A DNA stretch of 59,536 nucleotides, the filler included, from Asterionella formosa (Eukaryota), in the NCBI GenBank assembly GCA_002256025.1. It is 6 parts of 6 records of this genome, joined end to end, with 100 filler letters (N's around TTAATTAATTAA, not from the genome) between each part and the next. Parts side by side here need not be neighbours in the genome. Positions count along the whole stretch, not along the records: positions 1 to 9,862 come from NKIB01010141.1; 5 more parts are not named here. One strand, given 5' to 3'. Below the pieces are notes generated by a model. The model had not been told where the DNA came from. It did not search any database and saw only the letters and a program-made list of their open reading frames with translations. The position numbers and the translations under genes were made by a program. This document shows positions 1-59,536 of this stretch, piece by piece. How positions within the stretch are numbered: position 1 is the first letter of the stretch; every line of letters starts with the position of its first letter.

Positions 1-201
1 AAAAACCCATAATTCTATTAAAACTCTTAGGAACGATTACAATCGATCACGGAGACATCGTTGTTATATCTACAGCCTATTTGGTCCCTGACGTGTCCTT
101 ACAGGATACAAGAAAGCATAGAGTGCTTCGGGACGCAATTTCAACAACCGGTAGTTTGCTTCACAATAAAATTCTGTTGAAGATCAATCGATATCGCCAT
201 C

Positions 202-588
202 ATGTCGAGACTGCGAAGCTTGACAAATATCCTGTGCCTGTTGGTAACCTTCTCGTCATCGGTGGCATTTTCTTCAGCTCCGTCGCTGCGCACAGTTTCG
301 CGTTTGTTCTTGTTGAAGCAGCGAAAGGATGAATCCTCGTCAGATTATTTTCTTCGACTGCAAGACGCGGCTCGAGACCCCAAAACGTTTGAAGAAATGA
401 GTCTGAGTGAAGATGTAGAGGAAGCTCCCAAACCAATTCGAAAGGGATACCAACGTATTGAAGACTGGGATGCCGAAACAAAGCAAAGCAGTGCTTGGGA
501 AGAAAAAGTGCAGTTTGACGGGCAAAGGCATGGAAATCGATTCGCTCAGAATAATATTCTACTAAAGCATTTGAACAATGGTTGGTAG
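202..588 (+). CDS. Hypothetical protein, probably plastid-targeted (bipartite presequence)
   Basis: 128-aa ATG ORF. The hydrophobic signal peptide ends SSVA|F, resembling the diatom ASAFAP motif, and is followed by a Ser/Arg-rich transit-like segment. Confidence 0.7.
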   Translation: MSRLRSLTNILCLLVTFSSSVAFSSAPSLRTVSRLFLLKQRKDESSSDYFLRLQDAARDPKTFEEMSLSEDVEEAPKPIRKGYQRIEDWDAETKQSSAWEEKVQFDGQRHGNRFAQNNILLKHLNNGW

Positions 589-830
589 ACACAGCACAAA
601 GCCCTACAGCTGGTAACACGGAAGAGAATGAGAGTTGAATACAATGCTGGATCCAAGCTGAGTTAAATTCAAGTAAATGGAGACAAATGGCAATGCAATT
701 TTGACATGGTAAAACACTAATTATTGTAAACATCATGACGATTGAGCGAATAATAATATGAAAGCATACGAAATGCTGCAATGGTTCCCAATACCGCCAT
801 TATTCTCAGTTGCTCATTTTGCATTAATTG

Positions 831-1592
831 CTACGACTCAACTGTAGTCATCTGTGGAGGCTTGTAACGCCCCCCTTCAACGTCCCCGCGTGCAGCGGCT
901 TGTTGCTGAACAGGATGCTCCGCGATTGGCTCATGTTGGGCCGATTTTCGATTTTCGAATACTTTTCGCTTGATATTGTACGCCCCCACAACGAAAATGC
1001 AAACCGCAATGAAAATGGCAATGGGTCGGATAAAAATGGCCAATGTAATTGTTATGACGCACCAGCTCGCTTCAACAACTGCCAAACAATTGGTTAACCA
1101 GCCTTGCCCGATCAATCGTACCACCATTTTCACCATATGCATACTCAGGGCCAAGCCAATACCAATAATAACTATCATGACTTGGAAAAAGATAAGCAAA
1201 CCTGACGTTCCAACCATCAACTTTCGTTCTCCTCCACTACCATCATCATTCGCTTGAATTGATTCAAAGTCGGGCATTGTGAAGAGTCCAAAGGTACTCA
1301 ATGATCCCAGAACACTCATGACAGGAATTACAAAGGTCATGATCATGTCCATGATTTCATCGACAACCGGTACACACTTGCTCACAAGCTCTAGAATTGT
1401 ACCGCTCCCGAGAAGAAAAATCCCCGGCCAACTCGCCACGATGGCTTCGACCAATCCGCTCATATTGAGCAGATTTGGATTACATCGCTCAATAACGCCC
1501 ACTAGAAAAAGAGAAAGAAATGGAGAAACGCCAGTGTTCCCACCGACCACAAAGGATACGGCAGTTGCCGTGAGCCCGTTGAAAAATCCCAT
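831..1592 (-). CDS. DUF4126-like multi-pass membrane protein
   Basis: 253-aa ATG ORF with several TM helices. The motifs G.SPFL.LFLVG and LELVSKCVPVVDEIMD resemble DUF4126 (E..ADK.P.VD..WD). Confidence 0.7.
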   Translation of the reverse strand: MGFFNGLTATAVSFVVGGNTGVSPFLSLFLVGVIERCNPNLLNMSGLVEAIVASWPGIFLLGSGTILELVSKCVPVVDEIMDMIMTFVIPVMSVLGSLSTFGLFTMPDFESIQANDDGSGGERKLMVGTSGLLIFFQVMIVIIGIGLALSMHMVKMVVRLIGQGWLTNCLAVVEASWCVITITLAIFIRPIAIFIAVCIFVVGAYNIKRKVFENRKSAQHEPIAEHPVQQQAAARGDVEGGRYKPPQMTTVES

Positions 1593-2906
1593 GAGGAATG
1601 TTTGATTGGGTTTATGACAAGATCTTGAGGATCAAGGCCCTTGCGAAAATCCCATAAAAATCTTCGTTGCAATACCTTTGCTGCTTACAAGCTGATCACG
1701 GCATCCGATCAGCCGAATAAGGGACCGTTGCTTTAGCTCACACATAGACCACCTGTTTCGTCCAACACATACGACTACGTACGCCCAAGGGGGCAACTAT
1801 TTTCATGCTTTCAGTCTTGTAAGGCTGGGAATCGAAGCCGATTCATATCCCGGCATCATTAATAAAACCGTATACCCAGTACCAGGTACCAACTACCGGT
1901 ATTTGCTGATTCTTGGCCTGGGTCGCTGTACGAGCGCTCGCTCATGATTACGAGAGAAGCAACAAGCAATAATCACATCGCTCTGCAGATGAGGCGGCCG
2001 GCTGATGGAAAAATTTTGGAACTCCGGGTGCCTTGTATACCTGGTTGTTTCGTTGCCGGGTTTGAACACCTTTCTTTTTTAGCAGTATGATCTTACGTAT
2101 GACCATACATTTCATCAGGATCATCAATCCTTGTCATTCTATTGATTATTAATAGCCCTGTAATACATGATTGAATATGTTGACAAAAATCAAAATCAGA
2201 TCACTGAAACTCTTCACTGTGTCCGACATTTGTAGTACTAGACGAAATTCCGAAAAGTCTGTGTGACTTCTCATCATTCCAGCAATGAGATTCATCATTG
2301 TTCTAAAGATTTGATTTATCACATTATAATAGTGCCTTGCCTCTGTAATATTACAGCAAGCTAAGGACTAGTTATTTCTGTACTACATAGACCTATTTTG
2401 GTATGTTGTACTAGCTTTCCTAGTATGGTGCGTGAATTCTGGTAGTATACCTGCCTCGTTCCAGTCTTGGAATATTATGTGGCCCTTGATTTGTTGGCCT
2501 TGAATTGTTGGGTATTTACGGTCAAGGTTCAGCATTACCCAGGTTTTATTGAGAATATCCAGAACAAGGTCCACAGCATGAGGAAATAATGTGTCCTTTT
2601 CTACCTACAACAAAGCTGGGAACAATCATGGAATGCTTCAGATCTAATTTTTTAGATTATTTCAGACATACCTACAAAAGCTCCCTCTCGATAGCCGTCC
2701 AAAATAGTGATGAAAACCAATAAAAGAAACAGCCATATAGTATAATCACAAAAGTATTTCAAATGACAAACTCTCTAGACACACATATTGGTTGCCGACA
2801 CAAAGAGCTTAGCCAGCTGTTGGGTTGCATAGTGTTTTGTTTTGCTACATGAAGGTTGGGATAATGGAGGTTGTTGGAGAGCAGACAGAATTGAATGTTC
2901 AGTAGT

Positions 2907-3981
2907 TTAGCAGCAATTCTTTCTTGGCTGAGCTGAGGCTCCATTCTTGAGGTTCAGTCCTTGTTTTCCAGCAGAAGGTCCTCCCTGTCCATCCGCAATA
3001 AGTCTGTCCTTGACAGAACGAGCGATGGCATAGAAACCGTCTCCTACGTTGATATCATTCTTGGCAGAGCACTCGAAGAACTCAATACCAAACTCCTTGG
3101 CGAGTTTCTGTGCCTCTTCTGTACTCACAACCTTCTCGTCCAACATATCACACTTGTTTCCGACAAGAATCTTATTGACATGAACATCAGCATGTTGCTG
3201 GATTTGAGAGATCCAGTTGCGAATAGATTCGAACGAACGGCGATCTGTGACATCGTACACGAGGAGGATTCCCTGGGCACCGCGGAAGTACGAGGTGGTA
3301 ATGGTACGGAAGCGCTCCTGACCAGCCGTGTCCCAAATTTGGAGCTTGATGCGAGTGCCATCAATATCGACGTTCTTGATCTTGAAATCGATTCCAATCG
3401 TAGTCTATAAAAATTCAAAAGAGGGAGAGTAAAGTGTGTGAGAACGCAATGAAGTGGAGTAATAGAGAGTCACACGCCACGAAGAAAACATCTCTGAACC
3501 AACTCCACAACCAATTAGTAAGTCATTCGCGACTAACTTGTTCCCTAAGAAGTAACATCTGCCCCTTCTGAGGGCTAATAACTTTGAATATAGCAGCAGA
3601 ATCAACAGCAAAAAATGTAGAAGAAACAGTTCGTCCCAAGACTATTCTGCGGCGCGGTCTAAGTGGTCATAGCTGCATCAAAAATTGTGTATGCAATGTT
3701 AAACTCTCCACGGCGCTTCGTCCCTCGCTGGAATGTTGACAACAACAAACTTACAATGACTGTAATCGATAAAAGAAGAGGAAAGGTGAGCAAAAAGGGC
3801 GCCACGAACGAATAATCAAAAACTGAATCAAAGCAGCAGCGGTTTCACCCTCGTTCTACTCACACGTAGGACTGAAACTATCATTCGCATAACGAAGAAG
3901 CAAGCAAGTCTTTCCGACTCCGGAATCTCCAATCATTAGCAGCTTGATCTGCATATCGTAGGGTGCGCCTCCTGATGCCAT
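2907..3981 (-). CDS. RAB8: Rab8/Sec4-family small GTPase, 3 exons (3981-3864, 3759-3755, 3404-2907), 206 aa
   Basis: Spliced translation [49 protein letters not shown]...WDTAGQERF...GNKCD...ECSAK...KNCC. Both introns are GT-AG, exon lengths sum to 621 nt, and the protein ends in a CC prenylation motif. Confidence 0.95.
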
Positions 3982-4833
3982 TGTAGAAGGATGATAACAA
4001 GAGAGAGGGGAAATGGAAGTGTGATGAATACGACGGGTGGGTCACCGAGTTCAGATTCTACAGTGATTTATCCCTATATGCAATACCAGTACATAGATTG
4101 TGCCGTTTGTGGTGCGATAAATGCCGCTACAGGCAGGAGCAGAACAAACCAACTCCTGTCCTGTAGAATTCCACACCAATTTATTCATCCATGCCTCGTC
4201 TATTTCTCGCAGCAGTCGCATTTCGAATACGAATGCACTACCCGTATGCAGCAGGCCCAACAATGATTATCCTCAACCCTCAACGGAACAGCCAACGGTT
4301 AGTCATTTCTGATAAGGCAGAGCGAATCATGGCATTTGCACGACCAGTACCAGTAGGTCTATGGTGGTACAATGTGGTGCAGCGACAATATGACGTCAGC
4401 AAGGAGTGCCTTAGTTACAAATTCATTACCGGTAGTGACCTATTTAACGGTATATGATACAAAATGTTCTTTGCAATATTTTATCAGTACAGGTATGTCA
4501 TCAACGGACCATAAGATGTATGCACCAGGTAGGCTACTGCCGTTGGCCAGTAAAAGATACATCTCTTAAATGAGTCTGATCGTGAACCTATGTAGCAAAC
4601 ATCATTACGGTAGTGGAGCAGTAGCACGGATTTCATACAAGGGTAGTCTGATGGTGCAAAAATTGGTTTCTCTAAGTAACAGTGGTGCAATCGGTGTTGC
4701 AATCGTCGTGCAAATGCGAATGGACAGTTTAATTAACAAATAGTTTTCTCATTTTTTCAACCCTGTTTGGGAAAAGTCCCGGTGTACATATCTACAAGCA
4801 CCCCGGAAGTTCAGACGCAAGTACGGTACTGTA

Positions 4834-5558
4834 CCAGCAAGCTGCGGTAATTTTGCCGAAATGGACAACGTGATGCAGGACAGGCTAATAGAGAACGTCA
4901 TCAAGTCTCTCTTCGCAATATCACGCCTTGTTAGTGACGTAAATTATTATTTCGTCTAAACACAGAAACGTCAAAACGAGGCAAAAATGACAATGTTAGT
5001 CGCAATAGAGGCGACCCGAAGCAAAACTACTGGTACTAGCGGTGAGCAAAGTAAACAAATGTCAACATACGTAAAGAAGTCAATATGATGTGTATAGTAC
5101 ACATGTATACATAATATGAGTACGTCCCGGTACTATACATACACACCAGTAGTTTATAATAGGTATCTCGGGTTGTTGCTATGATGATGCTGGCAGTTAT
5201 GAATTTCCAATCCCAACGACTTTTAAAACCATTGACGAAGATAGGTTATTTTCATCACTTCGTCCAGAAAAGGAAAACGATTTTGAGTTTGGAGATAATG
5301 AAGCAAAGTAAACTAGACTTGCTTACTTTTGCTTGGGGCTGCCCCTCTATTGCCCTGGTCATAGCTGTGTTTTCTTGACGTTTCCTTGTTTTGAAGAAAA
5401 AAGTAGCAAAAAACCTAGTACATCACTAAGTGGTGATCACCCTGCATACAGATGATTCAAAAGAGTGAATTGATGACATTTTCTACGTAATCAAACGCAT
5501 GCCTGCACGGTGTCACCACGTCATCAATTTCAGCTAAATGTCCACCGCAACTTGCAGG
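4834..5558. mobile_element. Degenerate non-autonomous TIR element (MITE family A, long form)
   Basis: Left end TA|CCAGCAAGCTGCGGTAATTTTGCCGAAATGGAC; imperfect inverted copy ...ACCGCAACTTGCAGG ends at 5558. Confidence 0.5.
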
Positions 5559-5645
5559 TTTGGAGTGCCAGTATATTACCCTGTCATGTTGGATTAAAAT
5601 TAGGAAAATTTTGGTTGAAACGACCTCAATAATTTCCTTTGAGTA

Positions 5646-5796
5646 GAGGTCAAATAAATGCATCCAAGTACTAGCTTGTTGAATCATTTGAACTATCGAG
5701 GTCAATTAAATGCATGCAAGTACTAGCTTGTTGAATCATTTGAACTATCGAGTCAATTAAATGCATGCAAGTACAAGCTTGTTGAATCATTTGAAC
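5646..5796. repeat. Tandem repeat, about 52 bp x 3
   Basis: The unit GAGGTCAATTAAATGCATGCAAGTACTAGCTTGTTGAATCATTTGAACTATC occurs three times. Confidence 0.9.
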
Positions 5797-7165
5797 AATT
5801 ATTCTAAGCTTATTTTGTTACGATGTCGAACTTTTTAAAACGTTCATCCTTTTGCATTTTAGTGATCTTACGCCATTAATATACATTCCCTCTTGTATCT
5901 ATATATATAATTGTAAACAGCTAGAAAATCTTACCTCGTTTCCATATTTTCTACAATTTCTTGTGTCAACTGACATCGATTTCTTGTGCAAACACAAAAA
6001 ATCACTCCTCCAACACGACAGCTTTGTCCTTGTCATCCTTTTCAACTGAGGCTACTGGACGCGGTATAGCTCCAGCAACTGGGACAGGTGTATTGCCAAG
6101 TCCCATTGTTTCAACATACCTGGTAAGTATTAGTTTTTGTTTGCTAGCTAGTAATGGCACATCGCCAAATCATTTGTACCACGACAACATTGCTTTCGTT
6201 TGAACCACTATCCATTTGCTTTGTGGCTCCTGTTTGTTGAGCAATCTGATTGCTTGCACCGTGTTCCAAGTTGTTGCATAATCGATAAGTTTGTTCTTCG
6301 CTTTTTCACCCTCCTCCCCAACATCTCATTTTTGGTTCCCAGTCATATTGTTTAGTGCTTCTGTTCCAAGTTTAACCAGGTGCTTGTTTCTCGTCATGAA
6401 GCCATGATGCCAGTATACAGTTCCTAGTGCACACCAAGAAGTTATCAGGTCAGATAATATTGTTCTCATTGTTTCCCAGACTCAATCAAGTATTTTGAAT
6501 GTGTTAAATTCTTCTGCAGTCTGACTGCAATACTAGCTCTTTCTAGACAAGCTCAGTGTATTAAAACGTTCAGTTCTAATCCCTCCTTATTGTGAGTTTA
6601 TTCGATCTACCTTGTAATCATTCATACAATCAGCAATTGTTAAGGCTCTCTTTTCAAATTTGTGTATAGATATTCATTGTTGAGTTAGAAATTCAACTCT
6701 GAATGGCCAACTCAACTCCATTTACTTAATAGAACAATCGTGAATATTCAATGCTTTTTCATGATAATTCAATGCTATCTGCATTGCATGTATACCTATA
6801 TATCCTTCAGTGAAATATTGATTACTTGGAACATTAATCATTTGAATATTTACGTTGGTTTGCTGAAATAGTTGTTCAAATTCGCACAGCATTTCCATAT
6901 AGGATTCTGCTGGCTGGAATATTATTCAAGATTGATTAGTTCAACTGAACTAATATGCATGCAATAACTTGACATGAATGGACCATGTGATGCCAAAGTG
7001 CCATTCACACTTGATTTTTTATGGATAGCTGCACCAATATCTCTCTATTTTAACCATTTGGATAACATAGTATATTACATCTGGGAACATACAATCGATT
7101 CAACAAATCTCTAAAGAAAAAAATAAAAATGCTGCCTACTGTGAATCTATCAGAAATGCAATCCA

Positions 7166-8635
7166 TTACGTTTCATCCCTGCATTTCTCATCTTTGGGCA
7201 GCCATATGCAAATTGGAGGAGAGTCGTTCCATGCTGAACCCTCGTGAGATGATGCACCAAATGAATGTGCCTTTTCTTGCTGTGATAGCTTGTCCCGACA
7301 ATTAGTCCGTCTCAGTTTTTCATGTATACTGACAACAGGCAACCACTTTTGCATGGGTGGTGGATCAGTCTCATCGCCCATTGCAGAATACAAATCCAAA
7401 GTCGTCCCTCCTTGCTCTTGAAAGGAAAGAAACCACTTTTTCGTTTCATCATCCATTATGATTGTGTGCAACATGAACTCCCCAGCAAGATACCCCGGCA
7501 AAGTGCCCTTGCGAGAATATTGTGGGTGCTGCCAATACCGAGGATGTACATCTGATGTGTATATTCCATTGAGTTCCCTCAAGCCCGCCCCTTGCACCAT
7601 GACGTTCCCATGAATACTCTCGTTCAGGGTTCGCTTTTGAGAAAACACCATACCCTTGCGTTCTGCCTGCAGCGCTTGAGTCCGGTAGGCAGCTAACAAG
7701 GCCTCCGTCGACACCAATTGACTTTCAGCCACGATTGTGGCAAGATCTGACGGGGCAACTTTGCCAAAGTCAATCTTGGTGGCCAGACGCTGGGCTGCCG
7801 AAAGGCGGTCCCCGCCCCGTTCGGCCCACCGTTTGAGACAACGAAAGAGTACTAATTCATTTGCCTGTATTTGATGGTCGACCATGACACGTTCCATGGC
7901 AGTGTCTCCGAGGGATTGTACTCCTAGGCCGTACGTGTCCGGAGGCAGGAGCGCCGACTCGGTGCGTAAGCGAATTATCCCCAGTGCGACTCTGGACAGT
8001 TCTTCCGTGTGGCAATTTTGTCCAGATACGCTCTCGTCTAGTACAGCGCAAGCAAGGGCTGGGTATTCGTCCATCATCAAGCACGTCAATCGGTAGGACC
8101 GTTGCATCAGACCTCCCAACTCAAAGTAATTTCCAGCTGCCACCAATCCTACCATGCTCCTGGCAGTCTCTTCAAAGGACAAGTTTTCAAACGTAGTTTT
8201 GATTTCATCTGTATAACAATATTCCACAACGGCCTTGAGCACTAAACTTGAGTATCCGAGAGGAACCTCGAATAGTCCAGACTCCTTGAACCTCCCAAAG
8301 AATAGTTTCTTGAAGAACCGAGATCGCATGGCCAGGATCGATCGAATTGCCACAACCCGCTTGCCGTCCGTACCAAGGAGTGCCACATCGGATATTTCAT
8401 CATCGTTCAAATGGGCATGCAAGTCTGCCACGAGAGAGGAGTTCGTCAAATGAGATGATTCGTCTGTGGCGCTGGTTTCATGAAAATCGTCGTTGTCGTC
8501 CTCGTCGTCGTCATCGCATAATGCTGCTTCCACATGAACTACAGTAGGAATCACATGGTGATTGGCAGCAGCAGCTCGTATTTGAGCCAAGGAACTTGTT
8601 GCGCTAGTGGATGAGGAAGAGGAAAGCGACGACAT
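7166..8635 (-). CDS. BTB/POZ (+BACK-like) domain protein
   Basis: SDVALLGTDGKRVVAIRSILAMRSRFFKKLFFGRFKES...VVEYCYTD is a BTB core, followed by BACK-like ELVLFRCLKRW...IDF and a C-terminal VQGAG...NGIY module. First ATG at 8635. Confidence 0.9.
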   Translation of the reverse strand: MSSLSSSSSTSATSSLAQIRAAAANHHVIPTVVHVEAALCDDDDEDDNDDFHETSATDESSHLTNSSLVADLHAHLNDDEISDVALLGTDGKRVVAIRSILAMRSRFFKKLFFGRFKESGLFEVPLGYSSLVLKAVVEYCYTDEIKTTFENLSFEETARSMVGLVAAGNYFELGGLMQRSYRLTCLMMDEYPALACAVLDESVSGQNCHTEELSRVALGIIRLRTESALLPPDTYGLGVQSLGDTAMERVMVDHQIQANELVLFRCLKRWAERGGDRLSAAQRLATKIDFGKVAPSDLATIVAESQLVSTEALLAAYRTQALQAERKGMVFSQKRTLNESIHGNVMVQGAGLRELNGIYTSDVHPRYWQHPQYSRKGTLPGYLAGEFMLHTIIMDDETKKWFLSFQEQGGTTLDLYSAMGDETDPPPMQKWLPVVSIHEKLRRTNCRDKLSQQEKAHSFGASSHEGSAWNDSPPICIWLPKDEKCRDET

Positions 8636-9623
8636 GATGGTTGTCAAGTCAAGAGTCACAGAGCCAAATTATGCGATGGAAGGAATAGGAACAGAAGCAA
8701 AATGAAGAAATGAATACAATATACCGAAGATGTTTAGTACAGATAAAACAGGATAAAATAATTATTTGCTAATCCTGTAAAAGCAGCACTCGCTTTCTAT
8801 GCAGACGGTTTGTTTAAATTTTCCAGATGGGCTCCATCAAGGTTGCGGCCCTCGGCTTAACCCTATTTTGGAGAAAACGTCGCTAGGGTTGCAAAAATGG
8901 CATGGAACAGGGAGTTTGCTGCTATGAGTTCCCGTGATTCGAGTGTCCATTTGAATATTTGAATTAAATAGGAGTCGGCGCCAGATAGACAGAGTTCCAT
9001 TTTAACAAACAAAAATGATATTTAAACGTTTTTGCTATATCAACATAATTTTGTTCCACGCCATAACACAGATATAAACCAGGAGTATGCCTAAATGTAT
9101 ATCGGTACTCATGATAGTTTTAATCCGTTTATACAGGAGTAACGATGTACCAGGGTACCTGGTACCAGTAGTACATAATCTTGGTTAAGGACGATGGATG
9201 ATGAAACTACCGGTAGTACTTATTTTAACTATAAGGTACCGGGAACGTAGTCGTAAAAAATTAAACTCCCAGTTAAACCCGTAGTGGAAGCTAGCGCTAG
9301 AAGTTAACTACGGTACCTGGTACCAGTAGTACCGTGCACAAGCTAGCAACAATGATCATACGGTACCTGGTACAGTTGCTGCTTGCTTCATCGTGTATTT
9401 TCCTTCTGCATAATAATATGCATATAGCTTATGGGGGTAATCCTGCCGGACACCGGTATACCAGGTACCCTGGTACATACCAGGTACCAGGTACCGGGAA
9501 TACGACTCTATCGCATTTTATGGGTATTTCCATTCTAAACTGTCAACATGCCGGAAATGAAATGAACACAAGCAATGAATGTAGCTAATGTAAAAAATCA
9601 TGCATGCTAGTAAATGTAATTAT

Positions 9624-9862
9624 TTAAATGCGAAGCTGTGGATGACTAGCACCAGTGCAACGATCTCGCATCATTTGATTGACAATCTGTGTTACTGTTT
9701 TATCTTGACCATAGACCTCATATATTTTGTCAATTGCAGTATGAGCAGTGAATCCAGCTCGAACTAAGGCAGCCACAGTATCCCACACAACCTGGCGCCG
9801 ACAATACTGTACCTTGACTCTTCCCCTCTCAACCCTTGTAAATAGTCTAGCTGCCTTTCGTC
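9624..9862 (-). mobile_element. 3' end of a Crypton-like (tyrosine-recombinase DNA transposon) ORF, GCR1_C-like C-terminus, cut by the contig edge
   Basis: Open frame absent from the ORF track: RKAARLFTRVERGRVKVQYCRRQVVWDTVAALVRAGFTAHTAIDKIYEVYGQDKTVTQIVNQMMRDRCTGASHPQLRI*. It resembles the C-termini of stramenopile Cryptons. Confidence 0.6.
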
Positions 9863-9962
9863 NNNNNNNNNNNNNNNNNNNNNNNNNNNNNNNNNNNNNN
9901 NNNNNNTTAATTAATTAANNNNNNNNNNNNNNNNNNNNNNNNNNNNNNNNNNNNNNNNNNNN
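9863..9962. other. Artificial contig linker
   Basis: N44-TTAATTAATTAA-N44, with stop codons in all six frames. Confidence 0.98.
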
Positions 9963-10992
9963 AGCATCCATTATCGAGTCCATTCTGGACTTTGTTCAAC
10001 AGCAAGCATGATGATGCTCTGATTACCTTGTGTGGGTTTGACCATGCTTCTTTCGAGCTCCTACACCAGCTGTTCAAACCTTGTTTTTATTCCTTCACTC
10101 CCTGTAGGAAAAATACGGATTTCATTGTTAGAAATTCAACAACAAAGAAAGGTCGGCAAAGATACCTCTGTTCCATCAGTTGTCTAGCGCTTGGGTTAGC
10201 ATGGACCAGGACTCGTGGTTCCTATATGATTCTTCAGATTATTTTCGGATTAACTCATGGTTCTTTGAGTGTTTGGTTGAGGTTTTCAAGGCGAATGATT
10301 GTAAAAGTACTGCTGACACATGAAGATGCCGTTGTGAGACTGCCTACTGCAGACGAAGCCACCTTGTTTGCAACCATGATCAATCAGAAATACCCATTTA
10401 TAACAAATTGTTGGGGAGCAATGGATGGTCTGAAACTGACCCTGCAACGGGCTGGAAATGAAACACAGCAGAACAACTTCTACAATGGATGGACGCATGA
10501 ACACTATGTGACAAACTTGTTTCTTTTTTCGCCTGATGGGAAAATTCGCTGCTCATATTTCAATGCACCTGGTGTTCTACATGACTCCACCATGGCAATT
10601 TGGTAATCGATCTATGATCAGAGTGAAACAGTTTACAGGGATACAGGCAAAAAAGTAGTTGTGGATTCAGCATTTGCATCTAAGAAATCAAATGCAATGT
10701 TGAAATCGCATCAAAACAATGTTGATGCAAATTGTAATCGTCGACAAAGATTTGGTATGAATCGCCAAGCCACCTCCATCCGACAGTTGTCGGAATGGGG
10801 AATGCGATGCCTTCAGGGATCATTTCCGAGAATCAAAGACAAATTTCGTTATGAAGAAAAAGGTATGAGAAATTAATTCTCCAAATGATTGTATTGCTCT
10901 ACAACTTTCGTGCCAGCAAAGTTGGTCAGAACCAAATTGCTTCAGTGTATATGCCCTATTTGCATAAGAATGCAAATAGATATGCCATGTAA
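9963..10992 (+). pseudogene. PIF/Harbinger DDE transposase (DDE_Tnp_4/HARBI1-like), disrupted and 5'-truncated
   Basis: Catalytic-type motifs CWGAMDG, YNGW...H, PG..HDS, VVDSAF and RQLSEWGMR. In-frame TAA at 10604-10606, a frameshift near 10870, then a LLYNFRASKVGQNQI tail. Confidence 0.88.
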
Positions 10993-11066
10993 TTCAAAGA
11001 AATTATTCCTTCATGATTATTTAGCACCACTTCTTTCACATTGTATTAGAATGAATTAATTTAAGG

Positions 11067-12262
11067 TTATTCATCATCACTACTACTGCTACCACTGTTG
11101 TTTTTCGGTCTTTGACATTGAGTTGAGGCAAATAAAGTTTGTTGTGCATTGGCACCTGCTGTCGAGGTTAGATTTTGGCTTTGCATTGTTTGCTGCATTG
11201 AAATCATGTTTGAAGCAATAATTGAATTCATAATTGCCTGAGTGGGATTGGCACTGTCAGTGGAGGTGGTTGTTTGAGATACCCCATGCTGATTCGACAA
11301 TGATGCCATGATTGACATCATTATCATGTTCATCATGTTCTGTTGATGCAGTTGATGCTGCTATTGTTGCTGCTGCTGCAGGTTATCAGTATCAGTTCGA
11401 GTAGCCTTGTGCAGCAACTGTGTCGAAAGAAGAGAAAGCACTTTTTTAACAGGCCCATTATTGTTTGACACTGCCTTATCTCTAAATCGAGGGGACACCA
11501 TAGGTCAAGGAAATCTTGAACCAGAAAAATTAGCATAACCGGCAGATGTTGCTCCACCATTGTCTTCACTCTCCCCAGAAATCGCAATAAAATGGGCTCT
11601 CTCTCTATTCCAAGATCAGTGGATTCAATCTCAGCACTTGCATCTGCTCGTTGCTTGATTCTTCGAAAAATTTGTTTGGCATATCTCACCTCAGCAGGGC
11701 ATGTTGGGTCCCCAGTTGGTTTCTTAACTTTGTGCAGTTGTGAAAACTTTCGGTGAAGTGAAGGTCCTGTCTGTTCTTTGTCTGGGAAATTCTCGTTGTG
11801 CTATGATGCAACAACTTCCCATTCATGGGACCCAATTGGCTGGTGCGTAGAAATGGTTTCCAGCAATGAGAGAATCTCATTGATCCTGAACTTTTGACCC
11901 CGACTCTGCATGCTTCGGCGAGCTCTTGTAAACGTTGGTGCTCGCCTGGCAGTTGCCGTTCTTGCAACTGAACTAGTAGGAGCACGTGAAAAATCGTTGT
12001 TGTTCCTTGATGGGGACTGAGTAACTCCAGAAACACCAATCTGAGAAACACCTGGGACACCCATCCTACTGTCCTCATTGTCACTGGCAAACTCATCAGC
12101 ACCAGTGTCATCTTCATTCTCGTCGTCGTCCTCCTCCTCTTCTTCTGGTTGAGTCTGTTCTTGTTGTTCTTGTTGCTGGTGACGGCGACGTTCAAGCAGC
12201 CTTGGAGAGGAAGGGAAGCCCTCCCTGGCTGCTCTCCTTTGACCAGAAGAAGATGAAGACAT
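11067..12262 (-). pseudogene. Second Harbinger ORF: DUF6818-like (Myb/SANT-type) DNA-binding protein, disrupted
   Basis: Reading through the TAG at 11801-11803 gives PIGSHEWEVVAS*HNENF...LHRKFSQLHKVKKPTGDPTCPAEVRYAKQI. Acidic N-terminus; Met/Gln-rich C-terminus after a frameshift. Confidence 0.7.
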
Positions 12263-13308
12263 GGCCGAAATCTAAAAGCGATGACGATCGATTTATTGTG
12301 GAGGTTGATTGATATGTAACGATATGCATATGTATATGCATACCTATTTTGGCAAGAGCAAGCCATTTTGAATATGAGCAATTAAGTCTTGAAATATTCC
12401 GGGAAATTCTATATAGTCATTCATGTCTAAACATCTTTTTATATAATGCACTGTTATTTATAGCTGTACAAAATTTGTGTTTGTCTTGACCAAATTTGGT
12501 AATCCTGGTAGGTTTGGTCAACACAAACACAAATTTTGGGGTTATGGGTACAAGGATTTGTGTTATAATACACATGATATAATAATTTTTTATTATCAGA
12601 GCGCGCCCATTGTCAACTGAATATGATTACTTATTGTCAAAGTAAGCCATATCATTTTGACGGGATTAATGAAAGTGTGAGAAGTCCTGTTCAGAATTAC
12701 ATGAGTTATCAGGCAAAAACAAGACTAGATAGACTATTAACAGATTGTTCATAATTTTACAAAGTGTAAAGTGAAAATACGTTTTCAGCTTTAGTTTTCT
12801 CAAAAGTAAGATCTGTGCTATTTCAACTAGACAATTCAACACTAGGCAACATCCTTGTATCCGGAATCATTCCTTCGAAATCAATCTCTGTTGAAATATC
12901 CTCAGTTACATTGATATTCAGTGTAATCATCTACTTCTGTTTGTTTTCTAAATGTAATGAATCACTTGCAAACACGATTTTTCGTGCCGACGAAAACTGC
13001 CTTGTTACATACTATTAACTTGTTAAATAAAATCAGTCTTTAATCGATGTAATTGTCCATTGACACGCTTACTGGGTCGTTTCAATTAGTCTTTCAAAAA
13101 GGACTCCAAATATCCACCAAAGAAATTAAGAGGCGATCCAAAGAACTTCCTAATCATATGAAGATAATGTTTCATTCCATGAAATTTCGCCATTCGTAAG
13201 CCAATTTGAGATATCATTTTACCCCAAAAATACATTTCTGGTTCTGGTACAAGAGTTTGGTCTTGATTTTTGCTAGTGTGACTAGAAATTTTGGTAACTG
13301 ATGCGTGT

Positions 13309-13690
13309 ATCCTGCCATAAGCTGAAATGGTTCGAAATAATGGAGTGTGCGTGAGATGACCATGTTTGAATTGTTTTCAAACTTTACATTCACATCCAAT
13401 ATCAGGATTATCTGCATCTTTAGTTGAAAGCACGCAATCAACAAACATATTGTCGATATAATCCATTACCACACACTCCTGAAAACAAAAATTCATGCTA
13501 TGCTCTTCTGAATCACCAGTGATCATACCGGAATCAATGCTTCTATGAGTCGTATTGGTTCGAAAAAATGGAGTGTACGTGGGATGACCATGTTTGAATT
13601 GTTATCATATCGGAATCATGTAACAATCCTGCCATGAGCTGTACTGGTTCGAAATAATGGAGTGTTTGTGGTATGATCATGTTTGAATTT
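13309..13690. repeat. Imperfect direct repeat, about 50-70 bp x 3, in a decayed region
   Basis: TGGTTCGAAATAATGGAGTGT...GATGACCATGTTTGAATT near 13328, 13557 and 13645. Confidence 0.75.
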
Positions 13691-15961
13691 TTATCAATCT
13701 GTATTTGTTTGGTCAACACTTGACCACCAGCTAATGTTGGTGGAAATGAATGATTCATGCGTTTCTTCAAAGTCTGGTATGATGGAGCTTGATACCTTCA
13801 ATCAAAATATTTCATTGCTTTGGCCTTAAACAGCCATTTCATTAGATGATCAAAGTAATCAGGTAGAAGGTAATACTAGTTAAGGAATAACATGCATGAG
13901 TTCTAATTCGATTGAATGCGCGCATGTTTAGGGAATGTCTACTTGGAAGTTGAAATTGAGGAGCAAGGGACATGTCCACTACATTTTCAGGGAGAAACCC
14001 GGTGTGATGTTGAAAATCTGAAAATTTCATGGTCTCTGAATTCAATCCTTGGAGTGTTTTTAGTTCCAATTATTTTTCTGATTGTGACAAAATATTGTTA
14101 GAAACTGAATCATTGCTGTCTCATGAAATGGATGAGTATGGCCACTTGATTCAAGGATAGGACACGTAATCATCTCTTCTTGTTGTCTACTCTCCCTAAA
14201 TGCTGCAGCAAATACTACGATATTGAGACCATTTGAAACTGAACTTTCTTCCCTCACACTTTTTTTGATAAGTGGTTCCCCACCAATGTCCTCAAAATCA
14301 GTAGAATGACAAACATCTTTGCTTCTCTGAAATTTCATGCGTATCTGGATTGAAACCCAAATATTTTTGTTGCAATCGGAATTTTCCTTTCAGCACCAAG
14401 AAGCAAAAGGCTTCTGTACTGGCATTGATCAGCGAACCAACAAAACGTGTTTGCAATTCACACTGTGCCCGAAGACTTAGTTGAAATTTGGCTTGGTCAC
14501 ACCAGATTATCTCCTGATAAAAATGGTTCTCCACGGCTTGTCCTGCCTATAAAATACACTGGAGCAAGAACATCACGCCAGACTTGGTATCCTTGGCTTC
14601 CCCTGTCTGTCAATGTCCTTTGACCGCGCAAAACGATAAAGCGTCAACGCCCACCTAATAAAGTCATCAATAGCTATCCAAAGTCTGGAAGTTATATTCT
14701 GTTAGACCAGCTGGTGTGTCATGAATTATGTTAGCTTTTTTAATTCAAACATATTTGGTAAGAATATAATCACCAAATCAAAACATCATGCTTTCAGAGC
14801 ATCTCCTGCCCTGCAAGAACTTACCTAAGATTCCTTTAAATTGATTATTCAATACATTCTGACATTCACTCGCTCAACTTTTTAATGCACATGCCACCAA
14901 ATTTTGTTTTAATATAATCTAAACATGCCTTGTTGGTACATTCAATGGGCGATCTGATTCATCGAAAGTAGTACATCAGGACCATTCCATATGAAATCGG
15001 CAAGCTCTGGGTCACTCTCCAATTCTTTGCCTAACTCATGTTTCACTGTGTATAGTCGAGTTAGGCAGGTCAAAATTGAGCAAACCAATCCTGTTTGTGA
15101 TTGGAAATGCCTTTCATACTACTTGGACCAGATAGGGCGGGCGGGATGTTTGATTCTCTTTTGAAACCAGAAAAAAGCACATTAGATTGATATTCTGTTT
15201 TACAGTACCTGCAATTCGCGAACTATAACCATAAAACTCACAACCTTTGTGACAATTGATTGCTCGGTTCAATTTTAGCTAATGAAGAAGAAACGTCATT
15301 ATCGCTTTCAGTATCAATGAGGGGTTACCCTAACTTCTCATACCTGTATGCGTATACTAAAGTTGATGGTTCCTCAATAGCGAAAACGTGAAAATATCCA
15401 ATTTTTGCAATTTCGCGTCGACAGCAACCTTTGGGCGATAATACCTAATTAACAATGTACGCAATGCAGCAATACAAGAACGTAAGTATTTACTTGCTAT
15501 ATAAATCTGAACAACTCGTTCCTCACAATTTATAGCGTATCTTGCAAAGTAAGTTCAAACAGTGCGTTTACTCCGCACGTTTAGCGGTAGCTTTCAGCAG
15601 GTCAAAAGTCGCTGTGGCAGTAGCTTACATTATTTAAGTGGTATCAGTAAAAAGCAGCCATGACCCATTGAATTAGGGTTTTATTCAATAGAAGTCAATG
15701 TACAACTAAATCTTTTGATTGTTCACAGCCCTTCATCTTGTACTTGTATACCGGAAAAGCTCCTCTGATTTGAGATGAATTCTTCGAAGAAGAAGAATCG
15801 CAATGATGATTGTAGTGATGAAGAGCTTGCAGTGAGTGAATTCTCATACGTTTCTACATCTTCATCCAATGATCATGGAAATGCCACTGTCAGTATTGGT
15901 GATGCACAGAGAATGAGAGAATCCTTTCGCACTCATTTCAACACTGTAGCTTTTGGTTTTT

Positions 15962-16270
15962 CAATGAAAACGAGGGATAAGGCAAAACTTCAGTCAATGT
16001 GGAAACCGGAACAGCAACAGCAACAAAGAATGAAAAGGCGTGCACAGGTATAACTCCAGTCAATCATGTGGAAACCGGAACAACTGGAGCAACAAGGAAT
16101 GAAAACGCGGGATCAGGCACAACTCGAGTCAATGCGAAAACCGGAACAGCATCAATCATGTGGAAACCGGAACAACTGGAGCAACAAGGAATGAAAACAC
16201 GGGATCAGGCACAACTCGAGTCAATGCGAAAACCGGAACAACAGCTGCAACAAGGAATGAAAAGGCAACG
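15962..16270 (+). repeat. Tandem coding-like repeat (unit up to about 93 bp)
   Basis: ATCATGTGGAAACCGGAACAACTGGAGCAACAAGGAATGAAAAC...CTCGAGTCAATGCGAAAACCGGAACA is duplicated at about 16063 and 16156, with a partial copy upstream. Confidence 0.85.
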
Positions 16271-16621
16271 ATAGCAGAAAAAACTACAAAAGCGGAAGCC
16301 GGAACAAGGACTGCAACATGGGCTGCAAAGAGAATCGAAAATGCTAAATCAAGAACAAAGAAAAAGACTGCAAGAATTTCAGCAAGAACAAAGGAAAAGA
16401 ACACACCAGGAACAGGATAAGCAGGGTCATGTGTCATGAATGATGAGAAATACAATGAAATTGCGTATAACACAACAGGAACAGCAAGGAAAAACTTGAT
16501 CATGTGACATGACTGATGAGAAATACAATGAAGTTGTGTATATGATTGAAAACTGGGATAATCTTTCAGAGATACGGCAACAACATCAAATTCGTTATTC
16601 ACTTGTAAATAGTATACAGTG

Positions 16622-16919
16622 AAATCAAAGAAATATGTGGAAGGCAATCTAATAAAAAGCTTATTTGTTATCAAGAGAGACAGCATAAAAGAAGGAGATA
16701 ATGTGGGGAGAAAGCTTCTTCAACGCAAGGAAATGTTTGATGCCATATATGATGCTCACTACAGTCTTGGTCACTTGAAATCATCTGTTACATAGAGAGA
16801 GGCTTATTGTCATGTTTACAATATCACAAAACAGCATCTGAATGCATTTATCAGTGTGTGTCCTGTGAGTATTCATGCGCATCCTCAAATTCCGAAATCT
16901 AAGGGAGCCCAATGTCCTT
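16622..16919 (+). pseudogene. Ginger/KRBA2-type integrase zinc-binding (HHCC) fragment
   Basis: EMFDAIYDAHYSLGHLKSSVT*REAYCHVYNITKQHLNAFISVCPVS...KSKGAQCP. One internal stop, the second Cys is lost, and the frame ends before the DDE core. Confidence 0.6.
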
Positions 16920-16984
16920 CATCTGCAAATAAAAACTATCATATTTCCATGATGCATCATAGGATTGTGATCATCTGATCATAA
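16920..16984. repeat. Dispersed repeat with an internal palindrome; second copy inverted at 40141-40204
   Basis: CATCTGCAAATAAAAACTATCATATTTCCATGATGCATCATAGGATTGTGATCATCTGAT matches the reverse complement of 40141-40204. Confidence 0.75.
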
Positions 16985-18320
16985 TTTCTTGTTGTATCAT
17001 CTAATAATTTTGATAAATGCCTACATATTTTTAATTATTATATGTATTGTTTCTATTTGATTCCTGTATTCGAATTTCTTGGTAGGATAATGTACCAGTT
17101 CAAGTAATGTAATTTGGCTTGTCATCTCCATCCGTCCTCACTCTGATTTTTGCAACACCAATGAAATACTAGCGATGACAAGTGGAATGATTGTTTGCGA
17201 TAACGACGTCTTCATTTGTTGGTCATGTGATCATTACATCTTTGAGTAATCGTCATGTGCAGTGAACCTTTGTTCATAATCATTCAATTAAGAGTTTACA
17301 GAGAAGAAATCATTCGAACTCGGAATGGTTCCGCACACAGCGCACATTGTGAATCCGTTTTTTCGACCACCAGCATTACAATCTTGCCAATCAACCCGTA
17401 AACAAACACATTCTACTTGTTCTCGTTGACATTTTCAATTCTCACATGATACTACATCTACTATTGAGATTCAGCATAGAAGGAGATACGAAAATGTAAC
17501 AGACTGCTGTCCACATAGTAGTTATAGTTATAGAATGATTCTGTTTACAATTTCTTTTTCATGACGCTCGTTTCTGCATTTGGCATGCTGTACTTGTATT
17601 TACTATTGAACTTGTCCGCATCTTTGATACCATCATGAGAGCGAAAGCAAGTGGCTCTCTTTATTGTTGTTTGCTCGAAGGAAATATTTGATATCTGTAT
17701 CGTCATTTGCTTGTTGGAACTGTCTGTTGCCTCAAACCTGCTTGGTGTGTGCGTACACAGCACACTGCCGACTTGTTTTCATTGGTATGTTGTTCTTGTA
17801 TTCACTGTTGAACTTGCTTGTCCGCATCTTTGTTACCATCAATTGAATAACAAGTGGCCTGGCTCTCTTCATTGTTGTTTGCTCCTGGAAAAGTCGTTGT
17901 CCATGTCATCCTCATCATTAAAAGGACAAGTGTCCTTCATCATTGCGGTTTGCCGCTGGAAAAATTGGTACCTGTTGTGGTATCGTCATTCGCTCGTTGG
18001 AACCACTGTCCATTGCCTCAAACCTGATTAGCGTGTGTGTTTGTGAACTGTCGACTTGTTTACATTACCGGTAAAGGAGTGACTTAGCTTCTAAAGTGCG
18101 TGTTATAATTTCATACTCCGTAGTACAATGCAGAATACTGCAGTTCCAAATCATCTCATCATGATTGATAAGATGATAATGTGATATCACGATCGGTGTA
18201 CATCGATGCATACATCATCAAAGTATGATACGTGATATTGAATAAAGTATATCACATATCTATGATGCATTGATCATAGAACGGTGATGATTTCTTAAAC
18301 TGTCTATGATATAATTGCAG

Positions 18321-18555
18321 TGAAAGAGGGGACGAGAGAGATCGACAAGGTCGATGAACGAGGAGACGATAGAGGAGGGGAGTCCGATAACTAACCTGAC
18401 AAGCTCAAAAGGAGATTGGAAGGTGTGTTTGTTAAAAGAGTGATTAGATTAAGTTGATATAGAAGAACGACGATTTTAATAAGATGCATAGGTACTGTCA
18501 GACAAACAGACACAGACATATACTGACACGTCATGTAAAGAGGTGATTCACAACA
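18321..18555 (-). mobile_element. Probable 3' LTR of a Copia element
   Basis: On the minus strand the polypurine tract GAGATGGGGGGGA is followed directly by TGTTG at 18555. The probable end is ...TTTCA at 18321. Confidence 0.6.
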
Positions 18556-18606
18556 TCCCCCCCATCTCATAACAAAATGAGACAAAAGGAGTAGAATCAA
18601 TGATTG

Positions 18607-19817
18607 TCAAAGAACTGATTTGTCAGGCCGTGCAAGCGTGGCGACCGCACGATGACCGGCATCGATAAATTGATATCCCATCATAGTCATGCAATGTGCA
18701 CGTAGAGTAGAATACGGGAGTGCCTTGGTAAAATGGTCGGCTAAATTATGAGCAGACGAGACCCGGGTAAAATGGACTCTGCCATGACGGACATTTTCTT
18801 CCAAAGCCTGCGTTTTTGTAGCAATATGACGGACATTGCGTGTTAATTTACCCGCATGCGCAATGATTTGTGCAGCAGAATTGTCTTCTCCAATGGAGAT
18901 AGTATCATGATAAGGAATTGACACATCCTCCATGTAAATGCGTAGCCACAAAACATGTTTAGATAAGGTGGTGGCTGCATCAAGTTCTGCTTCAGTAGTA
19001 TTGTATGCTGTTGTACTTTGTTTGCGGCACAATGTATTTACTGAAGTATCATTAATCATAATGACACCACCAGAATATGCTAACAGGTCAAATATGGCAC
19101 CTCCAAAGTTAGCATCCGCATAGCCTTTGGTGGTAGGTGCTATTCCAAGAAGAGGTTTGCTGATATTAGAAAAAAGTTTCTGTTCTTGAAGCGTGGATGA
19201 TAATGAGGTAGATACTGATGAAGTGGAGATCAGACTAGTCATAATACGGGGCATATGCCAGAAAGTTTGATCTTTGTCAAATTGGTCGTCAGCTTCAACG
19301 CTGATGACAGTAGGTTCACCCAGCCACGGAGCAGCTTGACTGATATGTTTGAGAACCAAAACAGCTGGAAGCAGAGTTGCATCATGGGGTGGAAGGCCTG
19401 GAGCGCCAAAGGTCCCAATGCTATGACAGTTATCTAGATGATGAAAGAGAGCCGCAGTCCATTCTCCTCGAAATGGTCCTTTCATTGCTTCATGAAATGA
19501 TCGTGGACAGAGTGTATTGGGATGAGAAGTGATGGAAGAGACAGTAAATCCTGACCGAAGCATACTGATATCCCCTGCACCAAAGGAAAATGTATCTTTC
19601 CAGTCATGGTTCGTGCGTGGTTTCTTCACTGACAGTAGAGTGAGGTTGGTGAGCATACCAGGAACGAATCGTGGATCATGAGGATCACTTAAGAAAGACG
19701 CCCATGTGTAGCAAGGACATATCCATCAAGTATCTCCTCAGCATCATTGATAGTGCGTACGTCATTTCCGTTAATCTGTAACAGCACTCTACCCTTTAAT
19801 ATTTGTATAGGGCCTTT
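18607..19817 (-). mobile_element. Ty1/Copia pol remnant (start of RT joined to RNase H by an internal deletion)
   Basis: PRSFHEAMKGP...W and AVLVLK (RT N-terminus), then GYADANF, KQSTTAYNTTEAE, IGEDNSAA, RHIATK and NLADHFTKAL (Copia RNase H). No YVDD core is present. Confidence 0.9.
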
Positions 19818-19917
19818 NNNNNNNNNNNNNNNNNNNNNNNNNNNNNNNNNNNNNNNNNNNNTTAATTAATTAANNNNNNNNNNNNNNNNNNNNNNNNNNN
19901 NNNNNNNNNNNNNNNNN
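19818..19917. other. Artificial contig linker
   Basis: N44-TTAATTAATTAA-N44. Confidence 0.98.
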
Positions 19918-20269
19918 CTAATGACTGCAACTTGCAGGTAAACGGTACTTACTGAACATAAGAGTACGAGTACAAGTAAACATGTTACAACGTGATGTCC
20001 GACTTATGGGACCAGATAGGCAGCATCAGGGGACCAGGTACGTAGTATATGATTTATACCGGTATGCCATTCGAAGTTAGTACCTGGTACGGTATCCATT
20101 TTAGCATCACAATATAGTAATTGGCCATCTTTTTTCCAGTATTGAGGCTTATGTATTCGTTAGAAGCAATCTATCAAACCTATTCATAATATCATTGTAT
20201 GTGTGAACGAGCGATTGAACCCATCAAGAGAGGATTACAAGGAATTGTTTGTAACAATACCTATAGGGA

Positions 20270-20824
20270 CTAGACGGATCGAAGGATGTGACCACGGATT
20301 TCCCCTTGAAAGCAGGCAGATGTCCGGATAACGACAAAGAGTTGTTTGGAAGCAAGCAGTGCTTGTTGGGCCGTAGTTAGGGTCCAGCATGCCTGCTTTG
20401 CTGTGGGAACACCAGAAGTTGGAAAGGAGAAGGAAGATGGACCTACAGTCGAGGTAACTGATCCGATATATATCTTAGTGGGTAGGATTTCAGGACCAGA
20501 AAGACCAGTATAGCCAAGCCTTCCACATAGCTGAAACGTCACTGTGTCATACGTGAAAATGGCATTACCGAGGGGAGTAAAAGTGCCGGCACCTGCGGTG
20601 CAAAACGGGACAGTCTCAGCGCGATTGAGAACAGCAAAGTAGTAATCGGTCGATGTAGGAGCGAGGCGACGACCTTCGCCTTCAGCAGCTAGCAGAAGAT
20701 GATTGTCTTCATGTTCTTGGTCTTCATCACGAATAATTGCGTCAGCTGCTGGCGCAAAAACAAGGAGAGAGAAGACAAAATGGACCACCATGATTGTGAC
20801 GGCGTGAATGATAGAGACCTTCAT
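20270..20824 (-). CDS. Secreted CHRD-domain protein
   Basis: Signal peptide and an acidic pro-segment ending RRL, then G.A.FTYD...YTGLSG...TLT.AQ...LFV.IRT...GEIRGHI (CHRD pattern). Confidence 0.8.
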   Translation of the reverse strand: MKVSIIHAVTIMVVHFVFSLLVFAPAADAIIRDEDQEHEDNHLLLAAEGEGRRLAPTSTDYYFAVLNRAETVPFCTAGAGTFTPLGNAIFTYDTVTFQLCGRLGYTGLSGPEILPTKIYIGSVTSTVGPSSFSFPTSGVPTAKQACWTLTTAQQALLASKQLFVVIRTSACFQGEIRGHILRSV

Positions 20825-21469
20825 GATTCCGGAAGTCAGTGCAAGTGAGCAGTTGATTTAAAATATAGCACAATCAAAGAACAAATACAAATACAAATAC
20901 AAATACAAATGAATCAATAAGATATGATTGCAAGCTGCCTGCCAGGATCTTTTCGCTCCTTCAATATAAAGAACGTTTGAAATAGGATTTTTCAGCAGGT
21001 TCAAGCAGCTGCCACATGTTCTAAAATCTTTTCATCATCCGTTTCACTAATACATACCAGCTATAGGGTACGTTTAGCGTAGGGCATATTTATTATGAGC
21101 GACATGAAGATTCATCGGAGCGATCTGCAATAGCGTTCGTTACCTTGGATTCAGATTCATACAACAGTTTCAGAATGGCTCATTTGAGTACATATCTGTT
21201 CCTTCATGTCATTCCTAGAAAGTGTCGTCGAGCTCGTGTGGTATACCGGTATACAGTGAGGCTTTTAAAAATATAGGAGCATCATTGTGGCACCCCATTG
21301 AAACAGCTGACAAATTTCTTGATCGACCGGTATAGCCGACCGGTATACCAACCATGACAACGAGAACGAGAACAATAATAACGAGAACGAAAAAAACAAA
21401 AATAAGAAGGACTCTACAAATTCGAAATGGAGGGGAGGTGGCCTTTGCACAAATGCCTTTTTATATGCC

Positions 21470-24370
21470 ATGGACAAATTCAGAAGTACTACATTGGAAG
21501 AAAACGACAATGGCAACAACAACGACATGAGTTGGATGGACCTTTTGAACCTCATGCATCATGGGTTGCAACAAAATAAAGATCCACAGGATACTTATAC
21601 TACAACAACAACAACAATTGTTCCTCAATTGTCATCCAATCGACCACTCTCCATGACAGATGATAAATGTACCATTTTTGTTCCAACAGCAACAGCAACA
21701 GAATCATCATTGGGGACTAGACGAGCTTTGATGATCGGGATTCGATACAACAACAACAACAACAACAAGGAAGAATTTACCAACACGATTAGTCATCCTT
21801 CGAATGTAATAATCATGACTTCACATTTAGAAGAGCAATGGCAATTTCGACCCGAAAATATCATTGTCTTGATGGATGATGATGAACATGTCAATCCAAC
21901 AAGAAAGAATATTATAAATGCCATTAAATTATTGGTCAAACTAAGCAAGGCGGGTGATGTTGTTATGTTTTATTATTCTGGTCATGCCATTCAAAAACAA
22001 CAACAATCTGGATTGGAAAATACCAACAACAATCATAATCATCATGACAACGACGACGAGGAAACTGCCATTGTTCCAATGGATTCTGCAGAAGCGGGGT
22101 ACATTTATAATGATGAATTGCGACGGGAATTGGTGAATAATATGGATCCAAATGTACACGTGACTGTAGTATTGGATTGCTGTCACTCGAAATCATTATT
22201 ACTTCTGCCTTTTTCGTATACTACTGTTGCGCATGACATGCTGAAGAATGGTAAAGAGGAAACAACAACCACCACCACCACCACAGCTCGTATCAATACC
22301 TCGAAAGCGTTTGCAGCCACCATCAGCAAAGTCGCAGATTTTGCAGACCAAGGACAAACAAAAAATGGTTTGGAATTGAAAAAAATCATGGACAAGAAAA
22401 GCATGATTTCCATTATTAATGCTCATGTCAACGTAATTATTATTGATTGCCATGATGACCACCGAAGTATTGATAAAAAGGATGGAGATGTTACAAATGG
22501 ATTAATATTGACAGTCAAGGACGCTCTTAATCAAGGTGAAATTTTGACAAACGTCAAGTTGCTATTGAACATGAAGAAGAACCTTGTAAAGCTAGGTTCT
22601 CAGCATCTTTGGCCAAAATTGATTTCATCACGTCCCATTGATATGTACGAAGATTATAAGATCGTTTCGAATTCTGGAATCAATCGTGCATTACTGATTG
22701 GAATCAATTACAGCCATTCCATGACAATGGCAACTCTCAAGAATTATCATGGCAATTGCTTGATGGTCCGGGATTTTCTTCAGGAGGATTTGGGATTTTG
22801 GGAACATCATTGTTACATTTTGATGGACGATGGGATTCATGAAGAACCAACCAAAGAAAATATCTTTGCTGCAATGGGAGTGATTACGAAAGAGTGCCAA
22901 CCGGGGGACTCTGTCTTTTTCTACTTTGGAGGACATGGGGGAACAATAACAGGTACAAATCATGGCGATCAACATGACTTTACTGGTAACCTGATTTTTC
23001 CTTGTGACACAGATACGGCAGGCATTATCAAGGACGGCGAGCTTTATACATATTTGGTCGGTGACATGAAAGCTGGAGTCAAGTTGACGGCTTTAATGGA
23101 TTGCACTTATTCCGGAACACTCTGGAACTTACCTTTTCAATTGAATGCTAATGATGACGAAGTAAAGAAATACATTCCAGCATTGATCCTATTGATTTCA
23201 GGACGTATGAACGAAGACAACAATAGTGGAAACAACTTTGGTGGTCTTTGCACCAAAGCATTTCTTGCGGCGCTGACGTTGTCAGGTTCCGAAAGGACAT
23301 GGGATCAATTGTTAATGCATATGAGAACCAGTATGTTACACTTACTCGCCCAACCTGTAAACCAACAACACCCCAGACAGCTTCCGCAACTGACCTCGAG
23401 CCGTATCATTCATCCTGACCAACGAGCCGAGATTTTCCCTCCTAATTGCAGTGGGAAAAAGCGTGCTTTGTTCATAGGTATAAACTACACAAGCAAGGGC
23501 GAGTCGATTGAGGAACTAGATTCATGCCACATGGATGTCAAGAAGCTCAAGCAATACTTACAAGATGTGCACGGCCTTCAAGATGATCATTGCCTGGTTT
23601 TGCTCGATGATGACAAGGAAATGATTCCAACTTGTAAAAATATTATCAGGGCAATACGCAATATTGTAAATCTATCCAAGAGGGGAGACTATCTTTTTAT
23701 TCATTACTGTGGACATGGCGGAGTTTACACGACTGATGGCAAATTCAAAGAATGCCTTGTACCCATCGACTTTGATACCGCCGGATTGATCGAAGCTGAC
23801 ACATTATATACGGAGATTGTCAGCTCGTTATTGGATGGTGTCACTCTTACTTGCTTATTCGATTGCTGTTATTCCGACACAATACTGGACTTGCCTTGTC
23901 GTTTTGGTGTTGAAATACGGAAAGATGAGCAGCCTATCGTTCAACGCAGAGCTTCATTGCAGACTTTAACGAATTTCGTTGTTACTTCTTTGCTGGGAAA
24001 GAAAGGCCCGCGTAAAGGCTCTAATGGAAGTCTAGCAGCGTGGTGTGAAGCATTTAATCTGCAAGAGGAGGAAGTTTCTACCGCACAACGACTCGGCTCC
24101 AAGTTACGTAACAAGAGCACAGCACAGCGAAGTAGCTCTTCACGACTTAACCTACAAGACGAGGAAGTTGACACAGCGCGACGAAATAGTTCAACAATGA
24201 AGAATAATCAAAACAAAGAAATTCCTGTACTACAACCAAGCAGCTCATTAGGACTTAACCTGCAAAATGAGCAAGCTCCAACAGTGCAACGGCGAAGTTT
24301 GTCAATAGGAAACGAGGAAGTGTCCTTGGTGCAAAGGAGCAGCTCTACAAGACTTGACCCGCAAGACTAG
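21470..24370 (+). CDS. Multi-domain metacaspase (peptidase C14) with three p10-p20 units; the true start is probably upstream
   Basis: Three RAL.IGI.Y starts and three His/Cys dyads: YSGHA/DCCHS, FGGHG/DCTYSG and YCGHG/DCCYS. p10-type GGLCT.AFL and PQL.SS.P motifs precede the p20 domains. The frame is open from 21323. Confidence 0.9.
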   Translation: MDKFRSTTLEENDNGNNNDMSWMDLLNLMHHGLQQNKDPQDTYTTTTTTIVPQLSSNRPLSMTDDKCTIFVPTATATESSLGTRRALMIGIRYNNNNNNKEEFTNTISHPSNVIIMTSHLEEQWQFRPENIIVLMDDDEHVNPTRKNIINAIKLLVKLSKAGDVVMFYYSGHAIQKQQQSGLENTNNNHNHHDNDDEETAIVPMDSAEAGYIYNDELRRELVNNMDPNVHVTVVLDCCHSKSLLLLPFSYTTVAHDMLKNGKEETTTTTTTTARINTSKAFAATISKVADFADQGQTKNGLELKKIMDKKSMISIINAHVNVIIIDCHDDHRSIDKKDGDVTNGLILTVKDALNQGEILTNVKLLLNMKKNLVKLGSQHLWPKLISSRPIDMYEDYKIVSNSGINRALLIGINYSHSMTMATLKNYHGNCLMVRDFLQEDLGFWEHHCYILMDDGIHEEPTKENIFAAMGVITKECQPGDSVFFYFGGHGGTITGTNHGDQHDFTGNLIFPCDTDTAGIIKDGELYTYLVGDMKAGVKLTALMDCTYSGTLWNLPFQLNANDDEVKKYIPALILLISGRMNEDNNSGNNFGGLCTKAFLAALTLSGSERTWDQLLMHMRTSMLHLLAQPVNQQHPRQLPQLTSSRIIHPDQRAEIFPPNCSGKKRALFIGINYTSKGESIEELDSCHMDVKKLKQYLQDVHGLQDDHCLVLLDDDKEMIPTCKNIIRAIRNIVNLSKRGDYLFIHYCGHGGVYTTDGKFKECLVPIDFDTAGLIEADTLYTEIVSSLLDGVTLTCLFDCCYSDTILDLPCRFGVEIRKDEQPIVQRRASLQTLTNFVVTSLLGKKGPRKGSNGSLAAWCEAFNLQEEEVSTAQRLGSKLRNKSTAQRSSSSRLNLQDEEVDTARRNSSTMKNNQNKEIPVLQPSSSLGLNLQNEQAPTVQRRSLSIGNEEVSLVQRSSSTRLDPQD

Positions 24371-24660
24371 GGAATTCAAACAGAGTATATCGATTCATTT
24401 CTTCCGTAATCACGAAGGTTTGACGATCTTTTGAAGAAAGACACATCATTACATTAGTTTCTTCCTTGAAACTGTTGTTGGGAATGGCTTAAGTTTCATA
24501 AACAATGAATTGTTTTCTCGTAGCCTATGCAATTGATTTCAAGCGAAATTTCAATCTTTTACCAATAAGGTGAGGATTTCATTTGTCAGGAAACATCTAT
24601 TACTCAATTTCATATTTTTAAAAACGGAAGGTACCGCAAATTGTCAATCCCCACTGAATT

Positions 24661-26952
24661 CTATTCATAGAGTAATGGATATTGCTCAGGTCCAAAGGGA
24701 ACTATGTTCAAGCTATTCAAGCTTCCGTTGCGGGGGGCGAGGGTATCAGCATTTCGCCTGTATATTTCTCCGTAGTTACCGACCGCGTTTATTATGTTGC
24801 TCAACATATTGCGATAAAGTGGCCCAAATAGAGTGGTTTGAGGCATAGTATTTGCAAGTTCTCGACCAATTCCTTCCTCTTCAGCGTAAAATGTCGAATA
24901 TACAATCCACCTGATAAAATTCGTAAACTCAGCATCGTCTTCTCTGTTTACAATGGCAAGAGCATTTTTTGAAAATCTGTTTTTCCCTATTTCATATTCG
25001 CCAGTGTATCCAGCAATGCGAACACTTGTTTCTGAAATATCCTGAGCGCTTCCGCCAATGGCATTGCATTTCTTGGAATTGAACGCGTCCACGGTATCAC
25101 GTCCAGGAAGTGTGGGTACAATTGCACTTTCGGGGAAAAGTTCTCGTGTCCGCGCAATTGTTGTGGTCCCATCATTCACACAAATCAATAGTTGAGTGCA
25201 ATTGGCAGACGAAACATCGATCCGATCTGCACAATCACCAAATGGAGGGATTCCACCAAAGCTGAGGCCATCATAAAATATAACAGGAGAAAAGCTGAAC
25301 CCAACCCCACCCGATGTGGGCTCTTTCCGATCCCGTTCTGGAGTTTTGCTAGTTACACCAGAAAGTACATCGACATCTCCATTGGCCAGTACCTTGAATC
25401 GTTCTGTTGCCGGCAATTCATGGTAGACAACATGACTGTCCACACCATCAAATATGGCAGCACTCAATGCCCGACAAAAATCAACATCAAATCCACTCCA
25501 TTCCCTTGTGGTTCGGTTAAAGTCAGCAAAACTGGCGCTCGCGGCAATACCGCAACGTACATGTCCTCGTCGTTTAATTTCCTGAATGGTACCAGCATGG
25601 GCTGGTGAGGGACCCACAATACCAAGAGTTCCATAGGGAAACGCATATAACAATCCAGAACTTCCATTATTGATGGTGTTCAAACTGCCTCTAGGGACAA
25701 TGCTTTCCAAGTGTCTCGAGTACATTTCACCATAGTTCCCTACTTCTGCAATCGCATTTTGAAACATTTCTGAATATTTGTATCCAAAGGCAGTCTGTGT
25801 AATGAATGTTTTGGCATCTTGCTGAGTAATCCCCTGCTCATCTGCAGCAATCAATGATTCCACGACCCAAAAGACAAAATCTGACCAAAATGGATCACCT
25901 TCTCTTGTAACAACAGATAGGGGTTCCTTGGAGTACTGATTAACACCTGTTTCATATGGTCCCGTGTATCCCTGCAATCGTACGACGGCTTCTGCAAATC
26001 CAGTCTGTTCTTCAGCAATGGCATTGCAATTCCCGTCAATCATGTTGATGTATAAATCGTTTGTAGATGATACTGGTAACACATTTTGTGATGGGAAGAG
26101 AGCCCGAACTACTTCAATGTGTGTAGTCCCCTGATTGACACAAATCAATAGGTTCAAACATTCACTTGATGTGGTATCAATCGCATCTGCACATGCGCCA
26201 AAGGGAGGAATACCACCAAAGCCTAAGCCATTGTACAAATATGGTGTAGTAAATTCGAATCCAGATTGCGAATTTGACTACGTGGTAGTGTTGTAGAAGT
26301 AGTAGTAGTAGTAGTAGAAGAGAAAAAAGAAGAACGCAGCAAAAAGAGAAAAATGTGTTTGAATGTGAGTACGACGACATCACCAATGCAAAACAACAAC
26401 AAATCGCCACTCCTCACAGTCACTTACTTCATATATATCTCGTTCCATCGTAAATGTTGTAACACGAGCAAGGACGTCCACTGTCTTGTCTAACAAATAA
26501 TTCCATCGTTCCGAAGCACTGCTAATGGGAATAAACTCGACCTTGCCATCCGAGGACGATGATCCAAAGATTGCAGCTGCAATCGCACGACATAGGTCAG
26601 CATCAAATCCGATTTGATTCCCCGTACCATCATCAACTGCAAATCCAGCTTGATTGCTTGGGACTCCACATTTGAGTAGACCTCGATTGATAATATCATT
26701 GAGAGTTGCTGAAGTGTTGAAAGCAAACGATGCTTCTGCTTCTGTGCTGGGAGAATTTGTTGCAGATGGTTGGTTCCAATTGTTATTATTATTATTGTTG
26801 TTGTTGTTGTTGTTGTTGTTCATCATCCCATTGTCGTAGTTGGCATTGGCATCTTTGAAGCCCAACACAGCAATGATCAAACTGATCAGTGCCAAGAGAA
26901 AGGTGAGAAGTAGCGCGACTTTCAATTCGCATTTGGGTTCGCCGCCGGCCAT
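24661..26952 (-). CDS. Membrane-anchored tandem AapJ/BztA-like amino-acid solute-binding protein; exons 26952-26428 and 26277-24661, 713 aa
   Basis: N-terminal TM helix and Asn-rich linker, then two copies of TL..I..RG...CG / GFD.D.CRA..AAIF / VDVL...T..T.ERD / SK..L....R..D / VGNYGE.Y.R. A phase-0 GTAAGT...TAG intron joins the two ORFs in frame. Confidence 0.88.
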
Positions 26953-27969
26953 TGTCAACAAAAGCAAAATGAATCGTCAAGCAACAAAAGGACAAGTCAA
27001 GGCTTGAAATTGATTACATAAAGTTAGAGTATACTTCTATCGTTGTATATATAGTCTATGGTATTTCTATTGTTAGTTATATGGGGGGCGGTGCTTGGTG
27101 TTGTTGTTGCTGTTGTGCTGCTACCGCCTGCGGACAGATGATTGATGAGAAAGGATAATAAATGCCTGTACTATGTGTCTATTTCCGCGTTTCATAAACC
27201 ATAGAAGTAGATGCACGACGTTCACAGCAAAACGGTATATAGAAAGAATTTTGTTGGCATCAGCTTTTAAATCTCATCAGCAAAATCACAAAGAACATAA
27301 ATATATCATAATGATTCTTTTCTATTGGTACATACCCGGTATGTAAGAAGTATATAAATGTATATCGTATATATGACTGCATGACGGCATAAATGATTCA
27401 TTTATTTAAGCACATGTAAATATTTTAATCATGGAATATGGCTGGTGCGTAGATACAAAATTGACCGGGTTGTACTATGCTATATATATACAAAACATTT
27501 ATCGTTGACAGTCCTGATTTGTTGTATCAACCTATGTAAATGTGTAAAATCCGATATATACCGGTTTCATACACACTCATCATAGACATGGAATATGTGT
27601 CCTTCGAAGGGTTCGGATTTGTGGTTTTCTATTTATTATTCGTGTATAAATAGATATTCTGAAATATTCTCAGCTATATTTCTAACATGACACAAATAGC
27701 AGTGGTCCAAACATTTAACGAATACCTGGTCCCGATATAATCCTACCAGGTAATGCAGTACCGGTACGGTACTACCGGTAAGTGGTTTGGACCAGTACCC
27801 CGGAGCAGTGCCAATTGCCTATCAGCCATGAACATGCCAAGATGAACTCAATTTAATTTCTTTCACTTTATCATACCTCTCTATCTTCACATTGTAGTTT
27901 ATACTGTATGTCATTTTTCAGTCTATCGATCTATTTTGCAATGTCAAATTTCCCTCATCATCCTTGCCA

Positions 27970-29487
27970 CTACCTTGTCACCCCCATTCTCTTTCCATCT
28001 GCTTCCTCTTCATGGTGTTGTTCCTCTGTAGTAGCACTAGTCCTTTCCTGATTTGCTACTTCCACTGGTGGTGGTGGTGGTGGTTGTAGTAGTTGCACCA
28101 AGTTTGGTTCCAATGAGGATGTTGTTGGTTGCTGCCATGTCAAGGAAGATGACAATGATGATGTAGCAGACTGTTGCATGTGTTGTTGTTGTTGTTGTTT
28201 GGTATTTATAATTGGACTGTTGCTGTTACTGTTTCGCCCCAATAGATACAATCCACTTAAACTTAACATGGCTGAACATGTAAATCCTGGTGCATCACTG
28301 GTGGGACGTCCAAAGCTAAGACCCAAACTTGCTGTTTTAGTTCTAAGCCAATCCAATAATGGGAATGATACCAATGGTTGTTTGGATTGTCGTCGTAATT
28401 GTTGAACCAAATTTTGTTGTGCTTGTACGAGATATACCAATGTAGGTAAACATGCATAATATTGGGAGAACCGAAATTCTGTCCGAGCCATGGTTGGATA
28501 ATATCGCCAAGAAATGGAACAACCGACTTTTTCTTGTACAACTTGAGATGATTCTTGAGGTTTTGGAATAAACAGTGGTGGAATGGGGAGGGTGGGTAGT
28601 AGTATAGATAAAGACTTTGTGATTGGAAAGAACAAGAGTGCCAATGGGAGTGCTGCTACTTTGGCCAGAATATCCAGTGCCATCATAATGGCCACATGTA
28701 CTATTCGGATAATGCTCTTCATGGCCCATTTCAAATAGTCCAAATTGATACTGCAGCTAATGTATGCCATCAAACACCATGGATAGTAGAGTGCAAAGGT
28801 CGAGGTGAAGGATGGCAATCCCGGATGTCGTTCCCACCAATTCCAATTGGATGAAATGGGCAGTCGCAGGGCCAGTCCCACTTGTTCCTTCAAAAAGCAT
28901 GATTTGTAGAAATTAATTCCAAATCCTTTAAAGTTGAAATTTTGTTTCTGCAAGCGACGACGATTACTTTGATTATTATTTTTCTTCTTCTTTGTTGTCG
29001 TCGTCGTCGTCACAACGACATTGTTGTTGTTGTTGGTTGTACCAAAGGCTCGCAACCAAACTCTCCGCCGAACTGGCAACTGTGTTCCTTGTCTCCATTT
29101 GTATTCCCACCCAAGCGCATCCCGATGTTGTGAAGTAACGATTTTCCAATCATCCATCCAATCCACAGTATTATTATTTTCATTGCTTATTAGTACTATA
29201 TCCAGTGGAGCCGGAGAGACTCTGCCCTCTGTATCCCTCCATCGAGACGGGAAACTATCTCGCCACGTCCCCGACTCGTCGTACTCTTCTTCTTCAATGA
29301 CGGTCACAACATTCTCAGCAGAAGGAGTAGTCGTAGATGTTGTTGTAGTAGTTGTTTGCAGTGGATAGGACTGATGATTGCGAGGTTGGGCTGCAAAGGG
29401 AGCCTTGCGACTGTGACAAGCTGCACTTGTCCAAAGCAGAGACGAGATCAGCAGGAAAGGAAGTAAATGTATTGTTGGTTCCCTCAT
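27970..29487 (-). CDS. Signal-peptide membrane protein with a dysferlin (DysF)-like motif
   Basis: 505-aa ORF. WMDDWKI...DALGWEY...VRRRVWLR resembles DysF; central hydrophobic helices follow. Confidence 0.65.
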   Translation of the reverse strand: MREPTIHLLPFLLISSLLWTSAACHSRKAPFAAQPRNHQSYPLQTTTTTTSTTTPSAENVVTVIEEEEYDESGTWRDSFPSRWRDTEGRVSPAPLDIVLISNENNNTVDWMDDWKIVTSQHRDALGWEYKWRQGTQLPVRRRVWLRAFGTTNNNNNVVVTTTTTTKKKKNNNQSNRRRLQKQNFNFKGFGINFYKSCFLKEQVGLALRLPISSNWNWWERHPGLPSFTSTFALYYPWCLMAYISCSINLDYLKWAMKSIIRIVHVAIMMALDILAKVAALPLALLFFPITKSLSILLPTLPIPPLFIPKPQESSQVVQEKVGCSISWRYYPTMARTEFRFSQYYACLPTLVYLVQAQQNLVQQLRRQSKQPLVSFPLLDWLRTKTASLGLSFGRPTSDAPGFTCSAMLSLSGLYLLGRNSNSNSPIINTKQQQQQHMQQSATSSLSSSLTWQQPTTSSLEPNLVQLLQPPPPPPVEVANQERTSATTEEQHHEEEADGKRMGVTR

Positions 29488-29752
29488 CAGATATTCGTTC
29501 GTTCCTTTTTAGGTTTATTTGTTTGAGACTTTTAATTACAGTGCTCTCTGTTATTTTACTTGTTTGTAATAAGTAGCTGTGATTATAGGAAACAATGGCT
29601 TTTGTTTGTTCCTCTCTTCTTTTTGGCCAAAACCATAAGCAAGGATCACAATCCAACCGTTGATACTACCACCATCAGGTACTACGTACCGTGCTACATT
29701 CGTTGGTAGTCTCTACCGTGATGATTCGGCTGTGAGGAATCACATCCTTTTT

Positions 29753-29852
29753 NNNNNNNNNNNNNNNNNNNNNNNNNNNNNNNNNNNNNNNNNNNNTTAA
29801 TTAATTAANNNNNNNNNNNNNNNNNNNNNNNNNNNNNNNNNNNNNNNNNNNN
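29753..29852. other. Artificial contig linker
   Basis: N44-TTAATTAATTAA-N44. Confidence 0.98.
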
Positions 29853-30523
29853 TTTACTAGGCCAAATAAACGAGTTAGCCCGGTAAAATCCACTATTTTC
29901 AGCATAGTTAAAAAACCGAAGTTCCTTTCTGCAGTTTCTCGCCAGATCCTATATCCTGACGATATATAGCGTTGACCTATACCCCTACTTTGATAAATGA
30001 CTGTATTTAAGCATGTGGAAAGGGTGTGTATTGGTGAAAGCTCCGTTTAGCGATATACATTTACGTTTTACTTGTAAGAAGTCTATGTTTGACTACTCTG
30101 ACTTAATATTATTTTTTTAACCCTACCTCGAGCTAGGGGTTCAAATGCAGGAACCTTAAAGTAATAATACTAATAATGACAACGAGTCTCATTTTTCTTT
30201 CAAGGTGAAGAACTCTCTCATTTTTCAATGGACAGAAATAGTTGTCGTATTTAATGTATTTTAGAAAAATGCGCTCGATCCTGTAGAACCGATAAAATGT
30301 AGGTAGGTCCATTATAAGGGAAATCTCTTCATTTTAAAATCAGTCAAATTCAGTCATGGCATTGTACATTGGGGGGGGGGGCATGACACTGAATTATGCG
30401 GTATGCGATTGCGCACATTACATAAGGCAATTGAGCCGGAGAAAATCGTAGGAATCAAAATTGCCCCGGAAAATTTTTAACAATCGCCGCAATTATTTTC
30501 ATCCAAAGGGAGTACCGGTAGTA

Positions 30524-30622
30524 CCTTGCAAGCTGCGGTAATTTTGCTGACTATAAAGATTTAGCTTTCTTTATCCAAGAATAAAATGTTAGTTTAAGCA
30601 AAATGACCGCAACTTGCTCTGG
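30524..30622. mobile_element. About 99-bp MITE (family A, short form), TA-flanked
   Basis: TA|CCTTGCAAGCTGCGGTAATTTTGCT...AGCAAAATGACCGCAACTTGCTCTGG|TA. Confidence 0.75.
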
Positions 30623-30710
30623 TATAGTGCCTTCCTGGGGTGGGAGTGTGATGTGACGACAACATTGCTGAGATGGAAACAACTAACGGTGGAAAACCAA
30701 TATCACAGTA

Positions 30711-30807
30711 CTGTGCAAGTTGCGGTAATTTTGTTGAAACTAAAGATTTAGCTATCTTTATCCCAGATTAAAATGTTACTTAAAGCAAAATGACCGAAAC
30801 TTGCTGG
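30711..30807. mobile_element. About 97-bp MITE (family A, short form), TA-flanked
   Basis: TA|CTGTGCAAGTTGCGGTAATTTTG...GCAAAATGACCGAAACTTGCTGG|TA. The interior is homologous to the 30524 copy. Confidence 0.75.
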
Positions 30808-31219
30808 TACTACATAGCGGTACCAGTAGCATATCAGGGGATCGGAGTAACAGGCAGTCAGTCAGTCTAGAAATCATATCAAGAATTGCCAACCACTCGG
30901 AGCACCGGTAATACATGATTGAATAGATAGCAATTGGAGTACCAGGTACCGGGTATGCTGACATACCAGAATATTCCGGTGTATAAAATGTAGGAACATT
31001 ATGTATTGACAAAATTGTTGTCGCACGGGACGACGTGCTAAGATTCACCTGCCGTCACTTGGTACCGAGGAAGGGCGAGGACGGCGAGCAGCGTGTTTGG
31101 ATTGCGCTCACCATCATGGTTCCTAATACCAAATACTAGCTATGATACTCAATTCCCTCCATAAATCGTACTATACAAACGAGGAAATCCAACTGCATAT
31201 AACCACATCATCCCAAATC

Positions 31220-32897
31220 ATGCTGCATCTTACTAAATCAGTCAGCGGAAATGGTGAAATCTTCGATTCGAGCGACGAACAGGAACCTCTAGACGGTGAA
31301 GTAAATAGAGAGCAACTTCTGATCATGGTAGGTGCCTTTCTTGTTTCCGCAATGGTGAAGAACTTTCGTACTATCTGTTTCTTGTTTGCACAAGGGTGAA
31401 GAAAAATTTTGCATCTGAAAGGCATGCTCTCACGTCCCTGTCATACCTCAACTACTTTCTTGCGTAAAACAGAACGAGGCACCACAGGAAGAACTCTGTA
31501 GTCTTCTCAATCTAGATCCTCGACAATCGGATGCAAAAGAAAAATTTACCCTAAACGAAAGAGCTGTGCTTGTCATGGCGCGTTTGAACAGTTCTTCTTT
31601 TCAGCGAAGGTATAAAATGAGGGGGTACTGGATTGACCCAGAAAAGACTGTCTTTCCATTGACAGCTATCTGTGCTCTTGACGCATCGCTTTTAACAATC
31701 AAAACCGCGTACGAAATTTTTCCAGAGGCAGCCTTTGATGCACTTCGCCAATGTTCGGCACACAAATTTCCCCTTCCTGTTGTAACTTTCCTCGTTGAAT
31801 CACAGCCCCAAGTACTTGATCAGGTTGATAATAGTGGAAGGACTGTGCTGCATTACAGTGCCATATGCAACTCGTTGTCCACAGATGTCATTGACTACCT
31901 TGTTTCACAAAACGAAAGGAGACTGCTAATGACGACTGCCAAAGGAAGTACACCGCTTCATCTTGCATGCGCTAGACAGCAGTCATTGGACAACCTTATG
32001 CTCTTTGTTGACAAGGAAAAGTCAGTGCTGAGAGTCAGAAATAATAAAGGGAGAACACCCTTCTTTCTTGCATGTTGCGAGAAAACGTCTCTAGAGGTGA
32101 TCAAATATCTTATTGAATCCTGCCTGTCGTCACTGGGTATGCCAGATCTGGATGGATACACCCCATTGCATGCTGCATGCTGCAGTGACCAATTGTCATT
32201 TGAGCTGATTGAATTTCTCGTGACTTGGGACAAAATGACCTTGACGGCCAAGGCTACCAAAGGAGGAAATGGTCGTACCGCATTACATATTGCGTCCGCC
32301 TTGACGGGTCGAGCGGAATTGGTGAAATTTTTGGCCACGAAGAATCCATCCATCCTGATTGAAATGGACAATGAGGGACTCACGCCTCTGCATGTGGCGT
32401 GTGCTTGTTCCGACCTGGAGACTGTCAAAGTGCTGCTCACGTTGAGTCCAGAAGTAGTACTTCACATGAAGTCTCATCAGAACTGTACTCCATTTGTGGA
32501 AGCATGTTTAACTGAGAACATGCCTGTCGTGGTACACATGGCGGACAGTTATCCTGACTTGTTGGCCGTCCAAAGCGACGTAGTAGCTGGTTGGTATCCC
32601 TTGCACCATGTATGTGCCGAAGGGAAGAAGGACGCACTGAAATTTCTTCTTGAGCGATATCCTGCTGCTGCCAAGGAAGTTGACACGAGAGGTAGATCCC
32701 CCCTTGCATTGGTTGCAGGTCATGAGGATTGTGACCTCAATACAATTCATCGGTTGGTAGTATCGTATTGTGATGCATTGAAGATTATTGACAATGACGG
32801 CAACCCACCCTTGAACCACGATCAAAAAGATACGTTGATTGAGTTTTTCTTCAACAGCCGCCAATCGTCAAAATTCGCGGCACAAACGGTGCTTTAA
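31220..32897 (+). CDS. Ankyrin-repeat protein; exons 31220-31327 and 31473-32897
   Basis: Multiple G.TPLH.AC ankyrin repeats. A phase-0 GTAGGT...CAG intron joins the upstream exon in frame. An alternative ATG lies at 31142. Confidence 0.88.
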
Positions 32898-33616
32898 AAG
32901 GGGGACGACATCGCTTTACTAGGATCTGTTTATGTTCATTCTCACTATAGCGAATTTTTACATCATAATAAGTCATCATTGAGATATGAAAGTAATGAAA
33001 CCATATATTTTATATTTCACCGATTGATTAGTAGACACCATCATTCCTCGTTGATCAGTTGTTTCCATCAATATTCCTTTTTCGCCGGGCAAAGGAGCCA
33101 CAATAACAGAAACTGGATTACTCGTTCTATAGTATAGTATATCACAAGCGTCCAACCGTTGTCGTTAAGACATGGTAAATATCAACTGTTATGTTATAAT
33201 TTAGTTCTTCGGTTACCTGTAGTCTATTGGAGCTCCATCATTCTACCAGATATGTACTTATGTGAAATCCTATCAATGGACACAGACCATGGTTGACGTG
33301 ACGCGTTCCTGTAAGTCACTACAGAGTATACTCCATGTTATAATACAACGGGCATCCTTTTTCGCACCTCTTGGAGGAGAGCATTTGGTAACTGTCATGG
33401 TACCCGCGGGGGTGGAATATAGGGTACAACGCCTTTGCTTAGCATAATAACAGAAAGGAGATGTTGTATTGAGAATGGATGAACAGCATGAAACAAAACA
33501 TGGCAGGGGATTGAACGAACTTCTCGAGGGAGAACGGATCATAAAAGTTGAACTATCTACCACACTTCTCGACAGATAATCAAAATTACCAAACCAAACC
33601 AAACCAATTTTCTACC

Positions 33617-34138
33617 ATGACCCATTTCCAAACCAGCAACAGCATCTTGATGATTAAGGAAAATATTTCCAATGCTACCACCAATAACAACCAGGATGAA
33701 CTGGGAATGGTGCGTACAAGCGAAATCGAATCACCATTATAGATGGATGTACCATTCTTGAAGTGGTTGTAGTGAAACAATGTGTATGGACCTAATTCAT
33801 CCGACTTGGTTTGATTTTTGCAGAGCATTTCCAACCATGAGGGTTTTGAAGTGTTGGATGTTGACCCAGCATTCGTATTGCATCATGCGTGTGCCTCTGG
33901 AAGCAATGAGTTGATCATGTCGTTGCTACAGACACGCTGTATCTCGCACGAAGCAGATTCCAATGGAAGAACTCCATTGGCACTCTATGCTTCCCGTTCC
34001 GATTCCACTGTTGAAATGATTCATGTCTTGGCCAAGGCAAATCGGGCAGCATTGACAGTGTTGGATTCTGACGGAATGCCACCGTTGTCGTTGGATCAAA
34101 AGGACATGTTGATTGAGTACATGTGCACTTCTAAATAG
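33617..34138 (+). CDS. Short ankyrin-repeat protein, paralogous to the C-terminus of the upstream gene; exons 33617-33709 and 33824-34138
   Basis: LHHACA...GRTPLAL...DGMPPLSLDQKDMLIE. The GTGCGT...TTTTTGCAG intron is in frame. Confidence 0.7.
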
Positions 34139-34741
34139 TGCAGCAGGTTGACTGCGACAACGATTACATCGTTATTGTGTCGTAATAGAATGTTGAACTG
34201 ACGGCCGCTTGTATGCATTAATTGTCATGCGCAACTTAGAACTCATAAAATATATTCAGTTATTTCACCAGCAAATGATGGATGCTGTAGCAAACCGGTA
34301 TTACTACTATGACCAAAAATTTATTTACCAATCATGTCTATTTACATTTTATGCTCAGCTATCACAGACACGAAACGTGTGACGACGCTACATATGGATT
34401 TATTTACCCAGGTACAGGCATGGATTGAATTGATTTGTATGAATGGTACCAGTTACCAGGGCACCCGGAAAATGTAGTCAAGGCGTGGTTCACGCCTCGC
34501 CTATTGTCAACCGCACATTGTTCTTTGTTACAGGTTTGTACCAAGTACAAGGGTACTAGGAACCTGGTACCTGGTACTCAGTTTTGTTACCGGTAGTTCG
34601 CTGCGTCATCCGTAGCTTCAAAACTGCTATAGTGCATTCTCTCCTCACACAACTGGCTGAGGTCCCAATAATACCGTACCGGTTGTCTCCAATAGAATAC
34701 CCTTTGCTTTATTATTACACAGCAGCAGCAATCGGCCCTCA

Positions 34742-35473
34742 ATGTCCTTTCCTGGCAAATATGTTCAGCGATCTTGGCATTTAGTAGATGCTACGAACCA
34801 ACGCGTTGGTCGATTGGCCAATCAAGTTGCCATCTTGCTGCATGGCAAACACAAGCCCACCTTTCGTCCTAATGGAGACATGGGCGATCACGTGGTCATT
34901 ATTAATGCCGACAAGGTATGTATGTATGTGTGGTTGTATTCATATACAGATATATATATCTTCATTTGTATTTGTTCAGGAGGAGTGTCTCTTGGGTGGA
35001 TCATCAACTATTGTCAATCCTGACCTTGCTTTGCCATTCGCTCATGCCCAACACTTGCTCCCACAAAACCAAACGGACCCTAATCAACTCCTCCATCCCA
35101 GGTTACGTTTAGTGGCAACAAATGGAAAGAAAAGCTATATCGCTGGCATACAGGATATCCAGGTGGATTGAAAGAACGTCGAGCAATTGATATGTTGGTT
35201 AGGAATCCAACGGAAATATTGCGCAAAGCTATTTTAGGAATGTTGAAGCGCAACAATTTACGACATGGCTACATGGAACCACGTCTCATGATTTATGCCT
35301 CACCCACGCATCCACATACAGCTCAGCTCCCCTTGACGGTCACTCCCATTGCACCACATACGCAACATATACAATTTGGAAATAAGGCAGGATTATTGAC
35401 ATCACAGTATTGTCATCCTAGTTCGTATCAAGAAGCTTGGGCGCCACAGGAACGTCCCTTGGAGAGAAAGTAA
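34742..35473 (+). CDS. MRPL13: Ribosomal protein uL13, bacterial type, probably mitochondrial; exons 34742-34915 and 35102-35473
   Basis: WHLVDA...VGRLA...GKHKP...[36 protein letters not shown]...AILGML. The intron is GTATGT...CAG. Confidence 0.93.
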
Positions 35474-36101
35474 TGAACAAATGAGACAATCACACATCTC
35501 TTCTATATTTATATATCAGTCTATTTCTAGTACGAAACAATCAAGGCTACTTTTAAAAGACTTTCAGAGCAATGTAGCAATCAATTCTACACTAAACAAA
35601 ATATATTCCAAAACAAGATGTTGGAAAATTAATACCGACAGTAGTGAGTTTACCAAATGTAGAATAGAATAACTTGTTGGTATATAAATACAACACTTTA
35701 TACTTCTATAAGAGTCACCACGTTGTCATACCATGGTCAGAGCAATGAAACCAAGGAAAAGGGAAAACCAATTATTGTGAGGATAATCCAGTAACGTATC
35801 CAACAAAACAGGTTTGAACTCCCCAACGTTACCTACTCACCCAAAACAGGCAAAAAAGGAGAACTGGGTCGCCCATTCTACGGTATAGTGGATCCAATCC
35901 AATGGACGAACGTCAGAAAAAGTAAAGGTTTGCATGAGACCCTTGCCAGAGGTTTGGGGAGATTTCTCAAGGATACCATTTCAAGGGTTGGCTACCTTGC
36001 ATATCCTTCTTGAACCAACGTGTGCCTAGATATGCAAGGTGGCTCTACCTTGGTATGTTAGTATTGAATATCTCTTTCATTTCATAGTGTTACTTATTCC
36101 C

Positions 36102-37279
36102 TCACGACTTGGTAAAGTCCATGCCTTGGAATGATCCACCTCTGGCTTGTCGATATGCTTCTCGTTCCAATTCTACTTCAAGATCTGCCCGTTTATATTC
36201 CGCTTGTTCTTGTTGAGTCGTTTCAATAAGAATGGTTTCAATGTCCATTCGATTTTGGGCAGCAGTAACCAACTGTTGTATTTGGTCTTGAATGTCTGGA
36301 TTCAGTCCGGTCGGATATGGAGGAGGTTTGGGTTGATTCATTTCCAGACAAACTGCTCGGCTCAGATACGGAGTTTCCCATCCTAAATGCACTGACTTGA
36401 GTTCCGTACCAAAGTATTGTCGGTACGAATGGCAATCGTAAGCTCGAGATGCAGCACCATGTTCAGCGAAAGCCTTTTTCACTGTATGAAGTATGAATGA
36501 TGTGTACAAATCAAGTGAATATACATCAAGGTGAAACGATTAGACAAGGAGAAGGGGATAAATAACACTGTTCATGAGACCAATTTTGGATTGTGATAAT
36601 AAAACATTTGAACACTCATAAAGTGGGACATGTACGAAAGGAACGCACCATACCAGACTACCTTGGCACCTCCCTCATCTATGACAGTAGTATAGTATTT
36701 TGAATCACCATATTCACCACTAAAGAACAATTCCCCCGACAGGGGACACACAAAAACACATGTAAATTTCGTTTCATGAGCTCGTCCACCATCACTCCAA
36801 CATATGTACTGATCCTTGCTACATTGAAACGACCTAGGTTTTTGCATATACCATACATTCAAGGCCGCCTTTGGAACACCCAATGTCTTGTTGGGGAGCC
36901 ATGGTTGACCAGCGTATGGATTTGGTTTAGACATGTCTGTCGAAGCTGTGAATGCGCTTGGCTCAGTCGCAATTGTCGTTGTATCGTCATTATTGACATT
37001 ATCCTTCATGGTTGTGGGGGCATTCCAAGGGGAGTAATTTCTGTTTGCGGTACAGCTACTATTACTCACGGCACCCCATCCCTGCGACGATTTGGAAATC
37101 TTCCATTGCTTAGGCGCCGAACCGATGGAATCTGAGGATGGAACGAAACGTGGATCACGTTGGTGATCATTGGGCCCAGGCGAGAGGCGCCAGATTCGAG
37201 ATGGAATGGACCGAGCATCTCGAAGTGGTCCTAATCCATTTTTGGATGCCTTTGGATCGTTTAGAAAACCAGGTTTCAT
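36102..37279 (-). CDS. Hypothetical protein with a dsRNA-binding-domain-like module; exons 37279-36649 and 36481-36102
   Basis: PKAALNVWY...GGRAHETKFTCVFVCP...WY|VKKAFAEHGAASRAY follows the dsRBD pattern (PK..L, G..H...F, KK.AE..AA). The GTGCGT...CAG intron is phase 1. Confidence 0.65.
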
Positions 37280-37481
37280 ACTGATATGGAAGGGGATTGC
37301 TCTGCAAATATGGGAGGGTGTGGGTGAAATGATGGAAGGAGGACAGCGCAACAAATGTAAACTATGTACTTCGTCAAAGAATACTAACACCGGTATCATA
37401 GTGGAAGATCAGAAACGACAAGTACAGTAAAAGGTACTCCTATAAAGAATTAACTAACAACGATAACTCCCGGTAGATACC

Positions 37482-37979
37482 TGTTGAGGATAAACGACTA
37501 CTGTTAGCAGACAGTAGTATAAGTACTGCAATGACTGCACAGTCTGCACAACCAACAGTCATGGTGAGGAATTCCATGGAACAAGAAGGTCAGTTCAGGA
37601 AAATATATGCGGGATTCGTAAATGGAATAGCAATTCCTACAGAGCAAGTCCAACATGCAAGATTAAATGATAAGACTGAGACAATTGGAATTGCAAATCG
37701 TATGAAGTCGACCAATGAGAAAGAGTGGATTGAGGTGAAGAACAAATCCAAGAAAGTAAGATTCGTGAAACAAGATCAATTTGGTAAGACCAAGTAATTT
37801 GGCAGGATTGATAGAATTTGGTAAGATTGATAGAAAAAGTAATCTGAAGTAATCACAACATTGAAAGAGGTCAATCTAAAAGTAGATTAAAGTGTTGTCA
37901 AAAACTAGCTAGTGGAGAACTAGTAGTACTGGACACTAGACGTGTAAGTACTATCAAGGAGATCTGGAACATCTCAACA
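37482..37979 (+). mobile_element. 5' LTR (498 bp) of a Copia element
   Basis: Terminal inverted ends TGTTGAG...CTCAACA, directly upstream of gag. Confidence 0.75.
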
Positions 37980-38043
37980 CGTTTTTAAAAACGATTGCTT
38001 GTGGAAGTTAAGGTCAGGAAGACAAGAAGTGATTGTGCAAAGG

Positions 38044-39687
38044 ATGAGTGAAGCAAAGAAGGCTGGAACAGTCCTGGAGTCAGTCAAGGTCATTCCTTTT
38101 TATGGAACTGACACTACAAAGGGGGGAGTTGAACCCCGAGAATTTTTTCAAGAAGGCTGAGGTATTTGCTGCAACAAAGGGTTTCAAGAAGGTGTTACTC
38201 GAAGAAGTAGTTCTTCCAAGTTGGGCAGAGAAAGAAGATTTGACAAAAGAAGAGATGTAGTTGGTGAGACAAGATGATGAAGCAAAGCATTTTCTTATTA
38301 TGTCATGCAGAGGTGATGCTTTTGCAATCATTGAATCATATGAAACAGCATACCAAATGTTTCAAGCTCTCAAAGACCGGTACAACTCAAAGAAGACAAA
38401 AGATTTGGAAAAAGCAACAACCAAGCTTGAAAAGTGTTACATGAAATCAGACATAGATGATCCCTACCTTTGGATTGTCGAAATGGAACGATTGAACAGA
38501 GAAGTGGAAAAGTGCGAAAATGGATCAAGACGCAGTGAAGAGCAAATGCAAGCAACTATATTAGCAAGACTACCAAAACGAAGATATGAATCAGTAATTA
38601 CATCTCTAAATGGAAAGATTGGTACAAAAGGATTTGACAATAAGGACTTCATTGCTGAGATCATTGGCTGGCCATTATGAGATGTTTGTGGAGCCATTCA
38701 AAAATCGTCAAAATCGCAAAAATCAAGATCAAAGAGAGAACAAGGAAAGAGGAAAGCATCTGGCTCTGAATACTACAAGTTGAAAAGGTGCCTAGAGAAC
38801 CTTTAAAGGTAAATGCAACAAGTGTGGAAGACAAGGCCACAGAGCAAGAGACTGCAGAAGCACTGGCAACAGCAACAACAGTGGAGAGAAAGACATTGAA
38901 AGACCGAAGGTGAAGTGCTGCAGCTGCAATGGATTTTGACACATTGCAAGAGATTGTCCAAAGAAGGAAGAGTCTGGTATGTTTGTTGGTATGACAATCC
39001 GTGGAGCTGATATCCGGGAGGATGATGTCAAGAAGAATCAAGATGCTAAATCAGAGTATTTTGACAAAAATAAATTTGCAATTGAACTTTTGCAAGAAAT
39101 TGCAGACTACAACAGGAAGAAGAGAAGTGTCTTGAAAGACATAAGAGAAATTAAGTGGAAACCAAGAAAATACAACAAGTTCCAACAAGTGATAAGCCAA
39201 AAGAAGAAAGTAGAGAAAAAGACCATGAGCTGGGCTGATATGTGTGAGACAAGTGATGAGGAGGAATATGACAATGTCGACGAAAATGAGAACAGAGGAA
39301 TTGTTGATGAGAAAGAAATTATTTACCAGATGGAGAAAACAAGCCATGGAGCAGAATGGATGTGGGATGAGGAAGTTTTTGCTACAAATTCATTGAAAAC
39401 CATGAGCCCTGTCACAGAGAGTGGACATGAAAGCTGGCTTGTTGACTCAGGGGCAACAACTCATGTGTCCATCAACACTATAAAAATGAGTAATTTGCAG
39501 ACTGCAACTGAAGGTGAGCATGTGAGTGTTGGAAGCAATGAAACCCTTAAGGCAACAGCGATTGGTGATTTAACTCTGGAGCAGAAGGACACATAGAAAA
39601 CACTGAAATTGGAAAAAGTGATGGTTGTTCCCGGTTTTGCTCGAAATTTGATAAGTGTTGGCAGGTTGACAGAGAAAGGAAACCAAT
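38044..39687 (+). mobile_element. Degenerate Ty1/Copia gag-protease region, cut by the contig edge
   Basis: Gag-like AKHFLIMSCRGDAFAII...AYQMFQALKDRY, CCHC knuckles at about 38815-38960, and protease WLVDSGATTHV. Several stops and frameshifts. Confidence 0.9.
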
Positions 39688-39787
39688 NNNNNNNNNNNNN
39701 NNNNNNNNNNNNNNNNNNNNNNNNNNNNNNNTTAATTAATTAANNNNNNNNNNNNNNNNNNNNNNNNNNNNNNNNNNNNNNNNNNNN
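39688..39787. other. Artificial contig linker
   Basis: N44-TTAATTAATTAA-N44. Confidence 0.98.
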
Positions 39788-40531
39788 GTTGTAACACTGA
39801 TTGATGCTCTGGTGACAGACCGGAAATATTCGTCTTGTGTGATGAGCCATTTCGTTTTCATTGGATTTCTTTTCAAGCTCTTAACGGATTGCATACAAAC
39901 ATACTGTGCAATGCAGATGATGATTCATCGAAGACATATGATGACTTGAACGACAAATGAAGATTTTATCACAAATACTCGTTCCTCTCGACATGACTGC
40001 TTTGTTGTTGTTGCAAGAATCAGATTGAAGATTGGCGAGGATGATGAGCCAAACCACATTACTTTAACAGGTACATTATCCTACCAACAAATGTAAATAA
40101 AGGAAAACGGGTTACTATTTAAATTACGAGGGCGAAAAATTATAATCAGATGATCATAATCCTATGATGCATCATAGGAATATGATTGTTTTTATTTGCA
40201 GATGCTATGATCCTATTTATATTGCTCTTTGTCACTACCGGTATATATCGGTATGATTACGTTTCTTACTGGTACTGGTACTTATGTTGACACGAGCGAA
40301 GTTGAGCTGTCGTACCAGGATTAACGTGTACTCTGAGTATTACATGCATGCCTGCATACAATAATTACTTGTAGGCTGGGTCATCACCGGATCAATTGTT
40401 TAAGCTCAGACGGAGCTCATTTTTCTGTTGATCTAACGTATAAATTTAATGGTTCGAGCTAAATGTTGAACGTAATACATAAGAAAACTTTTTTGATTGG
40501 ACAAATTGTTTCGGACACTTTAGAAAGTGTT

Positions 40532-40598
40532 TGATCAATCACTTTTTCTGTATGATCAATCACTTTTTCTGTATGATCAATCACTTTTTAAGTATGAT
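40532..40598. repeat. 21-bp tandem repeat (TGATCAATCACTTTTTCTGTA x about 3), with related TGATCAAT motifs at 42140-42305
   Basis: Visible directly; possibly the subterminal repeats of a non-autonomous element. Confidence 0.7.
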
Positions 40599-42439
40599 CA
40601 CACAAAATATTTTATTTGATCGGACACATTTTAAAACCTTAAATCAACACTCACTACGTCATCACCTCATTTTGATGTCAACATGATGTGATGGTCGATG
40701 ATATTTACTCTGACGCACAGTATTGGTGTCCAAATTTTGAACAACCAAGTTAGCTATATACATATACATAAACTGTAATATCAAATAGATACTCAAACAA
40801 GATATCATTTATTTAATGATAATTCGTAAGTCGTCAGAAGCGATTGATTCAAATTTTGAAACGCACACTTGCATGGCTGGTCGTGAAGAGCGAGAATGAG
40901 GTGGAAGTGCTGCTGCGAATGATGCAATCGCAAGTGCTGAAAATTGCAACAGATGTGGTTTGTTGTTGCTAGTTTGCTGTACTCTTCGCTCCGGACGCAC
41001 TACTACAACTCGCTCATGTATTCTAACGTTGTGCGTTGTTCTCCATTGATCATGATGTAATGCAAAGTAGCCTACTTGTGGGCTGCAGCGTGATAAAAAT
41101 TGAATTCTTTTTTGCATTTGTTGAAAGGAGCAAGAAGAACGTGGATATTGACGATGATGTGTTATAGAAAAGATTGCGAAATTTGAATCCATTTGTTGTT
41201 GCTGCAAACAAATGTGAGTATTAATATTGTTGTTTCACTGGTTGATAAATGCCTATTATCGAGTTCGGACTTGTTACCACAATCATTGTCTGCTAAAGAT
41301 AAATAGAACAACAAGAACAATCAACCTGAGTACGAGGTAAATCAAAATTGAAATGTTGCTGTCAATGTGCAGTTATGTAAGGTCAAGTCATTCAAACTTA
41401 CTTGACTTGCCCATCAATTCTTATTGCGTTCAGGAACAATGATACTTGACTTTTCTAGATCAAAGTTCATGCTACCATCAATTTTGTCACAAGCATATGT
41501 GAGTAAAAAAATCGTCATTGAACATGTGTGTGTAAATGAATAATTTAATGATACAAGTTCTGACTTCTGGCTTCCTTTGTTTACTACAGACAACGAAGAG
41601 AAAAGGAACTATCAACCTGGTGACGAGGTAAGCCATAATAGAAATGTTCATCGTATTGATGTGCAGTCGTTCATGTTCGATTCATTGAAACTTACTTGTC
41701 CATCATATCACCTTCAGAAAAATTGTCACACGGATTTTCGAGAATGTAAGAAGCTATGCACAATCAAGAGGAGAAGCAGAATGTATAGTCGAACTATTCC
41801 GCTCACACATTCTACCTTTCCCTACTCTACAGCCAGAAGCAGAGAAATAGAAAGTATGTCTACTACTACAACTTCGTGAATCAATTCTTGATCATATTTC
41901 GTTTTTTCGGTCGCATTGCTTAGGATCAAAGGCGTTCAATGGTAGGAACAAAGAACGCAAATGTATCAATCATAAAATACAGATTGCTAGTTAAAGCGTT
42001 AACAATAACATAATAGAATTAACATTTCAATCGAGTTATAATAGCAATTGATATAACCATATAACATAATTCAATGTATAATAGAGACTGTTCACTTATT
42101 GATGCCACATAACAATCTGTTTGATAATATGACAATATGTTTGTGATCAATCATATGATGTTAAAGATCCAACACAAAAGAGGTGATTGATCAATAACCT
42201 TTGATGTATGATATTTTTATGATACGTGTATGATCTATCATATATATGTTTATGATCAATCGCAAAAAAATGATTGATCAATGAGTTTTTCTGTTTGATC
42301 AATCAAAAACTAATACGTCATACTGCGATAATTTTGGGACAGTCGACAATTAAGCAAAAGTGTTAGGCCTATCGTATTTTCCATTCATAGACGTTGGGTC
42401 ACATTGGTCCATCTATCCAGATTGAACCCATATTCAAAG

Positions 42440-43290
42440 GGCAGAGACATCATAGTAGAGTAAATGAAGCACAAAGAATCCAATTTGAAATACCCATTGT
42501 GTGGGTCAACTTTTACCATCAATCAATGTCCTCATCAAATTGATTGTTCATACATTTCAACCTTGCTGTCATGGATGGGAGTTTGGAGTGTTCAGTTTAC
42601 AGACATGTGAATAGCTAGATTAGGGAATAGCTCAAATCCAACTTCTCTTTGGTCATCTTCGACAAGACACCAAAAGGCAGAGGCTCTGCATATTTTGATA
42701 GAAAACATTCAACTTCAGATGGGCGTAGCGGGCAAACCTTTTCACTTTCCAATCACTCCCATCATGCAACACCTAAAACCAAACTGGATAACGTCAGTCT
42801 GGCACTTTGTCAATCAAATAAAAGGAAAAGTGTACATCAAAGACACATGGGAATTGCAGGCACAACACAAAGAAGATACCTGTTTAATGGACATATTCCA
42901 AGTTCAAATAGAATTTGAACCCAAAGAGTTGCAAAGGCTAAATGCATTCCAGCCAACTGATCTTGCAAGTGATCACAATGGAAGATATTGCAGATGGAAC
43001 TGGGAATTTTTTCTTATCTCAGTATATGAAAGGTCAGACATGTCTGAACAAGCAGAGCACACTTGTGTGGCCTGATCAAAGTTGACCATCGCCAAAAGCA
43101 TGAAGGTTGTGGAAAAATTCAATCAGCAAATGCCTATGCACATCACCTACATCTCTTAGGCTACAAAAGAAGCTGGGGCCATGGAGGGACTCTATACTGT
43201 GATATCAAAAATGGAGGTTAGATATGTCCATGATGACCATAATTCAACACACTCAAGATGGCATGTATTTACAACATGCACAAGCCCATT
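42440..43290 (+). mobile_element. Decayed non-LTR (LINE) retrotransposon, post-RT region
   Basis: IENIQLQMG...PNWITSVWHFV...WEL.AQHKEDTCLMD...ELQRLNA resembles the segment between RT and RNase H in diatom LINEs. Many stops and frameshifts. Confidence 0.6.
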
Positions 43291-43309
43291 CTCCATGCAG
43301 GATTGGAGG

Positions 43310-43500
43310 AATGAGCCTTCATCGCATGCAGAATCATAGTGATACCTCCTGCTTCAGCAATTTCGAAGTGCTGCACAACCAGAGTGTTGCACATCCACAT
43401 TGGAAGATTTTTTTGCAGACAGAATCATAGTGATACCTCCCATGTCTCTTGAAGCTTCAGAACTTGGTTGTGAATAATGACAACAACAAGGTGGTGATTG
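43310..43500. pseudogene. Degenerate ARM-repeat fragments downstream of the ARM gene, in both orientations
   Basis: 43310-43440 resembles the gene's repeat unit (minus strand), while 43456-43500 encodes LQNLVVNNDNNKVVI on the plus strand. Confidence 0.65.
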
Positions 43501-43645
43501 TTGTTAAAGCAGATTATATGGAGAAAGATGTCAAACAGTAAGAAAAAATGACCCACTCTGACTTTTCTATCTCTCTACAATGATTTAAAACGTATTAGTT
43601 ACAAAAATAAGTATTAATTGATCATCATGTATGCAACCATAGTGA

Positions 43646-45985
43646 CTAATTCCCATGTTGGATCAATGTGCAAAGTGCTCCACTACCTTTTTCTTGCACA
43701 CCAGCATTGCAAGCATGCTTTTGCATAGCAGATTCAATTGCGGCTCTTCCACCAGCATTGGAAATCATTGCCTGGTTGTTGTCATTACTCACAGCCAAGT
43801 TCTGAAGTGCTGCACAACCATAGTATTGAAAATCAGCATTGGAGGAATGATTATTCATCGCAGACACAATCGTAGTGATACCTCCTGCTGCAGCAATTGC
43901 CACCTTGTTGTTTTCATTATTGTCAGCCAAGTTCGAAAGTGTTGCACAACAAAGATATTGCACATACACATTGGATAAATGAGTCTTCATCGCAAACAGA
44001 ATTGTAGCAATACCTTTTGCTTCAGCTATATTCACCTTGTTGTCATTATTGTAAGACAAGACAAAAAGTGTTCTACAACCATCTTCTTGCACTTTAGGAT
44101 TGGAAAAATGAGTCTTCATTGCACAGAGAATCGCATCGATACCTCCAGCATCAGCAATCATCACCATGTTCTTGTCATTATTGTAAGACAAGACGAAGAG
44201 TGTTCCACAAACACCCTCTTGTACATTAGCATTGAATAAATGATTCTTCATGGCAGACAGAATCATGGTGATACCTCCTGCATCAACAATTGTCACCCTG
44301 TTCTCGTTATTATCCACAGCCAGGTTACTAAGTGCTCCACAACCATACTCTTGCACTTCAGCATTGATTGAATGAGTCTTCATTGCAGACAAAATTGTAT
44401 AGATACCTCCTGCTTCAGCGATTGTCACCCTGTTCTTGTCATTCACAGCCAAGTTCCAAAGTGTTGCACAACAACTTTGTTGCACATCAGCATTGGATAA
44501 ATGAGTCTTCATCACAGACAGAATTGTAGAGATACCTCCTTCTGCAGCAATCAACACCTGGTTGTTTTCATTCTCAGCCAACTTCCAAAGTGCAGCACAA
44601 CCATAGTGCTGCACTTCAGCATTTAAGGAATGAGTCTTCATTGCAGACAAAATCGTGGTGATACCTCCTGCATCGGCAATCGCCACCTTGTTGTTGTCAT
44701 TATTCACAGCCAACTTCCAAAGTGCAGCACAACCATAGTGCTGCACTTCAGCATTGGACAAATGAGTCTTCATCACAGACAGAATTGTAGTGACACCTCC
44801 TTCTGCAGCAATCAACACCTGGTTGTTTTCATTCTCAGCCAACTTCCAAAGTGCTGAACAACCATATTCTTGCACTTCAGCATTGATTGAATAAGTCTTC
44901 ATTGCAGACAGAATCGTATAGATACCTCCTGCTTCAGCAATCAACACCTGGTTGTTTTCATTCACAGCCAACTTCCAAAGTGCGGCACAACCATAGTGTT
45001 GCACATATGCATTGGAGGATTGAGTCTTCATCGCAGACAGGATTGTAGTGATACCTCCTGCTGCAGCAATTATCACCCTGTTGTTGTCATTATTCTCAGC
45101 CAAGCACGAAAGTGCTGCACAACCATAGTGTTGCACATAAGCATTGGAGGAATGAGTCTTCATTGCAGACAGAATTGCAGTGATGCCTCCTGCTTCAGCA
45201 ATCCTCACCCTGCTCGTGTCATCATTCACAGACAAATTATGAAGTGCGGCACAACCATAGTGTTGCACATCCATATTGGAAGAATGATTATTCATCGCAG
45301 ACAGAATCGTAATGAAACCTCCTGCTGCAGCAATCATAACCCTGTTCTTGTCATCATTCACAGACAAATTCCAAAGTGCTGCACAACCATAGTGTTGCAC
45401 ATTAGCATTGGAGGAATGATTATTCATAGCAGACAAAATCGTAGTGATACCTCCTGCTGCAGCAATCATCACCCTGTTGTTGTCATTATTCTCAGCCAAG
45501 CACCAAAGTGCTGCGCAACCATAGTGTTGCACATTAGCATTGAAGGAATCATTCTTCATAGCAGACAGGATCGTAGCGATACCTCCTGCTTCAGCAATCG
45601 TCACCTTGTTGTTCTCATTCATAGCCAAGGTCTGAAGCTCGAAGAGACCTTCTTTTTGAATGTCAGCATTCCGCTCATTCATTTGCATCTTTGAAAGAAT
45701 TAAAACAACCGGAGACGAAGTTGAAGTGGCAGTCTGCTGAGGTATTGGAGACTCTGGAGCAGTGGGCCCTTCGGTATTCATAAGATCGCATCTAGGGCAC
45801 CTGTCTCGCACAGTCTTCCAACCTCCAAACAAATTCTTTTTGCGAAGAATGATGTCTGGATGAAAAGGACAGAATCCATTCCTTATGAGCTCAACTTGTA
45901 CGCCCTCGTCAGTCCTAATTCGAGCATCATGCTGAATATTGGTAGAGGCGTATGAAGCCTGGAGTGTAGGTGAGAGAGTCGCCAT
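43646..45985 (-). CDS. Armadillo-repeat protein (about 15-16 highly similar 43-44-aa repeats) with an N-terminal Cys/His module
   Basis: Repeats of N.V.IA.AGGI.TILSAMK.H..NA.VQ.YGC.AL..L; intact 779-aa ATG ORF. Confidence 0.92.
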   Translation of the reverse strand: MATLSPTLQASYASTNIQHDARIRTDEGVQVELIRNGFCPFHPDIILRKKNLFGGWKTVRDRCPRCDLMNTEGPTAPESPIPQQTATSTSSPVVLILSKMQMNERNADIQKEGLFELQTLAMNENNKVTIAEAGGIATILSAMKNDSFNANVQHYGCAALWCLAENNDNNRVMIAAAGGITTILSAMNNHSSNANVQHYGCAALWNLSVNDDKNRVMIAAAGGFITILSAMNNHSSNMDVQHYGCAALHNLSVNDDTSRVRIAEAGGITAILSAMKTHSSNAYVQHYGCAALSCLAENNDNNRVIIAAAGGITTILSAMKTQSSNAYVQHYGCAALWKLAVNENNQVLIAEAGGIYTILSAMKTYSINAEVQEYGCSALWKLAENENNQVLIAAEGGVTTILSVMKTHLSNAEVQHYGCAALWKLAVNNDNNKVAIADAGGITTILSAMKTHSLNAEVQHYGCAALWKLAENENNQVLIAAEGGISTILSVMKTHLSNADVQQSCCATLWNLAVNDKNRVTIAEAGGIYTILSAMKTHSINAEVQEYGCGALSNLAVDNNENRVTIVDAGGITMILSAMKNHLFNANVQEGVCGTLFVLSYNNDKNMVMIADAGGIDAILCAMKTHFSNPKVQEDGCRTLFVLSYNNDNKVNIAEAKGIATILFAMKTHLSNVYVQYLCCATLSNLADNNENNKVAIAAAGGITTIVSAMNNHSSNADFQYYGCAALQNLAVSNDNNQAMISNAGGRAAIESAMQKHACNAGVQEKGSGALCTLIQHGN

Positions 45986-46301
45986 GTCTGCTTTGTTTTC
46001 GCTGATTTGGTTGTTTTGTCGAACGTGTGATGAAACGCTTTCTTTTCGTGTTCGTGTTTTTGTAATTCTTCAGTCTCTACCACCTGTGGTTCAATTCAAC
46101 ATGCGAGCTCCAAATTCTTTCAGTGCTTCATTACCGTGCCGGACCTTTTTTGTCCATAATAATATATGATTGTATTCACTACATTGCAGACTATATATAA
46201 GAAAGGGCTTTTCTGTATACATGGAACAAAATTGTTAGTTAAACATATGATGAATTTGTGAATAATCACACATTCAAAATAGCGAAGTAATACGGTATAA
46301 A

Positions 46302-46460
46302 CCTTCAAGTTGCGATAATTTTGCCGAACTAAGGATTTAGCTGTTTTTATCCGATATTAAATTGTTTATTAAAGCAAAATGACCGCATCTTTTGTTGCTG
46401 TACCTGCAAGCTAGCAACAAAAGCTGCGGTCATTTTCCTGAAATGGACAACGTGTTACCG
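46302..46460. mobile_element. MITE family A short copy abutting the left end of a long-form copy
   Basis: CCTTCAAGTTGCGATAATTTTG...GCAAAATGACCGC, then TA|CCTGCAAG...GCTGCGGTCATTTTCCTGAAATGGACAACGTG, which matches 4841-4871. Confidence 0.65.
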
Positions 46461-47068
46461 GAAAGCGACATATTTTATCATACATACACGTAGTACTAAA
46501 GGACATCTTCCATTCATAGCACAATTGAGCGAAATAAATAGCGGAATTCTTTTAATTGCAAAAACGAGTATACAAAGCATATGACCATGACTTTCAGGAA
46601 ATGACTATGACTTTCAGGAAACATTTAGTAAGGATATGTGTGAGGAAACTTCAGGAAATTCCTGGAATTTCCTCAAGTCTCCAAAAATAGTTTTTCTGGC
46701 CTAAGTGAAAACCGCACATCCTTCGTTCTGGATTTAAAGTACTGTACAAGATTCCCTATCGGTAACAGTTGAGATCATTTGAAATACCTGTAGTGGTGTT
46801 AATAACTATTACATAGATATACCACCTGTATGTTGTCTTGATTTTTCCAGCAATAAGAAGACCCATGCAAAGGAACTCACGAGCAAGGGAAAGCCACATG
46901 CAAGCGTGATGTTGAGAATCACAAAATAGAATTGTACTTGTACTGTATCAGGGTTTCAAAAATTGCTGGTCGCATATTTTACAGGCAAACTCTGCTACAC
47001 TTTGCATGACCATGACACCTGCTGGTACTCCGGTACCATGGTACGTGGAGTCCCGCCAGTTTTTACTA

Positions 47069-47755
47069 CAACATGACATGGTGACCATTCTATGGCATTA
47101 GTCATTGTTCCAAGAATGAGATATGGATAGTAGTATATCATTCTACACTACTCCCCAGTCAATGGAGATGTTCAAGATCATGGAAAGGTCTCATAGTTGT
47201 AAAGTCATAGAAGAACCAGTAGTAGAAACCTATCATTTCAATTTTCTGTGCTTATGCAGCAACATGACATGAGACCATTCTATGGCGTTGGTCATTGTTC
47301 CAAGAATGCGATATGGATACAATCTCATTCTACTATACTACTCCCCAGTCAATTGAGATGTCCAACATCATGGAAAGGTCTCATAGTTGTAAAGTTATGG
47401 AATATCCAGTAGTAGTGGAAACCCATCATTTCAATTTTGTGAGTATATGCTGCAACATGACATGAGACCATTCTATGGCGTTGGTCATTGTTCCAAAATG
47501 AGATATGATACAATCTCATTCTACTATACTACTCTCCAGTCAATTGAGATGTCCAATAGTTGTCAAGTTTTGGAATATCCAGTAGCAGGAACCTATCATT
47601 TCAATTTTGTGAGTTTATGCTGCAACATGCATGACATGAGACCATTCTATGATGGCGTTGGTCATTGTTGTTCCAAGAATGCGATATGGAAACTATCTCA
47701 TTCTATACTACTCTCCTGTCAATTGAGACGTTCAACATCATGAAAAGGTCTCATG
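47069..47755. repeat. Satellite-like array 1, about 190 bp x 4
   Basis: CAACATGACATGAGACCATTCTATGGCGTTGGTCATTGTTCCAAG... recurs near 47069, 47260, 47454 and 47623. Confidence 0.9.
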
Positions 47756-48240
47756 TGCCGCAATGGTCTTCTCCTTTTCGGAGCGGCTACAAATAGTCTA
47801 CAGCGATAACTCTAGCGAGTACAATATAGAAAAAGAAGGGAAGGATGAGCAGCTGTCATCGATTGAATTCGTTTATTCTTCAATTCGCTTAGGAACAGCT
47901 GTTGCATATTTTAACATTCAATGCATGTCGCCGTAGTGAGTCGAAATTGAGATGTGCCGTAATGTCCTTCTCCGGTTTGGAGCAAACAGCAATAGTCTGA
48001 AGCGATAACTTTAGCAAGCACAATATAGAAAAGAAGCAGAGGATGAGTAGCTGACAACAATTGAATTCGTTAATTCGTTAAGAAACAGCTGTTGCATATT
48101 TTAACATTCAATGTATGTCGCCATAGTGATTCAAAATTGAGATGTGCCGTAATGACATTCTCCTTTTCCGATCGGCTAGATTACATCTATATTGATAACT
48201 GTAGCAATAACAAATTGGTTGTAAAGGCAAGGGCCAAGGA
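47755..48240. repeat. Satellite-like array 2, about 190 bp x 2.5
   Basis: GTGCCG.AATG..CTTCTCC recurs near 47755, 47954 and 48144; AACAGCTGTTGCATATTTTAACATTCAATG occurs twice. Confidence 0.85.
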
Positions 48241-48519
48241 GATGAGGACTATCAACTTCATTGAATTCAACCACTCCATCATAGCTAACCTGTATTTTTC
48301 GCAATATTTCGCACTTTTTCTGTACACCACCAGTCAATGCACTCCAAAAATATTTGATGTCTGATTCGACCAATAAAACTCATAGCAGTTTAGTAGATGG
48401 ATGAAATTTGGTAGAGAATAATAGCTTTGAGTTGTTATGCGCCCCTGCTGATGTACTCATCATGGCATACTAGCACATCCTATGGTAGTAAATCAAAAAT
48501 AAGAAGTGCCACAATCGCC

Positions 48520-49619
48520 ATCTAGTCATCATGATGCCTCCTTTGATCAATATATGTTCATTATGAGTATATCGACATTCGCCTTGACGGCATTGATCTT
48601 TTGTACATCAAATACTATTCTGGATAGAAATCGGCCTTGGAGAAAGATGGTTTTGAATTTTCGTTTCTACAGCATTGATCATATCAGTCCACCATCACCG
48701 AAAAATTATTACAAAATTTACACATCCTGATACCTGCTTTTATGTTCGTTCTCAGAAAATCAACATTCGCCATGACGGCATTGATCTCGTGTACATCGAA
48801 TACTATGCTGGATAGAAATCGGCCTTAAATTGGTGGAGAAAGATGGTTTGGAAGTTTTGTTGCCACAGCACTGATGACCAGTCCACAAGCATCCGAAAAT
48901 TTACACATCTGGATGCCTCCTTTGATTAATATATGTTCGTTCTCGGAATATCGATATTGGCCATGACGACATTGATCTCGTGGACATCGAATTCTATGCT
49001 GGATAGAAATCAGCCTTAAAATGGTGGAGCAAGATGGTTTGGAATTTTTGTTGCAACAGCACTGGTCATGCAGCATTCCACAGCAAGCACCGAAATTTTA
49101 CACACAATCATGATGACCAATTTGATCAATATATGTTCGTTTTGAGAATATCGATATTCGAAATGACGGCGGTGATCTTGTGTACATCGAATACTTTTCT
49201 AGATAGAAATCAGCCTTAAAGCACTGATGGTGATCAGTCCACAAGCAGAGCAAATTTACACATCCTGACGTCTCCTTTGATCAATATATGTTCGTTCTGA
49301 AAATATCGACGTTCAAAATGACAGCATTGATCTCATGTACATCAAATACTATGTTGGATAAAAGTCGGCTTTGAATTGGTGGAGAAAGGAGGTATGGAAG
49401 TTTTGTTGCCACAGTACTTATGATCAGTCCACAAGCAACGGAAATTTATTTCACATCCTGATGACCAATTTAATCAATATATGTTCGTTCTTAGAATATC
49501 GATATTCGAAATGCCGGCAATGCTCTCGTGTACATCGAATACTATGCTGGATAGAAATCGGCCTTAAATTGGTGGAGAAAGATGGTTTGGAATACTGGTC
49601 ATGCAGCAGCCCACAAGAA
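48520..49619. repeat. Satellite-like array 3, about 155-200 bp x 6, running to the contig edge
   Basis: TTTGATCAATATATGTTCGTTCT...GTACATCGAATACTATGCTGGATAGAAATCGGCCTT recurs near 48542, 48737, 48921, 49121, 49277 and 49469. Confidence 0.92.
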
Positions 49620-49719
49620 NNNNNNNNNNNNNNNNNNNNNNNNNNNNNNNNNNNNNNNNNNNNTTAATTAATTAANNNNNNNNNNNNNNNNNNNNNNNNN
49701 NNNNNNNNNNNNNNNNNNN
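49620..49719. other. Artificial contig linker
   Basis: N44-TTAATTAATTAA-N44. Confidence 0.98.
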
Positions 49720-50158
49720 GGTACCAGTGTCACAATATGTGGTCGTGTTTTCCGTGACGTATACCCACTGCTGTATGCATCATAATAATTTATATGATGA
49801 TACCGGTAGTCCATGAGTGTTCCCGACCAGGGTACCTGGTACCAGTACCAGGTACTCCGTACTTACCAGGTTTGGTCCTGGTACCGGTACCAGGTAGATT
49901 ATACCTACATATGGTATTTGGTCATCACTGTGTGATGATGGGTACCATGGCAGGTACTGGTACCGCAGTAGACCACCAGATCCTATCGGACGGCGGACAA
50001 ATGTTGGTGCCTGCCTTGGCGACGAGCATGCAAACACAATGACCAATGGTATTTCAACGGTACATACGTTATAGACGAACCGATTGGCGTCATGTCGACT
50101 GCTCGGCAAACAGAATACCTACAGTTAGTCCGTGTGTACATATACATAATAGCTACTT

Positions 50159-50835
50159 CCAGCAAGTTGCAGTAATTTTCATGAACCGGTATCTTGTTCC
50201 AAGTACATACGACGTCGTGCCGGCAATACTGGTTCCAATTCCAAGTCGATTCATGTGTCTCTTCTTGATATCCGTTGAATGAACCAACCAACCTGGCCGG
50301 CTTGTTGTTCCATTGTACTTTTAGCTTTAATCTGCCATTTGTTTCTGCTGGTTTTGCTTAATGTAGGTCCGTTTTGCTTCAAGGTCCCTGCATTTGAACC
50401 CCTACATAGGCAAAAATTAAAATATCGCTTAGGTTTGCCAAAATCCCTGGAATTAAGAATTTAATTAGATATTTTTTGTATTACATGATTCCTTTTAAAA
50501 TATTTAAATCAGTGAAAATTTGCGTATATATTTACATAGATTCCTTTTCGAATTTGCTAAATATATTCTTAAAGTAGTTTTGCTAAAATAGAGTCCGTTT
50601 GTTTAAAACTAACGTTGTCCCTAAGTACTTTAACCCAAAATTACAATCCGTCAGAACCTGTTTTGTACCCAATTATCTGAATTTATCCTTTATACGGCCG
50701 GCGGGCGCGAACCTATAGAAGTTTCATACTTTGATTTCTTAACGGCTGCCGAGTCGGGAAATATTTGTCTGTTTTGGGAATTTGTACCGGGTGCACATAC
50801 GCACACGAGGAAGCAAAATTACCGCAACTTGCAGG
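50159..50835. mobile_element. About 677-bp non-autonomous TIR element (family A termini)
   Basis: CCAGCAAGTTGCAGTAATTTT at the left end, AAAATTACCGCAACTTGCAGG|TA at the right end, and an AT-rich non-coding interior. Confidence 0.7.
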
Positions 50836-51233
50836 TACTAACTAGCTCTTACGTTACCAACGGACCTGGTGCTCCACACCAGTGTACCAGGTACCATATC
50901 CTGGTCCAGCTAACATTGATATACCGGTACATATATTGTGTACCAGTACTGTAATACCCAACTGTAATATGTAGCTACACCAGTCATGAGTGAACAGTAA
51001 ATTATATGTAGGCATGCATGTATGCATGACGAAGGACGGAAATGTCAACATTCACCTTGAAAGACAGCATTCATTGGCCAAAGTCCAGTTGATGACAACC
51101 GACCACATCACCTCACTACCAGGTACCAACGGTGAACATCTTAAGCAACTCCACAAGACTCGCTCAATATCCGGACGACTTGAGCGTTGATTGAATCAAC
51201 ACAGTCAATTCCTCTTGAAGAAAGCATTTCACA

Positions 51234-53285
51234 ATGGCCCAGGTGAGCAGCGGCTTTCGCACGCTGGCGCCGCCCTCGATAAATACTGGCAGGCCCAGGC
51301 CTGTTGATGCCGAGTACGATTACCGCGTCGGCGGTCCAGAAGAGATTGTGTATCGGCGTGGCTACAATCGTCCTCAGGAAGTTCTCTCCGCCCAGCAACG
51401 AGATTCGGTGTACAATAGACCTCATGATCTGCTTTCACCTCCAAGTCCGCCCAATGCACAGCATCCCCACTACGGAGACGACCAAGAAGAACAAGACGCA
51501 TTTGAGCACGACGATGCATTGTTAGATGCGGAGCAGCTGGAGCAGCTTCACATGGAAGCTGAACGAATGAAGGCGCTTGGAAACAAACACATGGCTGCCC
51601 AGGTAAGTCTTGAGACAGGACACATGCTTTGTCGACGGTTCCCTTTGCACCGATGTTAACCCTTGTCGGTTGCGCAGGAATACACTCGCGCATACAATGC
51701 ATACTCGGCTGCATTGCAGCTCTCACCAGTTGGACCTTCGTCTCATGTTTTCTTGTCCAACCGTGCGGCTGCCCTCCTGTCGTTGAAGCGCTACTCCGCT
51801 GCAGCGACAGACTCTCGTCGCGCCGTGGCTCTAGCCCCCACCTTTGGCAAAGCCCACGCCCGTCTCGGACAGTCGCTTTACTTTTTAAAAGACTATGCAG
51901 GTGCCGTCGCCGCGTATGAGGATGCTGTCAATTACGAGCCCGATAATGGTGTGACAAGGACTTATTTGGAAAAGGCAAGGGCCAAACTTATCCGTCAACG
52001 AGAAAAGTCTGCCAGGCAATCACGAGGAGAAGACTATTCCATGGCAGACGAGCAGTCCTTGACAAAAACCGTTGCCAATTCAATTGCGACGGATCCTCTT
52101 CGTGCATCTGCTGTGGTACAGTCTGGCTTTAGAAGCTCGAGTGCCGCCATTATGCAGGCCGTCGCAAACCAGAATCCACCACGTGAAGTCAAGACGGGAA
52201 ACCAGTTACCAACGACACCAATGACCGAGGGGGAAGAACCAGAAGATGATCCTGACTTTGATGAAGCTTTGAGGCTTCAACAACGGGCAAATCGATTGCT
52301 GATGGCGAAAAAGTACAAGCAAGCCATTGAAGAATATTCAGCCGCATTGTTCTTGATTCCGGACGATCCATTTTTATCTCCAGAGCTACATTTAGGGCGA
52401 GCACATGCATTGAATGGATCCAGGCGGCATATGTCTGCCCGCAATGATGCTGCTTTGGCGGTCAAAATAAGGCCAACACCAGAGGCCTATTCGACCTTGG
52501 CCAAGTCAGAGTTTTACTTGAAGAATTATCTCGACTCGATTGAAGCCTTTGAAAATTGCATTGAGATGTTGCCAGAAGGAGAGTCTATGAGCATGTTCGA
52601 TCAGGCGTATTTCGAAAAGGCTCAGGAGGCGTTCCGAGAACAAATAGAAGGTGCCGAAGATGATCGATCAGTCGTATCATCCAGAAGCACTAAAAGTGTT
52701 GTCCCCAAGTTACCTCCGCCTCGTTTTGTTACAAGGGAAGAGGTGAGTGTCTTATTTCTTGACGAATGCTTACGTTTATAATTTTCCCAACTCCCATTTT
52801 CTCATCTTGCACTTCCATAGGCTATAATTGCATCACCAAACCTTCCATCCATGCCAAAAGAATGGCCTCAGCAATCACCGCGAACTCCATCAAGTCTCCA
52901 TGTTGGGCCAGAGCGTGTTATTATGTTTCTTTCAGAATCTTTGGGAATAAAACTGAACCGCGGAGCGGATGGCATTGTTCGTGTATTTTCGGTGACGCCG
53001 AACACTGCAAGGTCGGCCATTGTTCGCAAGGGACTCATTGAAATCGGCGATGTCGTTCGCGAAGCTGCGGGAGTGGATATACGACGCCCGATTACCAATA
53101 TCATGTGGAGTGACACAATTGCATTGGTGAAAATTGCACCTCGACCAATCACATTTGTAGTGGCTGCGGAACTTAGTGAAACCCCTGCGTCGGTACAAAA
53201 GGAACAAGCAAAGATGTTGAAAGCCTTTTCGTTGTCGCCGGCCCAAGCTTCAGTTATCAGAGGAGAGATGAAATCAGAGATCTAA
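51234..53285 (+). CDS. TPR protein (two SGTA-like TPR clusters) with a C-terminal PDZ-like domain; exons 51234-51602, 51678-52742 and 52821-53285
   Basis: AERMKALGNKHMAAQ|EYTRAYNAYSAAL...SNRAAA...KAHARLG, then a second TPR cluster, then SLGIKL...IEIGDVV...RPITFV. Both GT-AG introns are phase 0. Confidence 0.9.
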
Positions 53286-53920
53286 TTGTCCGGTTTTGAT
53301 TGAAAGTCACCAACCCACAATGATGCGTTTATTTTTTTTCGTGTAGAAGTATGGTATGTTATAATGGCCCTATCATAAGTAAGCAATAAATGTCAACTGA
53401 TTGTTGAATACGAAGTGAAGCAATGCGACGGTTACAATGATGCCATAATTTGTTAGATTATGGTTCCTGGTACTCTCATCATGATTGGTACCACTGTTAT
53501 TCCCTGCGGAAAACTACTTTGGAGTAACGAACAAGGTAGAGAATGTGTAATGGGCACTTGCTGCATTGTTTTATCGCCATACTTCTGCTTCCCCAATCAT
53601 CGCAGCCATAGATGCACGGATCGAATGATGGAGTTGCAGCATGTATGCAAAGGCAAATGTGAAGCTAGAAGGCATTGGAATGGAGAAATTGGCATCAGTC
53701 ATAGTGCCAATACTTAAGTGATGGTGGGATTATCAGCCTTCATGAACTACAACAAGGGAAGTAACAATGCATCAGAGAATCGAATTTCTCTTGAAAGAAA
53801 TACTGGTATTGTTGTTGTTGTTGCGTACTATTATATAAAATATCCTGTAGGCAGTAATATATCAAGGAGTCATGAATTCCAACAACATGCCAGAGTGCCA
53901 CAATATAATAAATTCATTTG

Positions 53921-54892
53921 TCAACCCAGTTTTTGTTTCTTTGCGGCGGGTTTCGTCGTTGTATTAGTATTGGTACCTGTCATGCTGGTTGCACTTGCGG
54001 CACTAGCAGTAGTCGTTGTTCCCTTCTTCGTGGAAGGCGCATTGTAGGTTTTGACACATTCCGTGGCAAATGCCAGCATTTCCAAAAAGACAGCTGGTGT
54101 AATTAGGTCGACATTGAGTTCCATCTCATCTTCAGTCACATTCTTGACCAAGGCCTGTGGACTTTTGTTATCCAAATCGACCACTATTTTCCCCAAGTCC
54201 TCCTTGGTAAGTTTGTATAAGAGTTTGGCGAAGGCCCGCTTGTCTTCCAAGCTCACAACGTTCGTAGATTTGCTGTTGCCCCCCACGCCCAGTCCAAAGT
54301 CCTGGACTAGTTTTTGAAATCTTTCTTCCCATTTCTTGGACAGGGTTTGCGCCAAGATGAAGAAATCACTTCCATCTTGATTGTAGGTCATGCAATTGTT
54401 CCATACCAAACGTACATCTCCATGGCAGTCAAAGACGGTGGCGTAAGCATTCGCAGCCAGCTTCTTCTTGACAGTGCCCAAGTCCATGGGGTGTTTGATA
54501 ATGGTTGGATAGTCATGTAGGCCTGAGTAGTAGCAGTGGCAGCAGCAGAAGTAGGAAAGGTCATTGGATGATAAAGTGTGAGTGAGATTCCATCCGCACA
54601 GGGAGGAAAACATACGACAACCACGTACCCAACATCTTCCAATTGACTTCCTCTCGAAATGGCTCTGCATTTTTCATATAGATTCGGTGGTTTTGTTGAC
54701 ACGCACAGAAGGAAGAGCGAGAAGTAGAAATGGTAGGGTTAGGAACTCACAGGGCAAGATTACAGCGTACAGCGCATGCACTCACATCAAACAACAACGC
54801 GACGAAGAAAACGTACCAGCATCTGGCTTTTGAAAAAAGGAATGCACCAATTTGCTCATGGCATTCCATTGTTCCGTTGTACTGCTTGTCAT
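53921..54892 (-). CDS. Bromodomain + ET (NET) domain protein, GTE/BET-like; exons 54892-54817, 54664-54629 and 54522-53921, 237 aa
   Basis: Spliced translation ...KPDA|EPFREEVNWKML|GLHDYPTIIKHPMDLGTV...NCMTYN, then ET domain SLEDKRAFAK...EMELNVD. Exons sum to 714 nt. Confidence 0.9.
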
Positions 54893-55636
54893 TCTGTGTC
54901 AAGGCCGTTTTGTTGATGTTGAAATGCAAAACGATTTCACTCGACACGAGGGGAAACAAACCATGGAATGAGGATACCGTACGGTATGTTTTTGACGACT
55001 AAAAACTGACTGTAACACTGCGTATCCTCATCATACCGGTATGAATATTTGAATAATAGATCTATTCTACACATACATTTGCGGTAAAGTATTACCGGTA
55101 CACTTTTTATACATTACTACCTGCTATATGTACTGTAATTCATGTTTCATAGCTGCCGGTGGTACCGGTACCTGGTACCAGGTACCAGGCACCTACCGGT
55201 AGTACAACTGTTTAGTATGATACAGCCAGCCAACAACGAATCATCATGATGAGAACAAGAATGTTTACCGGTACTTGCACACACACAACCAGTATCATAT
55301 GCATACAGTACGTATGATACCGTTGACGACCGGTGCCGGCATATCGGGATTCATATGATACCTGGTAGGGGAGTACCCCGTGGTACGATACTTGTTGTTC
55401 CGGTAGCCCTAAAGAAACAAGCAGTGTAGAGAGCGCGGCCTCGGGTGGGCGGAAGCCAAACAATCATGACTCTAAAAGTCCTCTTTGATATTCCCTTTTC
55501 CTTTGTAGTATATAAAGGTACACAAGGTATATCATATACATATGCAGGTATAAATAATATCACAAGCACATCGTCACTGTCAATGTCATATCCACTTTCA
55601 CTTTAATTGATGCCTGATATCTGCTGGTGAGCGACA

Positions 55637-57028
55637 ATGAGGAAATCATACTTATTCCTCCTCTTGCTGTGCTTACTCGGCCATGCTGCTTGTATTGCTG
55701 TTAACCCGCAAATAATCTCCAAAGTTGTTTCCACGAAAAAGGACGGAGGCATCTCGCAAACCTACTCGTTCCTTCAGGCGGATGCCGACGTCAAGAAGCC
55801 CTCCTCCGATCTCTCCCTGGCGAAGCAGCTTCAGGCGGGCCTTCGAAGCACATTTTTACCTTCTGGATATCCAAACAAGACTCCGCCTGGATACCTTAAA
55901 TACTCAAGTTGGTCGTGGATTCAAGATCTGTCCACTCAGCTTCGTGGTGTACTGGCAACACAACGGGTTTTGGAGGGCGTAGGGGTGGGCCGTGAGGGAG
56001 CAACAGCCCTCAGTGCCTTGATGAACTTTATTGTGAGAGATGGATGTGGCATGGGAGCAACGCTGCTCTTCACGTCGGTTGCTTCGTCTCGTTTCTCCTC
56101 GGATATCAAGCGATGGCGCCTGTTTGCCGATGTCATGGTCGATATCGGAATTACTCTCGAAGTTTGCGCTACACTTGTCCCTCAACCATTGTTCTTGCCC
56201 ATGATTTGCGTAGGCAACATGTGCAAGGCTATTTGTGGAGTTGCTGCTGGAGCATGTGGTGGAGCGATCAATTTGCATTGGGCCAAAGGATCGGACATTA
56301 GTGACATTCAAGCCAAGTTTGGAGCTCAGCATACCGTCACTGGGTCGTTGGGGCTAGTATTTGCTGCCTTGTTTGCGAGATCTGTGTCGCAGCTGAAACC
56401 GGCACCTCTTTGGGTATTGTACTCATCATTAACTATTTTGCATATTGTCGCCAATAAAGCCTGTATGAGGCTAATCGCCTTTGATTCCTTGAATACAGTC
56501 CGGATGAACATGCTTCTTTTTGAGTTTTTTTCATGGTGGAAGACTAGGGATCCAGAAGCCGGCACATTGACTACACCAGCAATCATTGCGAAAAAAGAAC
56601 CATTATTTTTTCTTTCTGGAACCCGCAAGCTTGTTGCACAGTGCCCTATAGTGTTCGGGGCCTCCTTCAATGAGATAGTGTCAAAAAGTTACAATGTTGA
56701 TAAACAACAAATGGCTTTTCAGTTATCGAGCGACGGATACTTGGTTGTTCCAGGCCGGAGCGAAAACGAAAGACCGTGCGTTTTGGTCGCCTTTCAAGAG
56801 GACACAAGCCCATCAGAACAAGCAAAAGCATACTTTCATGCGACGTTGCTCAGTCGATATCTTCAGGATCCCAACTCATTGAATATAGCGGAAGCGAATG
56901 CATCTGCCGAACTACAAAACGCTTGGCCATTCTTCAAAACATTATGCAAGTCTAGTGGGTGGGACCTCACCAAGACGGAGCTACGATCACAAGGATATGA
57001 ACTGTCATGCTTGAGCTATATAAGCTAA
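55637..57028 (+). CDS. RUS1/DUF647 (root UVB sensitive) family protein
   Basis: FLPSGYP...YLKY..W..IQ...VLATQ..LEGVGVG...RDG.G...KRWRL.AD...SDIQAK..AQ...LN..R, plus an N-terminal signal-like peptide. Confidence 0.92.
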   Translation: MRKSYLFLLLLCLLGHAACIAVNPQIISKVVSTKKDGGISQTYSFLQADADVKKPSSDLSLAKQLQAGLRSTFLPSGYPNKTPPGYLKYSSWSWIQDLSTQLRGVLATQRVLEGVGVGREGATALSALMNFIVRDGCGMGATLLFTSVASSRFSSDIKRWRLFADVMVDIGITLEVCATLVPQPLFLPMICVGNMCKAICGVAAGACGGAINLHWAKGSDISDIQAKFGAQHTVTGSLGLVFAALFARSVSQLKPAPLWVLYSSLTILHIVANKACMRLIAFDSLNTVRMNMLLFEFFSWWKTRDPEAGTLTTPAIIAKKEPLFFLSGTRKLVAQCPIVFGASFNEIVSKSYNVDKQQMAFQLSSDGYLVVPGRSENERPCVLVAFQEDTSPSEQAKAYFHATLLSRYLQDPNSLNIAEANASAELQNAWPFFKTLCKSSGWDLTKTELRSQGYELSCLSYIS

Positions 57029-57046
57029 AATATGTTACTAATAATG

Positions 57047-59475
57047 CTAGAGTCCTTTGCGCTCCCGAGCAACCTTGAGTACGTCATCAATCGAACTTAG
57101 CATAGACCTGTCCTTGATGAAGGATTTGGCGATTTCCAAGGCGTGCCGTTCACACATTGCTCTGACATCGGCATCTTTAATGCTCTCCAAATCTTCGACG
57201 TGAGCAATACCCACCACACGACGGAGCATTTTCATGCCTGCAAAGCCAACGGTATCTTGAAAGATGCTGGCCAAGAAAGATTGTTGAGCCAGGGCAATTG
57301 CGGTATCATCACCTAACACTGTGCGTTTATACGCCATCCCAGTATGCTCAGAAGGATCATTCCAAAGTTTGACAAATTCGGACTCGAAAGTCGTCCAAAA
57401 TGTCTTGATGGTTTCTAATAGCCATTCAGCGTAATCATCGCCATTCAAATGTCCCCATTGAGAACAATACGCCAAGAGTAGATTGGCAAGGAAGGCGCCA
57501 GTGTCAAATCCCATTGGTCCATAGAAGGCAAATTCAGGGTCAATAACAAAGGTTTGGTGGGATGCAGGCGAACACATGACCGAGCCCGAGTGCAGATCAG
57601 CATGAAGGAGCGCTTGAGTCTCTGTTACAAACTTGTTCTTCAGTTTGGAAGCTTCCACTTTCAGAGCAGCATCGCCTTCTATCGCCTCTTTGTCAATGTC
57701 TAGCTGAGGCGAAGTCCAGTGATTGTTGACGGCATAGATATAGGGTTCCGTAAAGACAACTTGTTCAGTCAAGGCACACATTTCAACATTTGTGCTCCAG
57801 AACTGTACTTGCTGCCTGAGCTCCGTCTCGGATAACTTGAAACCAGACGTTTTAAACAATGTGTGTGCACAAAAAATTCCCATATCGGCAGCCATCGTAG
57901 GGTAACGAATTTTTGCAATGAAGCCCTTGCGAAGAATAATGTTAGGAGGAGGAATGTATTCCATCACCATCAAGGCATTGGGTTTGGAAAAGTAGTAGAC
58001 GGCAGGAACAAAGTCGGGACAAGCTTCCTTCTCAGCGCAAAGGGCTTTATATTCAAAAAATGAACGTTCCAATGTCAGCGGCCAAGATTCTCCGACACAT
58101 CTGACGTACGGCAACGATTGTTTCACAATTATTTTCTTTTGATTTTCAACGTTCGTCACTATGAAGACCAAATTCAAGTTTCCATCACCAACTTCTTGGC
58201 ATTCAAGGTTTTCTGGAGATGAAGCTTCGAGGTGTTCCATGGCAACATGAGCGTTTTTCGCTAAATACACTGGCAGCGATCGCACATTTTGCTCAACGTA
58301 GTCACTTGGGACAAAAAGTTTCTTGGCGGTCGTACTCATTCCGCATGCGCCTGCTGCACTGTGCCTTTCACTGCAGTTTCCAAAAATGTTAGCTTTTTGA
58401 GCGGAAACAGAAATCAGGAATAAACAGAAAACTGATCATGTAATGTTTGCAGGCTTTTAATTTCTTCTCCCTCATGCAGCGTGTGGACAACGAACGAAAA
58501 AGTACGCTCGAGAAAAAACTTACACAAAAGCAGCCACATCAATAGTTCCATCAGCATTAGGCTCAATGATGCCTTTTTCAGTGATAATTCCAGCAATGAA
58601 CTTGGCTGGGGTCACATCAAAGGCTGGATTCCAACAAGGCATCTTTGCAGGCGCATTGGAGCTCTCAATCATTTCTGCAGCAGGTCTTTCTTCGATCTCA
58701 ATCTCATCCCCTGAACGCAACGATACATCCAACGTGGTGAATGGCGATGCAATATAAAAGGGAACACCATGCGCTGCTGCAACTAAACTCAAGTTGTAAG
58801 TTCCAATTTTATTGGCAGTGTCACCATTAGCACACACACGATCAGCTCCAACCACACAGGCATCCACGCCCTTTAATTTCATCAGAGCACCCGCCGCTGA
58901 ATCACAAATCAAGGTGCCATTTGGCATTTTCTCCTCCATAATTTCAAAGGCTGTCAAACGCGACCCTTGATTGTACGGACGAGTCTCGAGGGCATGAATA
59001 CTCTGAAGCTTGCCTTGGGAGTGCAACGCACGAGCCACCCCAAGGGCCGTTCCATAACCAGCCGTGGCCAACGAGCCTGTGTTGCAGATGGTAACTAATC
59101 GAGCCTTTTCTCCCGGTCCAACGTGTCTCAAAATGGCTTCTGCTCCACATTTCCCGATTGCTTCATTGTCGGCAACATCCCGGGTCAACATGAATTCGGC
59201 ATGTTTGACGACGGCTTCACAAAGCCGCTCGCGGGTGGTTCTATCGGTTCCGTTTCTAGCTTTCTCCAATACTTCTTTTAGTTCCCTAAGAGCGTTAAAG
59301 AGATTGACGGCAGTCGGGCGGGATGTGGAGAGGTAGTTCATCTTCTTGTGGATATAAGTCAACAATGCCTCAGAGTCGTTTGCATCAATCGCATCTAGTT
59401 CGCTCACTGTGGATGCGTTTGAGTTGAGGTCGACGGAGAGGCCCAAACAAGCCACCATGGCGATCAGAGGAGCAC
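57047..59475 (-). CDS. mtnAK: Fused methylthioribose-1-phosphate isomerase (MtnA/MRI1) and methylthioribose kinase (MtnK); exons 59475-58524 and 58370-57047; the 5' exon(s) lie outside the window
   Basis: MtnA motifs [47 protein letters not shown] and NPAFDVT. MtnK motifs [26 protein letters not shown] and [11 protein letters not shown] 153-nt GTAAGT...GCTAAC...CTGCAG intron joins the two in frame. Confidence 0.9.
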
Positions 59476-59536
59476 CTAAGGAGAGTTCAACAATCGTTTT
59501 TTGAGCATGAAATTTGAATCCAAGTGGTTCACGACT

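Follow-up and report, generated by a model that had tools for sequence, protein, structure and literature searches.

Gene structure at the locus

The window, by which we mean the whole 59,536-nt stretch of Asterionella formosa DNA that was analysed (filler included), carries on its minus strand a gene for a Rab8-like small GTPase that runs from an ATG at 3981 to a TAA at 2909..2907. Its coding sequence is read here as two longer exons and, between them, a micro-exon made up of the letters TCATT (Table 1). Exon 1 encodes the P-loop GDSGVGKT and its coding part ends in AGT CCT ACG T at 3864. The letters GTGAGT follow directly (3863..3858), and the frame that reads through them stops two codons further on (ORF 3856..4041). 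On the 5' side RNA contigs cover 3864..4050 and continue past 4050, giving a 5' UTR of at least 69 nt. Ahead of the micro-exon lies a branch-like CTCAC at 3790..3786 (within GCTCAC, 3791..3786), whose A is 27 nt ahead of the acceptor G of intron 1, and pyrimidines make up 82% of positions -25..-4 before this acceptor. TCATT itself is preceded by TACAG and followed by GTAAGT (3754..3749), which agrees at all six intron positions with what we take as the donor consensus. Intron 2 has a branch-like CTCAC of its own at 3442..3438, whose A lies 34 nt ahead of the acceptor G, and after its terminal TTTTTATAG the last exon opens at 3404 with ACT ACG ATT GGA ATC GAT TTC AAG. An exon of 5 nt, well within the limit of 15 nt for an ultra-short micro-exon, is thus flanked by canonical GT-AG introns on both sides. 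The donor, the GCTCAC, the pyrimidine tract, TACAG, TCATT and GTAAGT, all of which the first-pass annotation had described, were each found on the minus strand at the positions it gave.

Table 1. Coordinates of the Rab8-like gene and of further features, counted along the whole window
Feature	Position	Strand	Length	Description
Exon 1, coding part	3864..3981	-	118 nt	Codons 1-39 and base T of codon 40; ATG at 3981..3979
Intron 1	3760..3863	-	104 nt	GTGAGT...ACAG
Micro-exon TCATT	3755..3759	-	5 nt	Bases 2-3 of codon 40 (Phe) and the whole of codon 41 (Ile)
Intron 2	3405..3754	-	350 nt	GTAAGT...TTTTTATAG (ATAG end)
Last exon, coding part	2907..3404	-	498 nt	165 codons and stop TAA; TTIGIDFK...KNCC
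Open frame, Peptidase_C14	21323..24367	+	1015 codons	E 1.3e-45 (three matched stretches)
Adjoining open frames, SBP_bac_3	24664..26277 and 26383..26976	-		Bacterial-type solute-binding domain in each
Open frame, retrotransposon Pol beta-barrel	38940..39593	+		PF22936, E 1.1e-07; reaches into an N stretch
N runs	9863..9962, 19818..19917, 29753..29852, 39688..39787, 49620..49719			Five pairs of 44 bases (440 N)

Elsewhere the window has long open reading frames and the look of eukaryotic nuclear DNA that is poor in introns. The Peptidase_C14 frame encodes a large metacaspase-like protein, and the frame with the retrotransposon domain is probably a fragment of a mobile element. The two adjoining SBP_bac_3 frames, which are about 105 nt apart, may belong to a single gene that is interrupted by an intron about as long as intron 1 of the Rab gene. 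The N runs recur about every 9.9 kb and are filler between the joined parts.

Reading frame and chance occurrence of the motif

We joined the coding segments of 118, 5 and 498 nt by their coordinates with a script and obtained an open frame of 206 codons, ending in KNCC and a stop. The join without TCATT shifted the frame and met a stop after 14 further codons. TCATT is thus coding, and it is required both for the frame and for a conserved motif. This bears out what had been read from the letters beforehand, namely that exactly 5 nt are missing from the conserved stretch, that TCATT supplies its F-I and restores the frame, and that skipping it causes a frameshift.

For an estimate of chance, the pattern AG-TYATH-GT was counted on both strands of the 59.5-kb window and compared with shuffles. 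It occurs 6 times where 3.1 occurrences are expected, and by our arithmetic the expectation for one strand of the 459-nt gap between exon 1 and the last exon is about 0.012. We also listed every mini-exon in the gap of the form AG, N(2..35, 2 mod 3, no stop), GT. Of the 13 candidates TCATT alone gives the conserved F-I, and the other frame-keeping mini-exons of 2-35 nt were rejected.

Identity of the gene product

The last exon encodes most of a Ras-family domain: searched on its own against Pfam, it matched PF00071 (Ras) with an E of 5.6e-52 over profile positions 30-161 of 162, which places the product among the G domains of the Ras superfamily, and the missing first 29 profile positions are supplied by exon 1 and the micro-exon. 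The C-terminal CC of KNCC is a double-cysteine prenylation motif, and the joined translation also shows SAK and further stretches that we take to be GTPase motifs. The full product has no identical counterpart in a collection of 5.8 billion proteins, where the best full-length match is 89% identical and the present locus and its closest relatives are represented only by ORF fragments (P0001, P0002, P0121 and P0129). The closest named proteins come from the raphid pennate diatoms Seminavis robusta, Cylindrotheca closterium and Epithemia, and the JGI name for the relatives is 'Ras-related protein Rab-8A'.

For comparison with solved structures we used a stand-in, the full-length relative P0005 (83% identity over the last exon, with an N-terminal part that is nearly identical). 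Human Rab8A was its best match (5szi_A, E 6.2e-71), followed by Sec4 (4.8e-68), Rab10 (8.5e-67) and Rab1A (2.7e-65). By way of this stand-in the F-I encoded across the micro-exon aligns to the F-I of Rab8A (stfistigidfk). We take the stretch that bears F-I to be switch I, in which the threonine two residues further on presumably coordinates the magnesium ion. Judged from its sequence, the product would be a Rab8/Sec4-type (Rab8-like) GTPase, with Rab1 and Rab10 scoring only slightly lower for P0005. In this it would resemble human Rab8A and yeast Sec4 (PDB 5szi, 4lhx, 3cph), with which it shares the F-I.

Spliced and half-spliced RNA

Among 22 listed public runs, 20 contain the segment 2850..4050, and 18 of those 20 are on record as RNA; the runs that carry it are mostly lake and freshwater metatranscriptomes. 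We aligned four runs, X1 and X5 (both of study P1), X6 (P3) and X7 (P4), in each case as Logan contigs of RNA libraries; X5 and X7 are PolyA libraries. Such contigs drop rare variants and carry one depth each, so that the depths below are rough ratios only, from which a level of inclusion is not readable.

In X1, X5 and X6, that is, in three of the four runs and in two studies, contigs joined 3404->3864, skipping 459 nt, with AATGA (TCATT on the plus strand) between the two borders. These fully spliced contigs had depths of 1571 (X1), 2355 (X5) and 96 (X6) and ranked at or near the top at the locus. The junction of exon 1, TCATT and last exon, which had been proposed as the check on the micro-exon, is therefore present in RNA. 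A second joint, 3759->3864, skips 104 nt and marks RNA from which intron 1 had been removed and in which intron 2 was kept. It was found in X5, X6 and X7 (again three of the four runs, here from three studies) at depths of 47.7, 3.3 and 393 respectively, on contigs that extend from the last exon or from intron 2 as far as 3759 and resume at 3864. The fully spliced contigs had no other letters than the locus over 2850..3404, 3' UTR included, in X1 and X5 and one in X6, and the half-spliced contigs had 0-1 over 298-556 nt, intron 2 included. Such agreement over up to 556 nt of intron and 3' UTR shows that the contigs come from the present locus and not from another Rab gene.

Two further forms were looked for. 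A join 3404->3864 without the five letters was absent from the contigs of all four runs, contigs being a kind of data that drops rare variants, and so was the reverse intermediate, 3404->3755, in which intron 2 would be out and intron 1 kept. X7 yielded no fully spliced joint, and its sole contig across the border at 3404 continues into intron 2. One contig of X1, covering 3455..3893 at a depth of 95, is unspliced and might represent pre-mRNA or else DNA carried along in the library. The bin 3793..3833, a part of intron 1, had no cover in X5, X6 and X7; we did not count this as evidence because the same contigs join across the bin.

Some alignments at the locus concern other sequences. Short RNA contigs of X1 and X5 match 31-48 nt within 3304..3351, which codes for WDTAGQE, at 95-99% and then diverge; they are other Rab genes or other organisms with the same conserved segment and not isoforms. 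A joint 3167->3382 (depth 5.9, side 20) was rejected as foreign or chimeric on account of its non-canonical ends (AA..TC), its occurrence in the single run X5 and its low depth.

A trace of the half-spliced RNA was also found among proteins. A protein search with the peptide of exon 1 returned P0129, a protein of 63 aa from JGI (2 contigs, the longest 1452 nt), which was also the only match when the window ORF across the micro-exon was used as the query. It reads SPTFI and then continues for 31 residues, VSLLLS...AAMTT. These 31 residues are intron 2 of the window translated in that frame, and P0129 is thus the translation of half-spliced RNA in an independent collection.

We also asked what intron 2 itself might hold. 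Rfam gave no match at E up to 1 over 2700..4300, the fold of the intron was not unusual (z-score -0.28), and its sense strand had neither a C box (one mismatch allowed) nor a D box. On these results we rejected a hidden RNA gene in intron 2, which looks like an ordinary intron.

Relatives and origin of the two introns

To find close relatives we read 34 of the 120 top-ranking homologues that the last exon brought up. P0001 and P0002, which are 96% and 95% identical, begin with unrelated text ending in Q and then pass directly into TTIGIDFK, and their cluster mates P0148, P0150, P0153 and P0154 have the same run-in from Q to TTIGIDFK. These six ORF calls have at least four different upstream texts, which suggests that several close relatives or haplotypes have a CAG acceptor exactly where intron 2 ends in the present gene. 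At the other border, P0121 (64 aa) reads MSSGSAPYD...SFSPT and then CE..., as would be expected if a T|GTGAG donor stood exactly where intron 1 has its own. P0121 and P0153 both have a longest contig of 5862 nt and come from the same sources, which suggests, without proving it, that the two borders lie on one contig. With both outer borders in relatives, 2 (mod 3) bases are needed from between them. Read from ORFs that run through the outer borders, the micro-exon structure thus appears to be common to a few very close relatives (95-96% in the last exon).

Distant loci were taken from one metagenome scan, as the best 80 of 222 stretches that encode a relative (69-90% identical). All 80 have the same motif, with minor substitutions just upstream, and in all 80 the conserved stretch is unbroken at both micro-exon borders. 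The loci on contigs of at least 5 kb, 24 of the 80, are genomic by this measure of length. The frame is open from the start Met in 64, and the other 16 are interrupted elsewhere in the N-terminal part, none of them at the micro-exon borders: before GVGK in ten (L011, L025, L040, L053, L058, L059, L069, L070, L078 and L080), before LLMIGD in two (L045 and L046) and before APYDMQ in four (L075-L077 and L079). Evidently, intron positions are variable among diatom Rab8 genes. Furthermore, in the lineage of P0004 and P0172, with 84% identity over the last exon, a different intron lies 8 nt upstream of the intron 1 site. It falls inside the Ser codon of NDSF|SPTFITT, and P0172 translates it in frame as 37 residues. 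Introns have thus struck this small part of Rab8 independently in different lineages.

The outer borders shared with close relatives and the uninterrupted stretch in all 80 distant loci together point to a recent origin, a conclusion that is drawn by parsimony across unplaced metagenome loci and not from a tree. Most likely, both introns that flank TCATT were gained, five bases apart, in a recent ancestor of a small clade. An origin from introners or by tandem duplication found no support within the window. The two introns are unlike each other and neither recurs there: a blastn search with each of them (word 7, E up to 10) returned only self-matches and chance matches of at most 32 nt.

Order of intron removal and alternative readings

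We are highly confident that TCATT is a real internal coding exon of 5 nt, carried in the main transcript of a freshwater diatom's nuclear gene for a Rab8-like small GTPase, and the RNA contigs support its reading as a constitutive micro-exon. Removal of its two introns is most likely sequential and begins with the upstream one. Intron 1, which is short, would be spliced out at the outset, welding TCATT onto exon 1, and the GTAAGT behind TCATT would then serve as the donor of an exon of normal size (123 nt) for the removal of intron 2. Such an order would spare a 5-nt exon from having to accommodate splicing complexes at both of its ends simultaneously. The half-spliced forms observed in three runs are what this order would leave behind; the order and its steric reason are the part that we infer.

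The five letters might derive from an uninterrupted Rab8 gene elsewhere, in a second copy or in a different organism, the locus itself being a pseudogene or spliced in some other way. Rab8 is highly conserved, the runs are metatranscriptomes with many diatoms, and several short contigs of other Rabs do align at 3304..3351 with 95-99% identity, all of which would favour such a mix-up. However, related species differ at many synonymous sites here, whereas the junction contigs match the locus letter for letter over 2850..3404 in X1 and X5, and with a single difference in X6, into the 3' UTR. Moreover, the half-spliced contigs link the intron 2 of this very locus through TCATT to exon 1, and the idea is essentially refuted; we consider it next to impossible. 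The first-pass annotation had left undecided whether the exon is constitutive or an on/off switch in the effector loop. As a switch, conditional skipping of TCATT would frameshift the message and shut off the production of Rab8. This could work in principle, since the skipped form stops after 14 codons, and rare or unstable isoforms could escape contigs. Yet transcripts without TCATT, which would have spoken against the micro-exon altogether, did not appear among the contigs of the four runs, against inclusion in three of them, in contigs that rank as the deepest or nearly so at the locus, and the splice sites on both sides look strong (GTAAGT, 82% pyrimidine, CTCAC). Animal micro-exons that are regulated and tune proteins typically have a length that is a multiple of three. 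At 5 nt, and with the skipped form in none of the four runs, TCATT does not belong with these neuronal-type exons. Of the two possibilities the constitutive one is supported, and the switch, for which the contigs gave no support, is very unlikely.

Regulation might instead act on intron 2, with TCATT included constitutively and the completion of a detained intron tuning the output of Rab8. The kept form occurs in three of the four runs, both PolyA libraries among them, it is the sole form assembled across the border in X7, and P0129 records it in another collection. In plants, introns beside micro-exons are detained more often than others, according to the excerpts of Yu et al. (PMC8831610). 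On the other side, the rough depths of the kept form come to a few percent of those of the spliced form (47.7 against 2355 in X5, 3.3 against 96 in X6), a low ratio that fits the ordinary slow splicing of a longer intron, and intron 2 has no Rfam family, unusual fold or snoRNA boxes. We regard a regulated detained intron as quite unlikely. A more far-reaching scheme would combine a young exon, born of two gains in one small freshwater clade, with an obligatory upstream-first order and a detained intron of 350 nt that gates the amount of functional Rab8; as a whole, it seems unlikely to us. The constitutive micro-exon with sequential removal of its introns remains our preferred reading.

Comparison with known systems

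Most described ultra-short exons are ancient. The present locus offers a compact natural case of how a micro-exon is born, and also of an intron-definition spliceosome that faces two splice sites five bases apart. It matters for annotation as well: if the five bases are ignored, an essential trafficking GTPase is annotated as a fragment of 53 residues or is split in two. The proposed order of splicing has a parallel in recursive splicing (Drosophila Ubx, long vertebrate introns), in which juxtaposed 3' and 5' sites form a zero-length exon and very long introns are removed. As there, the upstream segment would be spliced to an internal acceptor and the adjoining donor used next, and the intermediate form matches. 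Unlike in recursive splicing, the mRNA retains five coding bases, and both introns are short.

The nearest comparison is with plants. Yu et al. (2022, PMC8831610) report 2,398 micro-exons of 1-15 nt in ten species and, in rice, an unannotated 5-nt micro-exon that was validated by RT-PCR. As far as the excerpts of that study go, the diatom exon resembles these in its size class, its GT-AG flanks, its inclusion in the major transcript, the need for it in the frame and the frequent lack of annotation, and probably also in that the flanking introns tend to be removed one by one and to be kept in polyadenylated RNA. The same excerpts explain the sequential removal of introns around micro-exons by a clash of complexes. 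The host is different here, being a diatom, and so is the gene, which is intron-poor. Furthermore, the excerpts describe the upstream intron of plant micro-exons as the one more often detained (PMC8831610), whereas the intron kept here is the downstream one, which is also the longer, with the caveat that contigs cannot rank the forms. The half-spliced RNA speaks for removal of the upstream intron first, the reverse of the tendency that those parts of the plant study describe (PMC8831610).

A still shorter plant exon is the constitutive single-nucleotide exon of Arabidopsis APC11 (Guo and Liu 2015, PMC4674806), which the excerpts of that paper describe as mis-annotated in databases. TCATT is like it in being essential for the frame, apparently constitutive and far too small for its two splice sites to be recognised jointly. 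It differs in having 5 nt in place of 1 nt and in the kind of evidence, which consists of environmental RNA contigs here and of reporter constructs in the excerpts on APC11 (PMC4674806). Full-text searches for micro-exons in diatoms or stramenopiles gave nothing relevant, judged by titles, and for the combination of micro-exon, Rab and switch I the matches listed were all animal or medical by title. That ultra-short, constitutive and frame-critical exons exist and are widely missed by annotation is, on the parts of the two plant papers that we draw on (PMC8831610, PMC4674806), already well documented. What is of moderate interest in the diatom gene is the apparently recent birth of such an exon together with a visible intermediate of its splicing.
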